Part shown: in pieces, positions 1-64,000 of the stretch | Layout: the number at the start of each line of letters is the position of its first letter | How positions within the stretch are numbered: the stretch's first letter is position 1 | Origin: Lama glama | Taxonomy: Eukaryota | Direction of reading: 5' to 3' | DNA: 64,000 nt | Assembly (NCBI GenBank): GCA_028534125.1 | Contig: CM052821.1 | Coordinates: 18,476,001-18,540,000, forward strand | The notes under the pieces: generated by a model | The model's input: only the letters and a program-made list of their open reading frames with translations | The model's database searches: none | What the model was told of the DNA's origin: nothing | Program-made: the position numbers and the translations under genes

Positions 1-1112
1 GTAAGGGTAAGGCATTCCTCCATGAATGGTCTGGTTCCCTCCAAGATGATGTGTCAAGTCCAAATGGGTCTTTGGAACATTTTGCTGGCACACTCTCTGA
101 TCCTGACCATTTGCTTTTGGTTTGCTTTCCCACACTGCAGCCTCCTTGTGTATCTTCAGGCCTCTGCCAGTTCTCGGGTCTTCTAAGCACCGACATATCC
201 ACTCAGTGAGGTATGAGGGACGTTCAAAAACCTGTAGGAGTCAAAGTTCTGCCTCATCCATCTGGCCACTTGCCAAGGCCATACTCCATCACCTCACAGG
301 TTGACAAAGAGCCTTCCAATATCTCCTTTTCCTCCCAGATTGCCCACTGACAGGGAAAAACAAATGAACTCTTCTTTGAACTTTCTTAGCAGGACACCTG
401 TACTGAAAACCTGCTTCCCTAATTCTCCTGCTTTTCTCCCTCTGCAGTTCACTGGCATGGAAAAGCAAACATCTCACTTCGTTTTAATACTAGTAAGGAA
501 ATTCCTATTTTCTTTCTGAGGTGACATTTTATAGTCTCTTTTCCTAAAGCCACAGTGGTGGACAGGTTGCGGAGAGGAAATCTAGTTAATAAGAAAAAAA
601 AAAGATGTATCTGGAGAGATTCCAAAATTATTATCCTTATCACACGTATTTTGTGTTAAGTCTCAGTTTCCTCAGCCAAAGAAACTGGAGACAATAATGC
701 CTGGACCTGCCCTCCAGGAGCAAAGAGCTGTGTCTCTCTCCTGAAATCAATTTGGGCAAAAACTCAAAAGTGAAATTTCTTTGAGACATCTATTTCATAG
801 AGGGTTTGCACTCTCAGAAGGTCTCTACTAGCATACAATCCTGCCTGCCAATTTAGCCATAAGGCAGCATGTGAAAATGTGCTCATGCGTGTATACACAC
901 ACCCATGAATACACACACTCACACACACACAAAACCATTCTCCACTTGCACTCTCCTCTTTGAAAACGTCTTCCAATCTGTTAGGCTCAAATAGCAAGAT
1001 GACATCACTAAAAGTTCAATACAGTTATAAGTCTAATGTGTTGACTTTTCTTAAATGATTTTGAAACCTTAAAAACACAACTTACAAATACAAAACCCGT
1101 AAAAATAATTAT

Positions 1113-1425
1113 TTATTCATTCAGTAAATATGTTGTGAGCATTTACTGTATGACAGGTATTGTTTTGAGTTCTTGGATGTATCAGTGATCAAAATAGACC
1201 TCCCCCTCCAAAAAAAAAACAACAACAATATAACAAACAGCAAAGGAGGAGTTTGGGAGATGATAGCTAAATTTATGGCATGGATTGTGGTGATGGTTTC
1301 ACAGGTGTATACTTACCCCCAAACATATCAAATTGTATACATTAAATATCTCGTTTTTTATATACATATCAGACCTCCATAAAGCAGTTTAAAAAAATAG
1401 ACTATGAACCTTACCCTCCCATCTG
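1113..1425 (-). mobile_element. L2 3' end, interrupted by an L1 fragment
   Basis: TTCATTCAGTAAATATGTTGTGAGCATTTACTGTATGACAGG matches the reverse complement of the L2 tail; L2 resumes after 1395. Confidence 0.7.
1200..1394 (+). mobile_element. Old L1 (L1MC-like) 3' end
   Basis: GATTGTGGTGATGGTTTCACAGGTGTATAC...ATCAAATTGTATACATTAAATAT...ATAAAGCAGTTTAAAAAAA; flanked by AAAATAGAC direct repeats (1191-1199, 1395-1403). Confidence 0.75.
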
Positions 1426-1476
1426 ACAAGGATGGAAAAGGGTGAGAAAAAGTGAGGCAGATAATAAGCAAAATAT

Positions 1477-1518
1477 TAAATAAATAAATAAATAAATAAA
1501 TATAAATAAATAAATAAA
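1477..1518. repeat. (TAAA)n microsatellite
   Basis: Visible tandem TAAA units. Confidence 0.9.
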
Positions 1519-2399
1519 ACAAATGAATAATATTATATGTTAGACAAGTAGAACAAGACAAACAGAATATAAATTATTACAATGGGTAAAGTAGTTTCGG
1601 TTGCACCCTTGCTTAACATATTAAAAATTGATTCATTTTTCCTCCTCTAATTTATACCTTCCCAGTGTTAAAGTGATCTCTAACCATCAACAAAGGAAAT
1701 ACTATCTCAGAAAAGTTAAGGCTGCAGACTCTACTTTACTGATCAATCAATTCTTAGTCAGGACCTAGGGTCTGGTGGAAACTCCAGGGTGACTCAAACT
1801 TAATCCCATAACCATCTTTCTACCATCCCTCTTTCCCTCCCTCCCTGTTTTTAGAGTCACAGGGCACTTTATCATGTCAATTGGTCTTTTCAAGCCTTTT
1901 TACACAGTTTTGGTTTCTGTGAGTCAGGCACATTTTCTTGAAATGATGTATTCTTAAAGGTTTACTTGGCCAGCAAGACATAACTGTTGTCTTTTCATTA
2001 TTTTAAATAATTCTGGCATGATTTATTAGCATTATTAGAACTTATGATGCCTTATAAAGCATCTCTTTATAATTGGTCCATCATTCAAGAGGTTTTGTTT
2101 CCTGGAAGACAAGAGATTCAGTTTACTTTTGGGTAATGTGAGTCTATCTGCTTTCAACATACTCTTTCTACTCATGTATTCCTAGACTGCTGGTCACAGT
2201 CTTTCTTATTCTTGGTATAGTTCTTACTCTCTCAGAACTGGGATTACTCACAATTCTGTTTATCTTGTCTACATATAGATATAAAGAAAAGTATATATCT
2301 ATGTTTTATAAAGGGTAACATATTCAATAGAAGAAACAGAACTCTCACATATGCCAACTCCGTCATTCTCTTAAAATTAGTAACAATTAAGCATATTTA

Positions 2400-2720
2400 C
2401 TTTCTTTTGTATTACAGTATCTTTTGTGAACTTTATGTTTTCCCATTTTGAGTATCATTATGAATTCATGGCATCAGGAACTGAACTTGTTCATGAATAA
2501 TTATTTTTTAATGCTCAAATGGTTCCAAGTTGGACAGTGGGAATATCTCAAAAGTTGACTCCGTTGTTCTTTCAGCACTACCCGTGGTATTTTTAAAGCA
2601 TTCCTGCATTCAGAAAAGATCCATCAAGAATGAAATGTTCACCTAGTCTTCAAAGAGCTCTGGTTCAAAGAGTCAGAAGAGAGGGTGAAATCCCAGATGT
2701 TTGAGAGCACAGTTGACATT
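2400..2720 (-). mobile_element. Old L1 (L1MC4/5-like) 3' UTR fragment
   Basis: TTTTTAATGCTCAAATGGTTCCAAGTTGGACAGTGGGAA resembles the recalled L1MC4/MER42 motif. Confidence 0.5.
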
Positions 2721-3102
2721 GTTTTACTGCTCAGCCTCTTCAGTGACAGAACATATTGAGAGTCCACATTTATATTTTTAGTTTAACTTGGATTTCCTGA
2801 AACCATTTTATTTTCTTCTGAAGTATTTTTTTCTACAACATACTTAAATCTAGAATGAGACAGGACTCCTCATAAAGGGTTCAAATCAGTATTATTCTTC
2901 ATTTCTATCTCCTGAGTGAATCTAGAATTCAAATCCTTTTTTCTGCAGCTTCTACTCTTATCTTTCTGCTTGCAAATTGAGGAACATTCCACAAAAGAAA
3001 GGACATCTGAGCCAGATCTTGACAAAACAGAGAATTACTAGCAGACTGGTGTGGGGATAGAAGTGAGGTATAAAGAGTATTCCAGATAAAACTAAACATG
3101 TA

Positions 3103-3312
3103 CAGTTGACCCTTGAACAACACAGGGATTAGGGACACTCATCCTCAGCACAGTTGAAAATCTGATTATAACTTTATAGTTGGCCCTCTGCATCCAAGGT
3201 TCCACCTCCACAGATTCAACCAACTGTAGATCATGAAGTGCTATTTATTGGAAAAAATGCACATATTATTGGGCCCATGCAGTTCAAACCCATGCTGTTC
3301 AAGTGTCAACTG
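3103..3312 (+). mobile_element. Tigger2-derived MITE (MER8/Tigger2a-like, TcMar)
   Basis: TIRs CAGTTGACCCTTGAACA...TGTTCAAGTGTCAACTG with TA target duplications at 3101-3102 and 3313-3314; strand is relative to the other copies. Confidence 0.9.
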
Positions 3313-3795
3313 TAGGTTGACCTATAGGTGCATCATTTACAGAGATCCAGAGGCATGAAAGAGACGTGGAATAAAATGATGCGAGGCGATGGCAGTGACA
3401 AGAGATGAGGGCAACATGGAATGTTTGGTTAGTGCAGGAGAGATCTTGGTTTGCCAGACCACAGAACTTGATTTTTACCCAACGGTTAATCTTAGGGAAA
3501 AAGTGACTAGGTGATTTCAAGAAATGTTCTGGAAAACTAATCAGCAGGATAAACTTATAATAATTTCAAACAAGTAATTTATTTATACCATCAGCCTTCC
3601 TTCAATGTGAAGAGTTAGAGAAAAGGTTAAAGAAGGAATATTTTATGTAAAAAAGTTTTTAAAACAAATCCTTGATATTTTTATCAGCTGAAGTTGATGA
3701 GTCAAGTCCTAATGAAAACATCATCTTATCTCCTAAATATGATGGTATTTATCCTTCTCCTTCACTCACAGAAGAAGGGATACCCTCTGTGCCAC

Positions 3796-4307
3796 TGTGA
3801 TAGCAGAGTTCTAAGATGGCCACCATGACCTCTGCCCCCAAGGTTACGTGTTTGATTAGGTTACATTACATGGCAAGAGTGAAACGATTTTGCAGATGTA
3901 ATTAAGGTCCTAAATTAGTTGACAAATTAATCAAAAAGGAGATTAACTTGGGCGAGAACTTGACTTAACTAGTTGGAAGCCCTTTAAAAGAGAACTTCAG
4001 GCTTCACCGAGGTCAGAAAGAGAGTCGCTTTCTTGCTGCATTTTAAGAAGCAAGCTGCTATAATAAGTTCAACAGGTACAAGGAAATGAACTCTTGTGAT
4101 TATGTGAGCTTGGAAAAGGAATTTTAAACTCAGATGAGACTCCAGACCCAGCTAATACCTTGACTGTAGCTCTGTGACACCCTAAGCAGAGGACCCAGCT
4201 AAGCAGAATCTATACTCCTAAACCATAGAAACTGAAATAATAAGTATATGTTGTTTTAAGCTCTTAAATATGTGGTAATTTGTTACAAAGCAATGAAAAC
4301 TAACACA
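3796..4307 (+). mobile_element. MaLR solo LTR (MLT1E/F-like)
   Basis: Starts TGTGATAGCAGAGTTCTAAGATGGCC, contains TTTTGCAGATGTAATTAAGG, ends TGTGGTAATTTGTTACAAAGCAATGAAAACTAACACA. Confidence 0.85.
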
Positions 4308-4344
4308 CTCATAGAATGGTAAGGAAAATCACATACCTATGAAA

Positions 4345-4603
4345 CAGCAGCGCAGATAATGGTTAAAGGCATAGGGCCTAAAGCCAGGCTACACAGGTTC
4401 ATGTCCCAGCACCACCACCTATTTGCTATGTAACGTTTGGCATGTTCCTTCATGCTTCCATGCCTCAATGTCCTCATTATGAAATAAGGATAAACATAGT
4501 GCGTAGCTCATAGGATTATTTTGAGGGTTAAAGGAGTTAATTTATGCAAAACCCCTAGAAAAGCACCTTGCATGCATTAAGTACACTATAAAACATTCGC
4601 TAT
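4345..4603 (+). mobile_element. MIR, near full length
   Basis: tRNA-like head, core GCCTCAATGTCCTCATTATGAAATAAGGATAA, L2-like tail. Confidence 0.85.
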
Positions 4604-5034
4604 ACTTTTATGATGCTTCTCTACTAATTATAATGGACCAAGATATATCAAAGGCTTTCATCACACATCCCCTTAGCAAATAAAGGTGTCATCCTATTAT
4701 AAACACTCAAGGCGTTTGATAAGAAGATCAAACGTATCACTGTGCTGAGATTCCATAATCAAGTTCAGTCAGAAAAAACAAACATTAAATAAAGGATAAA
4801 TAATGTAAGAAAACATGATCTCAATTTTAAACTACAAAATCTCTTAATGCTCCCCCTTCCCCTAAGATCTGGAGATTAGTCACAGTTTCAAAGTAATCAC
4901 TAAAATGCATAAGCAGCTGCTGAACTCCCGTGTTGTAACTGTTGCATGTTATTTCCAAGGAATTGCACTATGCAAAAATTCTGTATCTATAAAATAAGAT
5001 TGAAGGAAAATACTTTAGGGAAGCTATTCTGCTT

Positions 5035-5170
5035 TGATAGGTAGAAAGACAGATGAATACACACATGTATAGAGTAGATTGGTAGGTAGATAGATAGACA
5101 GACAGATGATAGAACGGATGAATGAATGGATAGATGGGAAGGAGGGAAGGAGGGAGGGAGGAAATAGATG
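5035..5170. repeat. Degenerate (GATA)n/(GAAT)n/(GGGA)n simple repeat
   Basis: Visible tetranucleotide tracts. Confidence 0.8.
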
Positions 5171-5409
5171 AGCTGGAATCTTGATCACAAGGACATACAT
5201 CTTGAACTCCCTGGGTCAAATGAATTGAAATTTTTAAAAAATATATCAAAATATAAGCAAAGCTTTTTCTGAATCAATAAAAATTGTTGATCCGTAACAT
5301 TTTTAAAAATTCAGGCAAAAATGAAAGTGGAAAAAACCTTTCCCTACAATATCCAACTAGAAGGATTTAACCAGGTTAAGGAAAAAGTAATTTGTGGAAT
5401 GAAGTATAC

Positions 5410-5535
5410 TGCTGTCAAAGACCAGATACATCAGAATCCCATGGGAGAACTTCAAAAAATTATAGATATTTAGGTTTCCTCACAGAGAGTCTGACCAAAG
5501 AAGTCTGGAGTACAGGACAGGAAACTGTATTTTTC
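5410..5535. mobile_element. MER5A-like hAT-Charlie MITE fragment
   Basis: CATCAGAATCCCATGGGAGAACTT...GTCTGGAGTACAGGACAGGAAACTGTATTTTT. Confidence 0.6.
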
Positions 5536-5537
5536 TC

Positions 5538-5967
5538 TGTATTAGTTAAGGTAAGGTAGGCTGTAGAAACAAACAGATTCTAAAATGTCAGTAGATAATT
5601 AACACAGTAGAAATTAATTTCTTGCTAACAAAATGGCTCAGAGTGAGGCTGGTGGGGAGGCACCTCTTCATGCAGTCATTCAGTAACCAAGACTCCTTCC
5701 TTCTTGTGACTCCCCCATACCCTGTGGTTTCACTGGCCTTTACTTCCACCAGATGGAAGGAGAAATAGCATGGAGGAACACATGTGGAAAGTTGTAATGG
5801 GCCAGACTAAAAGTGGCATGGATTTTCCCTTTTGCTCTTACTCTTTTAAGGAGAAACCTGTCATATCGCCACCCCTAACTGCAAGGAAGGGAGAGAAATA
5901 TGGTGTAGCTGTTGGGCCAGTAAGAAGAGGAAGTGGACTGCAGTGAACAATAATCAGTCTCTGCCAT
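5538..5967 (-). mobile_element. MaLR LTR (MLT1K/L-like)
   Basis: TGTATTAGTTAAGGTAAGGTAGGCTG start; GCAGTCATTCAG; CCTAACTGCAAGGAAGG; AGTCTCTGCCA end. Confidence 0.8.
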
Positions 5968-6029
5968 GAGTACACCATATGATTTTGACGGACAACTGGT
6001 GCATGGTTGAAAATTCGTAAGTGAAACAT

Positions 6030-6440
6030 AACTTTTGAGTCAAAATAATCTAGGTTTCAAACTTAGTCACTTGACAGCTTTCTGATCTTAGGCAAAATAC
6101 TCCCCCCTCTCTATGCTTTAACCTTTTCAGTTTCTCAACTTTTTTTTTAACATTTTTTATCGATTTATAATCATTTTACAATGTTGTGTCAAATTTCAGT
6201 GTAGAGCACAATTTTTCAGTTATACACGAATATATATACATTCACTGTCATATTTTTTTCTCTGTGAGCTACCATAAGATCTTGTGTATATTTCCCTGTG
6301 CTATACAGTATAATCTTGTTTATCTAGTTCCTCAACTTTTTAAGTGAGGATTTTAAAATCATACATCTTAAGATTCTTGTGAGAGTGGAATGAGATAACA
6401 CATTTAAAATTATTTAAATAATTGGCACTCAGCAATAGCC
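6030..6440 (+). mobile_element. MIR interrupted by a young L1
   Basis: MIR core CAGTTTCTCAAC...GTGAGGAT is split by the insertion. Confidence 0.65.
6144..6325 (-). mobile_element. Young camelid-type L1 3' end, 5'-truncated
   Basis: Poly(T) then TTTACAATGTTGTGTCAAATTTCAGTGTAGAGCAC; TSD AGTT(T/C)CTCAACTTTT at 6129-6143 and 6326-6340. Confidence 0.9.
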
Positions 6441-6574
6441 ATAAATATTTTATTCTAATTGCATTGTTGGTTTGGGAAAAAAAAGAGAAAAAAATGTTCT
6501 GTTATTTGAGCTAGGAAAGCAGATGTATAAGTATCAAATATATTGTTCCAACTGAATTACTGGATTGAGAAGGT

Positions 6575-6720
6575 TTGAGAATCTTAACACAACAGAAGTT
6601 GATTTCTTGCTTTTGGAAGAGATCCTAGTCAGAAGTTCAAGTTAGTGGGCAGCTGTCCTCTAGGTGGTCATTCCGAGATACAATCTTTCTTCATCTGGTG
6701 GCTCTGCCATACCCTAGGGC
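6575..6720 (-). mobile_element. MLT1K-like LTR fragment
   Basis: TTAACACAACAGAAGTTGATTTCTTGCT...CATCTGGTGGCTCTGCCAT, similar to 5600-5720. Confidence 0.55.
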
Positions 6721-7854
6721 AACATCTTATACAGTGTGTAGGGATACACTGGTGACCCAGTATGTGATGTGGTCAGAGCTAAGAATTATGTGTCTTGGTA
6801 TTAGAATATTTGATGTTCACACAGAAAAATTACTCTAATTTAAGAATAAAATGAAAGTAATCTTAAAATATTAAGAGATTGAAAATGTTGGCAGTGTAGC
6901 TCTCAAGCTGAAATTTATAATAATCTGATTATCACATATTTCAATTCAGGGAGTTTGATATATTTTTAGATTTAAGTTTTGCCATATATAAATCTATATC
7001 ATTACACTCAAAGAACCCCATTAGCACTCAGGTCCAGAATTGGACCTGAGTTGTGCAGTGCTTATCATTTGAATCAAGTGATACCATCACAGATGAGCTG
7101 AATTCTGTATAATTGAAAGGATTATAGAGTGGGTCTGAAGTCTGGATTAGTGTGAGCACACTGTCTAATCACTGCAGTTAACTATCAGAAGCAGAGAATG
7201 ATCTTTGTTCAGCATTTCTTGAAGTTGAATTATGTACAGACTTCTTTTACAATAATTTCCACTAAGCCACAAGAATATATACCCATGCTTTTCTGATCTT
7301 CAGATTCTAATTTGAGGAATACCTCTCTAATCAAAATAACCAAGAGGAAAAGATGTCCCTGTGTGCCTCATCTGCTTGGTTTCTCCACCATTTTCCAACT
7401 TCCCTGATTTCAAACCCCACTTCCCCTACCCCCTCGGCATACTCTCACACTTTTGGTGCTGTCCTCCCCAGTAAGCATCTCAGCACATGACTCCCTCCAT
7501 CTGACTTCCCTGATTCCACCCAAGTTTAGCCCTTAGACCTTCCTCCAGTTATGAACTCCTGCTGACCTGACAGACCTGTCAGCACCTGCTCCCACCCCAT
7601 GTGCTTCATTCACAATGTGGTAGCCCATGTTCTCACCTCAGTAGGCTCCCTGCTTCTGAGTTCTTGCCTTGGCTGGATCACATATCAGGGAAGTTGGGGG
7701 AAGAAAACATTCAGGGTACCTTCCAAGTGCCGGTCCTTATAGTATCATTTTGTTTATTACCCTGGTGTCCTTGGGAAATCACCTAAGCACTGCAGTTTCT
7801 TTTCCCACCTCTGCAAAATGAAGATGGTGACGATTTCCCAGGTTCATATCATAG

Positions 7855-8030
7855 CCACTATTTATTTAGGTCCTCATCACGTACCTGGTTCTCTGTTAAG
7901 TGTTGGATGCATTATCTAATTTAATCCTTGTAACATTCCCAAGAAGTAGGTCTTATTATCATGCCCACAATTTCAGATGAGGAAATTGAGGCAAAAGAAG
8001 GTTAAGTGACTCAACCAATTTAGGCACAGT
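7855..8030 (-). mobile_element. MIR
   Basis: TTTCAGATGAGGAAATTGAGGC core. Confidence 0.8.
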
Positions 8031-9864
8031 GCTTGGAACTTCAGAGTTTCCAAGTGGTATCAACTCAGTCAATTTACTTACTTCCTAAAGTGCAATAACA
8101 ACAGAAAACTGCTACGGCTAGAGGTACATTTAGAATAAATACCATAGTCCCATTGTTGCTTGGTTTAGCAGCAATTTTGTGGTGGTTCTTTGCCACACTA
8201 GCCCACTTTACCAAAAACCAAGTAACACAGACTTAAATTTGACCTAGTTTAATAAAAATGTGGGTTGTGGTTCAATTATTCAGCAATTGATTACTAAGAA
8301 TTTAAACAGTTTTCAACAACCACTATAAGTGCAGTCTCTGTCTTGTGGTCTCTCTCTGAAACTAACATTGCTATTTCTGTCATGTACATACTGTAACTCC
8401 TCCCAGACAGCCTGCAAATGCAGAGGGAGCTACATTCCTACAGACACCTTATTTCACAAGGTGTGGATTTAAAGAAGGGTCATGGAATGGATCTTGACAT
8501 GACGTTACAGCGAATTCAATCCCCCAATGTTATCTCTTATGCTTATTACTGGCAGTGGCATTGAAGCCTTGATTTTGCTTCATAATAGTCTATATTATTT
8601 ACTTCCCATTTAATGCGTGCACAAATTCAAGTGGAGAGAAAAGCAGACCAAACCCAGAAGTGCTGGTGTCAAGAAGACTGACAGACTACAAGCTGACACC
8701 CACTGGCTGTGGTTCCCTCCACCACTGGTACTATGCAGCTGAAGTGAGAAGGTAAACAGGTGGCCCAACTTTATGGGAGCCAAAAGTCACCCGTGCCCTG
8801 TCCCCACCACACCCTACTCAGTCTACAAGGCAGGAGGTGTTTCTAATGGAGAGAGAGAGAGAGAGAGACAAGGACTGTATGCCAGATTCCAATGCAAGAG
8901 TGAGCTGTTGCCTTCCTGTTTCCTGTTTGTTTCACAGGCCTCCTTCAGCTACACTGGGATGTCAGAATAAGCAATGTGTTTTGAGTTTGGAAAGGTTTGA
9001 TGTTCCTTTATCCGGGGGTGTTCAACTCATCAGAAGTAAAAACAAGTCAGCTCTCAATAGTATAGTGTGGAAATGTAGCACATCCTACTCTGACATTTCT
9101 CTCCTTAGCCCCAGTTGCTAGATTGTGGTTTCCAGTTTGTTTTGCTTTTTCTTTCTCTTAATTGGTTTTGCTCTTCATGCCAACTATCTTAAGTCCCATT
9201 AACTAAAGCTCTAATATTTTTGAAGTAACAGGGAAAGCTGGTACTGCCACCTGCCAGGACTGAACAAATGGGTTTGCAAATGCACCATAGTTACCAATGA
9301 TTAGCTTCATGCTCTGTGCCGTGGGAGGCTATCTTATTGATGCTTGTGGAGTAGTGGATTTTGTTAGTGGTTTTACTCCTGTCTCCACGGCTCAGTTCCC
9401 TAATCTCAGATGGTTAAATCCACTGCCTCCTACTTCTCTCTCAGAGAAAGTCTGTCTTTCCAGACTCATCTTTTCTGACTTTGGTACAATGACTACTAGG
9501 CATTTCAGGAATGCCTAACATGTGAGGTTTTGTACTCTGGCCATGTTACCCTGGCAATTACCTCTACCTGGAGCCCTAAGCTGTCTGTATGACCATCAAA
9601 GGTGTGAAAGAAGTCAATATTTTGGAAATGTTGTATGCTTCATGTACAGACTTCTTTTACAAGCATTGGCTTGTTAAAACAAAACAAAACACCACTTTTC
9701 TGCATCTATGTCCATGTTCTCAATCAAACAACATTACTTGACCCATTTAGCAAGTTCTCATCACCTGCCTATATTGTATGCCTCACCACCATTAGAGAAT
9801 AAAAAGAATGCAGAAAAACAGTGGCTATGACACTTGACAAGTTTTAATGCTTCTCTACTAGTTA

Positions 9865-9975
9865 CTATCGTATTCTCATTTTACAAAGAAGGAAACTGAG
9901 GCCAGGAGAGGTAAAGGCCTTTGACCAAAGTCACACAGGACTGTCTGGCTCTGTAGCTCACAGCATAACCACCTT
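9865..9975 (-). mobile_element. MIR
   Basis: CATTTTACAAAGAAGGAAACTGAGGCC...AAAGTCACACAG. Confidence 0.75.
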
Positions 9976-12002
9976 GCCAGGTTGCCTCTGGAATTTTCCA
10001 GAGTTGGCACACTAGTCTTAAGTCACTGCCTTTTGTTCTACCCTAGGGAACTATACAGAGTGACCCAGAAGGAAACCTGCTCTGCCTCTAGCTCTCCCTT
10101 AAAGCCCTGGAACTAACAACAAGCCACAAGTCTCCTGCTTCCTCCTTTCAGTGCTGTACTCTCAGCCTTAAGTGGCAGGGCTCCCTGCTCTGCCTTGGCC
10201 CTGGCACCAACCTGCACCAGCTTTAGATTTGGTCCAAATCAACTCCCCAAAGGATCTCTTCTCCATCCCCAAAGCCTACAGAGACTTTACCTGCTTCTGG
10301 TATCTGATTTTTACAACCCTTAGTCCTCTAAAAGACATGTACCTCCACCACTCACTTCCTAACCAGGGGAGGAAAAGAGGGCAGAGGTTCTGATGTCTCC
10401 ACTGTAAGTCTCTGATGGTTATCTCTTCACTAATCCTGGTGGGCTTTGGAATTTGGGAGAGTAAAAGATCACTAGTTATCCTCTGAGAACATACTGAAGT
10501 GTTAAACCATTTAGGAATACCTAAATGTTAGAGGGCAAATAACTGCAAGAAAAACAACCTACAATGAGTGAGAGGGATTTTAAAGTTCTGAGATGAACGT
10601 GTTCTAGCTGGTTTCAGATAAAGCGTCTCATCATAGGAGTGGCTGCTACAATGTAGAAATGAGACCAGGAACCAGGGCTGGGTGATTTATCCTCGTGGAT
10701 ACTGAAAGGGCCAGGACAATGTACAGAGCTGAGATGAAAGGTCCCTGATGAGACAGATGTCAAGGTCCTCTGCAGTCAGAGGAGTTACCATAAATTCAGT
10801 CCATGACAGCCACTGGACTGGGAGAAGAAACAAGCATTCACAGACGTGTCAGGCTCAGCAGGGCTATTACTATTGAAGGAGGGTGGAAGAGGCTATGCTA
10901 AATCAAGGGAATGCTGCTTCCACTTCTCCCTAACATGGAGTGGAGAGCAGGAATGAGAGGAGCATATGCAATCAGCTTTCTCCTCCTGAAAGAATTTCAA
11001 GGGAAGTCACGTCAAAGCCATGGACCTAACCGGGGCCAATAGTTTGAGGAAGTAGAGTGTGGATTCCTCAGTTGGTTTACCTTCTGCAAACTCAAATTCA
11101 TCTAGCATATGTTTATGTAGCACTAACAATATCTATTATTATCACTTCACATGTACAACATAATCCCAGCCAGTAGATTTATTAAGGAAAGACAACACCA
11201 ATAGTGCATAGCACAGAGTGAGAGAGCCTTGTCATCAAGTGCAGAAGGGAAACAGCATGCATTATATAAAACAATGACAGCTTTGCTCTTACTGTCATAC
11301 AATTCATTTTGGTTCTGGCCAGTGCTCCCTCTGGGATAGAGAAGAAATATGAAGTGTAAAAGAGGGAGGTTAAATGGCATGGGGCAGAGAAGTGAAAACC
11401 GACTGGAAAAGAATTATCAAGGGAGAAAACTGTGATAGAACTGGAATGGCCAAGCACTGTCCATAATATCCCAGCCTCATCACAACACAGACACCTTAAT
11501 CATTTTGCCTGGGATTTATTCAAAAGCCTGTGGACAGCAGAATGGTTGTTCTATTTTATTGGATTAGTTGACAGCACACATTCTGAGCACTTAGGCCAGT
11601 ATTTCTGTGCAATTTTGATTTTTTTTTTGTCAGGGTTCAGGATTTGGGGTCTATGGGGAGACAAGCCCAGCCCTACTTCCTCCCAATGTGTTGGTGGAAG
11701 TGGGTGCTGCTGAGTAAAACACTACATAGTTAGGGAAGGCCTGCCTTCCCTGTGCACCAGTTATACAGAGCAATTTTCTTCACCTCAGGAATTCTTAGTC
11801 CTTAACGGATGAATGTGTAATATGATACCCCAAGAGGGAAATACTATATGTACCCATCATAAATACTAGTATACACAAATATAATATGTACATGTCACAA
11901 GTATGTTTAATCAGTGAACTCCTCCCCTCTTTTTTTTTTTTTCCTGCCAATCTGTTACAACAAGACTACTATTCTGCCGAGTCCAATCTGAAAAACACTA
12001 AA

Positions 12003-12409
12003 TGTGATGGTTAATTTTATGTGTCAACTTGGCTGAGCCAAACATTTGGTCAAATATTATTCTTCAAGTTTCTATGAGGGTGTTTTTGAATGATATTTAC
12101 ATTTAAATCAGGGAATTTAAGTAAAGCAGATTGCTCTCCTTAATGTGGGTCGGCCTCAACCAATCAGCTGAAGGCCTGAATAGAACAAAAGGCTTGACTT
12201 CCCCTGAGCAAAAGGGAATTCTGCCAGCAAACTGCCTTTGGACTTGAACTGCAACTCCTTCCTGAGTCTCCAGTCTGCTGACCTTCTCCATCAGATGTGG
12301 GACACACCAAGCCTCCATAATTACAGAAACCAATTTCTTGAAATAAATCTTTATATATGTGTGTGTATGAATATTGGTTCGGTTTCTCTGGAGAACCCTG
12401 ATTAACACA
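12003..12409 (+). mobile_element. ERVL solo LTR (MLT2, MLT2D-like)
   Basis: TGTGATGGTTAATTTTATGTGTCAACTTGGCT...AATAAA...TCTCTGGAGAACCCTGATTAACACA; TSD CTAAA/CTAAG. Confidence 0.92.
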
Positions 12410-13744
12410 CTAAGTTAATGTGAATTTGGAAAATAGGAGGAGTCTGTTTCCAGATAGTCAGATTAATTGTTACTCACTGAAAAAGAACAACAGGAACATA
12501 CAAATTTCCAATATGCTATACGAACAGATTTTGAGATAAAGGGCAGTTAAAAACCCAGGCACTGTGATCAAGTGTGAAACATGTCAAAACAAAGTAAATC
12601 TTAAAGGAAAAAGCACCAACATAAGAAGTAAGGGATCAAAACATCAAATGAAAAAAATTCTGGACTCTTAACTGAGGTCTTATCTAAGGCAAGCCAGACA
12701 GACTTGAAGCTTTAAGCTGACATCCAGGCAGAGGCTTCAACTCAAGGCTGGCTGATGTGTTCAGGCTCTAAAAGTTGGGCCAGAGAAAGAGGAATGTGCT
12801 GTCATATGCTTTGGGCATGGTAAAGGCACAGCCAGAGAAAAACTAGAGAAACACCACCCCTGAAACAGAGTCCATGTGTTTGGAAGGGAAAGGCCTGAGA
12901 CAGTTCCCAGGACCCTTGCTGATCTTTCACCCAATGCAAAACAAGGTACCAGGAGCAAGTCATCCCACCCTGGTACCTTGGGATGGGATGAAGTCACTTT
13001 CCCTATACATATGCTACTTTGATGCCACTACATTTCTTACAGCTTTTATTAGCAATTTTTGTGTATCTGAATATCACGACTCTCCTTAACTGGGCTTATA
13101 GTCCACTCATTACCTGGCATATTGACTATATTTATTTGATTTCAGTATTATGTCATCTCCTAAAAACAATGTGATGTTTATAATAAAAACACAAGTGCTT
13201 ATATTTTTTAAAAGTCAAAGAAAAAAGTCAACAAATAAAGGGTAAATAGAAGGTTATATTCTATGACAAAAGCAATAGAAAAATAGCTAACTCTGAAATT
13301 TAATTCAACAAGCATTACTGTCAACTTCTTTCCAAATCTAATTTCTTCACCAGCATAGCATGATTAAGAAGGCTGCCATTTACTAGCTGTGGCCTTGGGT
13401 TCAATGATTTAACTGCTCTGTGTGTCTGTTTCTCTGTTTTCAGAATGAAGATAACAGGAGGGGAAAAAACAAACTTTCCCCCAAATAAACACAATTTCAA
13501 ATTATTAGCTGTTTCTCCATTGCTAACCCAGTCCTGAAGGAAAATTTAGGAGAGAGAAGCTAACATTTATTATGCACCTACTGTATGTTTACACTCTACA
13601 AGTGATCTCTTTAATCACCATAAACTTGTGAGAAAACATTTTTATTAATATATAGATTAAATGGAGTCTTAGAGGATCTAAGGCTTAGATCAGAAGCTGT
13701 GAATAACCTAAAATCTACTCTCTTGTGAAGCACAGCATGGAGTA

Positions 13745-13912
13745 ATGTTCCTTAGAACAGGATACCTGAGTCAACCAGCCTGAGAATCACTCAAAATGCT
13801 TGTTAAAACTGAAGATTCCTGTACCCTCACACAGATCTGTTTAATTTCAATCTCTTGACGGTAGTGGTCTTTAATAAGCCACCCACTGCCGTGACTCCTC
13901 TGCACCCTCAAG
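13745..13912. mobile_element. MER5A-like MITE
   Basis: GAGAATCACTCAAAATGCTTGTTAAAACTGAAGATTCCTG...TTTAATAAGC. Confidence 0.65.
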
Positions 13913-13927
13913 AGCTATTGTCTTCTT

Positions 13928-14125
13928 GGTTAGGAGAATGAACTCTGAAGTCAGGCCTGGGTCTGGTTTTACTCTGTCTCAGACACATGACCCTGGGCAT
14001 ATTACTTAACCTCTCTGAGACTCTCTACCTTATCCAAAACATGGAGATGATAGAACCTCATAAGGTTACTGCAATGATTAAATAATGAATGCTTAGTGCC
14101 AAGTTCAAGGTTTGGAATATAGTCA
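13928..14125 (+). mobile_element. MIR
   Basis: TGACCCTGGGCATATTACTTAACCTCTCTGAG core. Confidence 0.8.
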
Positions 14126-14319
14126 CTCTTATAATTTCTTCCACATGATATTAACTTTATTTCCCTTTTGCTTTCTCATTCAATTTCAGGATTCACTGTG
14201 TTTGGTTTCTTTCTCATAACTCAACTGAAAGCAGCCAAGTGAATATCACAAGTGGCCTCCTTGCCAAATCCAATGACTCTTTTTTGATCTCATGTACCTT
14301 TGTATCCAGTTTGTCCACC

Positions 14320-15085
14320 AATTATTCACTAAAACTGTATTGTGCATCTGCTCACACACTGGGCTATAGATAAGGTATACAATGATGATTATAGCAGGTG
14401 CAACCCCTACCCTCATGGAGCTTTCAAACTTGTATTGGGACACTGATTTCAATAAGTAACTGCATATAAGCAAATTAACAAATTGTAGAATGAAAGAAAA
14501 GGACAGTATGCCCTTAAAGAGAATGACAGAAGGGATATTTTATCAAAGGGGATCAGAGAAGGTATGGGACCAGAGAAGTCAGGTTTGGAAAGAGTTATTC
14601 CCAAAGAAGGAACAACAGCATGTGGTAAGACCCTGAGGTAGAAAAGAGTCTGTCACACTGAAGGAAATAAAAGAGTATCCATTTGGTTGGACAAGAGGAA
14701 GGGTGGTGTGAAATGAACCAGGAAACCAGGCATAGGCTTAGCTATGTAGACCTGTACAAACTATGATGAAGATTTAGACTGAATTCCCAGGGCTACCTAC
14801 GGCCACTGGAGGACTTTGAGCCAGAGATGATATGATTACTGTGGTTGTGATTTGGAGAACAGATTTGAAGTGGGCTACAAGAGAAGCTGAGAGATCAGCT
14901 GGCTTGGGGAGTTTGGATTCGGGTGCTGAAAATGGAAGTGGACCCACAAATGGAAGAAGATGACATAAATTTTCAGGGGAGAAGTGAAATAATTTCAAGA
15001 TGAACTGGATGTGGAAATTAAAGAAAGAAGAGGTGCCACAAATTACTTCCAACTGGTTGGGTAGTAGAGCCATTTACCAAGAAGA
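14320..15085 (-). mobile_element. L2 3' region
   Basis: CCCTACCCTCATGGAGCTTTCAAACT and GGAACAACAGCATGTGGTAAGACCCTGAGG L2 motifs. Confidence 0.75.
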
Positions 15086-15094
15086 GGCACTAAA

Positions 15095-15182
15095 TCACTC
15101 TCTGGGAAAAGGACCAGAATCTGTATATATCTAGAAATCTCCCAGGTGATTCTGATAGCTAGCCCTGGTTGAGAAGCGCTAA
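15095..15182. mobile_element. MER5A-like fragment
   Basis: CCAGAATCTGTAT...CTCCCAGGTGATTCTGAT...GGTTGAGAAGCGCT. Confidence 0.65.
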
Positions 15183-15793
15183 CCTAGAGGAGAGGTATAG
15201 AAAGTAGCTAAACTAAGCTTAATGGCTAATGACTATCTTCCTTCGGAGATAGCTTGCCTTGTTCAAATCTTGTCACTGAGCAGGTTAATTTCCTCATCTG
15301 TAAAATGGAAATAACAACAGAATATATGTCATGGGGCTGTTATAAACTGTTAATCTTATAAACTATTTGAAACACTTCCAAGCTACCATTTTCAGATCAG
15401 TCAGTTGAATAAGCCAGCTGCTTTCACATCTCTAAGCTCTTGTCCTTCCTTTTGTTCTTCCATGTTGTGATTTCCTATATGCTGTTCAGAGATAGCCTTC
15501 CTTGACTACACCCCACCACCACCACTAACCCCAGCCAATCATCTGGGCCATTTCTCCTGCTTGCATGATAAACAGAATTTAACACATCATATTGTAATTA
15601 TTTGTTTGTTTGCCTCCTGAATAAAACTTGGAACTTCTGAAAGTAGCCGGCCTTATCTTACACAAACGTATGTCGACAGAACTTAGTCTCATGTCATAGA
15701 TTGAAGCCCAGAATGAATTTGTTAGATTTAATTCAATTTGGCTAAATTAAAAGCATGATGCCCTCAGGGAATGCATCTCACAAACTAATTATA

Positions 15794-16340
15794 TGGTATC
15801 ATAGGGATGCAAACGCAGCAAGTTACACCCAAGGGATATAAAAAACCTCACCCGAAATGGCTATTGAGGCACAAGCTTAAGCCTAAACCAGTCATGCCAA
15901 ACATAACACCTTTCTTATCTGCCTCTCACCTCTGCTTTGTTCTTCCTGGGCTATGTGGGGCCCATGCCTTTCTGAGGAACAGAAGAAGGGGTTAAGGGGT
16001 TGGGGAGGAAGAGATACACTCCTACAACTTTACAAAACATTCCTTCACTCCTTAATGGGGAAGGAAGGTGGAGAGAGCTGCTGCATGTGCTGGAATAAGC
16101 ATGCTCAGGCTGATTTGAGTCCTATGTAACCCTGTGGCCTGGTATAGAGGGTCCAAACACTAGCAGGCAAATAGCAGTAATATTACAGGCAGAGCGAACC
16201 AGCCCAGAACCACCTTTGTAAGAGGACCCATGGTTTTCACTATGCCCTTGTATGGAAGTAAAACTTGATTTCTTTCATGCTAATGCTTCTGAAGCCTTCA
16301 ACCTCCAGAAAGCAAGCATGATGTACTTACCGGTTGTACA
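15794..16340 (+). mobile_element. Unclassified LTR-like segment
   Basis: TG...CA ends, TATA-like GGTATAGAGG and AGTAAA poly(A)-like signal about 80 nt from the end; no clear TSD and family not recognised. Confidence 0.3.
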
Positions 16341-16474
16341 TTTTAAAATAAAATAACTTCAGAATCTGATTTTGCTCGTGCTAATGCTCCTGAAGCCTTC
16401 AATCTCCAGAAAGTATGCAGGAGGTACTGGTCATGCATGTGAAACTGAAATAACTTGATAAAGAATTTGGATCC
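16331..16474 (-). other. Candidate non-coding exon (144 nt)
   Basis: Minus-strand acceptor CCTTTTCATCTTTTCCTTCAG|G and donor CCG|GTAAGT; stop codons in all three frames. Confidence 0.25.
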
Positions 16475-16644
16475 CTGAAGGAAAAGATGAAAAGGACTTC
16501 TCACTCTATTCTTTAATCTCAAGGCAAATGGGCATAGCAGGAGGAAGTTTGACATGTACAAGCAGACAGTTTTTAGAGCCAAAGAGATCTGTGTTCAAAT
16601 CTTGACTCATTTACCTTTTTGCTCTGTGCTCATTAAAGTTGACA

Positions 16645-16945
16645 CTAATAATAATGATAATAATAACAGCTAACACTCTCATGTGTTTATTATAATGCCA
16701 GACTCTGTTCTAAGTGCTTTACATATGTTATTCACATAATTTTTACACATATTATTTTAATTATAAGAAAAATAAAACCCATGAGGAAGACATTTCTATC
16801 ATATTTTACAGTAAAGGAAACAGGCGTAGAAAGGTTGGGTAACTAGTACAAGCTAGTTGACAGCAGAGCTAGGAGTCAAACCCAGGCAGTATCGGATTTA
16901 ACCCCATGTTAAACCCTGGCTCCAGACACCATGCTTGTATCCAAT
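16645..16945 (-). mobile_element. MIR
   Basis: (AAT)n tail, GCCAGACTCTGTTCTAAGTGCTTTACAT, GGAGTCAAACCCAGGCAGT. Confidence 0.8.
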
Positions 16946-17379
16946 GCATTTCCCTGCTCCCATGTGCCTCAGGAAGGCACATCATCTGACTTTAAGTATC
17001 CTTGTCTATAAAGTGGCTATAATGAGGCCAACCTCAGTGAGGTCTGAAGAAGAAGATGTATGAGAACCCTGGACACTAAAGGGCACCCAGACTACATCAA
17101 GTGCCTTTAATTTTCAAATTGCATGCTCATAATGTATAATCAGAATTCTAGGTAAATGCTAATAAAAGTCAGCTATCTAGAGTGTCCAAGAACAGCAAAT
17201 GTATGGATGGACTGGACAAACTGGAGGCTTTAGAACATACTTCTCTGAAACTTTAACTGATCCAGAAGGCAGTCTTAGTCTATGAAGTAAATTATGTCAA
17301 TGCTTCTAAATAAACTATGGCTTCTGCTACCAACAGAAGCCCACCAAAGGCAACAATCAGCCAGAGGTATTTGTCAAAA

Positions 17380-17790
17380 GCTGGGAGAGCCCAAGAGAGA
17401 TCAACTGTTTAGACCTGGAGGGGCCAATTAGAAAAGTTCCTGAAGCAAGATCAGAACATTTCCAGGAAGAGGAGAGGGAAGGCAATGTAATGAGAGGAAT
17501 TTGCATGATCAGAGGCACTGAGGCTTGAGAACTCACTCCTCACAGGATTAGAGAAGAGGGAGCACTGAACAGTAGCTAGAATGAAGGAGGCCTGGGAAGC
17601 TGGACAAGGAAGAGGCTCTGAAGGGCCCTGAATGTCACACAATGGAATATGGACTTCACTGTATGTGCAACAGGGAGTCACCAAGAGTTCTTGAAAGGAA
17701 AGGATGTCAGACCTGTGCTTTAGCAAGACAATCTGTGCAGCGTTGTACATAAAGTGGAGAGTACAGGTATCAGGAGACCAATTTTGAGAT
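17380..17790 (-). mobile_element. L2 fragment
   Basis: CATTTCCAGGAAGAGG...TGTCAGACCTGTGCTTTAGCAAGACAATCTG. Confidence 0.65.
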
Positions 17791-18117
17791 TGAGAGTATA
17801 AGGAAATACTTGGTTTTCTTTTATAGCATTATATTAAAACATACACCACCAACATATACCACTATGTTAAAATCTTGAGAGTGAAGGACCAAACATTATT
17901 TGTCACTACACTAAAAGTGGAAATAAATCATTACCACCACCTCTAAGAAAGATTAAACTAAGGAATTGTGGTTGTTAGCAAAACTACCACATAAAATTTT
18001 TGAAGTGCAAAGAAAGTAACTGTAGAATTACGCACATATTTCCACCAGAGAATGGAATCTGGACGGAGTGGGCGAAGTAAGCAAAGACATAAACAGTGTT
18101 CGGAGCTTAAGAAGTAC

Positions 18118-18213
18118 CTTGCTTTTCACCAAGAAGACCCAACACTGTTTTCTTTGAATCAGCTCTCATACTTCCTTGAAGAGAAATTGATAGAGTTGTG
18201 GAAAACTCAACCT
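18118..18213 (-). other. Candidate 96-nt exon
   Basis: Minus-strand acceptor TTTTCGTTGTGATTTCAG|A, donor AAG|GTACTT; one open frame with phase 1-1; peptide not recognised. Confidence 0.3.
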
Positions 18214-18744
18214 CTGAAATCACAACGAAAACTGCAACCCAATATGAGAAAACTGCTATTATGTCAAAGCGACAAGTCACTGAACTTTTTACCCACACAC
18301 CCAAAAAAGTGGAGTGAGAGAATGTTTCAAAAGAACCAAGTTTGAATAATAGAAAATAGCATACCCTCCCCCACATCCACCTCTGACCTTGAGGGAACAG
18401 GAGCTTGGCTAATTTAATGTGGTTGTCCACGTTGGTCATTAATTCTTCCAGATAATCCAAAACTGAATTCAGTTTCTTCAAGGTCCCTCCTAAGACCCTC
18501 CTGCTAAGTGACATGTCCCCTTATTGAATATCTTTCCCCATATTGACTGTCCTCAGTACTTACATGGGTAATTAATCTAAGCATTTGTTCTTCTCAAACA
18601 TGGCTTTTTAACTATTCTTTAAAGATTTCATGTATACATAGTTTGTTTCTCCAACTTAACTGTAAGCATTTAAAATGGGAATAGTTGAGTATACTTCTGT
18701 AGTATTTTCATTGTGGCATATAAAAGTCAAAATCAACAAAGAAA

Positions 18745-18970
18745 CAGTAACAATAATAGTTAAGACTTTTTGAATGCTAACCATGTGTTTCAAAAGCTAT
18801 ACGTGTATTAACTCAGCTAATCATTACAATAACTACACGAAGTAGATACTGTTATTGCCCTCAGTTTATACTTGAGGAAACTGAGGCACAGGTGGGTTAA
18901 TCATTTTTACCATAGTCGCATGCCCATAAGCATATGATCTCAGGCAGTTTTATACCAGAGCTGTGCTCCA
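18745..18970 (-). mobile_element. MIR
   Basis: GAGGAAACTGAGGCACAG core. Confidence 0.8.
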
Positions 18971-19994
18971 ATGTATCTTTTAATGTATTTTTTTCCTTTG
19001 AATTCAAAGTCCAAAAGGAATTTGAAAATTAGAGTCCTTAGGTAGAAACTGCAGACAAGATTTGGGATCAAGTAAGGTTTGGCTCTTTAAAAATTTGAGA
19101 AAGAATCTTTTCATGGTCTCCACAAGATTTTGTGGCCCATCATATACAGGGTCATCTTTGACTTGGGCCCCAAGGGAAACATGGCTTCCTGGGCCTCTGC
19201 CTTCACCGTGCTACCTCTATTTTAATGTGCTGTCACTTACTGAGATCTGAAGATAATGTGAGTGAAGTGATACAGTGGTAGTAAGTAGAAGCATACCAAA
19301 TAGAAAACATATCTACTCTTTACTGCCATAGCAAACTCTCCTCTCACTTTCTGCTTAGCTAATGGCTGTGACTGGCATGTGAGAAGAGGAAGGAGGAATG
19401 ACTTCAGTAGCTTCAGAGGAGTTCAGAACAGAGAACAGGGCGTCATCAGGTCTGGCACTGTTCTTTGGTACCAAGTGCCCCTGTCAACCACCACAGTAAG
19501 TACCTCCCTTTCTCTGAGTCCTATAAGCCATCACAGCACACCCTACTGGAAACTGGGGCTGAGCTGTGAATGCTACAGGTACTGTGTCCATCCTGTCCTG
19601 GCCTTTGAGGATTTGTTTCTGTGTGGTCTACTCATTGTGTTTCAACTTCAGTTTTTCCACTATATAGCTGTGCCTTAACTTTCCTTTCTGGCTCTCAGGT
19701 CTCAGAATACTTTCTTCCCTAGTTCTATCCCTACGTTCACTTGGTCTACTTGGCCAGCTACCTATATTCTCATGAAGGGAGGGTCTGGCAATAGGTAATA
19801 TCATACCGGAGTACAAACTCTAGTGCAACCTGCACCTTTACTCATCCCTACCCTTATCATACCCATCATATATCTTGCACAAGGCTTATTCTGGGCCTAA
19901 ATGGCAATAGGGAGATTACTATATATCTGAGGTCCTATTAGGTAGGCCTTTCATAATGATATAAGAAATGTGCCATCAAACTAATGCTCAACGA

Positions 19995-20490
19995 TCTACA
20001 AAGATGGCTACAACAATTCTTTCATTTCTGTGCACATGCCTCTTTGCAATGCAATTTGCCAACCCCCCATTAAGACATAGCGTCCATTTTCCCTCCCTTT
20101 GAATATAAGCTGGTCCTGCGACTTGATTTAACCAGAAGAAGCCTGGAAGACATCATATGACTTCAGAGCCCTGGCCTCAAAAAGCCTTTCAGCTTTTACT
20201 TTGATGCTCCTGCTGCCCTGAGACCACCACATAAGAGAGCCTGGCCAGCCTCCATGAGGACAGACATCACTGCCAGTCAACAGACAGAATGAACCTCGAG
20301 AAATCTGAGTGAGGCCCTCTAGCCTCAGTTGTGCTGCCAGATGACTGCAGCCAGGTCAGGCCAGCAAAAGAATCACCTAGCTGAGCCCTGGCTTCTCAGA
20401 TCTCAGATCTTCCCTGCTCAAATTGCTAAGCAATTAATGAGCACATCATTTTAAGCAGGTTTTAGCAAGGTCATGCAGAAATAATTGATA
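19995..20490 (+). mobile_element. MaLR LTR (MLT1G/H-like)
   Basis: AAGATGGCTACAA...CCCTTTGAATATAAGCTGG...GAATCACCTAGCTGAGCCC. Confidence 0.75.
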
Positions 20491-20615
20491 AAAACTCCAA
20501 ATGAAAATGGAAACAAGAAACTCAATACCTCTTATATGACCATGATACAACATATTATCTTCTTAACAGTCACCATTAAACCTTGCTACAGTGTCCAAAT
20601 GCTCTTCCACTATTC

Positions 20616-20696
20616 CTGCTGCTGCTGCTGCTGCTACTACTACTACTACACACACATACACACACATGCACACACACGCACGCACACACACACACT
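20616..20696. repeat. Compound microsatellite (CTG)n(CTA)n(CA)n
   Basis: Directly visible. Confidence 0.95.
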
Positions 20697-20869
20697 TGAA
20701 TCTCCCACCTGTTCTACTCAGATGTTCTTTTGGGCTTTTCATTTCTCTGTGTCCATACTGCTGTATTTCCAGCTCAGTTCTTTTAATTAACCCCATTCCC
20801 ATATATCCAGCTCCACCTGTTCATGAAGACTAGCTATCACTTGCTATATACCAGAAACTGTTGGTTTCT

Positions 20870-21040
20870 CACCATCAGCTTATCAAGCAGACAACCATTG
20901 TTCTGCTCATGTTATATAAGAGAAAGTTGAGGTATAGCAGATTAAGTATATTTAAAGTCACAGAGCTAATAATGGGTCATGGAGCTAAGATGTGAATCTA
21001 GGCAGGAAAACTTAAGTCCATGCCCTTAAAATCTACACTG
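20870..21040 (-). mobile_element. MIR
   Basis: AAAGTCACAGAGCTAATAATGG...TGTGAATCTAGGCAG. Confidence 0.65.
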
Positions 21041-21542
21041 GGCTGTACTACACTCTCTAGGTGACCCTCCCCCCGCCCCAGGCACTCTACGCTTTACCTG
21101 TTGAAAACCAAACTCATCCTCTTCTCTCACAAATCTCGTATTCCCTACTTTGATGAATGATTACTATTTAACTACATGCCCAGTGAAGAGACCTGTCCCA
21201 CATTTGATAAGGAACAACATCCTGTGGAATCCATGCTCTCACGCACCTCACCATCACTGCCTTACACCAGGATAACATTATTTTCACCTTAAACAATTAC
21301 AAATAGGCTTATTGCTAGTCTCCTTACCTGTGACTGGATGGGTCAGGCACTTTTCCTTTTTATTGTCTTTTTCTTTTTTCCCCCATCCATGTCTATGTCA
21401 CTGCTAAGGATATACATTGGCAGTGGAGTAGCTTACCTTGATAGATACAAGACAGTTTGTCACACTGGTATGATTATGACTATGTGTGATTATTAGTTCC
21501 TGTGTAAGTGTGTGTTTGTAGGAGATAAGTGTTACTTGAGGA

Positions 21543-21656
21543 TAGGGCGACCAACTCCTTTCAGTTTGCCCCAGATTTTCCCTATTTTACCACTAAAAGT
21601 CCTGCATTCCAGGAAACTGCTTACTCGCAGGTAAACCAGGATGACTGGTCAGCCTT
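21543..21656. mobile_element. MER81 (hAT-Blackjack MITE)
   Basis: 114 bp; TIRs TAGGGCGACCAAC...TGGTCAGCCTT; 8-bp TSD CTTGAGGA/CTTGAGGG. Confidence 0.85.
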
Positions 21657-21819
21657 CTTGAGGGAGTGACTGAATGTAGGATGTAACTAAGTGATTGAAT
21701 GTGGGAGGCTGTGCTGATGTTTTGCCTCCACTGAAGCCAGTTGAAATTATGGCTTTTCTCTTCCTTTCACAAAATTAACTAGAAAGAGAGGTGGTCATAC
21801 CAATTTCTTATACCCTAAT

Positions 21820-23945
21820 TTAAGTCAACCTACCAGCATCTTTTGAAACAGGTGACTGTTGCTTCCTTCTTAAAATATTGTCTTCGCTTGGTGTCCAGAC
21901 ATCACACTCTCCTGATTTTTCTCTAACCTTAATTTCTCAATCTCCTTTGATGACTCCTCTTCCGACATCTACCTTAATGTTGGAAAGCCCCAGTTTTCCA
22001 TGTTGGACCCTATCATTTTCTCTGTCACTATTCATTGGATAGGTGACCTTATCTAGTGATTCTTCTAGTTCAGAATCAATTGGGGATAAATATAAAGTTA
22101 AAGACCGGAGATCAAAATGTCATCTTTATCATTGATTTTAACATATTTATATTGGAGAATATGGTTCAGTCACAGGGTAACTGGACCTGCTATTATTTTG
22201 CTGACAAACCCATTCAACCATGGGAACATTCAGACAACCACAGGCTTCTCTCATTGCAAACTGACTCTTGAAAAACTCACAGGATGGAAGATTAGAAAAT
22301 GTACATTCTCTGAAGGTAGACATCCCAAAAAGATACAAGAAAATTAATGAACCATAAATACTGGATTCTTTCTCCCAAGCTGACCAATTAGTTATGTCAA
22401 ACTTCCTCCCCTGGGAAGAGTGACTAAGAGAACAGTAAGAAGTAAGGACTGTGACACTGATGGAGGTTCCTCATAGGAACACAGAAACTGAGGAATATAT
22501 GTTTTCTCTATAACAAATATTAATTTATTTTAATTACTTTCTATTACATCTCCAACTTCAGCCTCTTCCCTGAGGTTCACACTTATGTGTCCACCTGCCT
22601 ACTCAGCCTCTCTGCTTGGAAGTCTAATAGGCATTTCAAACTCAACATGTCTAACAGAGAACTTGACTTTTTCACTATCCTTTTCACTTCTGGGTTAGTT
22701 TGCTAGGTTTGTTAGGGTAGTAATGCTGCCATAATAAAATGCCACAGGCTGGGAGGCTTAAACAACGGAAATTTATTTTCTCACAGTTCTGGAGGGTAGA
22801 AGTCTAAGACCAAGGTGCTAGCATAGCTGGTTTCTCCTTATGTCCCTCTCCTTGCTTGCAGACAGCCACCTTCTCGCTGTGTCCTCACATGTCCTTTCTC
22901 TATACGCATGCATCCCTGACATCTTTCTCTTCTTATACGGATACAAGCCATATTAGATTAGAGCCCCACTCTTACGATTAAATTTAACCTTAATTTTTTT
23001 CTTAAAGGCCCTATCTCCAAATACAGTCACAATTGGGATTAGGGTTTCAAAACTGGGGGAAAGATACAATCCAGTGAACTAACAACTTCTTTCACAATCC
23101 TCTCTCATTTCAAGAAATGGCACCACCACTAACCAACTGCTTAAGCCAGAACCTTAGGAATCATCTAGGATTCCTCTTTTCCTCACACCCCGTGCCCAGC
23201 CCATTAGCAAGTTATTTCAATGTTACCAATTCCATATCCCACCACCTCCACTACAGATTCCAGGTTCGATCATTATCTTATGCCTGCTTCCAGTTAAACA
23301 GTCTCCTAACTGGTTTTCCAGCTTCCTTTCTTGTCCTGCCACAGTCTATTTTCCACATATCCACCAAAGGTATCTTAAAAAGTCAGGTATCACTGCTTCT
23401 CCCATTTGAACACACAAATGGCTTCTCATTACACTTAGAATAAAACCCAAGTATAGTCTATGACCCACCATCATCTATCCCTTACCTCTCAGTCCTTATT
23501 GCACACCAGGCTTCTTCACCATTTGCTCAACACCTGTCACTTTGGCCTCCTTGATTTTCCTAGAGAAGGCAAAGCTCATTTCTGTGTCACAACTATTGCA
23601 TGTAGTGATCCTTGTCCTTCTGCCTGGAACTCTGTAGAACTGTCTTCCCCTTCTCATTTTAGCTGTATCTCTATTCAATTGTAACTTCCTTAATAGAACC
23701 TTCCCTGAATTCCCTGTTTAAAATACACCCCACCCCATGCCTCTCCACTCTCTTACCCTCCTCTATTTTCCTTCAGAGCACTTACAACGGCCTCGGCTAC
23801 AGTGTATTTGTATTTCATTAGTTGTTCATTGTTGGTCTTCTCTACTAGACTGCAAGCTTCATGAAGGCTTCTTGTTCTCTGCTGTACTTTCAGCACTGAG
23901 AACAGCCCTTGGCACAAAACAGACACAACAAATTTTAGTTGAATA
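21820..23945 (+). mobile_element. L2 (L2a-like), long fragment running to the 3' end, twice interrupted
   Basis: CCACCTGCCTACTCAGCCTCTCTGCTTGGAAGTCTAATAGGCATTTCAAACTCAACATGTC; tail CTAGACTGCAAGCTTCATGAAGGC...TTAGTTGAATAAA. Confidence 0.85.
22691..23084 (-). mobile_element. MaLR solo LTR (MLT1A/B-like) inserted in L2
   Basis: GGCTTAAACAACGGAAATTTATTTTCTCACAGTTCTGGAGG; perfect 5-bp TSD ACTTC at 22686-22690 and 23085-23089. Confidence 0.92.
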
Positions 23946-24149
23946 AAAATAATTTATGCAATATAAATCATTATAATTTAAAAATCTGATCATGCCACTT
24001 CCTTTCTTAAGCTTTCCAGGGACTTCTTACTGCTCTCTGGGTAAAATCCAAGCCCTTTGTCTGGTGTATAAGGCCCTTCTACCCTTCAGTTTCCTAGCTA
24101 CTTTCACCCTACAGCTCAAGCTCCAGTCCCCAATAACCTTTTTAAGGCC

Positions 24150-26040
24150 AGAGTTATGCTCATTCATCTTGGGCCACAACAGAATTAAATTTAAATAAAC
24201 TTCATAAATAACAGAAAGCATCTCTAGATAATCCCCAAATATGAGGAAACTAACACTTCTAAGCAACCCACAGATCAAGAAGAAATCAAAGGGAAAATCA
24301 AAACATATTTTAAAATAAATGAAATTGAAAATACAAAATATCAAAATTTGTAAGATGCAGTGAAATTTATGGAACTAAAACACCTATATTAGAAAAGAAC
24401 AAAGGTTTGAAATTAATGACTTCAGTTTCTGGCTTAAGAAACTAGGGAAAAAAGAGTAAATAAACCCCAAAGTAAGGAGAAGAGAGTGTATGATCAAGAT
24501 CAGAGTGAAAAATAATGAAACAGAGAACAAAAAATAGAGACGATCAATTAAATAAAAAACTTATTCATGAGAAAAATCAATGCAACTGATAAAACTCTAA
24601 CAAGTGAGATCAGAAAAAGAGAGAAGACACAAACTACCAGTATCAGGAATAAGAGAAAGTGACACTACAAATCCTACTAATATTAAAAGAAAAACAAATA
24701 CTATGAATGACTTTATGCCAATGAACACAATGACCGTGATGAAATGTACACATTTTGTGAACAGTGTGAGCTACCACAGCTCATTCAAGATAGTGAACAG
24801 CCCTGTATCTATTAAGAAATTAAATCTACTTTTAAAAGCGATCCATTATAGAAGTTGAATAAAAATCCTTTCCACAAAGAGAAGTGTAGGACCAGATGAT
24901 TTCACTGGTGAATTATACCAAACATTTAAGCAAGATATAATACCTATTTACAACAAACCCTTCTAGAAAACTGAATGGGAGGAAATACTTCCCAACTTGT
25001 TCTCTGAGGCCAGCATTACTCTGACACCTAAACCAGGCAAAGCTAGTAATGAAAACTGAAGACCATACCACTCATAACCATAGATGTAAAAATTCTTAAC
25101 AAAACTTCAGCAAGTTGAATATGACAATATATAAAAAGGATAATAGCCACACCAGTCAGAATGTTCATCATTCAAAAATCCACAAACAATAAATGCTGTA
25201 GAGGGTTTGGAGAAAAGGGAACCCTCTTACACTGTTGGTGGGAATGCAGTTTGGTACAGCCATTGTAGAAAACAGCATGGAGATTCCTCAAAAGACTGAA
25301 AACAGACTTACCATATGATCCAGCAATCCCACTCCTGGGCATATATTCACAAGGAATCTTAATTTAAAAATATACCTGCACCCCAGAGTTCACAGTAGCA
25401 CTATTTACAATAGCCAAGCACATGGAAGAAACCTAAGTGTCCATCAACAGATGACTGAATAAAGAAGTTGTGGTATATTTATGCAATGGAATGCTTCTCA
25501 GCCATAAAAAATAATAAAATGATGCCATTTGCAGCAACATGGATCGCCCCGAAGAATGTCATTCTAAGTGAAGTAAGCCAGAAAGAGAAAGAAAAAATAC
25601 CATATGATATCACTAATACGTGGAATTTAAAAAAAAAAGACAAGCTTATTTACAAAACAGAAACAGACTCACAGACATAGAAAACAAACTTATGGTTACC
25701 ATGGGGGAAGAGGGTGGGAAGGGACAAATTGGGAGCTTGAGATTTGCAGATACTGACTGGTATATATATATAATAAATAAGTTTATACTGTATAGCACAG
25801 GGAATTATATTTGATATCTTGTAGTAGCTTACAGTGAAAAAGAATATCAAGTGAATATATGTATATTCATATATGACTGAAGCACTGTGCTGTACACCAG
25901 AAATTGATACAACATTGTAAACTGACTATATTTCAATAAAAAAAATACAACAACAAAAAAACAGGAGAAAGTCAAAAAAAAAAAAAAAGAGTGTAATAGC
26001 TCAGGATCAAGTAGGGTATATCCCAGGAGTACAGGTGGAA
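24150..26040 (+). mobile_element. Old L1 ORF2 relic, interrupted by a young L1 at 25148-25985
   Basis: GGACCAGATGATTTCACTGGTGAATTATACCAAACATTTAAG (GPDGFTGEFYQTFK motif); resumes at 26001 with HDQVGFIPGMQG-like GGATCAAGTAGGGTATATCCCAGGAGTACAGG. Confidence 0.88.
25148..25985 (+). mobile_element. Young camelid-type L1, ORF2 C-terminus plus 3' UTR and poly(A)
   Basis: MWYIYAME...MPFAATW...ILSEVSQ ORF2 C-terminus; ACAGACATAGAAAACAAACTTATGGTTACC; AATAAA followed by an A tail. Confidence 0.95.
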
Positions 26041-26726
26041 GAAGAGCAAGGTGGCTCATGTGCCTAGATTGAATGAGCTGGGAAAGTGAGCTGAGATTTG
26101 AGATGTAAAGGGAACTAGATCATGAGGGCCAGAGCGTATATTCCAACCCACCTGGACTAATTGGTTCTAATGGCCCTGAACTCAACAGGCAACACTAACG
26201 TTGAGAATTTTAGACTCCCTTACAGGCAGACAGGGGAAGATGTGGGGGGAGAATGAATACCACAAGAGAGAACTGTCAACCTCACTGTAAGGACTTGTAT
26301 TTTTAACCTGGGAAGCCATTACAGGGTTCTGAGCAGAGAAGTGATATATTATCAGTTGGTTGTGTTTTAACAATCTATTCTGTTTAGAAGATATTTTAGT
26401 AGAGTAAGGTTGGAATAGTAATATGTAAATCAAAGTATTTTGTAAATTATAAACAAGTCAAATATTAATAAATGAAATATTGCAATAACTTAGTCATTTT
26501 CTTAGCCATTTCTTGGTGCACCATTCCTGATATGCTGCTCTATATATACTTCTTATAAAGAATAGTCTTTGGGCTGTCCTGCCCCTGGGGCCCTTTGATT
26601 AAGTATTCAGAGGCTTTTACTCCCTGATAGGCAGGGTTAACACCACTACTCAGCCCAGCAGTAGTTTTGGAAAATGGACTATCACCCTTCTGCATCCCCA
26701 TAAGATTATGGGAATAAAGTTTCTGA

Positions 26727-27288
26727 GGGGGGGAATGAGACAGGAGGGAAGGGGTCAGGGCACAGCCATTCAAGAAGTGATACAGCAATTAATACCAAAA
26801 TGTTGTAAGATTCAACTCCCAGTAGGCACTGAGGATCAAGATGGAAGGAGACATGACTTCCAGTAGACCTTGTGCTTCATTATGCGCTCATTGTAATATA
26901 TTAGCATGATAAATAACATGCCCACAGGCACCATGACAGTTCCAAGGCTAACCACAAAAGGTCAAATAGTGGGTGATGGTCCAATTCCTGGGAATCCCAG
27001 CCCCTTTCCCAGGATAGTTGGAATGGTCCTCCCACTTGTTAGCATATGAAGCTACCAAGCCCATAAAAACTAGCAACACTGTGCTTCCCTCATGCCTCGT
27101 GGCTGCCTCTCTGGCTCCCTCGTCTTCAGAGACAGCCTGTACTCTGTCTATGGAGTGTGTATCTACTTTTCTTTAACCTGAGCACCCAACCCCCACACCT
27201 TGTGGCCCTTCTCTTGCCTTCTGAAACACCCTGCATTCTATGTAGTATGTATCTCTCTAAATAAATCTATCTTTACTCAAAAAAAAAA
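26727..27288 (+). mobile_element. ERV1 (MER41-like) LTR retrocopy: PPT remnant, U3-R, poly(A); no U5
   Basis: G7AA then TG start at 26736; CATTGTAATATATTAGCAT and GGCACCATGACAGTTCCAAGGCT ERV1-LTR motifs; CATAAAA TATA-like; AATAAA 27260-27265; A10 at 27279-27288; TSD AAAGTTTCTGA at 26716-26726 and 27286-27296. Confidence 0.85.
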
Positions 27289-28594
27289 GTTTCTGATAAA
27301 AGACATTTTAGTAGGGAGGGCTCTCAGAGGAACGTGGGAACCTTGCTTGGTTGTGGGATGATCACTGAAGCACAATGGAGTTCACTAAACCCTTTTATTA
27401 CACATCCCCTCAGTTTTATTGTCAGAAACAAAATGTCATGCTAAGTGGTAGAACCCTAGAATAATATGGCGTTCCTACTGTCATGTGCCTGATCCTAACT
27501 TGATTGTGATACCAGAAATACACAATATTTAACCAAAGAGCTGGTCTCCCCTGAACCAGCCACCTGCAGTCATTGTTCTCCTGACTGATGACATCAGAAA
27601 GCCTTTGCATTTAACTCCGATTTGTGCCAGAGTAAGCCAGAAGAAGCTCCATCTATTACTGGGCACAACAGGGCACTAAGTTCCCAATGCTTAAAGATAC
27701 TGGAAATGATATTTATCTACAATAGCCAAAGACAACTTAAAGCTTCCAGAAAGTGAAGAACCAGAAAGACTGAGAAAAAAGAGCCAAGGTTATAACCAGG
27801 AAAATGGAACCTAAGGATCAAGTCCAAGATGTGAGGCACCAGTGTTTATTTAACCAGCTCACCTCCAGGAGAGTTGTAATCAGAACTGTTTTCAAGGCTG
27901 TGGCTACAGAATATGAAATAGAGTTTTCTTTTACAAAGGATTTGGAATACATTTGGGGGTAGGATGGCCGTTTGAGTGATTTTAAAAATGTACATAATCC
28001 AACACATGCCTAATTCAGCGTTCTATATCACAGTGATTTAACTTGTTTTTAATTTAATTTAATTTAACTCCTAAAAGAACAATACAATGATGAGAGTACT
28101 AGGTCCCTTTGCAGGTGGACAGGAAAGTTTTTTGGAGGAAGTAAATATCAGGTAGAAAATTATCAACCTCATCCACACACAAAGTCAATTCTGCTGACAT
28201 GTAACTTTTTAACAGGTAGACTCTGCAGTTTCTATTTAGCACACAGGCTTTCCACCTGGGAAAGTCCAGCCTGGTGATGACATTTCAGTCTAGCTCACAA
28301 AGTTACCGATTGGCTGCTGTGTGCTTCAGAGTAATGTTTTCTAAAGCTGAACATTATTTGGAAAACAAAAGTGATGAGCCAACTAACCCACACATGTAAT
28401 ACTGAAATCTTAGGAGGAAACTACTGCCTACAAAACACATACACACATGTACACAACTTTTTAATATTTTTGAGTTTCACCAAGTTCCATTAAATGGCTT
28501 TGGAATATTTGAAATGTATAAAAAAAATTCTGAGAAATTTTTGTTTCAATAATTTTCCTACAGAAATGTTTGGGAAATAAAAATGTTTTATTTT

Positions 28595-28950
28595 ATTCAT
28601 TTATATATTCACTCAGTAAATATGCATTGAAGTCTATCCTCAATACTTAGCATTTAGCTTGTAACAGTGAAAAATCCAGATTTCCACACTCCAGGATTTG
28701 AATTTAGTTAACAACAGAAGCATATGCAAATGGCTACAACTCAAAGAGACAGGCTGATCAGAGAAGTATAAACAAAGTACTTGGGGTTTAAGAGAAGAAA
28801 GGTCTAACTGCCAGGGTCTTTGAAGACCAATAGAGAAAGTTATACATGACCTGAATCTTCATGGATTGGAAAGATACAAAGAGGAGAAGCAGAAAGAGTG
28901 ACACTTCACACAGAAGGAATAAAGCCTTGAGGTATAAAAGAGCATGTTAA
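28595..28950 (-). mobile_element. L2 3' end (degenerate)
   Basis: TTCACTCAGTAAATATGCATTGA tail and downstream purine-rich L2 motifs. Confidence 0.55.
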
Positions 28951-29357
28951 GCCTTAAACCATACTGAAGAAACCGTCTGCCTTTTGGTACCCCAATATCT
29001 AGCACCTAACCAGTAATTTTAATTACAGCCCGTTGATCTTGTGATTATGATTGAAAATGATGTGGTCATTTTGTGTTTATGACATTTTGATGGTGATTAT
29101 AATGATGACGAAATAGGATCTTGATCTGGAACTTGACCAAAGTGTCAATGTGGCTGTGCTAACCAGTTATTGACTACATTAAACAACCTGCTTGCATTTT
29201 CCATTTCTAAACCCTTTAGTGTACTCTGAGAAAGTACTAACCATGGCTACTGATTGAGCGTGAAAGATTAAAGGTTTTCTTTTTACACTATTATAATACC
29301 TAGCCTTCTGTAATAAATTTTCATATTTAAAATAATTTCTGTCAAAATTTCAGTATT

Positions 29358-29378
29358 ACACACACACACACACACACA
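29358..29378. repeat. (CA)n microsatellite
   Basis: Directly visible. Confidence 0.95.
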
Positions 29379-29499
29379 GACTAAACTGTTCTAAAATAAA
29401 TCAGAAAGTAACAGAAATGAGAAAATAAAGAAAATTAGTACAAAAAACTTAAGACTGAACTAATTCTATTAGACATAATCTATTATAATATATTCCATA

Positions 29500-30200
29500 G
29501 TCTCTGAAATCCAAATAATTTATTACTATACTAAAAACAAACAGAATATACAACCCAGAACTAGAATCTACTATATTCAACACCATGGTGTTCAATAAAG
29601 GAGACACTATTAATCAATGAGGAAGTGAAAGTTTAGTCAATAAGTACTGTCTGAGCGATCAGTTAGTAAGTTGGAAAAAAAAATCTATTTAGAACCTCAT
29701 TTCATTTCACACAGCCAAAATAAATTGTAGATAAATTAACAAAGTAAACATGAAAAATCAAATAACAGAAATTAGTTGGAAAAAAAAGACATAAAATGAA
29801 TATTTATCAAATGTCCAGAGATGAAATGATTTACTAAGCTTGGAAATGATAAAAGACATAAGGAGGAAAATGAAAGACTATAGTATATGAAAATATAAAA
29901 CTTCAATGCATAAACTCTGACAATCATGAAACAATATCAAATTGTGTCTACTAGTTCAAAATACTTAATAACAAAATAGGTATTGCTATATGGCCATCAT
30001 GAATCAAAGCCAGAATTGTTTTTATAGAGAAATATACAAATAACTGAAACATGTATATATAGCAGAGATATATCCTACAGAATTCTAGGCAGTATGAATG
30101 AAGAAACAGTGTGACTGAATTACAAGAACTGTGCTTAGAGGGGGATTGTGTGGGTGATAAATGCTTCAAAAATTTTATCATCTGTTTCTCTTTTCCTTAA
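29500..30200 (+). mobile_element. Ancient L1 (L1ME-like) ORF2 relic
   Basis: TTTAGTCAATAAGTACTG, CCTCATTTCATTTCACACAGCCAAAATAAATT and A-rich composition. Confidence 0.55.
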
Positions 30201-31099
30201 AAAAGAAGTTCATGGAGGCATTTTAATACAGTTTTAAATACTGGTAAAATAACTCCACTTCTACACAATTTGTTGGTGGTGGTGATTGTAGTAGTAGAGG
30301 TGACTCCTGAGTTCACTGAAATTTACATGAATGGATCGACAGAGTGATAAATGGCAAATATAACATGCTGATGGCACAAAGGACCAAGAGTTTAGCACAG
30401 GGGTGGGGGAGAGAAATGTCATGAAGAGTGACAGAAAACACATGCTAGTTCCTTGCATGGGCTAAAAACCACTAATGAGTTTCTCTTTGCCCTTCCAGCT
30501 TACATAAAACATGCAAGAAATAAAATAAAATCAAGGTCTTTCTTTTCAAATTAGTTCACAAAAAATTTTGAACCAGCCACACTGATTAAATTTACATCTC
30601 TTTTTGCAAAACATATTTAGAGACTACTGTCTTGTGGAGATATTTTGTAAAATTTATGACCATTAGGATCAGGTCACTATAATCCTGACTGTAACTGGGA
30701 AGCGGTGAATATGTGCGTGGGTCAGGGTGGTTTCCAGGTATCTAATCTGACTACTCAAATCAATCCTATAAAATTGAAATAAACCTACCTTCCCCAACTC
30801 CTGTCCACCTGATAAGGTACACAGATGACTTGCAAGGCTTGGATCCTCATGCATCAGCTGCTGGGTTTTATTCTGCTGACCAGGGGAATTTCTAGTTCAG
30901 GAGTTTGGTGAGCATGATGTCTCAGACAGAGTGAGAATAGCAGATCCCGGTCACACAAGTGCTTATATACTGCTTTCTTTTCTTCCCTCAGAGGTTGCAA
31001 AGGTGCTTCAGGAATGGTGAAGACAAAGAATAAGAGTGAAACTAATAAGAACTTGATTGTAAGAGGGTCTTTCATTTACTATATCCTTCCTGTACCTAA

Positions 31100-31800
31100 T
31101 TCAAAGTTAAGAGAAACCACAAAAATTTTCCAACAAAGCTGAAGGAGAATCAACACTAAAAAAAATCAGAATAATAAGAGTTAAGTGGCTTAATAGAAAT
31201 AAATAAAAATTACTACCTTTCCTTTATATAAGCAGCATTAACCAGTCAGGAAACAAGAGGAGAAAAAAACCTATTCCTTCAAAACAGGGGGAGGAGTATA
31301 GAAAACCTTTAAGATTATACTAAGGGGCAGTGAACAGAAAGAAATTTTTATAAAATTATCAATCCTGCCAAAATTAATTAATATTTAATGAAATTTCAAT
31401 CACATAAAATACTTCTGTTTTTTCAAACTACAGGGAAAAGTTATAAATTACAGATAAAAGTTGTACATTAATATAAAAATAAATGTAGGAGACTGCCTAC
31501 AAATTTTTTTTGAAAAGAAAATTGAGAAGGCAGAGTGTGATACTTGCTATATGGCTATTAAAAAAATGCTTACAAAAGTACTGTGATCAGATTAAATGTG
31601 ATGCCAGTAAAGGAAGAGACAAATCAGCACCAGCCACAAAAAGATTCAATTATCTAAGGTAACCTTATATATAACAAAATAAGCATTTTCAATTTAGTGG
31701 GGAAATTTCAGCCTATTTAATAGTTTTATGACTGTTGATACATCTAGGAAAAAAAGTTTAATTGTTTAATCTCTATCTCACAACTAAATGTAAAACTTTA
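31100..31800 (+). mobile_element. Ancient L1 (L1ME-like) ORF2 relic
   Basis: CCTGCCAAAATTAATTAATATTTAATGAAATTTCAATC; GCATTTTCAATTTAGTGGGGAAA. Confidence 0.55.
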
Positions 31801-32799
31801 TATGTGTGTGTATATAAAATATATATACATATGCAATTTGTTTTTCTACTTGTGTTTCAGACTTTTTTCATTAGTACATATATGTCATTCTGTTTAATGA
31901 CCCTTGAATATAACAATTTGTTTAACTGATTTTTTTATGGACATAGGTCTTGGTTACAAGTTTTTAAGGATACATTCATAGAAGTACAATTAGTAGGCAA
32001 AAAGATATGCGCATTTAAAAATATTTAGTTTTGGCTAAATTCCTGGCACAAAATTCTAGAAGAAATTCCTCATGTGATCTCTTTTTTAAGGGATCATTTT
32101 CAGCTGGTCCATGGATGTCTTAATTTGCCCACTAGGGTACTTGATCAAGATAACAAGTATTAACTGAGCACTTTCTTTGCTTCTGACAGTAAGCAAAGGA
32201 CTGAGACAGAAGGCATGATGATCATCAAGGGATACAACAGAAAGTCCTTACCTTTAGGACCATTCCAAAAAAAAGTAAAGAAAAATACAGATATTTAAGT
32301 ACCAAATTGGGTGATAATGTCTACTATATGTGATTTAAAAGAATCAGAGATAAAATAAAGATTTTTTTCAAGATAAAACTTTCCTGCAAATATATTCCCC
32401 CAAAATGATTGTGACTCCGTATCTATTTGGATCTTAATATTTTTGATGATTATTGTTAACAACAATGTCCATCATAATTGACTAACTGAAATAAATTCTT
32501 CCACACCATAGGAAAGTTCAAAGCACATGAATGATCCTGAGACAAAGCTAATTAAAGGGAAGGAAGGTACCCAACACTTACTAACCATGTAATATGTGCC
32601 AAGTTTTTTGATTACAATTTCTTCTATTTTTTTTCACCTCTGGCATGACTTGGAAGGAGAATACTTTGTTTGTGACTCTCTGAAATGAGAGAGAGGCTTA
32701 GAGACCCAAGATTAAAAAGAGAAGCTAGCATCTACAGAGCCCTTACTATGTGCCTAGCACTGCACTAGAATCTGGAAGCACACTGCTCCTCAAAGATAA

Positions 32800-33220
32800 C
32801 TAACAGGAGACCAAAGGAGGAAGTACTGAGGACAGAATGGAGTCCTCAGGGATATAGTCCTAAGAGTTGTTAAGTTTTCATTTGACGAACAGAGGTTAAA
32901 AGTATATGAGAATGGCCTTTGGCTGACAGAAGTCAGCTTACCTAGGTATGCCTGGGAGGTCACGCTACCACCAACACAACCACCACCTGCTCCCACAGGT
33001 CCCCAAAGGCCAATGGCTGACTCATTTGGAATACAAAAAGTCAGTCGGCTTCAATCATGGTAACTCTGCTGTACCATTTATGCTTGAGTTCCTATTGGTC
33101 AGGCCAAGACTAGATTTTAACCATGAGTGTATCTTTGATGAGTAATGTGCCCTTTCCTGTTCTGCCTTCCTGTCTCTGTTATAGGATCCTGGAGAAAATA
33201 GGAGTCACTTGCTTAGTTTC
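32800..33220 (+). mobile_element. ERVL LTR16-like fragment
   Basis: GGCCAATGGCTGAC...GGTCAGGCCAAGACTAGA...CCCTTTCCTGTTCTGCCTTCC, similar to 57025-57447. Confidence 0.5.
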
Positions 33221-34733
33221 CCAAAAGGAACGGCCAAAGGCTGCCTTTAATAGGGAAATGCTCTACTATCCCACTCTAGGGCCATCCATTCTAACTTCTC
33301 ACCAACTTATCCTTCAAACAAAAGTCATACGTGAGATGACACAAGTATTATCTTTTCAATCAATGTTATAAAGTCACTGTTGCCTATCCTTAAAATTAAC
33401 CTCACTCATTTCTGATCCCTGGCATGCGGAACTCACAAAATACGTATTTTTCAAGTTAATGTATGTCTAAGAACTCCAAGATCTAAACAGGATTGTAATT
33501 TCTCTGGGCTTGAAGTCTCCATTATTTGTACTTTCCCTAGAGCTAGACTCATTTCCCTGTAGTAAGCCTTTTGACTTGAATGCTTGTAACATTTCTCTAC
33601 CTCACCTTTCAACTGAGTGGGTCAGGATCAACAACGGATTCATAAACTTCAAGCTTGGAAACCTCACTCTAAACTCAGAATCTCCCGGAACTTTCTGGAC
33701 TAATTTTCCAGCCTTTATATGACTGATAAGAAAGGGAAGTATGCACTGAATGGGAAATTGTGTCACAATTGACCAGATGAAAGAAAACTTACTTGAGCAC
33801 AGAGTGGAAATACCAGATTTAGACTATGATGTATTATAGTTCATTGGCTGGCTGTCATTTAATGAAAGGATCTACCTATTAATATTGATAATAAAATTTG
33901 GGCTTCTCTCCATAAAACTACCCAGTTTTAAGTCCTATAGTGTCAACTTCATAAGCTTCAGTAACCTCCTGAAGGACTGATCCTAAATGAGACTAGAGAT
34001 CCTGGAACCCAATGGTCTAGAAAAATACAGTGAAGTATTGTAGCTGAGAAGAATAGGACATTATGAATGGAGCAGAAGTGTCTTTAGAGATAACCCACCA
34101 CTCATGGCCCATTCCACCCTCATGACTGGCTCTCAGAGCATCATATTTCCCACTGACAAGCTGCAGATTCAAAAATGTATTGGAACACTGAAAACAACTG
34201 CTTCGTAAGACTTTCAAAAATTCCTCAAAGCACTGCATTCACAAGGTAGTGACCTTGTTTTCAGCTGCTTCAACATCTCAAATTTTCTGAGACTTTTAGT
34301 ACATGTCTTTTATGCCTATAATCCCAGAACATGTGTATTGTTCCCCTTCCAAGTTGCTTCCTTACGGATGTCACCATGGAGTAGGGATATCAGAGTTGGG
34401 AGTAATTATATTGTCACAAAGATACCACTTTTTTCTTGCAATGCTGGAAGACAGAGATGGGAGTGAGCCATGGCATCAGTCTAAGAGACATGAGATTTAT
34501 AATCACAGGTTTTTAAAGCTCATAGTGAAAATGAAGAGGAGGAAATGGCAAGGTAGGTGAACGCATTTGGGTGTACTGCAGAACAGAGCAAGAATAATCA
34601 CTTACGTCTGTCAGAACAGATGGGTCTGGAAATAGTTCAATCTTCAGGGCCAAATGTGATCACAGTAATTTGTTTTTCCCACAAGTCTAAAGCCTATCAA
34701 TGTTTAAAACAAAACAAAATAAAACAAAAACAA

Positions 34734-34846
34734 GGGGGAGTGTATAGCTCAGTGGTAGAACACATGCCTAGCATGTATGAGATCCTGGGTTCAATCCCTG
34801 GTATCTCCATTAAAAAATAAATAAACTTAATTAACCCCTCAAAAAA
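34734..34846 (+). mobile_element. Camelid tRNA-Ala-derived SINE (vic-1 type)
   Basis: GGGGGAGTGTATAGCTCAGTGGTAG (A box), GCCTAGCATG (AGC anticodon arm), GGTTCAATCCC (B box), TCCA then A-rich tail; inserted in an A-rich tract. Confidence 0.9.
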
Positions 34847-36459
34847 CAAAATAAAACACTTGGGAGGAATCCAAATGATCACTATTAAAAGAATAATACA
34901 GGAAATAATGTTAATGTTATTTAATAAATTCCAATTTCTTTGGCAAACCTATAGGCCAGCACTGCCTGCAACAGGCCTACTTGCACTGGCATCACCCTGG
35001 AGACTTCTTAGTACAACAAAAACAAGCAGACAAAAATCTACTTAATTGTAACGGAATCTTCATCTCAAATCCTCTCCTCTGCAGTGATCTAGATTCATAC
35101 CGAAGTTATAACAGTGATTTTGCACAGCAAAAAGGGACTGAAAATACAGGAGCTTGGGAAATGATATTTTGATCTAAAAACCCCGACTGAGTGTCTTGCT
35201 GCCTCTTTTGAGTCTTTTGGCTCGTTTTTACATAACAGCTGCCAAGTCAGCAGTTACCCGACTCTGACTCCAGAAAAGACGCCCCAGAACACACACTTGA
35301 TAAGGTGCCTCCTAGTTTGCACCCCATCTCTCCACTCCCATCCCCCCAGGCAAGGGAGTTTAAACCTCAGTAGAGTCTTACTGAGCAACATGGAGGGGCA
35401 AAGCAAAGAGGCAAAGCTGGAGGCCGTGGCTGGGAGACACTGCAGTTCTGTCGCTCCTCCAAGTGAGGTCATAAGGATAACTTTGTGTGAATTTCAACAC
35501 TTATTTTTATCTTTTTTTCATGTGCATAGAAATACTCGGTGATAAAGAAAGAAACTGGGGAATGCTAGAAATAAGTAATATTGACTATAGGTTTGGGGTT
35601 GGCAACTTCTGGACTCTCTTTCTCCATTGCTGGTAATGGCTCTTCACCACACATGCTTTCCAGGAATGTTTCTGAAGCTGAGCCCGTGAGGTTTCTCCGC
35701 TATGATTCCAAAGTTTTTGCAGTCAGCCAAGCACATGCCCACTACATTTACTGCCCCCTATGCAATTTGAGCAGCTTTATCTGTTTGACACATTCACCTT
35801 CTGTTCCAGACGGCATTTAAAGGGTTCCACTGCACACGCTTTATTCAGGTTTTGAAAACCCTTTAGGTTTCTGGAGTCACAGCTCTGCTCTAAATAACAG
35901 CGACCATCCTGAGCTATATGTATTGTGCAACGCTGTCTAAGCCAGAGCACTATTTGTACAGAATTTCTTCTCTTATAAAATAGAGATGTGCTTTCATCCT
36001 TGCGGGATAGTGCGATGACAAATAAGATAAAGGTTAGATTTACTCTGAGATAGACACTGCACATTAGTGTTATAACCACACATCAATACACTCCATTTTA
36101 GATTGTGGTTTCACAGCCTTGGGCTATCAGAACCTTGTTTGTTTAGCTGACTAATCTATCCCTTTTGCAAGACTAGTTCTTCCATTTTTCCTGTATGGAG
36201 AAGAGATGAAAAGATAAGGTATTCTTTAGCTCATGCATTCATTCATCATTTTAAGAGACCCCTCTGAGCACTGTGTGGAGACCAGACTGGGTGAGGAAAG
36301 ACTGCAGTGGGGAGACCAGTTAGGCAGCTAGTGCCATTACCCACTCAAGAAGTAAAAACCCACAATGTGAAGCAAATTTATTTTTACAAGTTATAGAAGT
36401 ACACAAGTCTTACATGGATGGCTAATGTATCTAACTGCCATACCAAAGGAGAGAGGGGA

Positions 36460-36672
36460 CAGTGCAGTACTAGACTTGTAATTCAAATGCCAGCTTTGGC
36501 CATTGTAGGACCTTGATTCTTATATCTTGATTATTTGTTTCTTCTATGTTTTCTCATCTCTAAAAGGAGGCTAAAAGTAGTACCTACCACATAGGATTGT
36601 CAAGAATGCAGGAGTAAGTACACGTGAGGTGTTTAGAATAGTTCTCACAGGCAGTAAGTGCTAGTTGTTATC
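36460..36672 (+). mobile_element. MIR
   Basis: TTTCTCATCTCTAAAAGGAGG...TACCTACCACATAGGATTGT core. Confidence 0.75.
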
Positions 36673-36964
36673 GCCTGGCACATAAAGGATCTAAATGAGG
36701 CAATGTGGTTTGTGGCCCCAAGAGGGCAGCAGAGGAATGAGAACAGATGTGGAAGCACACAAAGTCAGATTTCATTAGTTGTCAAAGATGATGTACTATC
36801 TGATGAGGAAAAAACAAAAGCAGGGAGAAGTCTCCAACGAGTTATGCAAAATGGAGGCTGAGCACAGGGTCCCTTAAAGCCTGCTGTTTTGTTCTTGCTA
36901 ACAATTCAAGACAAGTGTGGTCAAAATCAATGACTTGAGCGAGCCTAGGAAGGAGGATCCAGGC

Positions 36965-37372
36965 ATTCATCTGGGAACACACTTCTTAAGATGGTTCATT
37001 CACGTGGCCAGTGGGTCGATATTGGCTGTTGGCTGGGAGCTCAGCTGAGGCTGAGGGACAGAATCTTTGATTTCTCTCCAAGTGGACCTCTCTATGTGGC
37101 CTGGGATTCCTCACAGCATGATAGCTGGGTTACCAGGGTGAGCATCCCAGAGGGGACAGGCAAAGTGATATCACTTTTCACAACCTAGCCTCAGATGTCA
37201 CACATGTTAGTTCTACCATATTCTATTAGTGAAAGCTAGAAAAAAAGCCAACCCAGTTTCAAGGGGGCAGGACATAGATGCCACCTCTCAATGGGGAGTG
37301 GCAAGGTTCTGGAAAAGTGTTATGGAACAGGAAATATTCTTATATTCATTTTTATAAAATACAATCAACCAT
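36965..37372 (-). mobile_element. MaLR LTR (MLT1F/G-like)
   Basis: GGCTGTTGGCTGGGAGCTCAGCTG; TTCCTCACAGCATG; ACCTAGCCTCAGATGTCACAC; AAAATACAATCAACCA. Confidence 0.8.
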
Positions 37373-37394
37373 AAAGTGGATTCCTAGAAATTCA

Positions 37395-38165
37395 TACTGG
37401 ATCCTTTCTGTCTCTCATTTCCACATGCAAAGCATCAGCAAGTCTTAATAGGCATGAGGGCAAAATACATTTCAAAACTAATTTGATCTCACATCTACTG
37501 CTGCCACCTGAGTCCGAGCCAACATGTTTCTCTCCCTGACTACAGCAGAGCCTCCTGAGAAGTATCCTCACTTCCAATTTAGCCCTACATAATCTATCAT
37601 TTATACTGGAACCAGTGAAACTTTAAAAAATGTAAATATGATCAGGTCACACTGCTCATCCTAAAACCATCTGATGGCTTCCTATCTTCCTTAGAGTAAA
37701 AGCCTAATCTCTCATGGTGGCCTACAAGACCCTCCATATTCTGACCCCTGTTTCTCCCTCTCATTTCACCTTTGGCCTTCTCTCCATCACAAGCACACTG
37801 AACTTCTTCCCCTAACTCTAATACCTGGGGGTGTTTTTGTTTTGTATTGTTTTTCATTTCAGGGCCTTCTGTTCCCAAATCTCTTCATACTCGCTCTATC
37901 CTATTATTCACACCTCTGCTCAAATATCACCTCCCAGAGCATCCAATATAAATGAGCAATTCCTGTCCCTTAACCTGGCTTTATTTTTCTTATCCTACAA
38001 ATAACTATTTGAGATTGTTACTTTTATATTTGATTCCTTGTTCATGGTCTGCTCCTCCCTCTAGAATATAAGGACTTTGTAGAAAGGGCTTTGGATTTTG
38101 TTTACTGCTTTTACTAATAGCGCTTAGATCCAATCAATAAATAGCTAAACTGAATACTGAATAAA
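37395..38165 (+). mobile_element. L2 3' region
   Basis: TGATGGCTTCCTATCTTCCTTAGAGTAAAAGCC; CTAGAATATAAG...CAATAAATAG tail. Confidence 0.8.
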
Positions 38166-40049
38166 GATTTACTTTTTAAAAAAAGGAAAACAAATAAAGA
38201 GACCCATTATGACCTTTCTGAATGGCAGTGGCATAAACTAAGTTCTGCATTCACTATAATGAAACATGTTTGTGCTCCTTAGTAGTTAAGGACAATCCTT
38301 TTCTAGTATTCTGTGTTTTTATAGACTAGTTTGGGGATGGGTGGTTGTTCTAGTGTGTACACTTAAGGAGGTTTCAGCTTGATGCTGGCTGTTTGCATTG
38401 CTGGGGTTCAGTCATGTCTATGCATGTTTGGTGAGTTGGTGGTGAGGACTCAGAGAGTTGAATTCTAATGAAGTTTTTGGTTTTGAATGGTTGACAATAA
38501 AGGGGACTGTGGTTGTGGTGAGTGGGGGAGGTAGGGAGTGGGGACAGGAAGGGAATCTAAGGGTAGTGATGGTTAAATGAACATGCTGTCACTCTTCTGG
38601 GTTTCTCAGCACAATCAAACATGCTTCCTACATTTGGAAAACTCCCCATCTTCTTGGCAGGTAGGACACTGGGCCCCAATATACACGTCCACCTGAGCAA
38701 GGTTTTGAATCATTGCAGAAAAACAAGTGCCACCTGGAGCCCACTCTGGCAAGAAAGGCAGCAAGTATATCCGATTTCCAAAAGAAGGGGTGGCTGAGGT
38801 CACACACCAGCCAAGACCCAGTACCAGCAGTGAGTCTGTGCCCAGCAGAGGCAACAGAGCAGTTTGTAGCAATTCTTTAGGCATTGATCCTGACCCAGGA
38901 GCTTCCCGGCCTGTGGTTTCTGGCCTCCTGGGAAATTCATTAATAAATTCCTTTTCTGCTCACACCACATTTCAATTAGTTGCAACTGAGAACTCTGACA
39001 GGGACAAGTAGGATGTTTATTTCCAGTCTAACCCAGGGTCTGGGCATGACACCTCTGGACAAAGGAGATGAAAGCCAAAATGGCAGAAATTAGTAAGAAA
39101 TCCTGTAAGACTCAGAGTCTGAACAGCAGGGCTTTGTTCCCCAGGTGACAAAATTCTAAGTAGAGCAGGAAAATGAACTCTCGCCCACTTTCCCTTGGAA
39201 CACAGAAGAATCCTGGCACCAGGGAGACTCTAGAGGAACTGCCTTCAACTTTTAGAAGTTCAAATTCTTCTTTGATGAAATCCAACACAGAAACAAACCC
39301 CTTATGAACCAGATAAAAGTAGACTGCTTCGGTTGAAGTGGGACTCGGTGCTCTTCCCGTGTTCACTGGGGGGGCCCTCACAAATCCCTATGCCCACTTT
39401 GAAAGCAATCTCCAGGACTCAATGGTGGTGTCTGGCAGGAGACTCACAGAGCCTGTGATACCCAAGAGACCATGGAAAATCTGAGATGACACCTGGCAGA
39501 CGCAAGTCAGAAAGACAGCAGTCTGGGTGAGCAGATTTATTTCTGGGTTCATCAGCTGAGGGTTCCCATAGTCTGGTAGGGAACCCACCAGGCCTTGTTT
39601 CAGGGACTCAGGCCTTGCTTCAGGACATGGGGACAATTAACCAGAGGAATTTGAACATTACATAATGAATGTCTTTTCTAACACAATCTGGTAAAACCTG
39701 GGGAGATTTTGGTCACAAAGCTGTTTACTCAACTATACCTCATCAGTGGTACATTATGCAAATTCAAGTTATTTAACTTCCCTTTAAACCTTAGTAAACT
39801 TCATTATTAATTTCTGCTGTAAACTCAATTTTGGGAGAAAGGAATTTAAGTTGCTCAAGTAGGTCTCTGCCTGCATCTCTAAGTACTTTTCCTACTCACT
39901 CACCTACCCCACTGATGGACCTCTGAACACTTCTCAGAGAGTCCAGGGTATCTCCTAGCACAAGGTTCTCCTGATGCAATCTTTGCCCACTGGATTAGAT
40001 TCCCTTACATCACCTTAGCTGCCTTTGTTAACCAAATCCCTATGGGTAT

Positions 40050-40220
40050 TAGAGTGGAAAGCACGTGAATGTGAGATAAATCTGGGGTTCAAATCCTTAC
40101 TAGCAAAGGAATTTTCAGAGAGTTGTTTAAGCTCTCTGAGCATCCAAATAGAGAAAATACTAACCCTGCTATGAGATAAGGTATTTAAAGTAACAAGCAG
40201 GAAGCCTTGAACCTAGATGT
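40050..40220 (+). mobile_element. MIR fragment
   Basis: CTGGGGTTCAAATCC...TTTAAGCTCTCTGAGC. Confidence 0.55.
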
Positions 40221-40778
40221 TATCCCAAAACACTATCCACTTCTGTGAGGACATTTACTTCCTTAGGATCACAGTTATCTTGAGAAGTTTGGCACTTCTC
40301 ACTGCCTGTGGTCTCCGAGTCTGATAGGCAGGACCAGGTGATACGAGATCCTAGAGACTTAAAAGACTTATTTATTTCCTGTCTTTGTGTCACATTTTGA
40401 TAATTCCCACAATATTTCAAACTTTTTCATTATTATTTTATTTGTTATGGTGATCCGTGATCAGTGATTTTTTATGTTAGTTACTATTGTCATTGTTGTG
40501 GGGGGCCATGAACCATGCTCATATAAGACAGCAGACAACTGATAAATGTTGTGTGTGTTCTGCCTGTCTCTCTCCCCCTCCTCAGGCCTCTGTATTCCCT
40601 GAGACACAACAGTCCTGAAATTAGGCCAATTAAAAACCCTACAATGGCCTCTGAGTGTTCAAGAGAAAGGAAGAGTTGTATACCTCTCAATTTACATTAA
40701 AAGCTGGAAATAACTAAGCTTAATGAGGAATGCATGTCAAAAGCCAAGAGAGGCTGAAAGCTAAGCCTCTTGTGCAAA

Positions 40779-40911
40779 NNNNNNNNNNNNNNNNNNNNNN
40801 NNNNNNNNNNNNNNNNNNNNNNNNNNNNNNNNNNNNNNNNNNNNNNNNNNNNNNNNNNNNNNNNNNNNNNNNNNNNNNNNNNNNNNNNNNNNNNNNNNNN
40901 NNNNNNNNNNN
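40779..40911. other. N-run (133 nt)
   Basis: Directly visible, inside Tigger1. Confidence 1.
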
Positions 40912-41672
40912 GAGAACAAACCAGCCGCAATACTTCCTAAGCCAAAGCCTAACTCTCTTCAACTCTATGAAGGCTGAGAGAAGTGAGGAAGCTGCAGTAG
41001 AAAATTCTGAAGCTAGCAGAGGCTGGTTCATAAAGGAAGGAAGCTGTCTCCATAACAGAGGAAGGTGGTTACACTAAACATATTTTCATTAGAGACAAAA
41101 CAGCCTTCTATTAGAAGATGCCATCGTCATAGCCAGAGGGGAAAAGTTAATGCCTGGTTTCGTATCACCAAAGGACAGGCTGACTCTCTGGTTTAAGGGC
41201 CAATGTAGCTGGTGATTTTAAATTGAAGCTGGTGTTCATTTACCATTCTGAAAACCACAGAGTTCTTAAGAGTTATGCTAAATCTCCTCTGCCTGTGCTC
41301 TACATAGAACAACAAAGGCTGGATGACAACACATCTGTTTACAGCATGGTTTACTGAATATTTTAAGCCCGCTGTTGAGATCTATTGCTCTGGAGAAAAA
41401 TATTTCTTTCAAAGTATGATTGCTCATTGACAATGAATGTGGTCACCCAAGGGCTCTAGCAGAGATGCCCAAGCATTAGACTAACGCTGTTTTCATGCCT
41501 GTTAATACAACGTCCATTCTGCAGCCCATGCATCAAGCAGTTAATGTCAACTTTCAAGTCTTATTATTTAAGAAATACATTTTGTAAGGCTATAGCTGCA
41601 AGAGACAGTAATCCCTCTGATAGATCTTGGCAAAGAAAACCGAAAATTTTCTGGCAAGGACTCAATCCTAGA

Positions 41673-41972
41673 NNNNNNNNNNNNNNNNNNNNNNNNNNNN
41701 NNNNNNNNNNNNNNNNNNNNNNNNNNNNNNNNNNNNNNNNNNNNNNNNNNNNNNNNNNNNNNNNNNNNNNNNNNNNNNNNNNNNNNNNNNNNNNNNNNNN
41801 NNNNNNNNNNNNNNNNNNNNNNNNNNNNNNNNNNNNNNNNNNNNNNNNNNNNNNNNNNNNNNNNNNNNNNNNNNNNNNNNNNNNNNNNNNNNNNNNNNNN
41901 NNNNNNNNNNNNNNNNNNNNNNNNNNNNNNNNNNNNNNNNNNNNNNNNNNNNNNNNNNNNNNNNNNNNNNNN
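41673..41972. other. N-run (300 nt)
   Basis: Directly visible, inside Tigger1. Confidence 1.
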
Positions 41973-42282
41973 GAAGACTGTTGAAATAACAACAAAGGAT
42001 TTAATATACTACATAAACTTGGTTGATAAAGCAATGGCAGGTTTTTGAGAGGACTGATTCCAATTTTAAAAGAAGTTGTACTGTGGGTAAAACGTTATCA
42101 AACATCATTGCATGCTGCAGAGAAATTGTTTGTGAAACAAAGAGTCATTTGATTCAGCAAACTTCATTGCTCTCTTGAAACTGCCACAGCCACCCCACCG
42201 TTCAGCAACCATCACTCTGATCAGTCAGCAGCCATCAACATCGAAGCAAGACTCCACTAGCAAAAAGATCAGGACATGTTGA

Positions 42283-42460
42283 NNNNNNNNNNNNNNNNNN
42301 NNNNNNNNNNNNNNNNNNNNNNNNNNNNNNNNNNNNNNNNNNNNNNNNNNNNNNNNNNNNNNNNNNNNNNNNNNNNNNNNNNNNNNNNNNNNNNNNNNNN
42401 NNNNNNNNNNNNNNNNNNNNNNNNNNNNNNNNNNNNNNNNNNNNNNNNNNNNNNNNNNNN
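42283..42460. other. N-run (178 nt)
   Basis: Directly visible, inside Tigger1. Confidence 1.
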
Positions 42461-42529
42461 CTGAAGCGGTCTGGAACCAAACTTGCAATATCTCTGAGGC
42501 ATGCCTGTATACGGGAAAAATAAGTTCCA

Positions 42530-42825
42530 AAAGCCTACAAACAGTATTACATTATTTTAATACAGCTCAAAATAAGCAAAACTACATGGTTATAAATGTG
42601 TATGTGCTAAAATTATCAATTAAAACAGGCAAGGGAATGATAACAACTTACAGGATAATAGTTGCCTCTTGGGAGGAGGCAGGAGAAAGAAGGCACATAA
42701 TGCAAGTAATACTTTGGTAATAGTGTTATTTTGTTTGGGGGAGGTAAGGTAATGTGTATTTCATTATTACAGTACTATATTCTTTTTGTATACACCAAAT
42801 ACTGCATAATAAAAATATTTAAAAG
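42530..42825 (+). mobile_element. Ancient L1ME-like 3' end
   Basis: GGCAAGGGAATGATAACAACTTACAGGATAATAGTTGCCTCTTGGGAGG...CATAATAAAAA. Confidence 0.65.
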
Positions 42826-44650
42826 GTGACCAATAAAGCTAGAGCATTTAATTGAAATCAGTAGGGAAGAGACAACCCTCTGAAAATGGCACAGATTCTA
42901 TGTCATCTAAGGGAAGGCTGCTTGGATCTGGCCTTTCACTTTCAGGTGTTGGACACCTGCTCCTCACTAGCTATGAAGAGATTTACTCGTGCTCACTAAA
43001 ATATACATAAGCCAGAGGAAGACATCAGAGTGTCGATGTGTACATTTATAATGAGAAGCACCACTCTCACATCCTGGACATACTCATCTAGCATGATTAG
43101 CACATCCTTTACTTGCAGCCAAACTGCAAAGTAAGTCAAATTATAATCAGAACCCTCATTACTGACTTTTCACAAGAATTCTTAGTCAGAAGAGTGGGCC
43201 TACTGGTTTTAGCAACACATCATACAACAGTGAAAATAAACTGCAGCTTCAGGGAACAACATGGGTATATCTTAGAAATACGAGTGATACAAAAAGCTAT
43301 AGTTTCACCTTCTCATCTATGTAGACACACCTGAATGAGAATCGTGAGCATGGAGCAAATTAAAGGCTGAGGCAATGTGATAATAAAACACAGCAAAGCC
43401 TCAGCTTCCCTTGTCTTCAGTAGAGTTCAACACAGCACAGCACACGTGATGTCCAGGACAGGCACCATTAGTTGATGAGGGACTTTTTTTCCCAGGAACT
43501 GCTTCATATCCCTTCTCAAAGCACTCCAGATAGCCACTATTAATTGGGTTGGTACATGAACTAAAAGCTATTGTTTGTAAACATGGCCTACCAGCTAAAA
43601 TAAAAAATACTTACACTATTATAAAAGGCCTATATTCTGGCCACAAACTATCCTCTTTTGGCTCCATTTGGAGTAGTGTTCTCGCTGCCCTCCCAAAATG
43701 TTCTGTAATATTCTCACGTGTTCATCCATGCTAACTCAAATGCCTCCTACATGCTCACACACACCAACCTGGAAAGGTCTTTCTTTCCTCTCTGTTCTGC
43801 TTAAATGCAGCCTCTTCTGTAAAGCTTCCCCCACCATCCCTGTCAGAACTACTGTTTCCCTCTACTAAAGGCCTGGTATTTACAAGTTTTTTGCATTCAC
43901 TTCCTGGCATGGGTGGTGGCTGTATTTTCAAGTATTTCTGTGTTATAATCGATGTGGCTTTTAACTTCTTTGGATTCTCTACAAAACTAGCGTAGCTTCT
44001 CACATTCTTTTTCTTTCCCCTGCACTTGATACCCAACCTAAAACATGAAAAAAAATTAACCTCTTTAATTATAAAAATGTCCCTTTTGCTCTAAAAAGAG
44101 AAGAAATAAGTGAGAAAAAAAGTAGAACATTTCAGAGGATGTATGTTCTAATTGTATTTGTACTGAATTTTTCATTAGTAAATTGGTGGGGGTGTTTGAT
44201 GGTGGAAGTATGGTGAATATCAAATCTACCAAAGCAAGCAAAATGGGGCAAATCTCAAAAAAATGTGTATGATTTCCTTATTTTCTCTCCTGTATATAAT
44301 GAATTTTGAGTGAAAATATCAGGATAATAAATTGGGTAAGAGAAGTTACTTATATTTTTTTGAATTTACAAATACTTATTATCTTTTTAATACTTGCTAC
44401 TGAAAATTCCAAAAAATACAGAAAAGAAAACAAACAAACAAACAAACAGGGGTTCTCAGAAACCTCACCACCCAAAGATAACTACAGTTTGTCATATATA
44501 TCCTTTTACTCATTTCTAAATGCATACATGTATCTGAAATATATTCTCTTTTACATAATAGGGTCATATTTATACACAACTTGCTTTTCTACCCAGGAAT
44601 CCACAAGTATCACTATGTATCATCCCTTCTACCACTACACTGTACTACGT

Positions 44651-45090
44651 TGTATGCAGATTTGTTTTCAAGTAACAGAACCCAAATATGAGTGGACTTT
44701 AACAAAAGAAGAGGTGAATCAGACTGTGGAATCCAAGGGGAGGCTAAATAATTCAGTAAAGGGCAAGGATGCAGTGGAATCTCAGGAAAAAAAATTAGAA
44801 CCAGGGGCTCAAACAACATTAAGATTTCTGTTCTCCTGATCAGCTTTCTTTCTGGGTCTATTTCATGTTCTTTCACTGCAGTATGGCTTTCTCTACATAG
44901 CAGGAAACACTGCTCTGTATTGACTATAATTTTAGAGTACAATGTTCAAAATCTCAGGGAAGGGGCTCATTTAATTTCCACCCCTGTGCCAATCAGCTAT
45001 TAGAATATAGGAACTCCCAAGTAGTCATGTGAATGGACAAAGGCAGGTCCTATGAGACCGAGCCACTGAACAGATATGATTACAGATATT
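44651..45090 (-). mobile_element. MaLR LTR (MLT1J-like, degenerate)
   Basis: TTTTCAAGTAACAGAACCCAA...CCACCCCTGTGCCAATCAGCT. Confidence 0.5.
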
Positions 45091-45254
45091 TACCATAGTT
45101 CATTTAATCAATATCCTATTAATGGATATAGAAGTTTACAATTTTAATTGCTATAAATGCTCAATAAATATTTTAAGCTACTATAAACATTCTTATAAAT
45201 TTAACTTTAAGCATTTATCTAATAATATATATTATACTCTTAAATTGAATTTGT

Positions 45255-46800
45255 TCAGTTTATTCATTCATTCAGTAATTTTTTTTTTTTTTTTACTATC
45301 TACTATGCACTAGGCTCTACTCTAGGCACTAGGGAAACAGCAGTAAACAAAACAGAAAAATCTCCACCTTTGTGGAGCTGACATCCTAGTAGGGGAAGAC
45401 AGACAATAAATAAAGTAAAATGTTTTGGGGATAGGGTAAAAATGGCTATTTTTAAATAGAGTGGTGAGGGAAGACAGCATTACAAAGAGACATTTAACCA
45501 GTGACCTGAAGGAGACGAGGGAGATCCATATGACTGACTGAAGAGAACTCATTCCAGGCAGAGGAAACTTCAAGTGCAAAGCCCTGGGGTTAGAAGATGC
45601 TTGGCCTGTTCATGAAAGAACAGGCTATTATGGATGGCCTAGAGGCAAGGCGGCAGAGAAAAGGTAGAAAGGTGACAGGAGGCCAGACCATGGAGCCCTT
45701 TCAGGCCACTACAAGGCCTTTGGCTATTGCTATGGGTAGTGAGACAGCCGCTAGTAGGTTTGAGCAGGGAACTAAAATGATCTAAGCAGGTGCTACTCAA
45801 AGCGGGGTCCATGGGTCTATACCATTTGTAAGCAGTTTGTTACAGGTTCGTGACAACCCAAGAACAGAAATTAAGAATATGCATATAGAATTCATTATAG
45901 AAATGTTCTTATGATTCATCTCATCATTGAAATGTAATTTTATACTTGTTGAATCAGATAATAAAAATGACATGTTTTCCATTTTTTCTAGTAATTTCTA
46001 GTAATTTATTTTGTACTGTATTTTACAAAGGCATCAATCCATGATGGAATGAAAATTTTTAAAATACTTCTTCATCACAGATAGTTGAGAAAAGTACTGC
46101 CTTAACCTGCATTTTAAAGGACTGCTCTGGCTTGCCTTGTTGAGAACAAGCAGGGACAGGCGTAAGGAGAACAGTTAAGAATCTTTTTAAAGAGAGTTTC
46201 GGTGGATTGGACCAGGATAATAGGAAAATATGTTGTTGCTTTTTACACACACACACAAAAAGGTGGGCAAGTTCTGTGTATCTTTTTAAACCAGCTTTCA
46301 GGATTTGTTCAGGCAGTGGACATGGTAAATGAGAGTCAAACCTTCCCCTGAGCAAATGGGGAAGGCCAGGAGAGAAGCAAGGTGGAAGAATTCTGTTTTG
46401 AATATGGTGATCTGACATACAAATAGACTCCCATGAATTTAGGGGAGATTCAAATATATGGAGATTTGGAGACTGGGGAAACAGAGAGGATCCAGAAGAG
46501 GAGTCTGGGGTGGTCACTGAGGTAGGAGGAAAACCAGGAGGATGATGTCTTGTAGAAGCAAGGAGTAAACACTTGTGTTAGATGCTTCTGATAGATAAAT
46601 AGGATGAGGTTGGAGAGATGACCATTAGATTTGGAGAAATTAGCAGTTATTGGAGACTTTGGCAAAAGCAACTTCTGTGGAGTGGTGGAGGCAAAAGTCT
46701 GGTTAGAACACGTTTCCCTGGGAGGAAAACAACTGGGACAGTGAATACAGATTAACTTCTTCACTAGGTTTTGCTTTCTAGGTGGGCAAAGAATTAGGGA
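45255..46800 (-). mobile_element. L2 (L2a-like) from the 3' end, interrupted by a hAT MITE
   Basis: TTTATTCATTCATTCAG...CTCCACCTTTGTGGAGCTGACATCCTAGT...CATTCCAGGCAGAGGAAAC. Confidence 0.88.
45787..46099. mobile_element. hAT-Charlie MITE (MER5C-like)
   Basis: Ends CAGGTGCTACTCAAAG...CACAGATAGTTGAGAAAAGTACTG; splits otherwise contiguous L2. Confidence 0.7.
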
Positions 46801-47345
46801 TATGGCTATCATCAAAATGATAACAAATAGCAAGTACGGCGAGAATGTGAAGAAAAGGGAACTCTTATGCACTGCTGATGGTAATGCAAATTGGTGCAGC
46901 TACTATGAAAAACAGTACGGAAATTCCTCAAAAAATTAAAAATAGAAGTGTTAATCCATTAATTCTACTTTTGAGTATTTTCCCAAAGAAAACAGAAACA
47001 TTAATTTGAAAAGATATATGCACCCCAATGTTCATAGCAACATTATTTACAATAAGCAAGATATGTAAGCAACTTAAGTGTCCATCAATAAATGACTGAA
47101 TAAAGAGAATGTGGCATATATATACAATGGAATACTACTCAGTCATAAAAAAGAATGAAATCTTGCCATTTTTGATAACATGGATGGGCCTAAAAGGTAT
47201 TATGCCAAGTAAAATAAGCCAAAAACAAATACCATATGATTTCACTTATATGTGAAATCTAAAAGAACAAAACAAATAAACACAGCAAAACAGAAACACA
47301 CTCATTGATACAGAGAATAAACAGGTGGTTGCCAGAGGGGAGGGA
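46800..47345 (+). mobile_element. L1 ORF2 C-terminus and partial 3' UTR (L1MA/artiodactyl-type)
   Basis: GGGAACTCTTATGCACTGCTGATGG; TATATACAATGGAATACTACTCAG; GGTGGTTGCCAGAGGGG. Confidence 0.9.
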
Positions 47346-47467
47346 TGGTTTTCCCAGATGAATAATAAGGGGAGAAAGACAAGAGAGTTGAGTGTGAATG
47401 CTAAGAGATTTTAATAATGGTTCATAGACTACTATCTCAAAGACTGCACACTTTTTTAAAGCCTAAC

Positions 47468-47942
47468 TGTATTAGTTTTCTATCACTGCTTTTACAAATT
47501 ACTACAAATTTAATGATTTAAAACAACATACATGTATTACCTTACAGTTCTGCAGACTAGAAGTCTGACACAGGTCTCACTGGAATGACATCACTCTGTT
47601 AGCAACATTCCAGCCCTTTCTGGAGGCTCTTGAGAAAAATATTTCCTTACCTTTTCCAGCTTCTGTTTTTTTCACCTCCTTCCTCCATCTTCAAAACCAG
47701 CAACAAGAAGTAAAGCCCCTCTAACCTGTTCTACTCGGACCTCTTCTTCTGACTCCATCTTCTACTTTTAAGGAAACTTGTGATGACACTGGGCCCACCT
47801 GGGCAATAATCCCTTCAAGGTCAGCTGATTAGAACCTTAATTACACCTGCAACTGTAATTCCCTTTTGCCCTATAACATACATTCACAGGCTCCAGGCAT
47901 TGCAACGTGGACATCTTTGGGTTTTTTAATTCTGCCTTCCAA
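47468..47942 (-). mobile_element. MaLR LTR (MLT1D-like)
   Basis: TGTATTAGTTTTCTAT...TTACAGTTCTG...CAAGGTCAGCTGATTAG...TAACATACATTCACAGG. Confidence 0.85.
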
Positions 47943-47959
47943 AATACATAATGCCAAGG

Positions 47960-48420
47960 TGTCCTGTAGAAACAACCACTCCCTCCAGCACAGTATGAAG
48001 AGGGCTATTTATGGCTACTTAACTAGCTCTAGGCATTGTTTTTCTTTATTTTGTCAATTTGTCAGTGGACAGTGATATCACATATGGTTTTTATTTGCAC
48101 CTATTTGATTACGAATGAGTCTAAACATCTTTGCTATACATTGATTCTTTTGTGAAGAAAATTTGTGCCCTTTGCAAAAATTTTAAAGGTCTTTTTTGGT
48201 TTGCTTTCAAAGAGTTAAGTGAAATTAACCCTGTGCCTAGTATATACATGCTATAAATGGGGGGGGGGGGGTTCCAGCTCATCAATAGTCTCTTAACTTT
48301 CTTTTCGTTATTACCTAGTCAAATCTGTCAGTTATTTTAGGGGGATTTCTGGCCTTTGTGTTCTGTTTTTTGAAAAATATTCTCCACTATGAGGAAATAA
48401 ACTTTCCCTGGGTTTCTCAG
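47960..48420 (-). mobile_element. Ancient L1 ORF2 relic
   Basis: GGTTTTTATTTGCACCTATTTGATTACGAATGAGTCTAAACATCTTT. Confidence 0.55.
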
Positions 48421-50909
48421 TGCCCTTGTAAAAAGTCCTAAGCCTCCTGAGATATGGAAATGTATATAAGATAGGGAATGTTTATTTTCACTTTCCCTAG
48501 AAGGATTTTACTCTGCACATACCATGAGAATTAGATTCTGTAAGCAACTGCTCTAGTTAACTGCTCTAATTCAGATGGTTACAGCCTGGACCAGGACCCG
48601 ATGGTAGCCCTCAAGGAGTCAGGAATATCGGGTCTCCATCTCTCTAAATATTTATGTTTTAAAAGGGAAGCCAGGACTTCAGACACATCTCCAGGTTATA
48701 AAAGCTGGAGACACCCATGGTTTCTCTGGCCCTTGGAAAGACATAATTACCTTCTGAGAAGAGTAGAGAACCCAGGATCCTTTCTATACCTCAATAAGAA
48801 GCAAAAGGTTATTTTCTTTCTCTTCTTTCAGGAGAGGAGGAGGATGACTGACTCTCTCCAGTACATAAATGGAGAAAATCCATAGTAGCCTCCAGCTACT
48901 CTTGTAGGACATTTGACCTGACTTTCATGCCATCACCCCAGGGATAAGGTCTGGGATAAGTGAGCTATCCCACTATCAACTGTGAGGTAATTATAAGAAA
49001 TCTCCCTCCTACCCAGAACACCTCCCAGGCATATTAAGGTTTAAACTAATAAAGATGAATATTAAAAACCCAACAGCCACTCCAAAATTATAAAAATAGT
49101 GTATCTTCTGGTAATTTATCATTTTATTTCATACGTTTAAATGCTGATACATCTGTACTTTATTTGGTGTATGGATAGAGTGAGATAGATTCAGTTTTTT
49201 CCCTATAGCTAGCTCTCCAATTGACATAAGCCCATTCTTAGAAATAAGTAAACCTCAGTGGGATGGGAAGCACAGGCAGAGACATTTTATTCCTATCTTG
49301 TAATTAGGATATCCAAGGGCCAAAAGGATTAAATGGTTTTAAATTACTGAAAAACACTGGTGGAACCAGAACTAGATTTTTGGTCAAAAAAAAAAAAAGA
49401 AAAAGAAAAAAGAGGCGGGTTCTTTACTTTCTTTCTGGCAACCAATGGTCCATTATACCTAAAAATAATCTACAGGAAGAAATGACTGGAAGATGATGAC
49501 AAGATGAATTATGCAGCCTTGACTGGCAGTAAGTCTTAGAGCAAGACACAATATCCATAGCAATTTCTCCTCATACAGATTCTCAGAACAAATTCCAGAG
49601 TGACTTGTGCATTTCCTGTCTATAAGCTGTCTCTTTCAATGGTAAAAGTCTTAGGAAATTTGTAAATATGTAAATAAACCACGGTGCCTACTTTAAACAG
49701 CAGATTAAAGGAAAAAACTACCATCAAAAGCAAAACCTTTGACTTCTTTCATATACAAAAAGTAAGCAAAACTAAATCACTTTTCCATCTACCTGAAACT
49801 AACACAATACTATAAATCAACTATAGTTCAATTTTTTTTAAGTAAACAATTTAAAAAATAATTAATCTATGTATTTTTTTCTAAGGACCATTACTCAGAA
49901 CTCCCTAAGAAGGTGGAATTTTCCCAATGACCAATTTCATACAATCACAAACACTTTATTTCTATTCTTTTATTTTTAATCCTTAAAAATGTGTCTCATG
50001 AATCAGATGACTTGTTCACATCTTTTCTTTAAGGATCCCTAAGATTCCAATTGAAATGGGAAAAAAAAGCACCATGAAAATGTTCCTGCTCTAAGCTGAA
50101 TGCAGTTTGTTGGGAATACCGACAAAGCAGAAAGTGAGATATGTGTGGACTTGGAAATACCATCTGATGAAGGTCACTGGCAATATGAGTTGTGGATATA
50201 TGGAGGCCACACGTGTGTGCCTTTATCCTGCCAATTCAACTTTAACTCACAAAATGTAGGCACACCTGGTGAGTTTTTGCTTTTTTCTTTTCTATTTGTC
50301 CAGACAACATCATAACATTTTAAAAATATTAAATTAAATGGGAAAAGGGCATACATACCACCTTTATAACATCTTAATTGTTTTTGTTTTTAATTCATTC
50401 AATCTGTCATTGAATGCTTATTTTGTTTCAAACTTATTTACATGTACTCATTTTATATAGTTGTAATTTTAGAGTATAAAGGAAGAAAAATGTTTTACTC
50501 ATTTTCACTTAACATTTCTTTCAATGTTACATTTTCCACATAGTTCTGCTTTTTATTTTATCATAAATTCAGGAGTGATAAAATAGTCCAATCCATTATA
50601 ATATATAATTTGCTTAAGAGTTTCCCTTTTGTGTTTATTAAAATTGGTCTCAGTTTTTTGCTAATGTAAGAAGCGTTACAGTATGCATTAAACATACTGG
50701 CCTATATAAATCAATTGTGAATAATTAATTTAGAATAAATCTCCAGAACTGATAGCAAAGGGTCAGAATTTCTGCACATTTTCTGGCTCTTAATATCACA
50801 TTATTTCCCAAGGCAACTATCCATTTGCATAGCAACAAACAAATTATGAATATACACATTTCCCTGGCCAATCATCGACTTTGGATATTAAAATTACCTC
50901 TTGAAATTT

Positions 50910-51320
50910 AGATTGTCATTCTAAGTGGAGCCAGAAAGAAAAAGAAAAATACCATATGATACCACTTATATGTGGAATCTAAATAAAAAGGACAAATGAA
51001 CTTATTTACAAAACAGAAACAGACTCACAGACATAGAAAACAAATTTATGGGGTAGGGAAGGAAGGGGATGGGAAGGGATAAAATGGTAGTTCTAGATTT
51101 GCAGATACTACCTAGTATATATAAAATAGATAAACAACAAGTTCAAACTGTATAGCCCAGAGAACTATATCCAATATCTTGTAGTAAGTTATGGTGAGAA
51201 AGAATATGAAAACAAATATATATATGTTCATGTATGACTGAAGCATTATGCTGTACACCAGAAACTGACACAACATTGTAAACTGACTATATTTTAATAA
51301 AAATACGTATATAAAAAATA
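50910..51320 (+). mobile_element. Young camelid-type L1 3' end
   Basis: Closely similar to 25555-25945 (GACTCACAGACATAGAAAACAAA...ACATTGTAAACTGACTATA...AATAAA). Confidence 0.93.
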
Positions 51321-51495
51321 ATTCTTCATTGTATGAATTAATCATTTTTAAATTACTGGCAAATCTGAATGCTTTCCCAAATATTTGTTTATTTTCCAAA
51401 CTTCTTTTTAATTTTCCATGTCATTTTTTCATGTATATATTAGGATATTATTGGAGTTCTTATAAAGTTATATGAGCTTTTCACATACCACAGAG

Positions 51496-51696
51496 CGGAG
51501 TTTCTCACCCTTGGCATTATTGATATTTTGAGCTAAACAGTTCTTTGTAGGGCTATCCTGTGATTGTAGGATGTTGAACAGGTCTCTACCAACAAGATGC
51601 CAGTAGCAACGCCTATAAGTTGTGACAGCCAAAAATGTCTCCAGAAGTTGCCAAATGTCCCTAGGAGACAAAACTGCCCCAAATTAAGAAGCACTG
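51496..51696. mobile_element. MER20 (hAT-Charlie MITE)
   Basis: TTGTGACAGCCAAAAATGTCTCCAGAAGTTGCCAAATGTCCC; degenerate 8-bp TSD CCACAGAG/CCATAGAT. Confidence 0.88.
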
Positions 51697-51829
51697 CCAT
51701 AGATCATAGCAGAAATAGCTATCAAGTACTATACAGTCACTACCTGATACTGTTCTAAGTGCTTTATCTATATTCATGCATCTTATATATACAACGCTAC
51801 AAGTCCCCCTTTACAAAAGGAAAAATTGG

Positions 51830-52175
51830 TTCCATTAACATCAGGGACCAAACTTTCTTTCTGCTTGTCATTTTCAGTGGGTGGTTTCCGTCCTCAAGGT
51901 GACCTCAGGGTAACCTTATGGTTGCAGGAGTTCCAGCTATCACAATCTTACTCTGGGTAGGAGGAGGGAGAAAGAAGAAAGGGTTTATCTCCCAGCTGAG
52001 TATCTTTCATTTAGAGTATTCCCACTGGCCACTCCTGTCTGCAAGGAAGGCTAAGAAATGTACTTTGAATTTTTTAAAAATCTGGACACAAATTTATCCC
52101 TATCAATATAGGGGTCTATTTCTAAGGAAGTAGGGGAGAATAATTATTGGGTAGGAAAATAGTGGTCTCTAACCA
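51830..52175 (-). mobile_element. MaLR LTR (MLT1J/K-like) inside a MIR
   Basis: ATGGTTGCAGGAGTTCCAGCTATCAC; GGCCACTCCTGTCTGCAAGGAAGGCT. Confidence 0.65.
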
Positions 52176-52714
52176 AGGAAAATGAGGCTAATTGGAATGA
52201 AATTATTTGGTCAGGGTAACATAACTAGTTTCTTACGTAGGTCATAAGAAATCTCTGAAACTATATCCTGTTACTGTACAATCCTCAGGGGCACAGTGAC
52301 CTCATATTCTACATAAATGAAACTGTTCTATACCTTACAGTGGTGTAGTGTATGACTTATACCATCACAGATGGTGACCTGTCTCTTCCTTCTACACTTA
52401 GTAAATTTTGTGTGTTATACCTCTCACCTCCACCCCCAGGAATCCTGCTTTCCCTGTTCTGTTCAGTTGGAGCCAAATATTCAGTGCTGCATATTTTAAT
52501 AGAGAGGTTAGTTCACTGTTCATTTGTTAGAGGTTCTCTTTCTGCCCGGGAGGATAAATCCTCCTCAGGTTTCTGTGCACCTGGTCAGGGACTTCCCTGA
52601 TTAGGAGTAAAAATGGAAAGAGGCCATCATCTTTTCACTTCTTATAACTGAATGAGTAAGTCAAGAAGTTTGCACTGCAGGTAGATTTTCTTCAACTTGT
52701 ATGAAAAAAAGTAC

Positions 52715-53080
52715 ATGTTATAAGTGAAATAGGTCAAAGAAAGACAAATATCATATGATTTCATTCACATGTGGAATATAAAAAATAAGACAAACAAAAA
52801 TTCAAGAAAAAAAACAAAATATATGAAGAAACCAAACAAAAACACACAGATGCAGAGAACAGAGCATTGATTACCAGGGGGGAGGAATAGGCAGTGGGGT
52901 GAAATGAGGAAAGGGGACCAACTGTATGGTGATGGATGGAAAAGTAAACTTCTGGTGGCGAGCACACTGTAGGATATACAGAAATAGAAATATAATGTTG
53001 TACATGTGAAACCTATATAATGTTATAAACCAATGTCACTTAAACAAAAAATAAATCTTAAAAAAAAACAAAAAAACAAA
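52715..53080 (+). mobile_element. L1 3' UTR (L1MA9/artiodactyl-type)
   Basis: GACAAATATCATATGATTTCATTCACATGTGGAAT...GGGGACCAACTGTATGGTGATGGATGG, then an A-rich tail. Confidence 0.88.
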
Positions 53081-53479
53081 CATGAGTGTAGGGAGGGTTA
53101 GAGAATTGGGAAAGGAAAAGAGTGAACACAAGCTTGTTCCCCTTCCAGTTCCACCTTGGTCACTAACCACATGCTTGCCAAAGAAAAAGTATATATTAAA
53201 ACACCAGTTTTTAAGGGTCTCTCTTCTTAACTAGAAGCTATCCATTTTAGGCATTAAGGCTTTTGCCAATATTAATAGAGTAATACTTTGACTGTCATCC
53301 AAGTATAATCCTCATGTGTACTTTCCCTTATTGAGAACATTGAAGAATGGGGGGGAACCACTCATAATATCATTTAATCATAAATTAAAGGAACCAAGTT
53401 TGGAGACTTATTTTTAAAAATTAATCATTATATTTTATGCCTATATATCACAATAGAACACTTTAAAGTAAATCAATAT

Positions 53480-53773
53480 TGTCACTTATATGTGGAATCT
53501 AAAAAAAAAAAAAGACACAAGTGAACTTGTTTGGAAAACAGAAACAGATTCACAGACATAGAAAACAGACTTATGGTTGCCAGGGGGTGAAAGGAGTGGG
53601 AAAGGATAAATTGGGAGTTTGAAATCTGCACTTCTTGGGGAGTATCTTGATTGTGGTGGTGGTTTCATAGGTGTATACATCTATCAAAATTCATCAAATT
53701 GTACATCTGAAATACGTGTAGTTTACTGTACAGAAATTATACGATAAAGTTATTTAAAATAAGTAAATAAATA
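53480..53773 (+). mobile_element. Chimeric L1 retroposon (young 3' UTR fused to an ancient L1 tail)
   Basis: Perfect 15-bp TSD AAAGTAAATCAATAT at 53465-53479 and 53774-53788; junction near 53629. Confidence 0.8.
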
Positions 53774-55269
53774 AAAGTAAATCAATATATTCCTGAAACA
53801 GTTGCTATTCTCTTTCCCTAAAAGTTGAATTTGGGGTGGTGGGGGTGGATATTGATTAAAGATTTGTGATTGGGTTGGGTTATTGTATTGAAGGTTTCAT
53901 TGTATGAAGTTATAAATGCAATGAACTGGGATCTCGCTTTCCTGATAGGATAGGACATGGGTATACTTTTCTAAGTATAGGACTCTATTTTTGAAGATAT
54001 GATCACTGCAGCCTGAAGTCAGAAAATGAGGAGTCTTCCTGGAGCCATCCTGGGGTCTTTCAGTAAACTGAAAGTAACTGTGTGAAAAGGAATCTCCAAG
54101 AGAGGCCAGGGGAGTGCCACCAGCCCACCACTACAGAGAAGTTCAAAGCTAAATCAACTCAGAAAAAAAATGCTCAACCACAGGGCGGATGTGCTGCTTT
54201 TCACACCCGAGTCATTTATTTGAAAAGCAAAGGCAGTAATTTTTTGAAGCCTTCACAATGTTAGGATTACTCCGGAAGAGAGGTAAAGAAACACTAAACT
54301 TCCCCTTCCAGTGTCTTCCTTACTCACTTGCTTCTCCCAAGCAGATTCTTTAAATCTTATTTCCTTACTCTTCAACAGGAAACTATAAAATTAAGACAAT
54401 CATTTTTAACATTTAGGGGTATTCATTTAATTGATATGTTCACTATTATGCCTATTATGAAAATAGGAAGAAGTCTCTGGGAAGTGAGTGCAAGTCCCAC
54501 ATGGACAAATGACAAGAGTATTAATTGGCTAAACATACCACTAAGGCTTTAATTCTAATAGTCTGTTAAATAAATGAATAATACATTCTAAAGACAATTA
54601 GACTATGCTTCAAAAAGCCAAATTAGTATAATCAATTAGGGCCCCCAAAAAAGCCAATTAAGTGAAAAAAAAAACCCAGAAATATCCAAATGTCCTTTGA
54701 TATGTTAATGTCATCAAATTTTCACTCTGTCTCCTTACTTACTATCTAAGAATTAATGTAGAAAATCCTTAAGGTCATCCCCAAACTGCATATCATTTAG
54801 AAAGAGCAGACATTTGCTAAAGTATTTACCCAGTTTGGATAAGGCTTAAAACTTACTCAAAATATTTCTGTTGAAAGCCTATCTGAATGACAAGTCACTG
54901 GAAAAAAGGTAGTCTGGACAGGCTATTGGGGCATAAACTATTACTGGACAGTTTTAGCATCATTCAACTCCTGCTGCAACCACACTGATGAGAATGGAAA
55001 TTCTATACATTCAGTTACATGATTTGCATACTGGAGCAGTTTGTGAATACTGGAACAGAGGCCCCATGCTTAGGTCTCTTGCATTTCCCACACTCTTCTC
55101 TGAACTCCTGTCTCACTTATGGTCAATACCACATAGCTCACTGCTTATGCAGTCTTCCATTCTTTGGGTCCCCAAGCAGTTTGGAAGTTCCATATGTGAC
55201 AGAGAACCCTGTTACATTTATCATGTATCCCCCACAATGCCTTTTACAGAAGTAGCCATGCTTGCATGC

Positions 55270-56220
55270 ATTTGTTCTTCCACTCATTCACCTACTGCGT
55301 ACTGGGAGCCTATATGTGCCAGAATCAGCTCTACATATATGCTGAGGATACGGACTGTATAATGTCTCTACTCTTCTAGGCCTTAAATTTGAATGAGATG
55401 AGACAGTAAACAAACAAGAAAAACACCAGAGGTGACAAATATAATAGAGAAAATTTAAATAGGGTAATATGATAGAGAGGAATTGAGTGGCTACATTGAA
55501 TTGGGTGGTCAGTGACCTCTCTGAGAAGGTGATATATAATAGAGACCTGAATGACCAAGGGCCAAATGATGAACTGGGTTGACAGGTACTATGGAGCCAG
55601 CAGAAGCCCTATGTGGCCAGAGCACAGTGAAAGAGGAGGAATATGATGGGAGAAGAGCAGGGAAGAGCTCTCAGGATTTTGGAACCCACAGTTTAGCATG
55701 AGGATTTTATTCTAAATGCAGCACAGGATTTTCCCAGGAAAATTACATGATTCAATTTACATTTTTAAAAGATTTCTCTAGCTATTGTGTGCAATAGAAA
55801 GAAAAAAAGAGGGTAATTAGATTATTATAATAGTTCATGAGAATCACTGTGTACTTGGATGAAGGTAGAATTAACACAGATGAAGAAATATAGATTGAGG
55901 AGATGTCTTAGGGGTATCTTCAAGAGGATTTTCTGAAGAATTGAATCTAGGGGTATGATGAAAAGAAGGGAATCAAAGACTATTCAGATTTTTCATTTGA
56001 ATAAATGACTTTTGAATAAATGATGTCTTTTACTGAGATGGATGAGGAACATATATGCAGGAGGTGAGGGTAAAAGGGGAATCAAGAGTTCCTTTAGTTT
56101 GAGATGCTAATTAAAGATGCTAATTGAGATGCTAATTAAAGGCTGGGGTGAAGTTATTTATCTGGGACTCATCAGCCCACACATGGTACCTAAAACTCCA
56201 AAACCATGGACTGGTTCAGA
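55270..56220 (-). mobile_element. L2 3' region
   Basis: CACTCATTCACCTACTGCGTACTGGGAGCCTATATGTGCCAG; GACCTCTCTGAGAAGGTGATAT. Confidence 0.8.
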
Positions 56221-56994
56221 TCACACCTAATAGGCAGAAAAGCTAAGAAGGACCTGCTTAGAGGTTGGGGGCCCTTCCTGTTTGTATTAGTAATTAGCAG
56301 ATGAGCAGGCTAAACAAATATGACAGCTGAGAAGGTATTTTCACAGCATCTATATCAAAAGGTAAATAATTAGTATCAGATTCCCTCCCCTTTTTAGCAG
56401 AAAAGGACACTGATTAATAAGTGGTGGTTTGCTGTTTTCACCAAGACATTCAGCATAAGAAACTCTGATCAAAGTCCCGAAGTACTGGAAGAATGAACAC
56501 TATATATTTATTGGATTTCTGTTTTAGTAAATACATGTATAGGTTTCTCATATTTCACATATTGGACTATGAATTATTAACATCGTTTTTAAACAGAAAA
56601 TTGAAATGACATTTGCTTTAAAACTGTTCTGTAATTGTCTTGATCTATGAAATGCAAGAACGAAAAAGATCACTTGAATCTTAATGTAGTTCCTTTAATA
56701 AACTTTATTTGTAATAAGTATAAGGAAGTCAAGAAAGACTGGATGAGCTGGGATAATGGAGTCACTGTCTATGTGAGAAAGTAAAATGCATCTTTCTAAA
56801 AAGCTTATTTTCTAATTACATAAGAAATATAATATAATATGATTATTAAAAAAGCAAATACAACACTAAAGCCCACCTTGAAAATACTCCTCAGCCTCAG
56901 GCTTAACCCTAGAGGTAGCCATCTTACCATAAAACTGTTAATTCCTTGAGTATTTTTGTCCATGTGTCCATGTGTTTGCACTTGTGTGTACAAG

Positions 56995-57026
56995 CATATG
57001 TATGTATGTATGTGTGTGTGTGTGTG
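56995..57026. repeat. (TATG)n(TG)n microsatellite
   Basis: Directly visible. Confidence 0.9.
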
Positions 57027-57447
57027 CATAGCAGATGCTGTTGTTGCTCTGCCCAAATCCCCTTTTCTGCTGCTGCTAGCATTGGCTGAGAGTAACTCAG
57101 AGCTTCCCTTTCCTCTTGGTAATTGCCCTTGGCCAAAAGTGAGCGGTGACTACTCCCTATATCCCTGGGGTCTGTGGGTAGGCCATAGTAGGTCAACAAT
57201 GGATTGACAAAGGAATGCAAAATAGCCTCAAGGTGGGAACCATCTTGCTGCAATTTGCATTCCAGAGCAACTCTGCACAATCAGACTGAGCTGGTTTCTA
57301 CCCAAGATCACATTCCTGCTTTGCCTTCCTTCCCTGTCCTACCCTGCTTTTCTCACTCCCCCTTCTCCTAAGAGCACTTTTCCAATAAATTGCTTAAATA
57401 AGAATCACTGTCTCAGGCTCTGCTTCTATGAGATCCAACTAAGACAC
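57025..57447 (+). mobile_element. ERVL solo LTR (LTR16C-like)
   Basis: TAGCAGATGCTGTTGTTGCTCTGCCCAAATCCCC...CAATAAAT...TCTCAGGCTCTGCTTCTA...CAACTAAGACA. Confidence 0.85.
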
Positions 57448-58296
57448 TGTATTTCCATATCCATATATGCATATGAAAGTAAGTTTTACATAAATGTTAA
57501 CAGACTGTGCATATCATTAACTATTTAACAATTTTCTTTGAAGGCTTTTGTATCAATATGCACAGGTCTGTTTCATTATTTTTAATTAAAATACACTATT
57601 ACACTGTAGGGAAAAAGAGACAATTTCTCAAACTTAAAAAATGTTCCAATACCGTAAACAAACGTCATCATTGTTGGTTACACTTCCTTGATTACCAGAA
57701 GTAGAGTCATCTTGTATACTTATGGTCCTTTTGTAACTCCTCTTCTATGAATCATTTTCATATCCTTCGCCTATTTTTCCATTGGACTGTTTGTCTTTTC
57801 CTTATGTATTATCATTGGTTCTTTATAAATTCTGAATATCGCTCGTCTTTGATATGTTACAAATACTTTTTCCTAGTTATTGCTGAGTTTTATGATTTTT
57901 GTGTATGTGTGTGTGTGTGGTCTTTTCTGTTATTCAGAAGTTTAACAATTTGCTGAAAAAAATTTACATTTTTTCTTAATGCATTGACATATTTACTTTA
58001 AGAAGATCACTCCACCACAAAGTCATAAACATATCCTCCTGTATTTTCTTCTAATATTTTATAGTTTTATATTTATTCATTTAATCCACCTGTTTGTTTT
58101 TTTTTTATGACTGGCATTAGCTGTTGATATAATCTTACTGTATTTTCTATAATGCATAACAAATTGTCCCATATACACACATGGCTCATTCCTGAATTCT
58201 CAATACTGTTCCCACTGATCTTTTTTGGGATTTCTTCCCAACTTTAATACCATATTATTTTTATTACCATAGTTTTACTGTATTTACTGGGGAAAA

Positions 58297-58464
58297 AAAA
58301 AATCCGTGTATAACTTTACATTTAGATCTCCATATCCATGGTTCTGCATCCACAGATTCAACCAACTACAGATCATGTAGTGCAATAGTACATATTTATT
58401 GAAAAAAAATCCATGTATAAGTGGACTTATGCAGTTCAAACCCATATTGTTCAAGGATCAACTG
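58297..58464 (+). mobile_element. Tigger2-derived MITE, left end deleted
   Basis: Matches 3157-3312; right TIR TTGTTCAAGGATCAACTG followed by TA. Confidence 0.85.
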
Positions 58465-59491
58465 TACTGAGTTTTCCCATGCTCAAACACTGTATATAGT
58501 TATTTACTTTTAATACATCAGGTCTTCTTTTATACTCTTCAGTAAATTTTTATTAGTTTTTCCATAAATCTTGCATATCCCTTATTGCATTTATTCTTAA
58601 ATATTTCATATTTTTCCTGTAGTTGTAAATAAAATATTTCTCTACTATGTTTTTAATTGGTCATTGCTGCATTTTTTAAAGCTGGTGCTTTTTAAATGTT
58701 GATCAACACCCCTTTTTAATCTCTCCAATTAGTTCCAGTAATTTTTTATCAGTTTTCTTGGCATTTTTACATTGCTATCCTACATACTACATAAATAACA
58801 ACATCATGTCTTTCTTGGTGACAGTGATATCTAGTGCATATTTTTATTTTGGTATTACAGTGAATAGTGTCTTTTCATATCATTGATTATTAAGCACCCA
58901 TCTTTTCCCTCATAGGTGTATTTACCACAAATATTTCTTCTTCTGTAAAATACCTACTTTTTTCTTGTGCTCATTTACTAAGTGAGTAGTCATTTCCTTA
59001 TCAATTTAAGTTCTTTATAAATTTGATACTTAAGCTTTGTTGATAACACTGTAGCTATCAGCTTTCTCCAGTTATAGTCTATCCTTTTACTTTTCTGTGG
59101 ACTCTGATTAATAGAGTTTTAATTTTAATGTAGTCAAATATATGATTCCCTTAATGTTTAATCCTTTTATTTAAGAGTTTTAAGACTTAAGAAAGTGTTT
59201 TATACCACACAGTGATAAAAATTTACTCTTACGTTTTCTTGTAAAAGCTTAAAACATTTAATTTCATCTGGAAAAGAATTTCATGTATAGTATGTGCTAG
59301 GGATCCAATTCCTTATTTAAGTAATTGTCCCAGTATCATTTCTTGAACATTTTCTTGACACGGTAATCTAAAATGCCACCTCTGAAATACATCAAGTTTC
59401 CAAAAATACTTTAGTTTGTTGCTAGACTCTCCATTCTCTGTGGTTGGTCTGCATTACCATGCACAAATACCACACTGTCTTAATTATTATA

Positions 59492-59706
59492 CAATTGATC
59501 CTTGAATAACATGGGATTGAACTGCATGGGTCCATTTATACATGAATTTTTTTTTCAATACATACGTACTATAGTATAACATCATTCACGGTTGAGTCCA
59601 TGATGCAGAACTGTGGATGTGCGGGGCTGAGAGTAAAGTTACACATGGATTTTCAACTTCAGGGGGGTTGGAGGCCCTAATCCCGACATTGTTCAAGGGT
59701 CAGATG
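59492..59706 (-). mobile_element. Tigger2-derived MITE, orientation opposite to the 3103 copy
   Basis: TA-CAATTGATCCTTGAATAAC...TTGTTCAAGGGTCAGATG-TA. Confidence 0.88.
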
Positions 59707-60269
59707 TATATTCATAAGTCATGATGTCTCATAACCCATCTAATTGTTGTTCTTCAGCAATGTTTTGGTTTTTCTTGGCCTTCACTTGCCATATTAATTT
59801 TAGAATATGTCAAGATTCAATAACAAAAATCTGTGAGATATTGACTGAATTTCATTGATTCTATGGATTAATTACTGAAGGACTGACTTTAAAGTGGTGA
59901 GCCTTCTTATCTATAAACATTTAAAAACACACTATATCTCTCCATTTATTTAGGTATATTAAATATTTTTCAAAATAAGGTTTAATAACCTTCTCAAACA
60001 GGTTTTATATACTTTTTGTAATATACTTTCAGATGGTCTTTGTACCTCTGACTTTCATCTGTTTGTCTTTCCTGTCCATTAGTATACCCAATCAATCTTC
60101 CTAAGTAAATTTTACCACATTAACCCCAGACTCAAAAATCTATGGTAACTACCTGTTGCCTATGGAATCAACACAAACTTCTCAGGCTGAGATTTAAGTG
60201 ACTCTGTTTACCCAGTCAATATCATATTTACTAGGACTCTTTTCCATTTGTTTATTTAGGGTGGAATTA

Positions 60270-60490
60270 CAGTATAGAAGTGAACAGTTTATTTAGGTAA
60301 TAAAATCTAACAAAATTCGAGACAAGTCCTGACTCCATCACTTACTGAATTATGTTCCCTGAGTTCCTCCAAATAAGAAAAATATGGATAATCCTAGCAT
60401 AGGATGTTGTGAAGAATAAATGACAGTACACACAAATTATGTAGCACTTGTGATTTATTGGTGTTAATTGCCTATTACTGTATTAATGTT
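60270..60490 (+). mobile_element. MIR
   Basis: CAAGTCCTGACTCCATCACTTACTG...CATAGGATGTTGTGAAGAATAAATGA. Confidence 0.7.
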
Positions 60491-63400
60491 ACTATTGGTA
60501 CATTAAAAACAGATAATGGAATGTCTTCTCTGAGTGAATAACCATCATCATGACTACACTTAACTCATTCTGCTTATTAAAGTGTTTTTTCTGCACATTT
60601 TTTAATGCTAAACTGAATCTGGAAGAGGAAATGGTCACACTCTAAATGGGCTTGTCCCCCCTACTGGATAGGTGGTGAAGAGAGGAAACTGAGGAGGGGT
60701 AGGCAGAGGGTGCAGAGACTAAACTAGCTTATGAATGATCCCTGATAGTCAGCCAATATCCCCAAACCATAATTATAAGGGACATGCATCACAATTGCAG
60801 TTGCAGTCCAAACAGACTTCAACCCGAAAGAGAAGCCAAGAGTAACTCACTGGTCATCAGAAAGCAGGAGTCACCATAGTGCTAAGAACCGGGGGAATGG
60901 TGACATTGCTGTTTCAGGGTCTACTTGATTTAAAAGAATGTTCTCTCCAGTAGTGAAGGCTGGAAATGGCTAGGCAGGTTGCCAAGCTCCTTTCCAAGGT
61001 CGACTGGGTTCAGAGTAGGGCTCCCCAAAAGGAAACTGGAGTACCATTTTCAAATTTAAAATAGCAATAACTCTGCCTTTCATATCTAGCAATCCTAGCA
61101 GGGGTAGATAAAAGGCTATAGCTTCTGCAAATGCCAAAACTCATCATTTCCTTGCTTAGCGTTTGGCTCAACTAGGAAAAAAAATTGTTAGTGAAGCCTT
61201 AATATTATCTTCTTTTAGTAATAATCTTAGACCCACAGAAGTTACTATTTTGATGATATATGATGTAACACATCATATGAAATTATACTATGTATGACTT
61301 GTGGGACAGTCAGTCTGACAATGATATGCCCCAGAAAAATCTGTCCATATGTAACAGGAATTCCCACTAGAAGTAAAACTGGAATCTAGACCTAGGGAAA
61401 GAGGGCTTGTTTATGGGATTTTGGAATTATGATGGACCACCAGTCATAGAAGAGATCCTGAGCCACCACACAGAGAGGTAATGTAGACTAGGATCAAGGA
61501 AGAAGTCAAAGTCTGCCCTCTGGGCTCACTTAACATGAGGTTAAGTCAGCTTGTGACTCAAAGAGTATGACAGTATTCGGGGCTCGACACTGATAAGGGA
61601 TATACTAATACAGTGGGTACACGGTTTGGTTAGCAAAATAAAAATACTCTCCTTAGATAATGATTGACATTTAAGATGCTATTAGTGGAGGTAAGTGAAC
61701 ATGGGTAGGAGGATCATTTGTTTATTTGCTTTTTCTCTGTTTGTTTTACGATGAAGGAGAATGGAGTATTTTTGGAGGGTCAGAGGAGTGAGCTGTAGAT
61801 AATCCCAAGGGAGCTAGAGGTGAGGCTAAGCACCACAGACAAGTGGATAAGCTCTAAACAGAACAGCAGAAACCTTGTTATCACAATGGCTAATTAAGTA
61901 TCACTTCATAATTCAATCTTCCCACTAGACCTCGGGATATGCAGCAACTGGTCAAGGATCACAGCCAACATCATACATATAATGGTGGCATTCTATCCTG
62001 GGTGTAGATAATGACAATTTCTCCTATTTGTCTGAGAGTTAGGAGATTAAAACTCAAATTGATATGGATTCTTGGTCATTATATGGGAACTTAAAATCAC
62101 ATTTGAAAAACAGAGGAATTTCATATCACTTTTGCTAAAATGTCAGTAAATAAAGTCCAATGGCCTGGCCCCAACAACTGAGGTTGGGGATTTCCCTCTG
62201 CACCTTATTGTTACCATTTATCACTAACATGACAAACCTCAAGCAAAAAAAAAAAAAAGAAGTTCAATGGGCTTTAAAAAATCCCATGAGGACTTTTGTT
62301 TCTTCGTATTTTTCCTGGCCCTCATGTATTATTTCTATGATAGCAACTCAGTGGCAATAGCTAGGGTGGTGATTGTGACTTTTCCCTCTTACAACTTAAG
62401 GCCAAAGCACTGTGGTGGGACCTACTGAGAAGTTTGCTTCCTGTTAGTACACAGTTTGCTACGAGTAACCCTTTCTCTGGGCTGCCAGGGCCTGTGGTCT
62501 GAACTGTGTGACACTAACATCCAATTACGGTAAGATGTCTATTTAATAACTGACATTTCCAGTAAACTTGTTGTGGGTTCCATATGTCTTAAGGCTAATT
62601 AGAAAAGTTTCAGAGGATACTAAGAAATACCTTATTGACAAAATTTACACTTGTCTTCTGATTTATCCTGACTGAAAACATTAAGGATTCTCCTTGGAGC
62701 TGTTTCAGACATAGCCAGGAGAGATGTGGTTAAGACTATAGTGATCAAATCCTTGGAGTTACGAAGCTTAGCACTATTTTTGCTGGATAGGAAACATTTT
62801 CAGCTGATGAGATCAGGTACAGAGAACCACCAGAGAAGTCCTTTTAAGTTTTCCATGGTCTGGTGACAAATACATAGCCTCTCACGCTTATCCTCACTTC
62901 AACTAAAATATGGCAGTTCCTAGCAACACTCTCCCTCCAGTCATCAGCATAGCTCAACAGCAAACAATTCTATGAGTTCCCCCAGTTAATGTAATCAGTT
63001 GGATCTGCTTCCTCAAGAACCAATGTTAAGTTTTTCCACAACCTTATCAGGTTCTACATATAGGTACTTATGTAGTTAACAAAGTAATTAGAAATACATA
63101 TCATGTAAGCTCTAAGTTTTTTCAGATAGGAAGTTTGCATTATTTTTCTCTTTTAAACATCTTGCAGAAGAGAAAAACTATCTCTTCTCTTTCTTCCAGT
63201 TTTGATAGGATCAGCCAAGGTGTAAATTTTAATCACAAGAACCCACGAATCTTGGTTTCAAAAAGTCAGATGCCAAGTTGGAAAGCTGTGTTGGGGGAAT
63301 TCAACAAATGCTCATACATTTTTCTGTTCTTCTCCAGAAATACAGAGCTGATAATATTAAATGAAAATGTCCACAAGATGTATAACACTTTGTGGCTAAG

Positions 63401-63849
63401 CTGTGGAGTTTAAATAATGTTTTTGTCTGATCAGTTGGGAATAACATATTATATTACTTATCACTTTATAATTCACTATCAAGTATTTTATTTCATTTGA
63501 TGCTAAAAAATCCCCACTAGGTAAGCAAGGCACATATTTCCAAACCCCACTACATAGACTGGAAGAAATTTCAGAGTGTTTAGGGACTACATCAAGGTCA
63601 GTCATCTAGTAATTAAAGAGTAAGAAGTAGATGATAGGACTCAATCTGTCTGACTATACCAAAGATGCAAGATGTAGCCATTTAATTTATAATTTGTAAA
63701 ATTATAATCACTTAATATATAATTTGTAAAAACTTGAAATGTTCTTTAGCTAGCCATCCTTTGTATAAAGGAAGACTCACCTACATCTAATCTCCTAAAA
63801 GAATAGGCTAAAATGGTCTGTGCTCCATATGGCTGTATAGCTACACTCA

Positions 63850-63975
63850 ATCCACTGATAGGGCTTTCAGTCCCTACACTACATTGAAATTGTTCTCAAA
63901 AAAGTTTGTGACAACCTTCCAATTCAATGAACACTTTTTTGACCTGACTTTACTTGAATTCATGGCATCAATTTT
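63850..63975 (+). mobile_element. L2 ORF2 fragment
   Basis: CTACATTGAAATTGTTCTC...CAATTCAATGAACACTTTT...TTTACTTGA. Confidence 0.5.
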
Positions 63976-64000
63976 TCTGTGTTTTCTTAGGATGGGCAGC

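What the first reader, a model, noticed from the sequence alone, without database searches (positions are those of the whole stretch)
26716..27296. ERV1 LTR RNA apparently retroposed by L1, starting at the polypurine tract
Seen: TSD AAAGTTTCTGA, then GGGGGGGAA (PPT-like), TG-start LTR, AATAAA, 13 nt, A10, and the TSD again. U5 and a terminal CA are absent, and the left flank AT/AAAG resembles an L1 endonuclease site. Established: integrase-made solo LTRs end in CA with 4-6 bp TSDs and carry no PPT or poly(A); L1-mobilised ERV RNAs are known for HERV-W. Inference: this is a target-primed copy of a camelid ERV1 transcript. A 5' end at the PPT could mean a preferred truncation point or a short LTR-derived SINE-like family; I know of no description of either in camelids.
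Basis: partly seen in the sequence, partly recalled or inferred. Interest (0 to 1): 0.7.

Follow-up and report, generated by a model that had tools for sequence, protein, structure and literature searches.

The report
L1-copied retrovirus RNAs, mostly tiny R-only
This is a 5'-cut, poly(A)-tailed copy of an old endogenous retrovirus RNA, likely pasted in by LINE-1, and over half of the tailed copies examined in this genome are ~170-base pieces of the LTR's R segment alone, probably made from prematurely ended viral transcripts.

Summary
The mechanism is right, the boundary is wrong. The element starts at 26572, not at the polypurine tract: 164 more bases of ERV internal sequence precede the LTR, and the 'left TSD' lies inside them. 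U5 is absent and the tail sits at the family's R end; true LTRs run ~130 nt further and end in TCA. The genome holds 132 exact R-end+poly(A) sites against 363 R-end+U5 sites. Of 100 tailed copies examined, 1 starts at the PPT, but 58 start in one ~27-nt window at the R start, where full-length retrocopies also begin; 43 of 58 have TSDs (control 5 of 600). These R-only elements come from several LTR subtypes, so no single SINE master. Spliced, unspliced, leader-terminated and ERV-host chimeric retrocopies also occur. The source is a class I ERV with a Lys PBS. It works like HERV-W processed pseudogenes; the dominant R-only class was not found in ten paper searches, but Repbase/Dfam and Pavlicek 2002 could not be checked.

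The parts
26572..27288 (+). whole element: 5'-truncated poly(A)-tailed ERV copy (internal 3' end, PPT, U3, R, A10)
   Evidence: BLASTN to other copies from 26572 on
26572..26726 (+).
   Evidence: 82-86% identity to 26 copies that hold it; 215 candidates genome-wide
   Evidence: same letters in four related organisms
26727..26735 (+). polypurine tract
   Evidence: same tract precedes the 3' LTR in tailed and U5-bearing copies
26736..27100 (+). U3
   Evidence: LTR start matches solo LTR starts; end inferred from the R start
27062..27069 (+). TATA-like box
   Evidence: motif at this place; in 25 solo-LTR measurements it lies 21-30 nt before the R-start motif; function inferred
27101..27278 (+). 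R segment; its first bases are where R-only and full-length retrocopies begin
27260..27265 (+). AATAAA poly(A) signal
   Evidence: sequence; 13 nt before the tail
27279..27288 (+). poly(A) tail (A10) in place of U5
   Evidence: LTRs continue with U5 here; 132 tailed vs 363 U5 sites
27286..27296 (+). 3' flank / start of the target site
   Evidence: unique flank, shared by four related organisms
26550..26559 (+). weak candidate for a decayed left TSD (9 of 10 with 27291-27300); below my threshold

Best explanation
The element is a 5'-truncated, poly(A)-tailed copy of a class I endogenous retrovirus RNA (26572-27288), likely inserted by LINE-1 target-primed reverse transcription, and it belongs to a set of at least 132 tailed copies dominated by ~170-nt R-only pieces that were probably copied from short transcripts polyadenylated inside the LTR that started them. 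Shown: boundaries, missing U5, tail at the R end, long A-rich TSDs on most copies, one shared 5' end, GT-AG splice junctions in longer copies. Inferred: L1 as the enzyme; the shared 5' end as the transcription start; premature polyadenylation (5' LTR or solo LTR) as the source of R-only copies. They are independent dead-end copies from several LTR subtypes, not the progeny of one master.
For: Tail exactly at the R end in 132 exact sites, reversed-pattern control 0. TSDs of 9-20 nt in 60 of 97 copies tested vs 5 of 600 mismatched pairs; commonest insertion context TT/AAAA, then TT/AAGA and TC/AAAA, whereas solo LTRs have 4-nt TSDs (24 of 32). 58 of 100 5' ends fall at positions 344-370 of a natural solo LTR, the same place where full-length R-U5...U3-R-poly(A) copies begin, 21-30 nt after a TATA-like box. 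Seven copies join one donor to four AG acceptors, and one joins that donor to host exons: RNA intermediates. Four R-start copies end in poly(A) inside the leader (L258, L268, L270, L278); recombination between R repeats cannot make these, so early-ended 5' LTR transcripts were substrates. Under the short-RNA model the truncation rate is nearly even (1.2, 1.8, 2.0 per 1000 nt in R, U3, internal), under recombination it must fall about ninefold. Incomplete 5' LTR poly(A) suppression and short polyadenylated transcripts are documented for foamy virus and MoMLV (PMC3694450, passages).
Against: The window copy itself has no TSD that passes my test, and only 1 of 7 copies truncated in the internal region does. 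R subtype spectrum of R-only copies does not differ from that of long retrocopies (p=0.37) but differs from solo LTRs (p=0.012): fits recombination or 5'-LTR termination, and speaks against solo LTRs as proportional sources. LTR recombination in this family went nearly to completion (70 of 76 U5-bearing sites are solo-type), so R-R collapse is plausible. A falling truncation rate with a full-length peak is normal for L1 (recalled), which weakens the rate argument. No RNA data were examined. The leader-terminated copies lack AATAAA, so they show early 3' ends, not use of the LTR signal.
Confidence: 0.6

Rival explanations
1. Same L1 origin, but R-only elements are 'solo-R' products: full-length retrocopies (R-U5-internal-U3-R-poly(A)) collapsed later by recombination between their two ~170-nt R repeats, as solo LTRs arise from proviruses.
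For: Full-length precursors exist (15 distinct R-start vs 8 full-U3 copies among 28 leader-holding loci analysed); same 5' end, tail and TSD are predicted; subtype spectrum matches long retrocopies; solo LTRs vastly outnumber proviruses.
Against: Needs ~95% collapse on 170-nt homology and very few truncations in the leader/U5 (1 of 100 there); cannot make the four leader-terminated copies.
Confidence: 0.28
2. R-only elements form during insertion: L1 RT copies the 3' R, jumps to the identical 5' R of the same RNA and runs off the cap.
For: Explains the exact 5' end, the TSDs and the subtype spectrum; L1 template switching is known (recalled).
Against: Would have to happen in more than half of events; L1 RT lacks RNase H to free the cDNA (recalled); no direct sign in the data.
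Confidence: 0.07
3. For the window copy only: the 11-mer is a real target duplication in a compound event (internal priming at the similar site plus a second, poly(A)-primed copy joined in register), so the first reader's TSD is half right.
For: The exact match is rare by chance (1 of 3133), both changes from the common form go toward the flank, and no other TSD passes.
Confidence: 0.15
4. R-only elements are a true SINE family amplified from one or a few R-only masters.
For: Uniform size and ends; mild clustering on a tree (37 changes vs 44.2 shuffled, 7 of 500).
Against: They fall into at least four indel subtypes, three shared with full LTRs and the fourth with long retrocopies, and interleave with them; R lacks the U3 promoter.
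Confidence: 0.05

Closest known systems
HERV-W processed pseudogenes (PMC5537654, PMC5016936; passages read)
   Same: R-U5 5' ends, U3-R 3' ends, poly(A), TT/AAAA sites, long TSDs, spliced forms; among copies with internal sequence tailed ones outnumber proviral ones about 2:1 (18 vs 8 here; 135 vs 65 in HERV-W).
   Different: Non-primate host; Lys(CTT) PBS; R ~170 nt vs 70-90 nt; a dominant R-only class, not among the categories in the passages read (provirus, pseudoelement, truncated, solo LTR; PMC3031232). Kinship to ERV-W is recalled from gag and env-tail motifs only, not tested.
Solo LTRs of class I ERVs
   Same: Same LTR sequence; 70 of 76 U5-bearing sites examined are of this kind.
   Different: They have U5, end TCA, have 4-nt TSDs, and lack PPT, internal sequence and tail.
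SINEs and SVA/SINE-R (recalled)
   Same: Short, tailed, TSD-flanked, L1-dependent; SINE-R is ERV-LTR derived.
   Different: R-only copies have no internal promoter shown and no single master lineage; they are processed-pseudogene-like.
Prematurely polyadenylated 5' LTR transcripts of foamy virus and MoMLV (PMC3694450; passages read)
   Same: RNA from the cap to the poly(A) site within the first LTR.
   Different: There seen as RNA in cells; here inferred from genomic fossils.

Membership tests
L1-made ERV processed pseudogene | 3' LTR is U3-R, no U5 | tested here: met
L1-made ERV processed pseudogene | poly(A) tail at the R end after AATAAA | tested here: met
L1-made ERV processed pseudogene | 5-20 nt TSD at an L1 endonuclease-type site | tested here: inconclusive
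   window copy: none passes; family: 60 of 97 vs 5 of 600 control
L1-made ERV processed pseudogene | 5' end at R start or 5'-truncated, colinear with viral mRNA | tested here: met
   window truncated at -164; full-length and spliced copies in family
L1-made ERV processed pseudogene | empty orthologous site with one copy of the TSD | not testable with these tools
   all four organisms laid carry the insertion; no outgroup genome held
Integrase-made solo LTR | U5 and terminal CA with 4-6 nt TSD | tested here: not met
Class I (gamma-like, ERV1) ERV | Gag MA, CCHC, RNase H, integrase with MLV-type C-terminus in a two-LTR copy | tested here: met
   L065: Pfam Gag_MA (below cut-off), zf-CCHC, RNase_H, rve, MLVIN_C; gammaretrovirus pol hits
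ERV-W group | PBS for Trp or Arg tRNA | tested here: not met
   PBS matches tRNA-Lys(CTT); PBS type has weak taxonomic weight (PMC6995185)
ERV-W group | pol phylogeny with HERV-W/HERV9 | not tested
   no named ERV-W reference came up
SINE | descent from self-propagating masters with own diagnostic changes | tested here: not met
   R-only copies interleave with LTR subtypes
SINE | internal Pol III promoter from tRNA/7SL/5S | not tested
   sequence is wholly LTR R by alignment; no promoter scan run
   1 of 100

The most novel reading that the evidence does not exclude
A camelid-lineage class I ERV seeded hundreds of SINE-like R-only retroposons from short capped RNAs polyadenylated within their own LTR: an undescribed Pol II, LTR-derived class of L1 cargo, inside a second, independent HERV-W-scale case of L1 mobilising ERV RNA, whose copies fossilise the virus's start site, poly(A) sites, splice sites and premature termination.
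Probability: 0.4. Interest if true: 0.72.

Novelty: new variant of a known kind. Interest (0 to 1): 0.55.

Why it matters
The HERV-W papers read call it the sole human ERV group mobilised by L1 and say the determinants are unknown; even New World monkey ERV-W lacks such copies (PMC5537654, PMC6995185). A second large case in another mammalian order gives a comparison for what makes an ERV RNA L1 cargo. The R-only class would be a genomic record of failed 5' LTR poly(A) suppression (or a measure of recombination on 170-nt repeats), scatters poly(A) signals through the genome, and is easily mis-scored as broken LTRs in solo-LTR counts. The window copy alone is ordinary.

Tried and rejected
PPT-started family: rejected (1 of 100). 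11-mer as TSD: rejected as best reading, kept as a minor rival. Natural A-run at the LTR end: rejected. Single-master SINE: rejected. Dating the 11-mer from related organisms: no help, all four read as the window. Naming the ERV group by protein search: no informative names. C8:5890500-5893500 as a spliced two-LTR provirus: the spacer does not match internal sequence. A look for a collapsed allele of a full-length retrocopy in related organisms gave no data, so that test is open. Paper searches that found no description of tailed or R-only LTR copies in camelids or other non-primates: (one search was for background); the recalled library name 'ALTR2' returned only unrelated papers. Earlier-findings look-ups returned nothing. 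Pavlicek 2002, Costas 2002 and Furger 2001 were not seen; no supplements were read.

Full report
Setting.

Observation. A search with the LTR part gave 6740 candidates, 40 scored, 30 loci kept. Of the 29 other loci, 21 continue past the window's A-run into about 130 nt of U5 ending TCA, and 8 stop at the same point with a tail or A-rich flank. So U5 is truly missing and the tail marks the R end. But 7 of those 8 also carry internal sequence in front of the LTR, and the window matches it without a break back to 26572. The 'left TSD' is therefore inside the element. At that place 19 of 30 other loci read AAAATCTCTGA, none the window's form. The identity with the 3' flank is rare by chance (1 of 3133) but is most simply two transitions in a copy 12-19% away from its relatives; a compound insertion remains a minor rival. 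No TSD at the true 5' end passes my test. Contigs of four related organisms cross both junctions with 0-3 differences, so the insertion is shared and the 11-mer is unchanged in them.

The source. A search with the internal piece gave 215 candidates. Leaving out the window and three contig fragments, 18 of 26 loci are tailed (one is a duplicate) and 8 carry U5. L065 and L068 are two-LTR proviruses of about 6 kb. L065 holds broken gag and pol remnants (Pfam Gag_MA weak, zf-CCHC, RNase_H, rve, MLVIN_C) and its integrase is nearest to gammaretrovirus-like pol; env is only a remnant in some copies. The PBS matches tRNA-Lys(CTT) genes of this genome. A likeness of the matrix and env tail to HERV-W/HERV9 is recalled, not tested.

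Census. Exact 27-letter patterns found 132 R-end+poly(A) sites and 363 R-end+U5 sites, reversed controls 0. The patterns hit 2 of 21 tailed and 10 of 21 solo copies found independently, so real numbers are roughly two- to tenfold higher. I examined the first 100 of the 132 (contigs C1-C29; the window is one of them). Mapped on natural solo LTR L004, their 5' ends are: 58 at positions 344-370, 15 further inside R, 12 inside U3, 1 at the PPT/U3 start, 7 in the internal 3' region, 5 longer than 1 kb, 2 long and interrupted. A strict TSD test was met by 60 of 97 (three long copies not tested), 43 of 58 in the main class, against 5 of 600 mismatched pairs. TSDs are 9-20 nt; the commonest contexts are TT/AAAA, TT/AAGA and TC/AAAA. 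Of 76 of the 363 U5 sites examined, 70 are solo-type LTRs, 2 proviral LTRs, 1 the 5' end of a full-length retrocopy, 1 an R-only copy cleaved 6 nt later (L178, 13-nt TSD) and 2 unresolved; solo LTRs have 4-nt TSDs in 24 of 32 scorable cases.

The shared 5' end. Full-length tailed copies L035, L036, L042, L082, L274, L237 and L240 start at the same position, 21-30 nt after a TATA-like box; I infer the transcription start. The main class is thus R alone plus poly(A), mostly 150-186 nt. It falls into several indel subtypes that also occur in full LTRs or long retrocopies, so these are independent copies, not one SINE lineage.

RNA signatures. Seven copies (L035, L036, L042, L082, L126, L131, L274) join one leader donor (unspliced copies read on GTGAG) to four different AG acceptors near the env end. 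A leader search (92 candidates, 30 loci, 28 analysed) gave 15 distinct copies starting at R against 8 with full U3; one was truncated, three loci unresolved, one a duplicate. Of the 15, four are spliced full-length, six are unspliced and run off the fetched flank (3' ends not seen), four end in poly(A) inside the leader without AATAAA (TSD clear in three, weak in L258), and one (L273) is spliced from the same donor into four host exons whose parent lies on C17 with AG/GT boundaries.

Age. 5' R vs 3' R identity in six full-length copies is 82-95%; TSD pairs differ at 48 of 844 positions (biased low); LTR pairs of L065 and L068 are 98% and 88% alike. Tens of millions of years is inferred; no rate was calibrated.

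Mechanism. L1 target-primed reverse transcription explains tail, TSDs, site preference, truncations and spliced forms (established signature, PMC5537654; about 0.93 for the window copy). For the R-only class I favour short RNAs ended at the poly(A) signal of the LTR that started them (0.6): early-ended 5' LTR RNAs were demonstrably copied, the truncation rate is even under this model, and incomplete suppression of the 5' poly(A) site is documented in foamy virus and MoMLV (PMC3694450). Later recombination between the two R repeats of full-length copies stays a serious rival (0.28): precursors exist, solo-LTR formation was nearly complete, and the subtype spectrum of R-only copies matches long retrocopies (p=0.37) rather than solo LTRs (p=0.012; the two patterns may sample subtypes unevenly).

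Known or new. It works like HERV-W processed pseudogenes (passages of PMC5537654, PMC5016936, PMC3031232, PMC6995185) and is not shown to be an ERV-W. Passages of two camel repeat surveys (PMC8605555, PMC6675863) mention no tailed LTR copies and report MIRs as nearly the only SINEs. Nine searches found no description of this family or of an R-only class. Against novelty: Repbase and Dfam could not be searched, most subscription papers are missing, and PMC5016936 notes that the commonest length class in the Pavlicek HERV-W set was 0-0.5 kb, which may include R-only copies; that paper was not seen. No supplements were read.

Verdict. The window copy is an ordinary 5'-truncated ERV retrocopy with a coincidental internal match. 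The family behind it is a large non-primate parallel to HERV-W with an unexpected dominant R-only class: new variant of a known kind, interest 0.55.

Noticed in passing
L273 (G000:C16:12894313-12897638, - strand); parent exons L288-L291 on C17: Chimeric retrocopy: ERV R-U5-leader spliced into four host exons, with poly(A) and TSD; the host part is F5/8 type C-like, and BTBD9 is recalled only. Fossil of an intronic ERV driving a truncated host transcript.
   Followed up: partly
L258, L268, L270, L278: R-start copies ending in poly(A) within the leader without AATAAA; two end within 2 nt of each other about 45 nt after the donor.
   Followed up: partly
L045, L050, L105, L010, L019 vs most copies: A ~400-nt env-tail segment ending at an AG is present in some copies and absent from most, including U5-bearing proviruses; splice-like or deletion origin not resolved.
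   Followed up: no
L034/L061, L041, L048, L049: Several copies have inverted LTR or internal pieces next to them (possible twin priming or later rearrangement).
   Followed up: no
L099 (G000:C8:5890500-5893500): Two full LTRs 550 nt apart, the first with a PPT, spacer not ERV-like.
   Followed up: partly
window 24200-26050: What looks like an L1 3' end with poly(A) (about 25150-25990) inside an older L1 ORF2 remnant; read by eye, L1 identity recalled.
   Followed up: no
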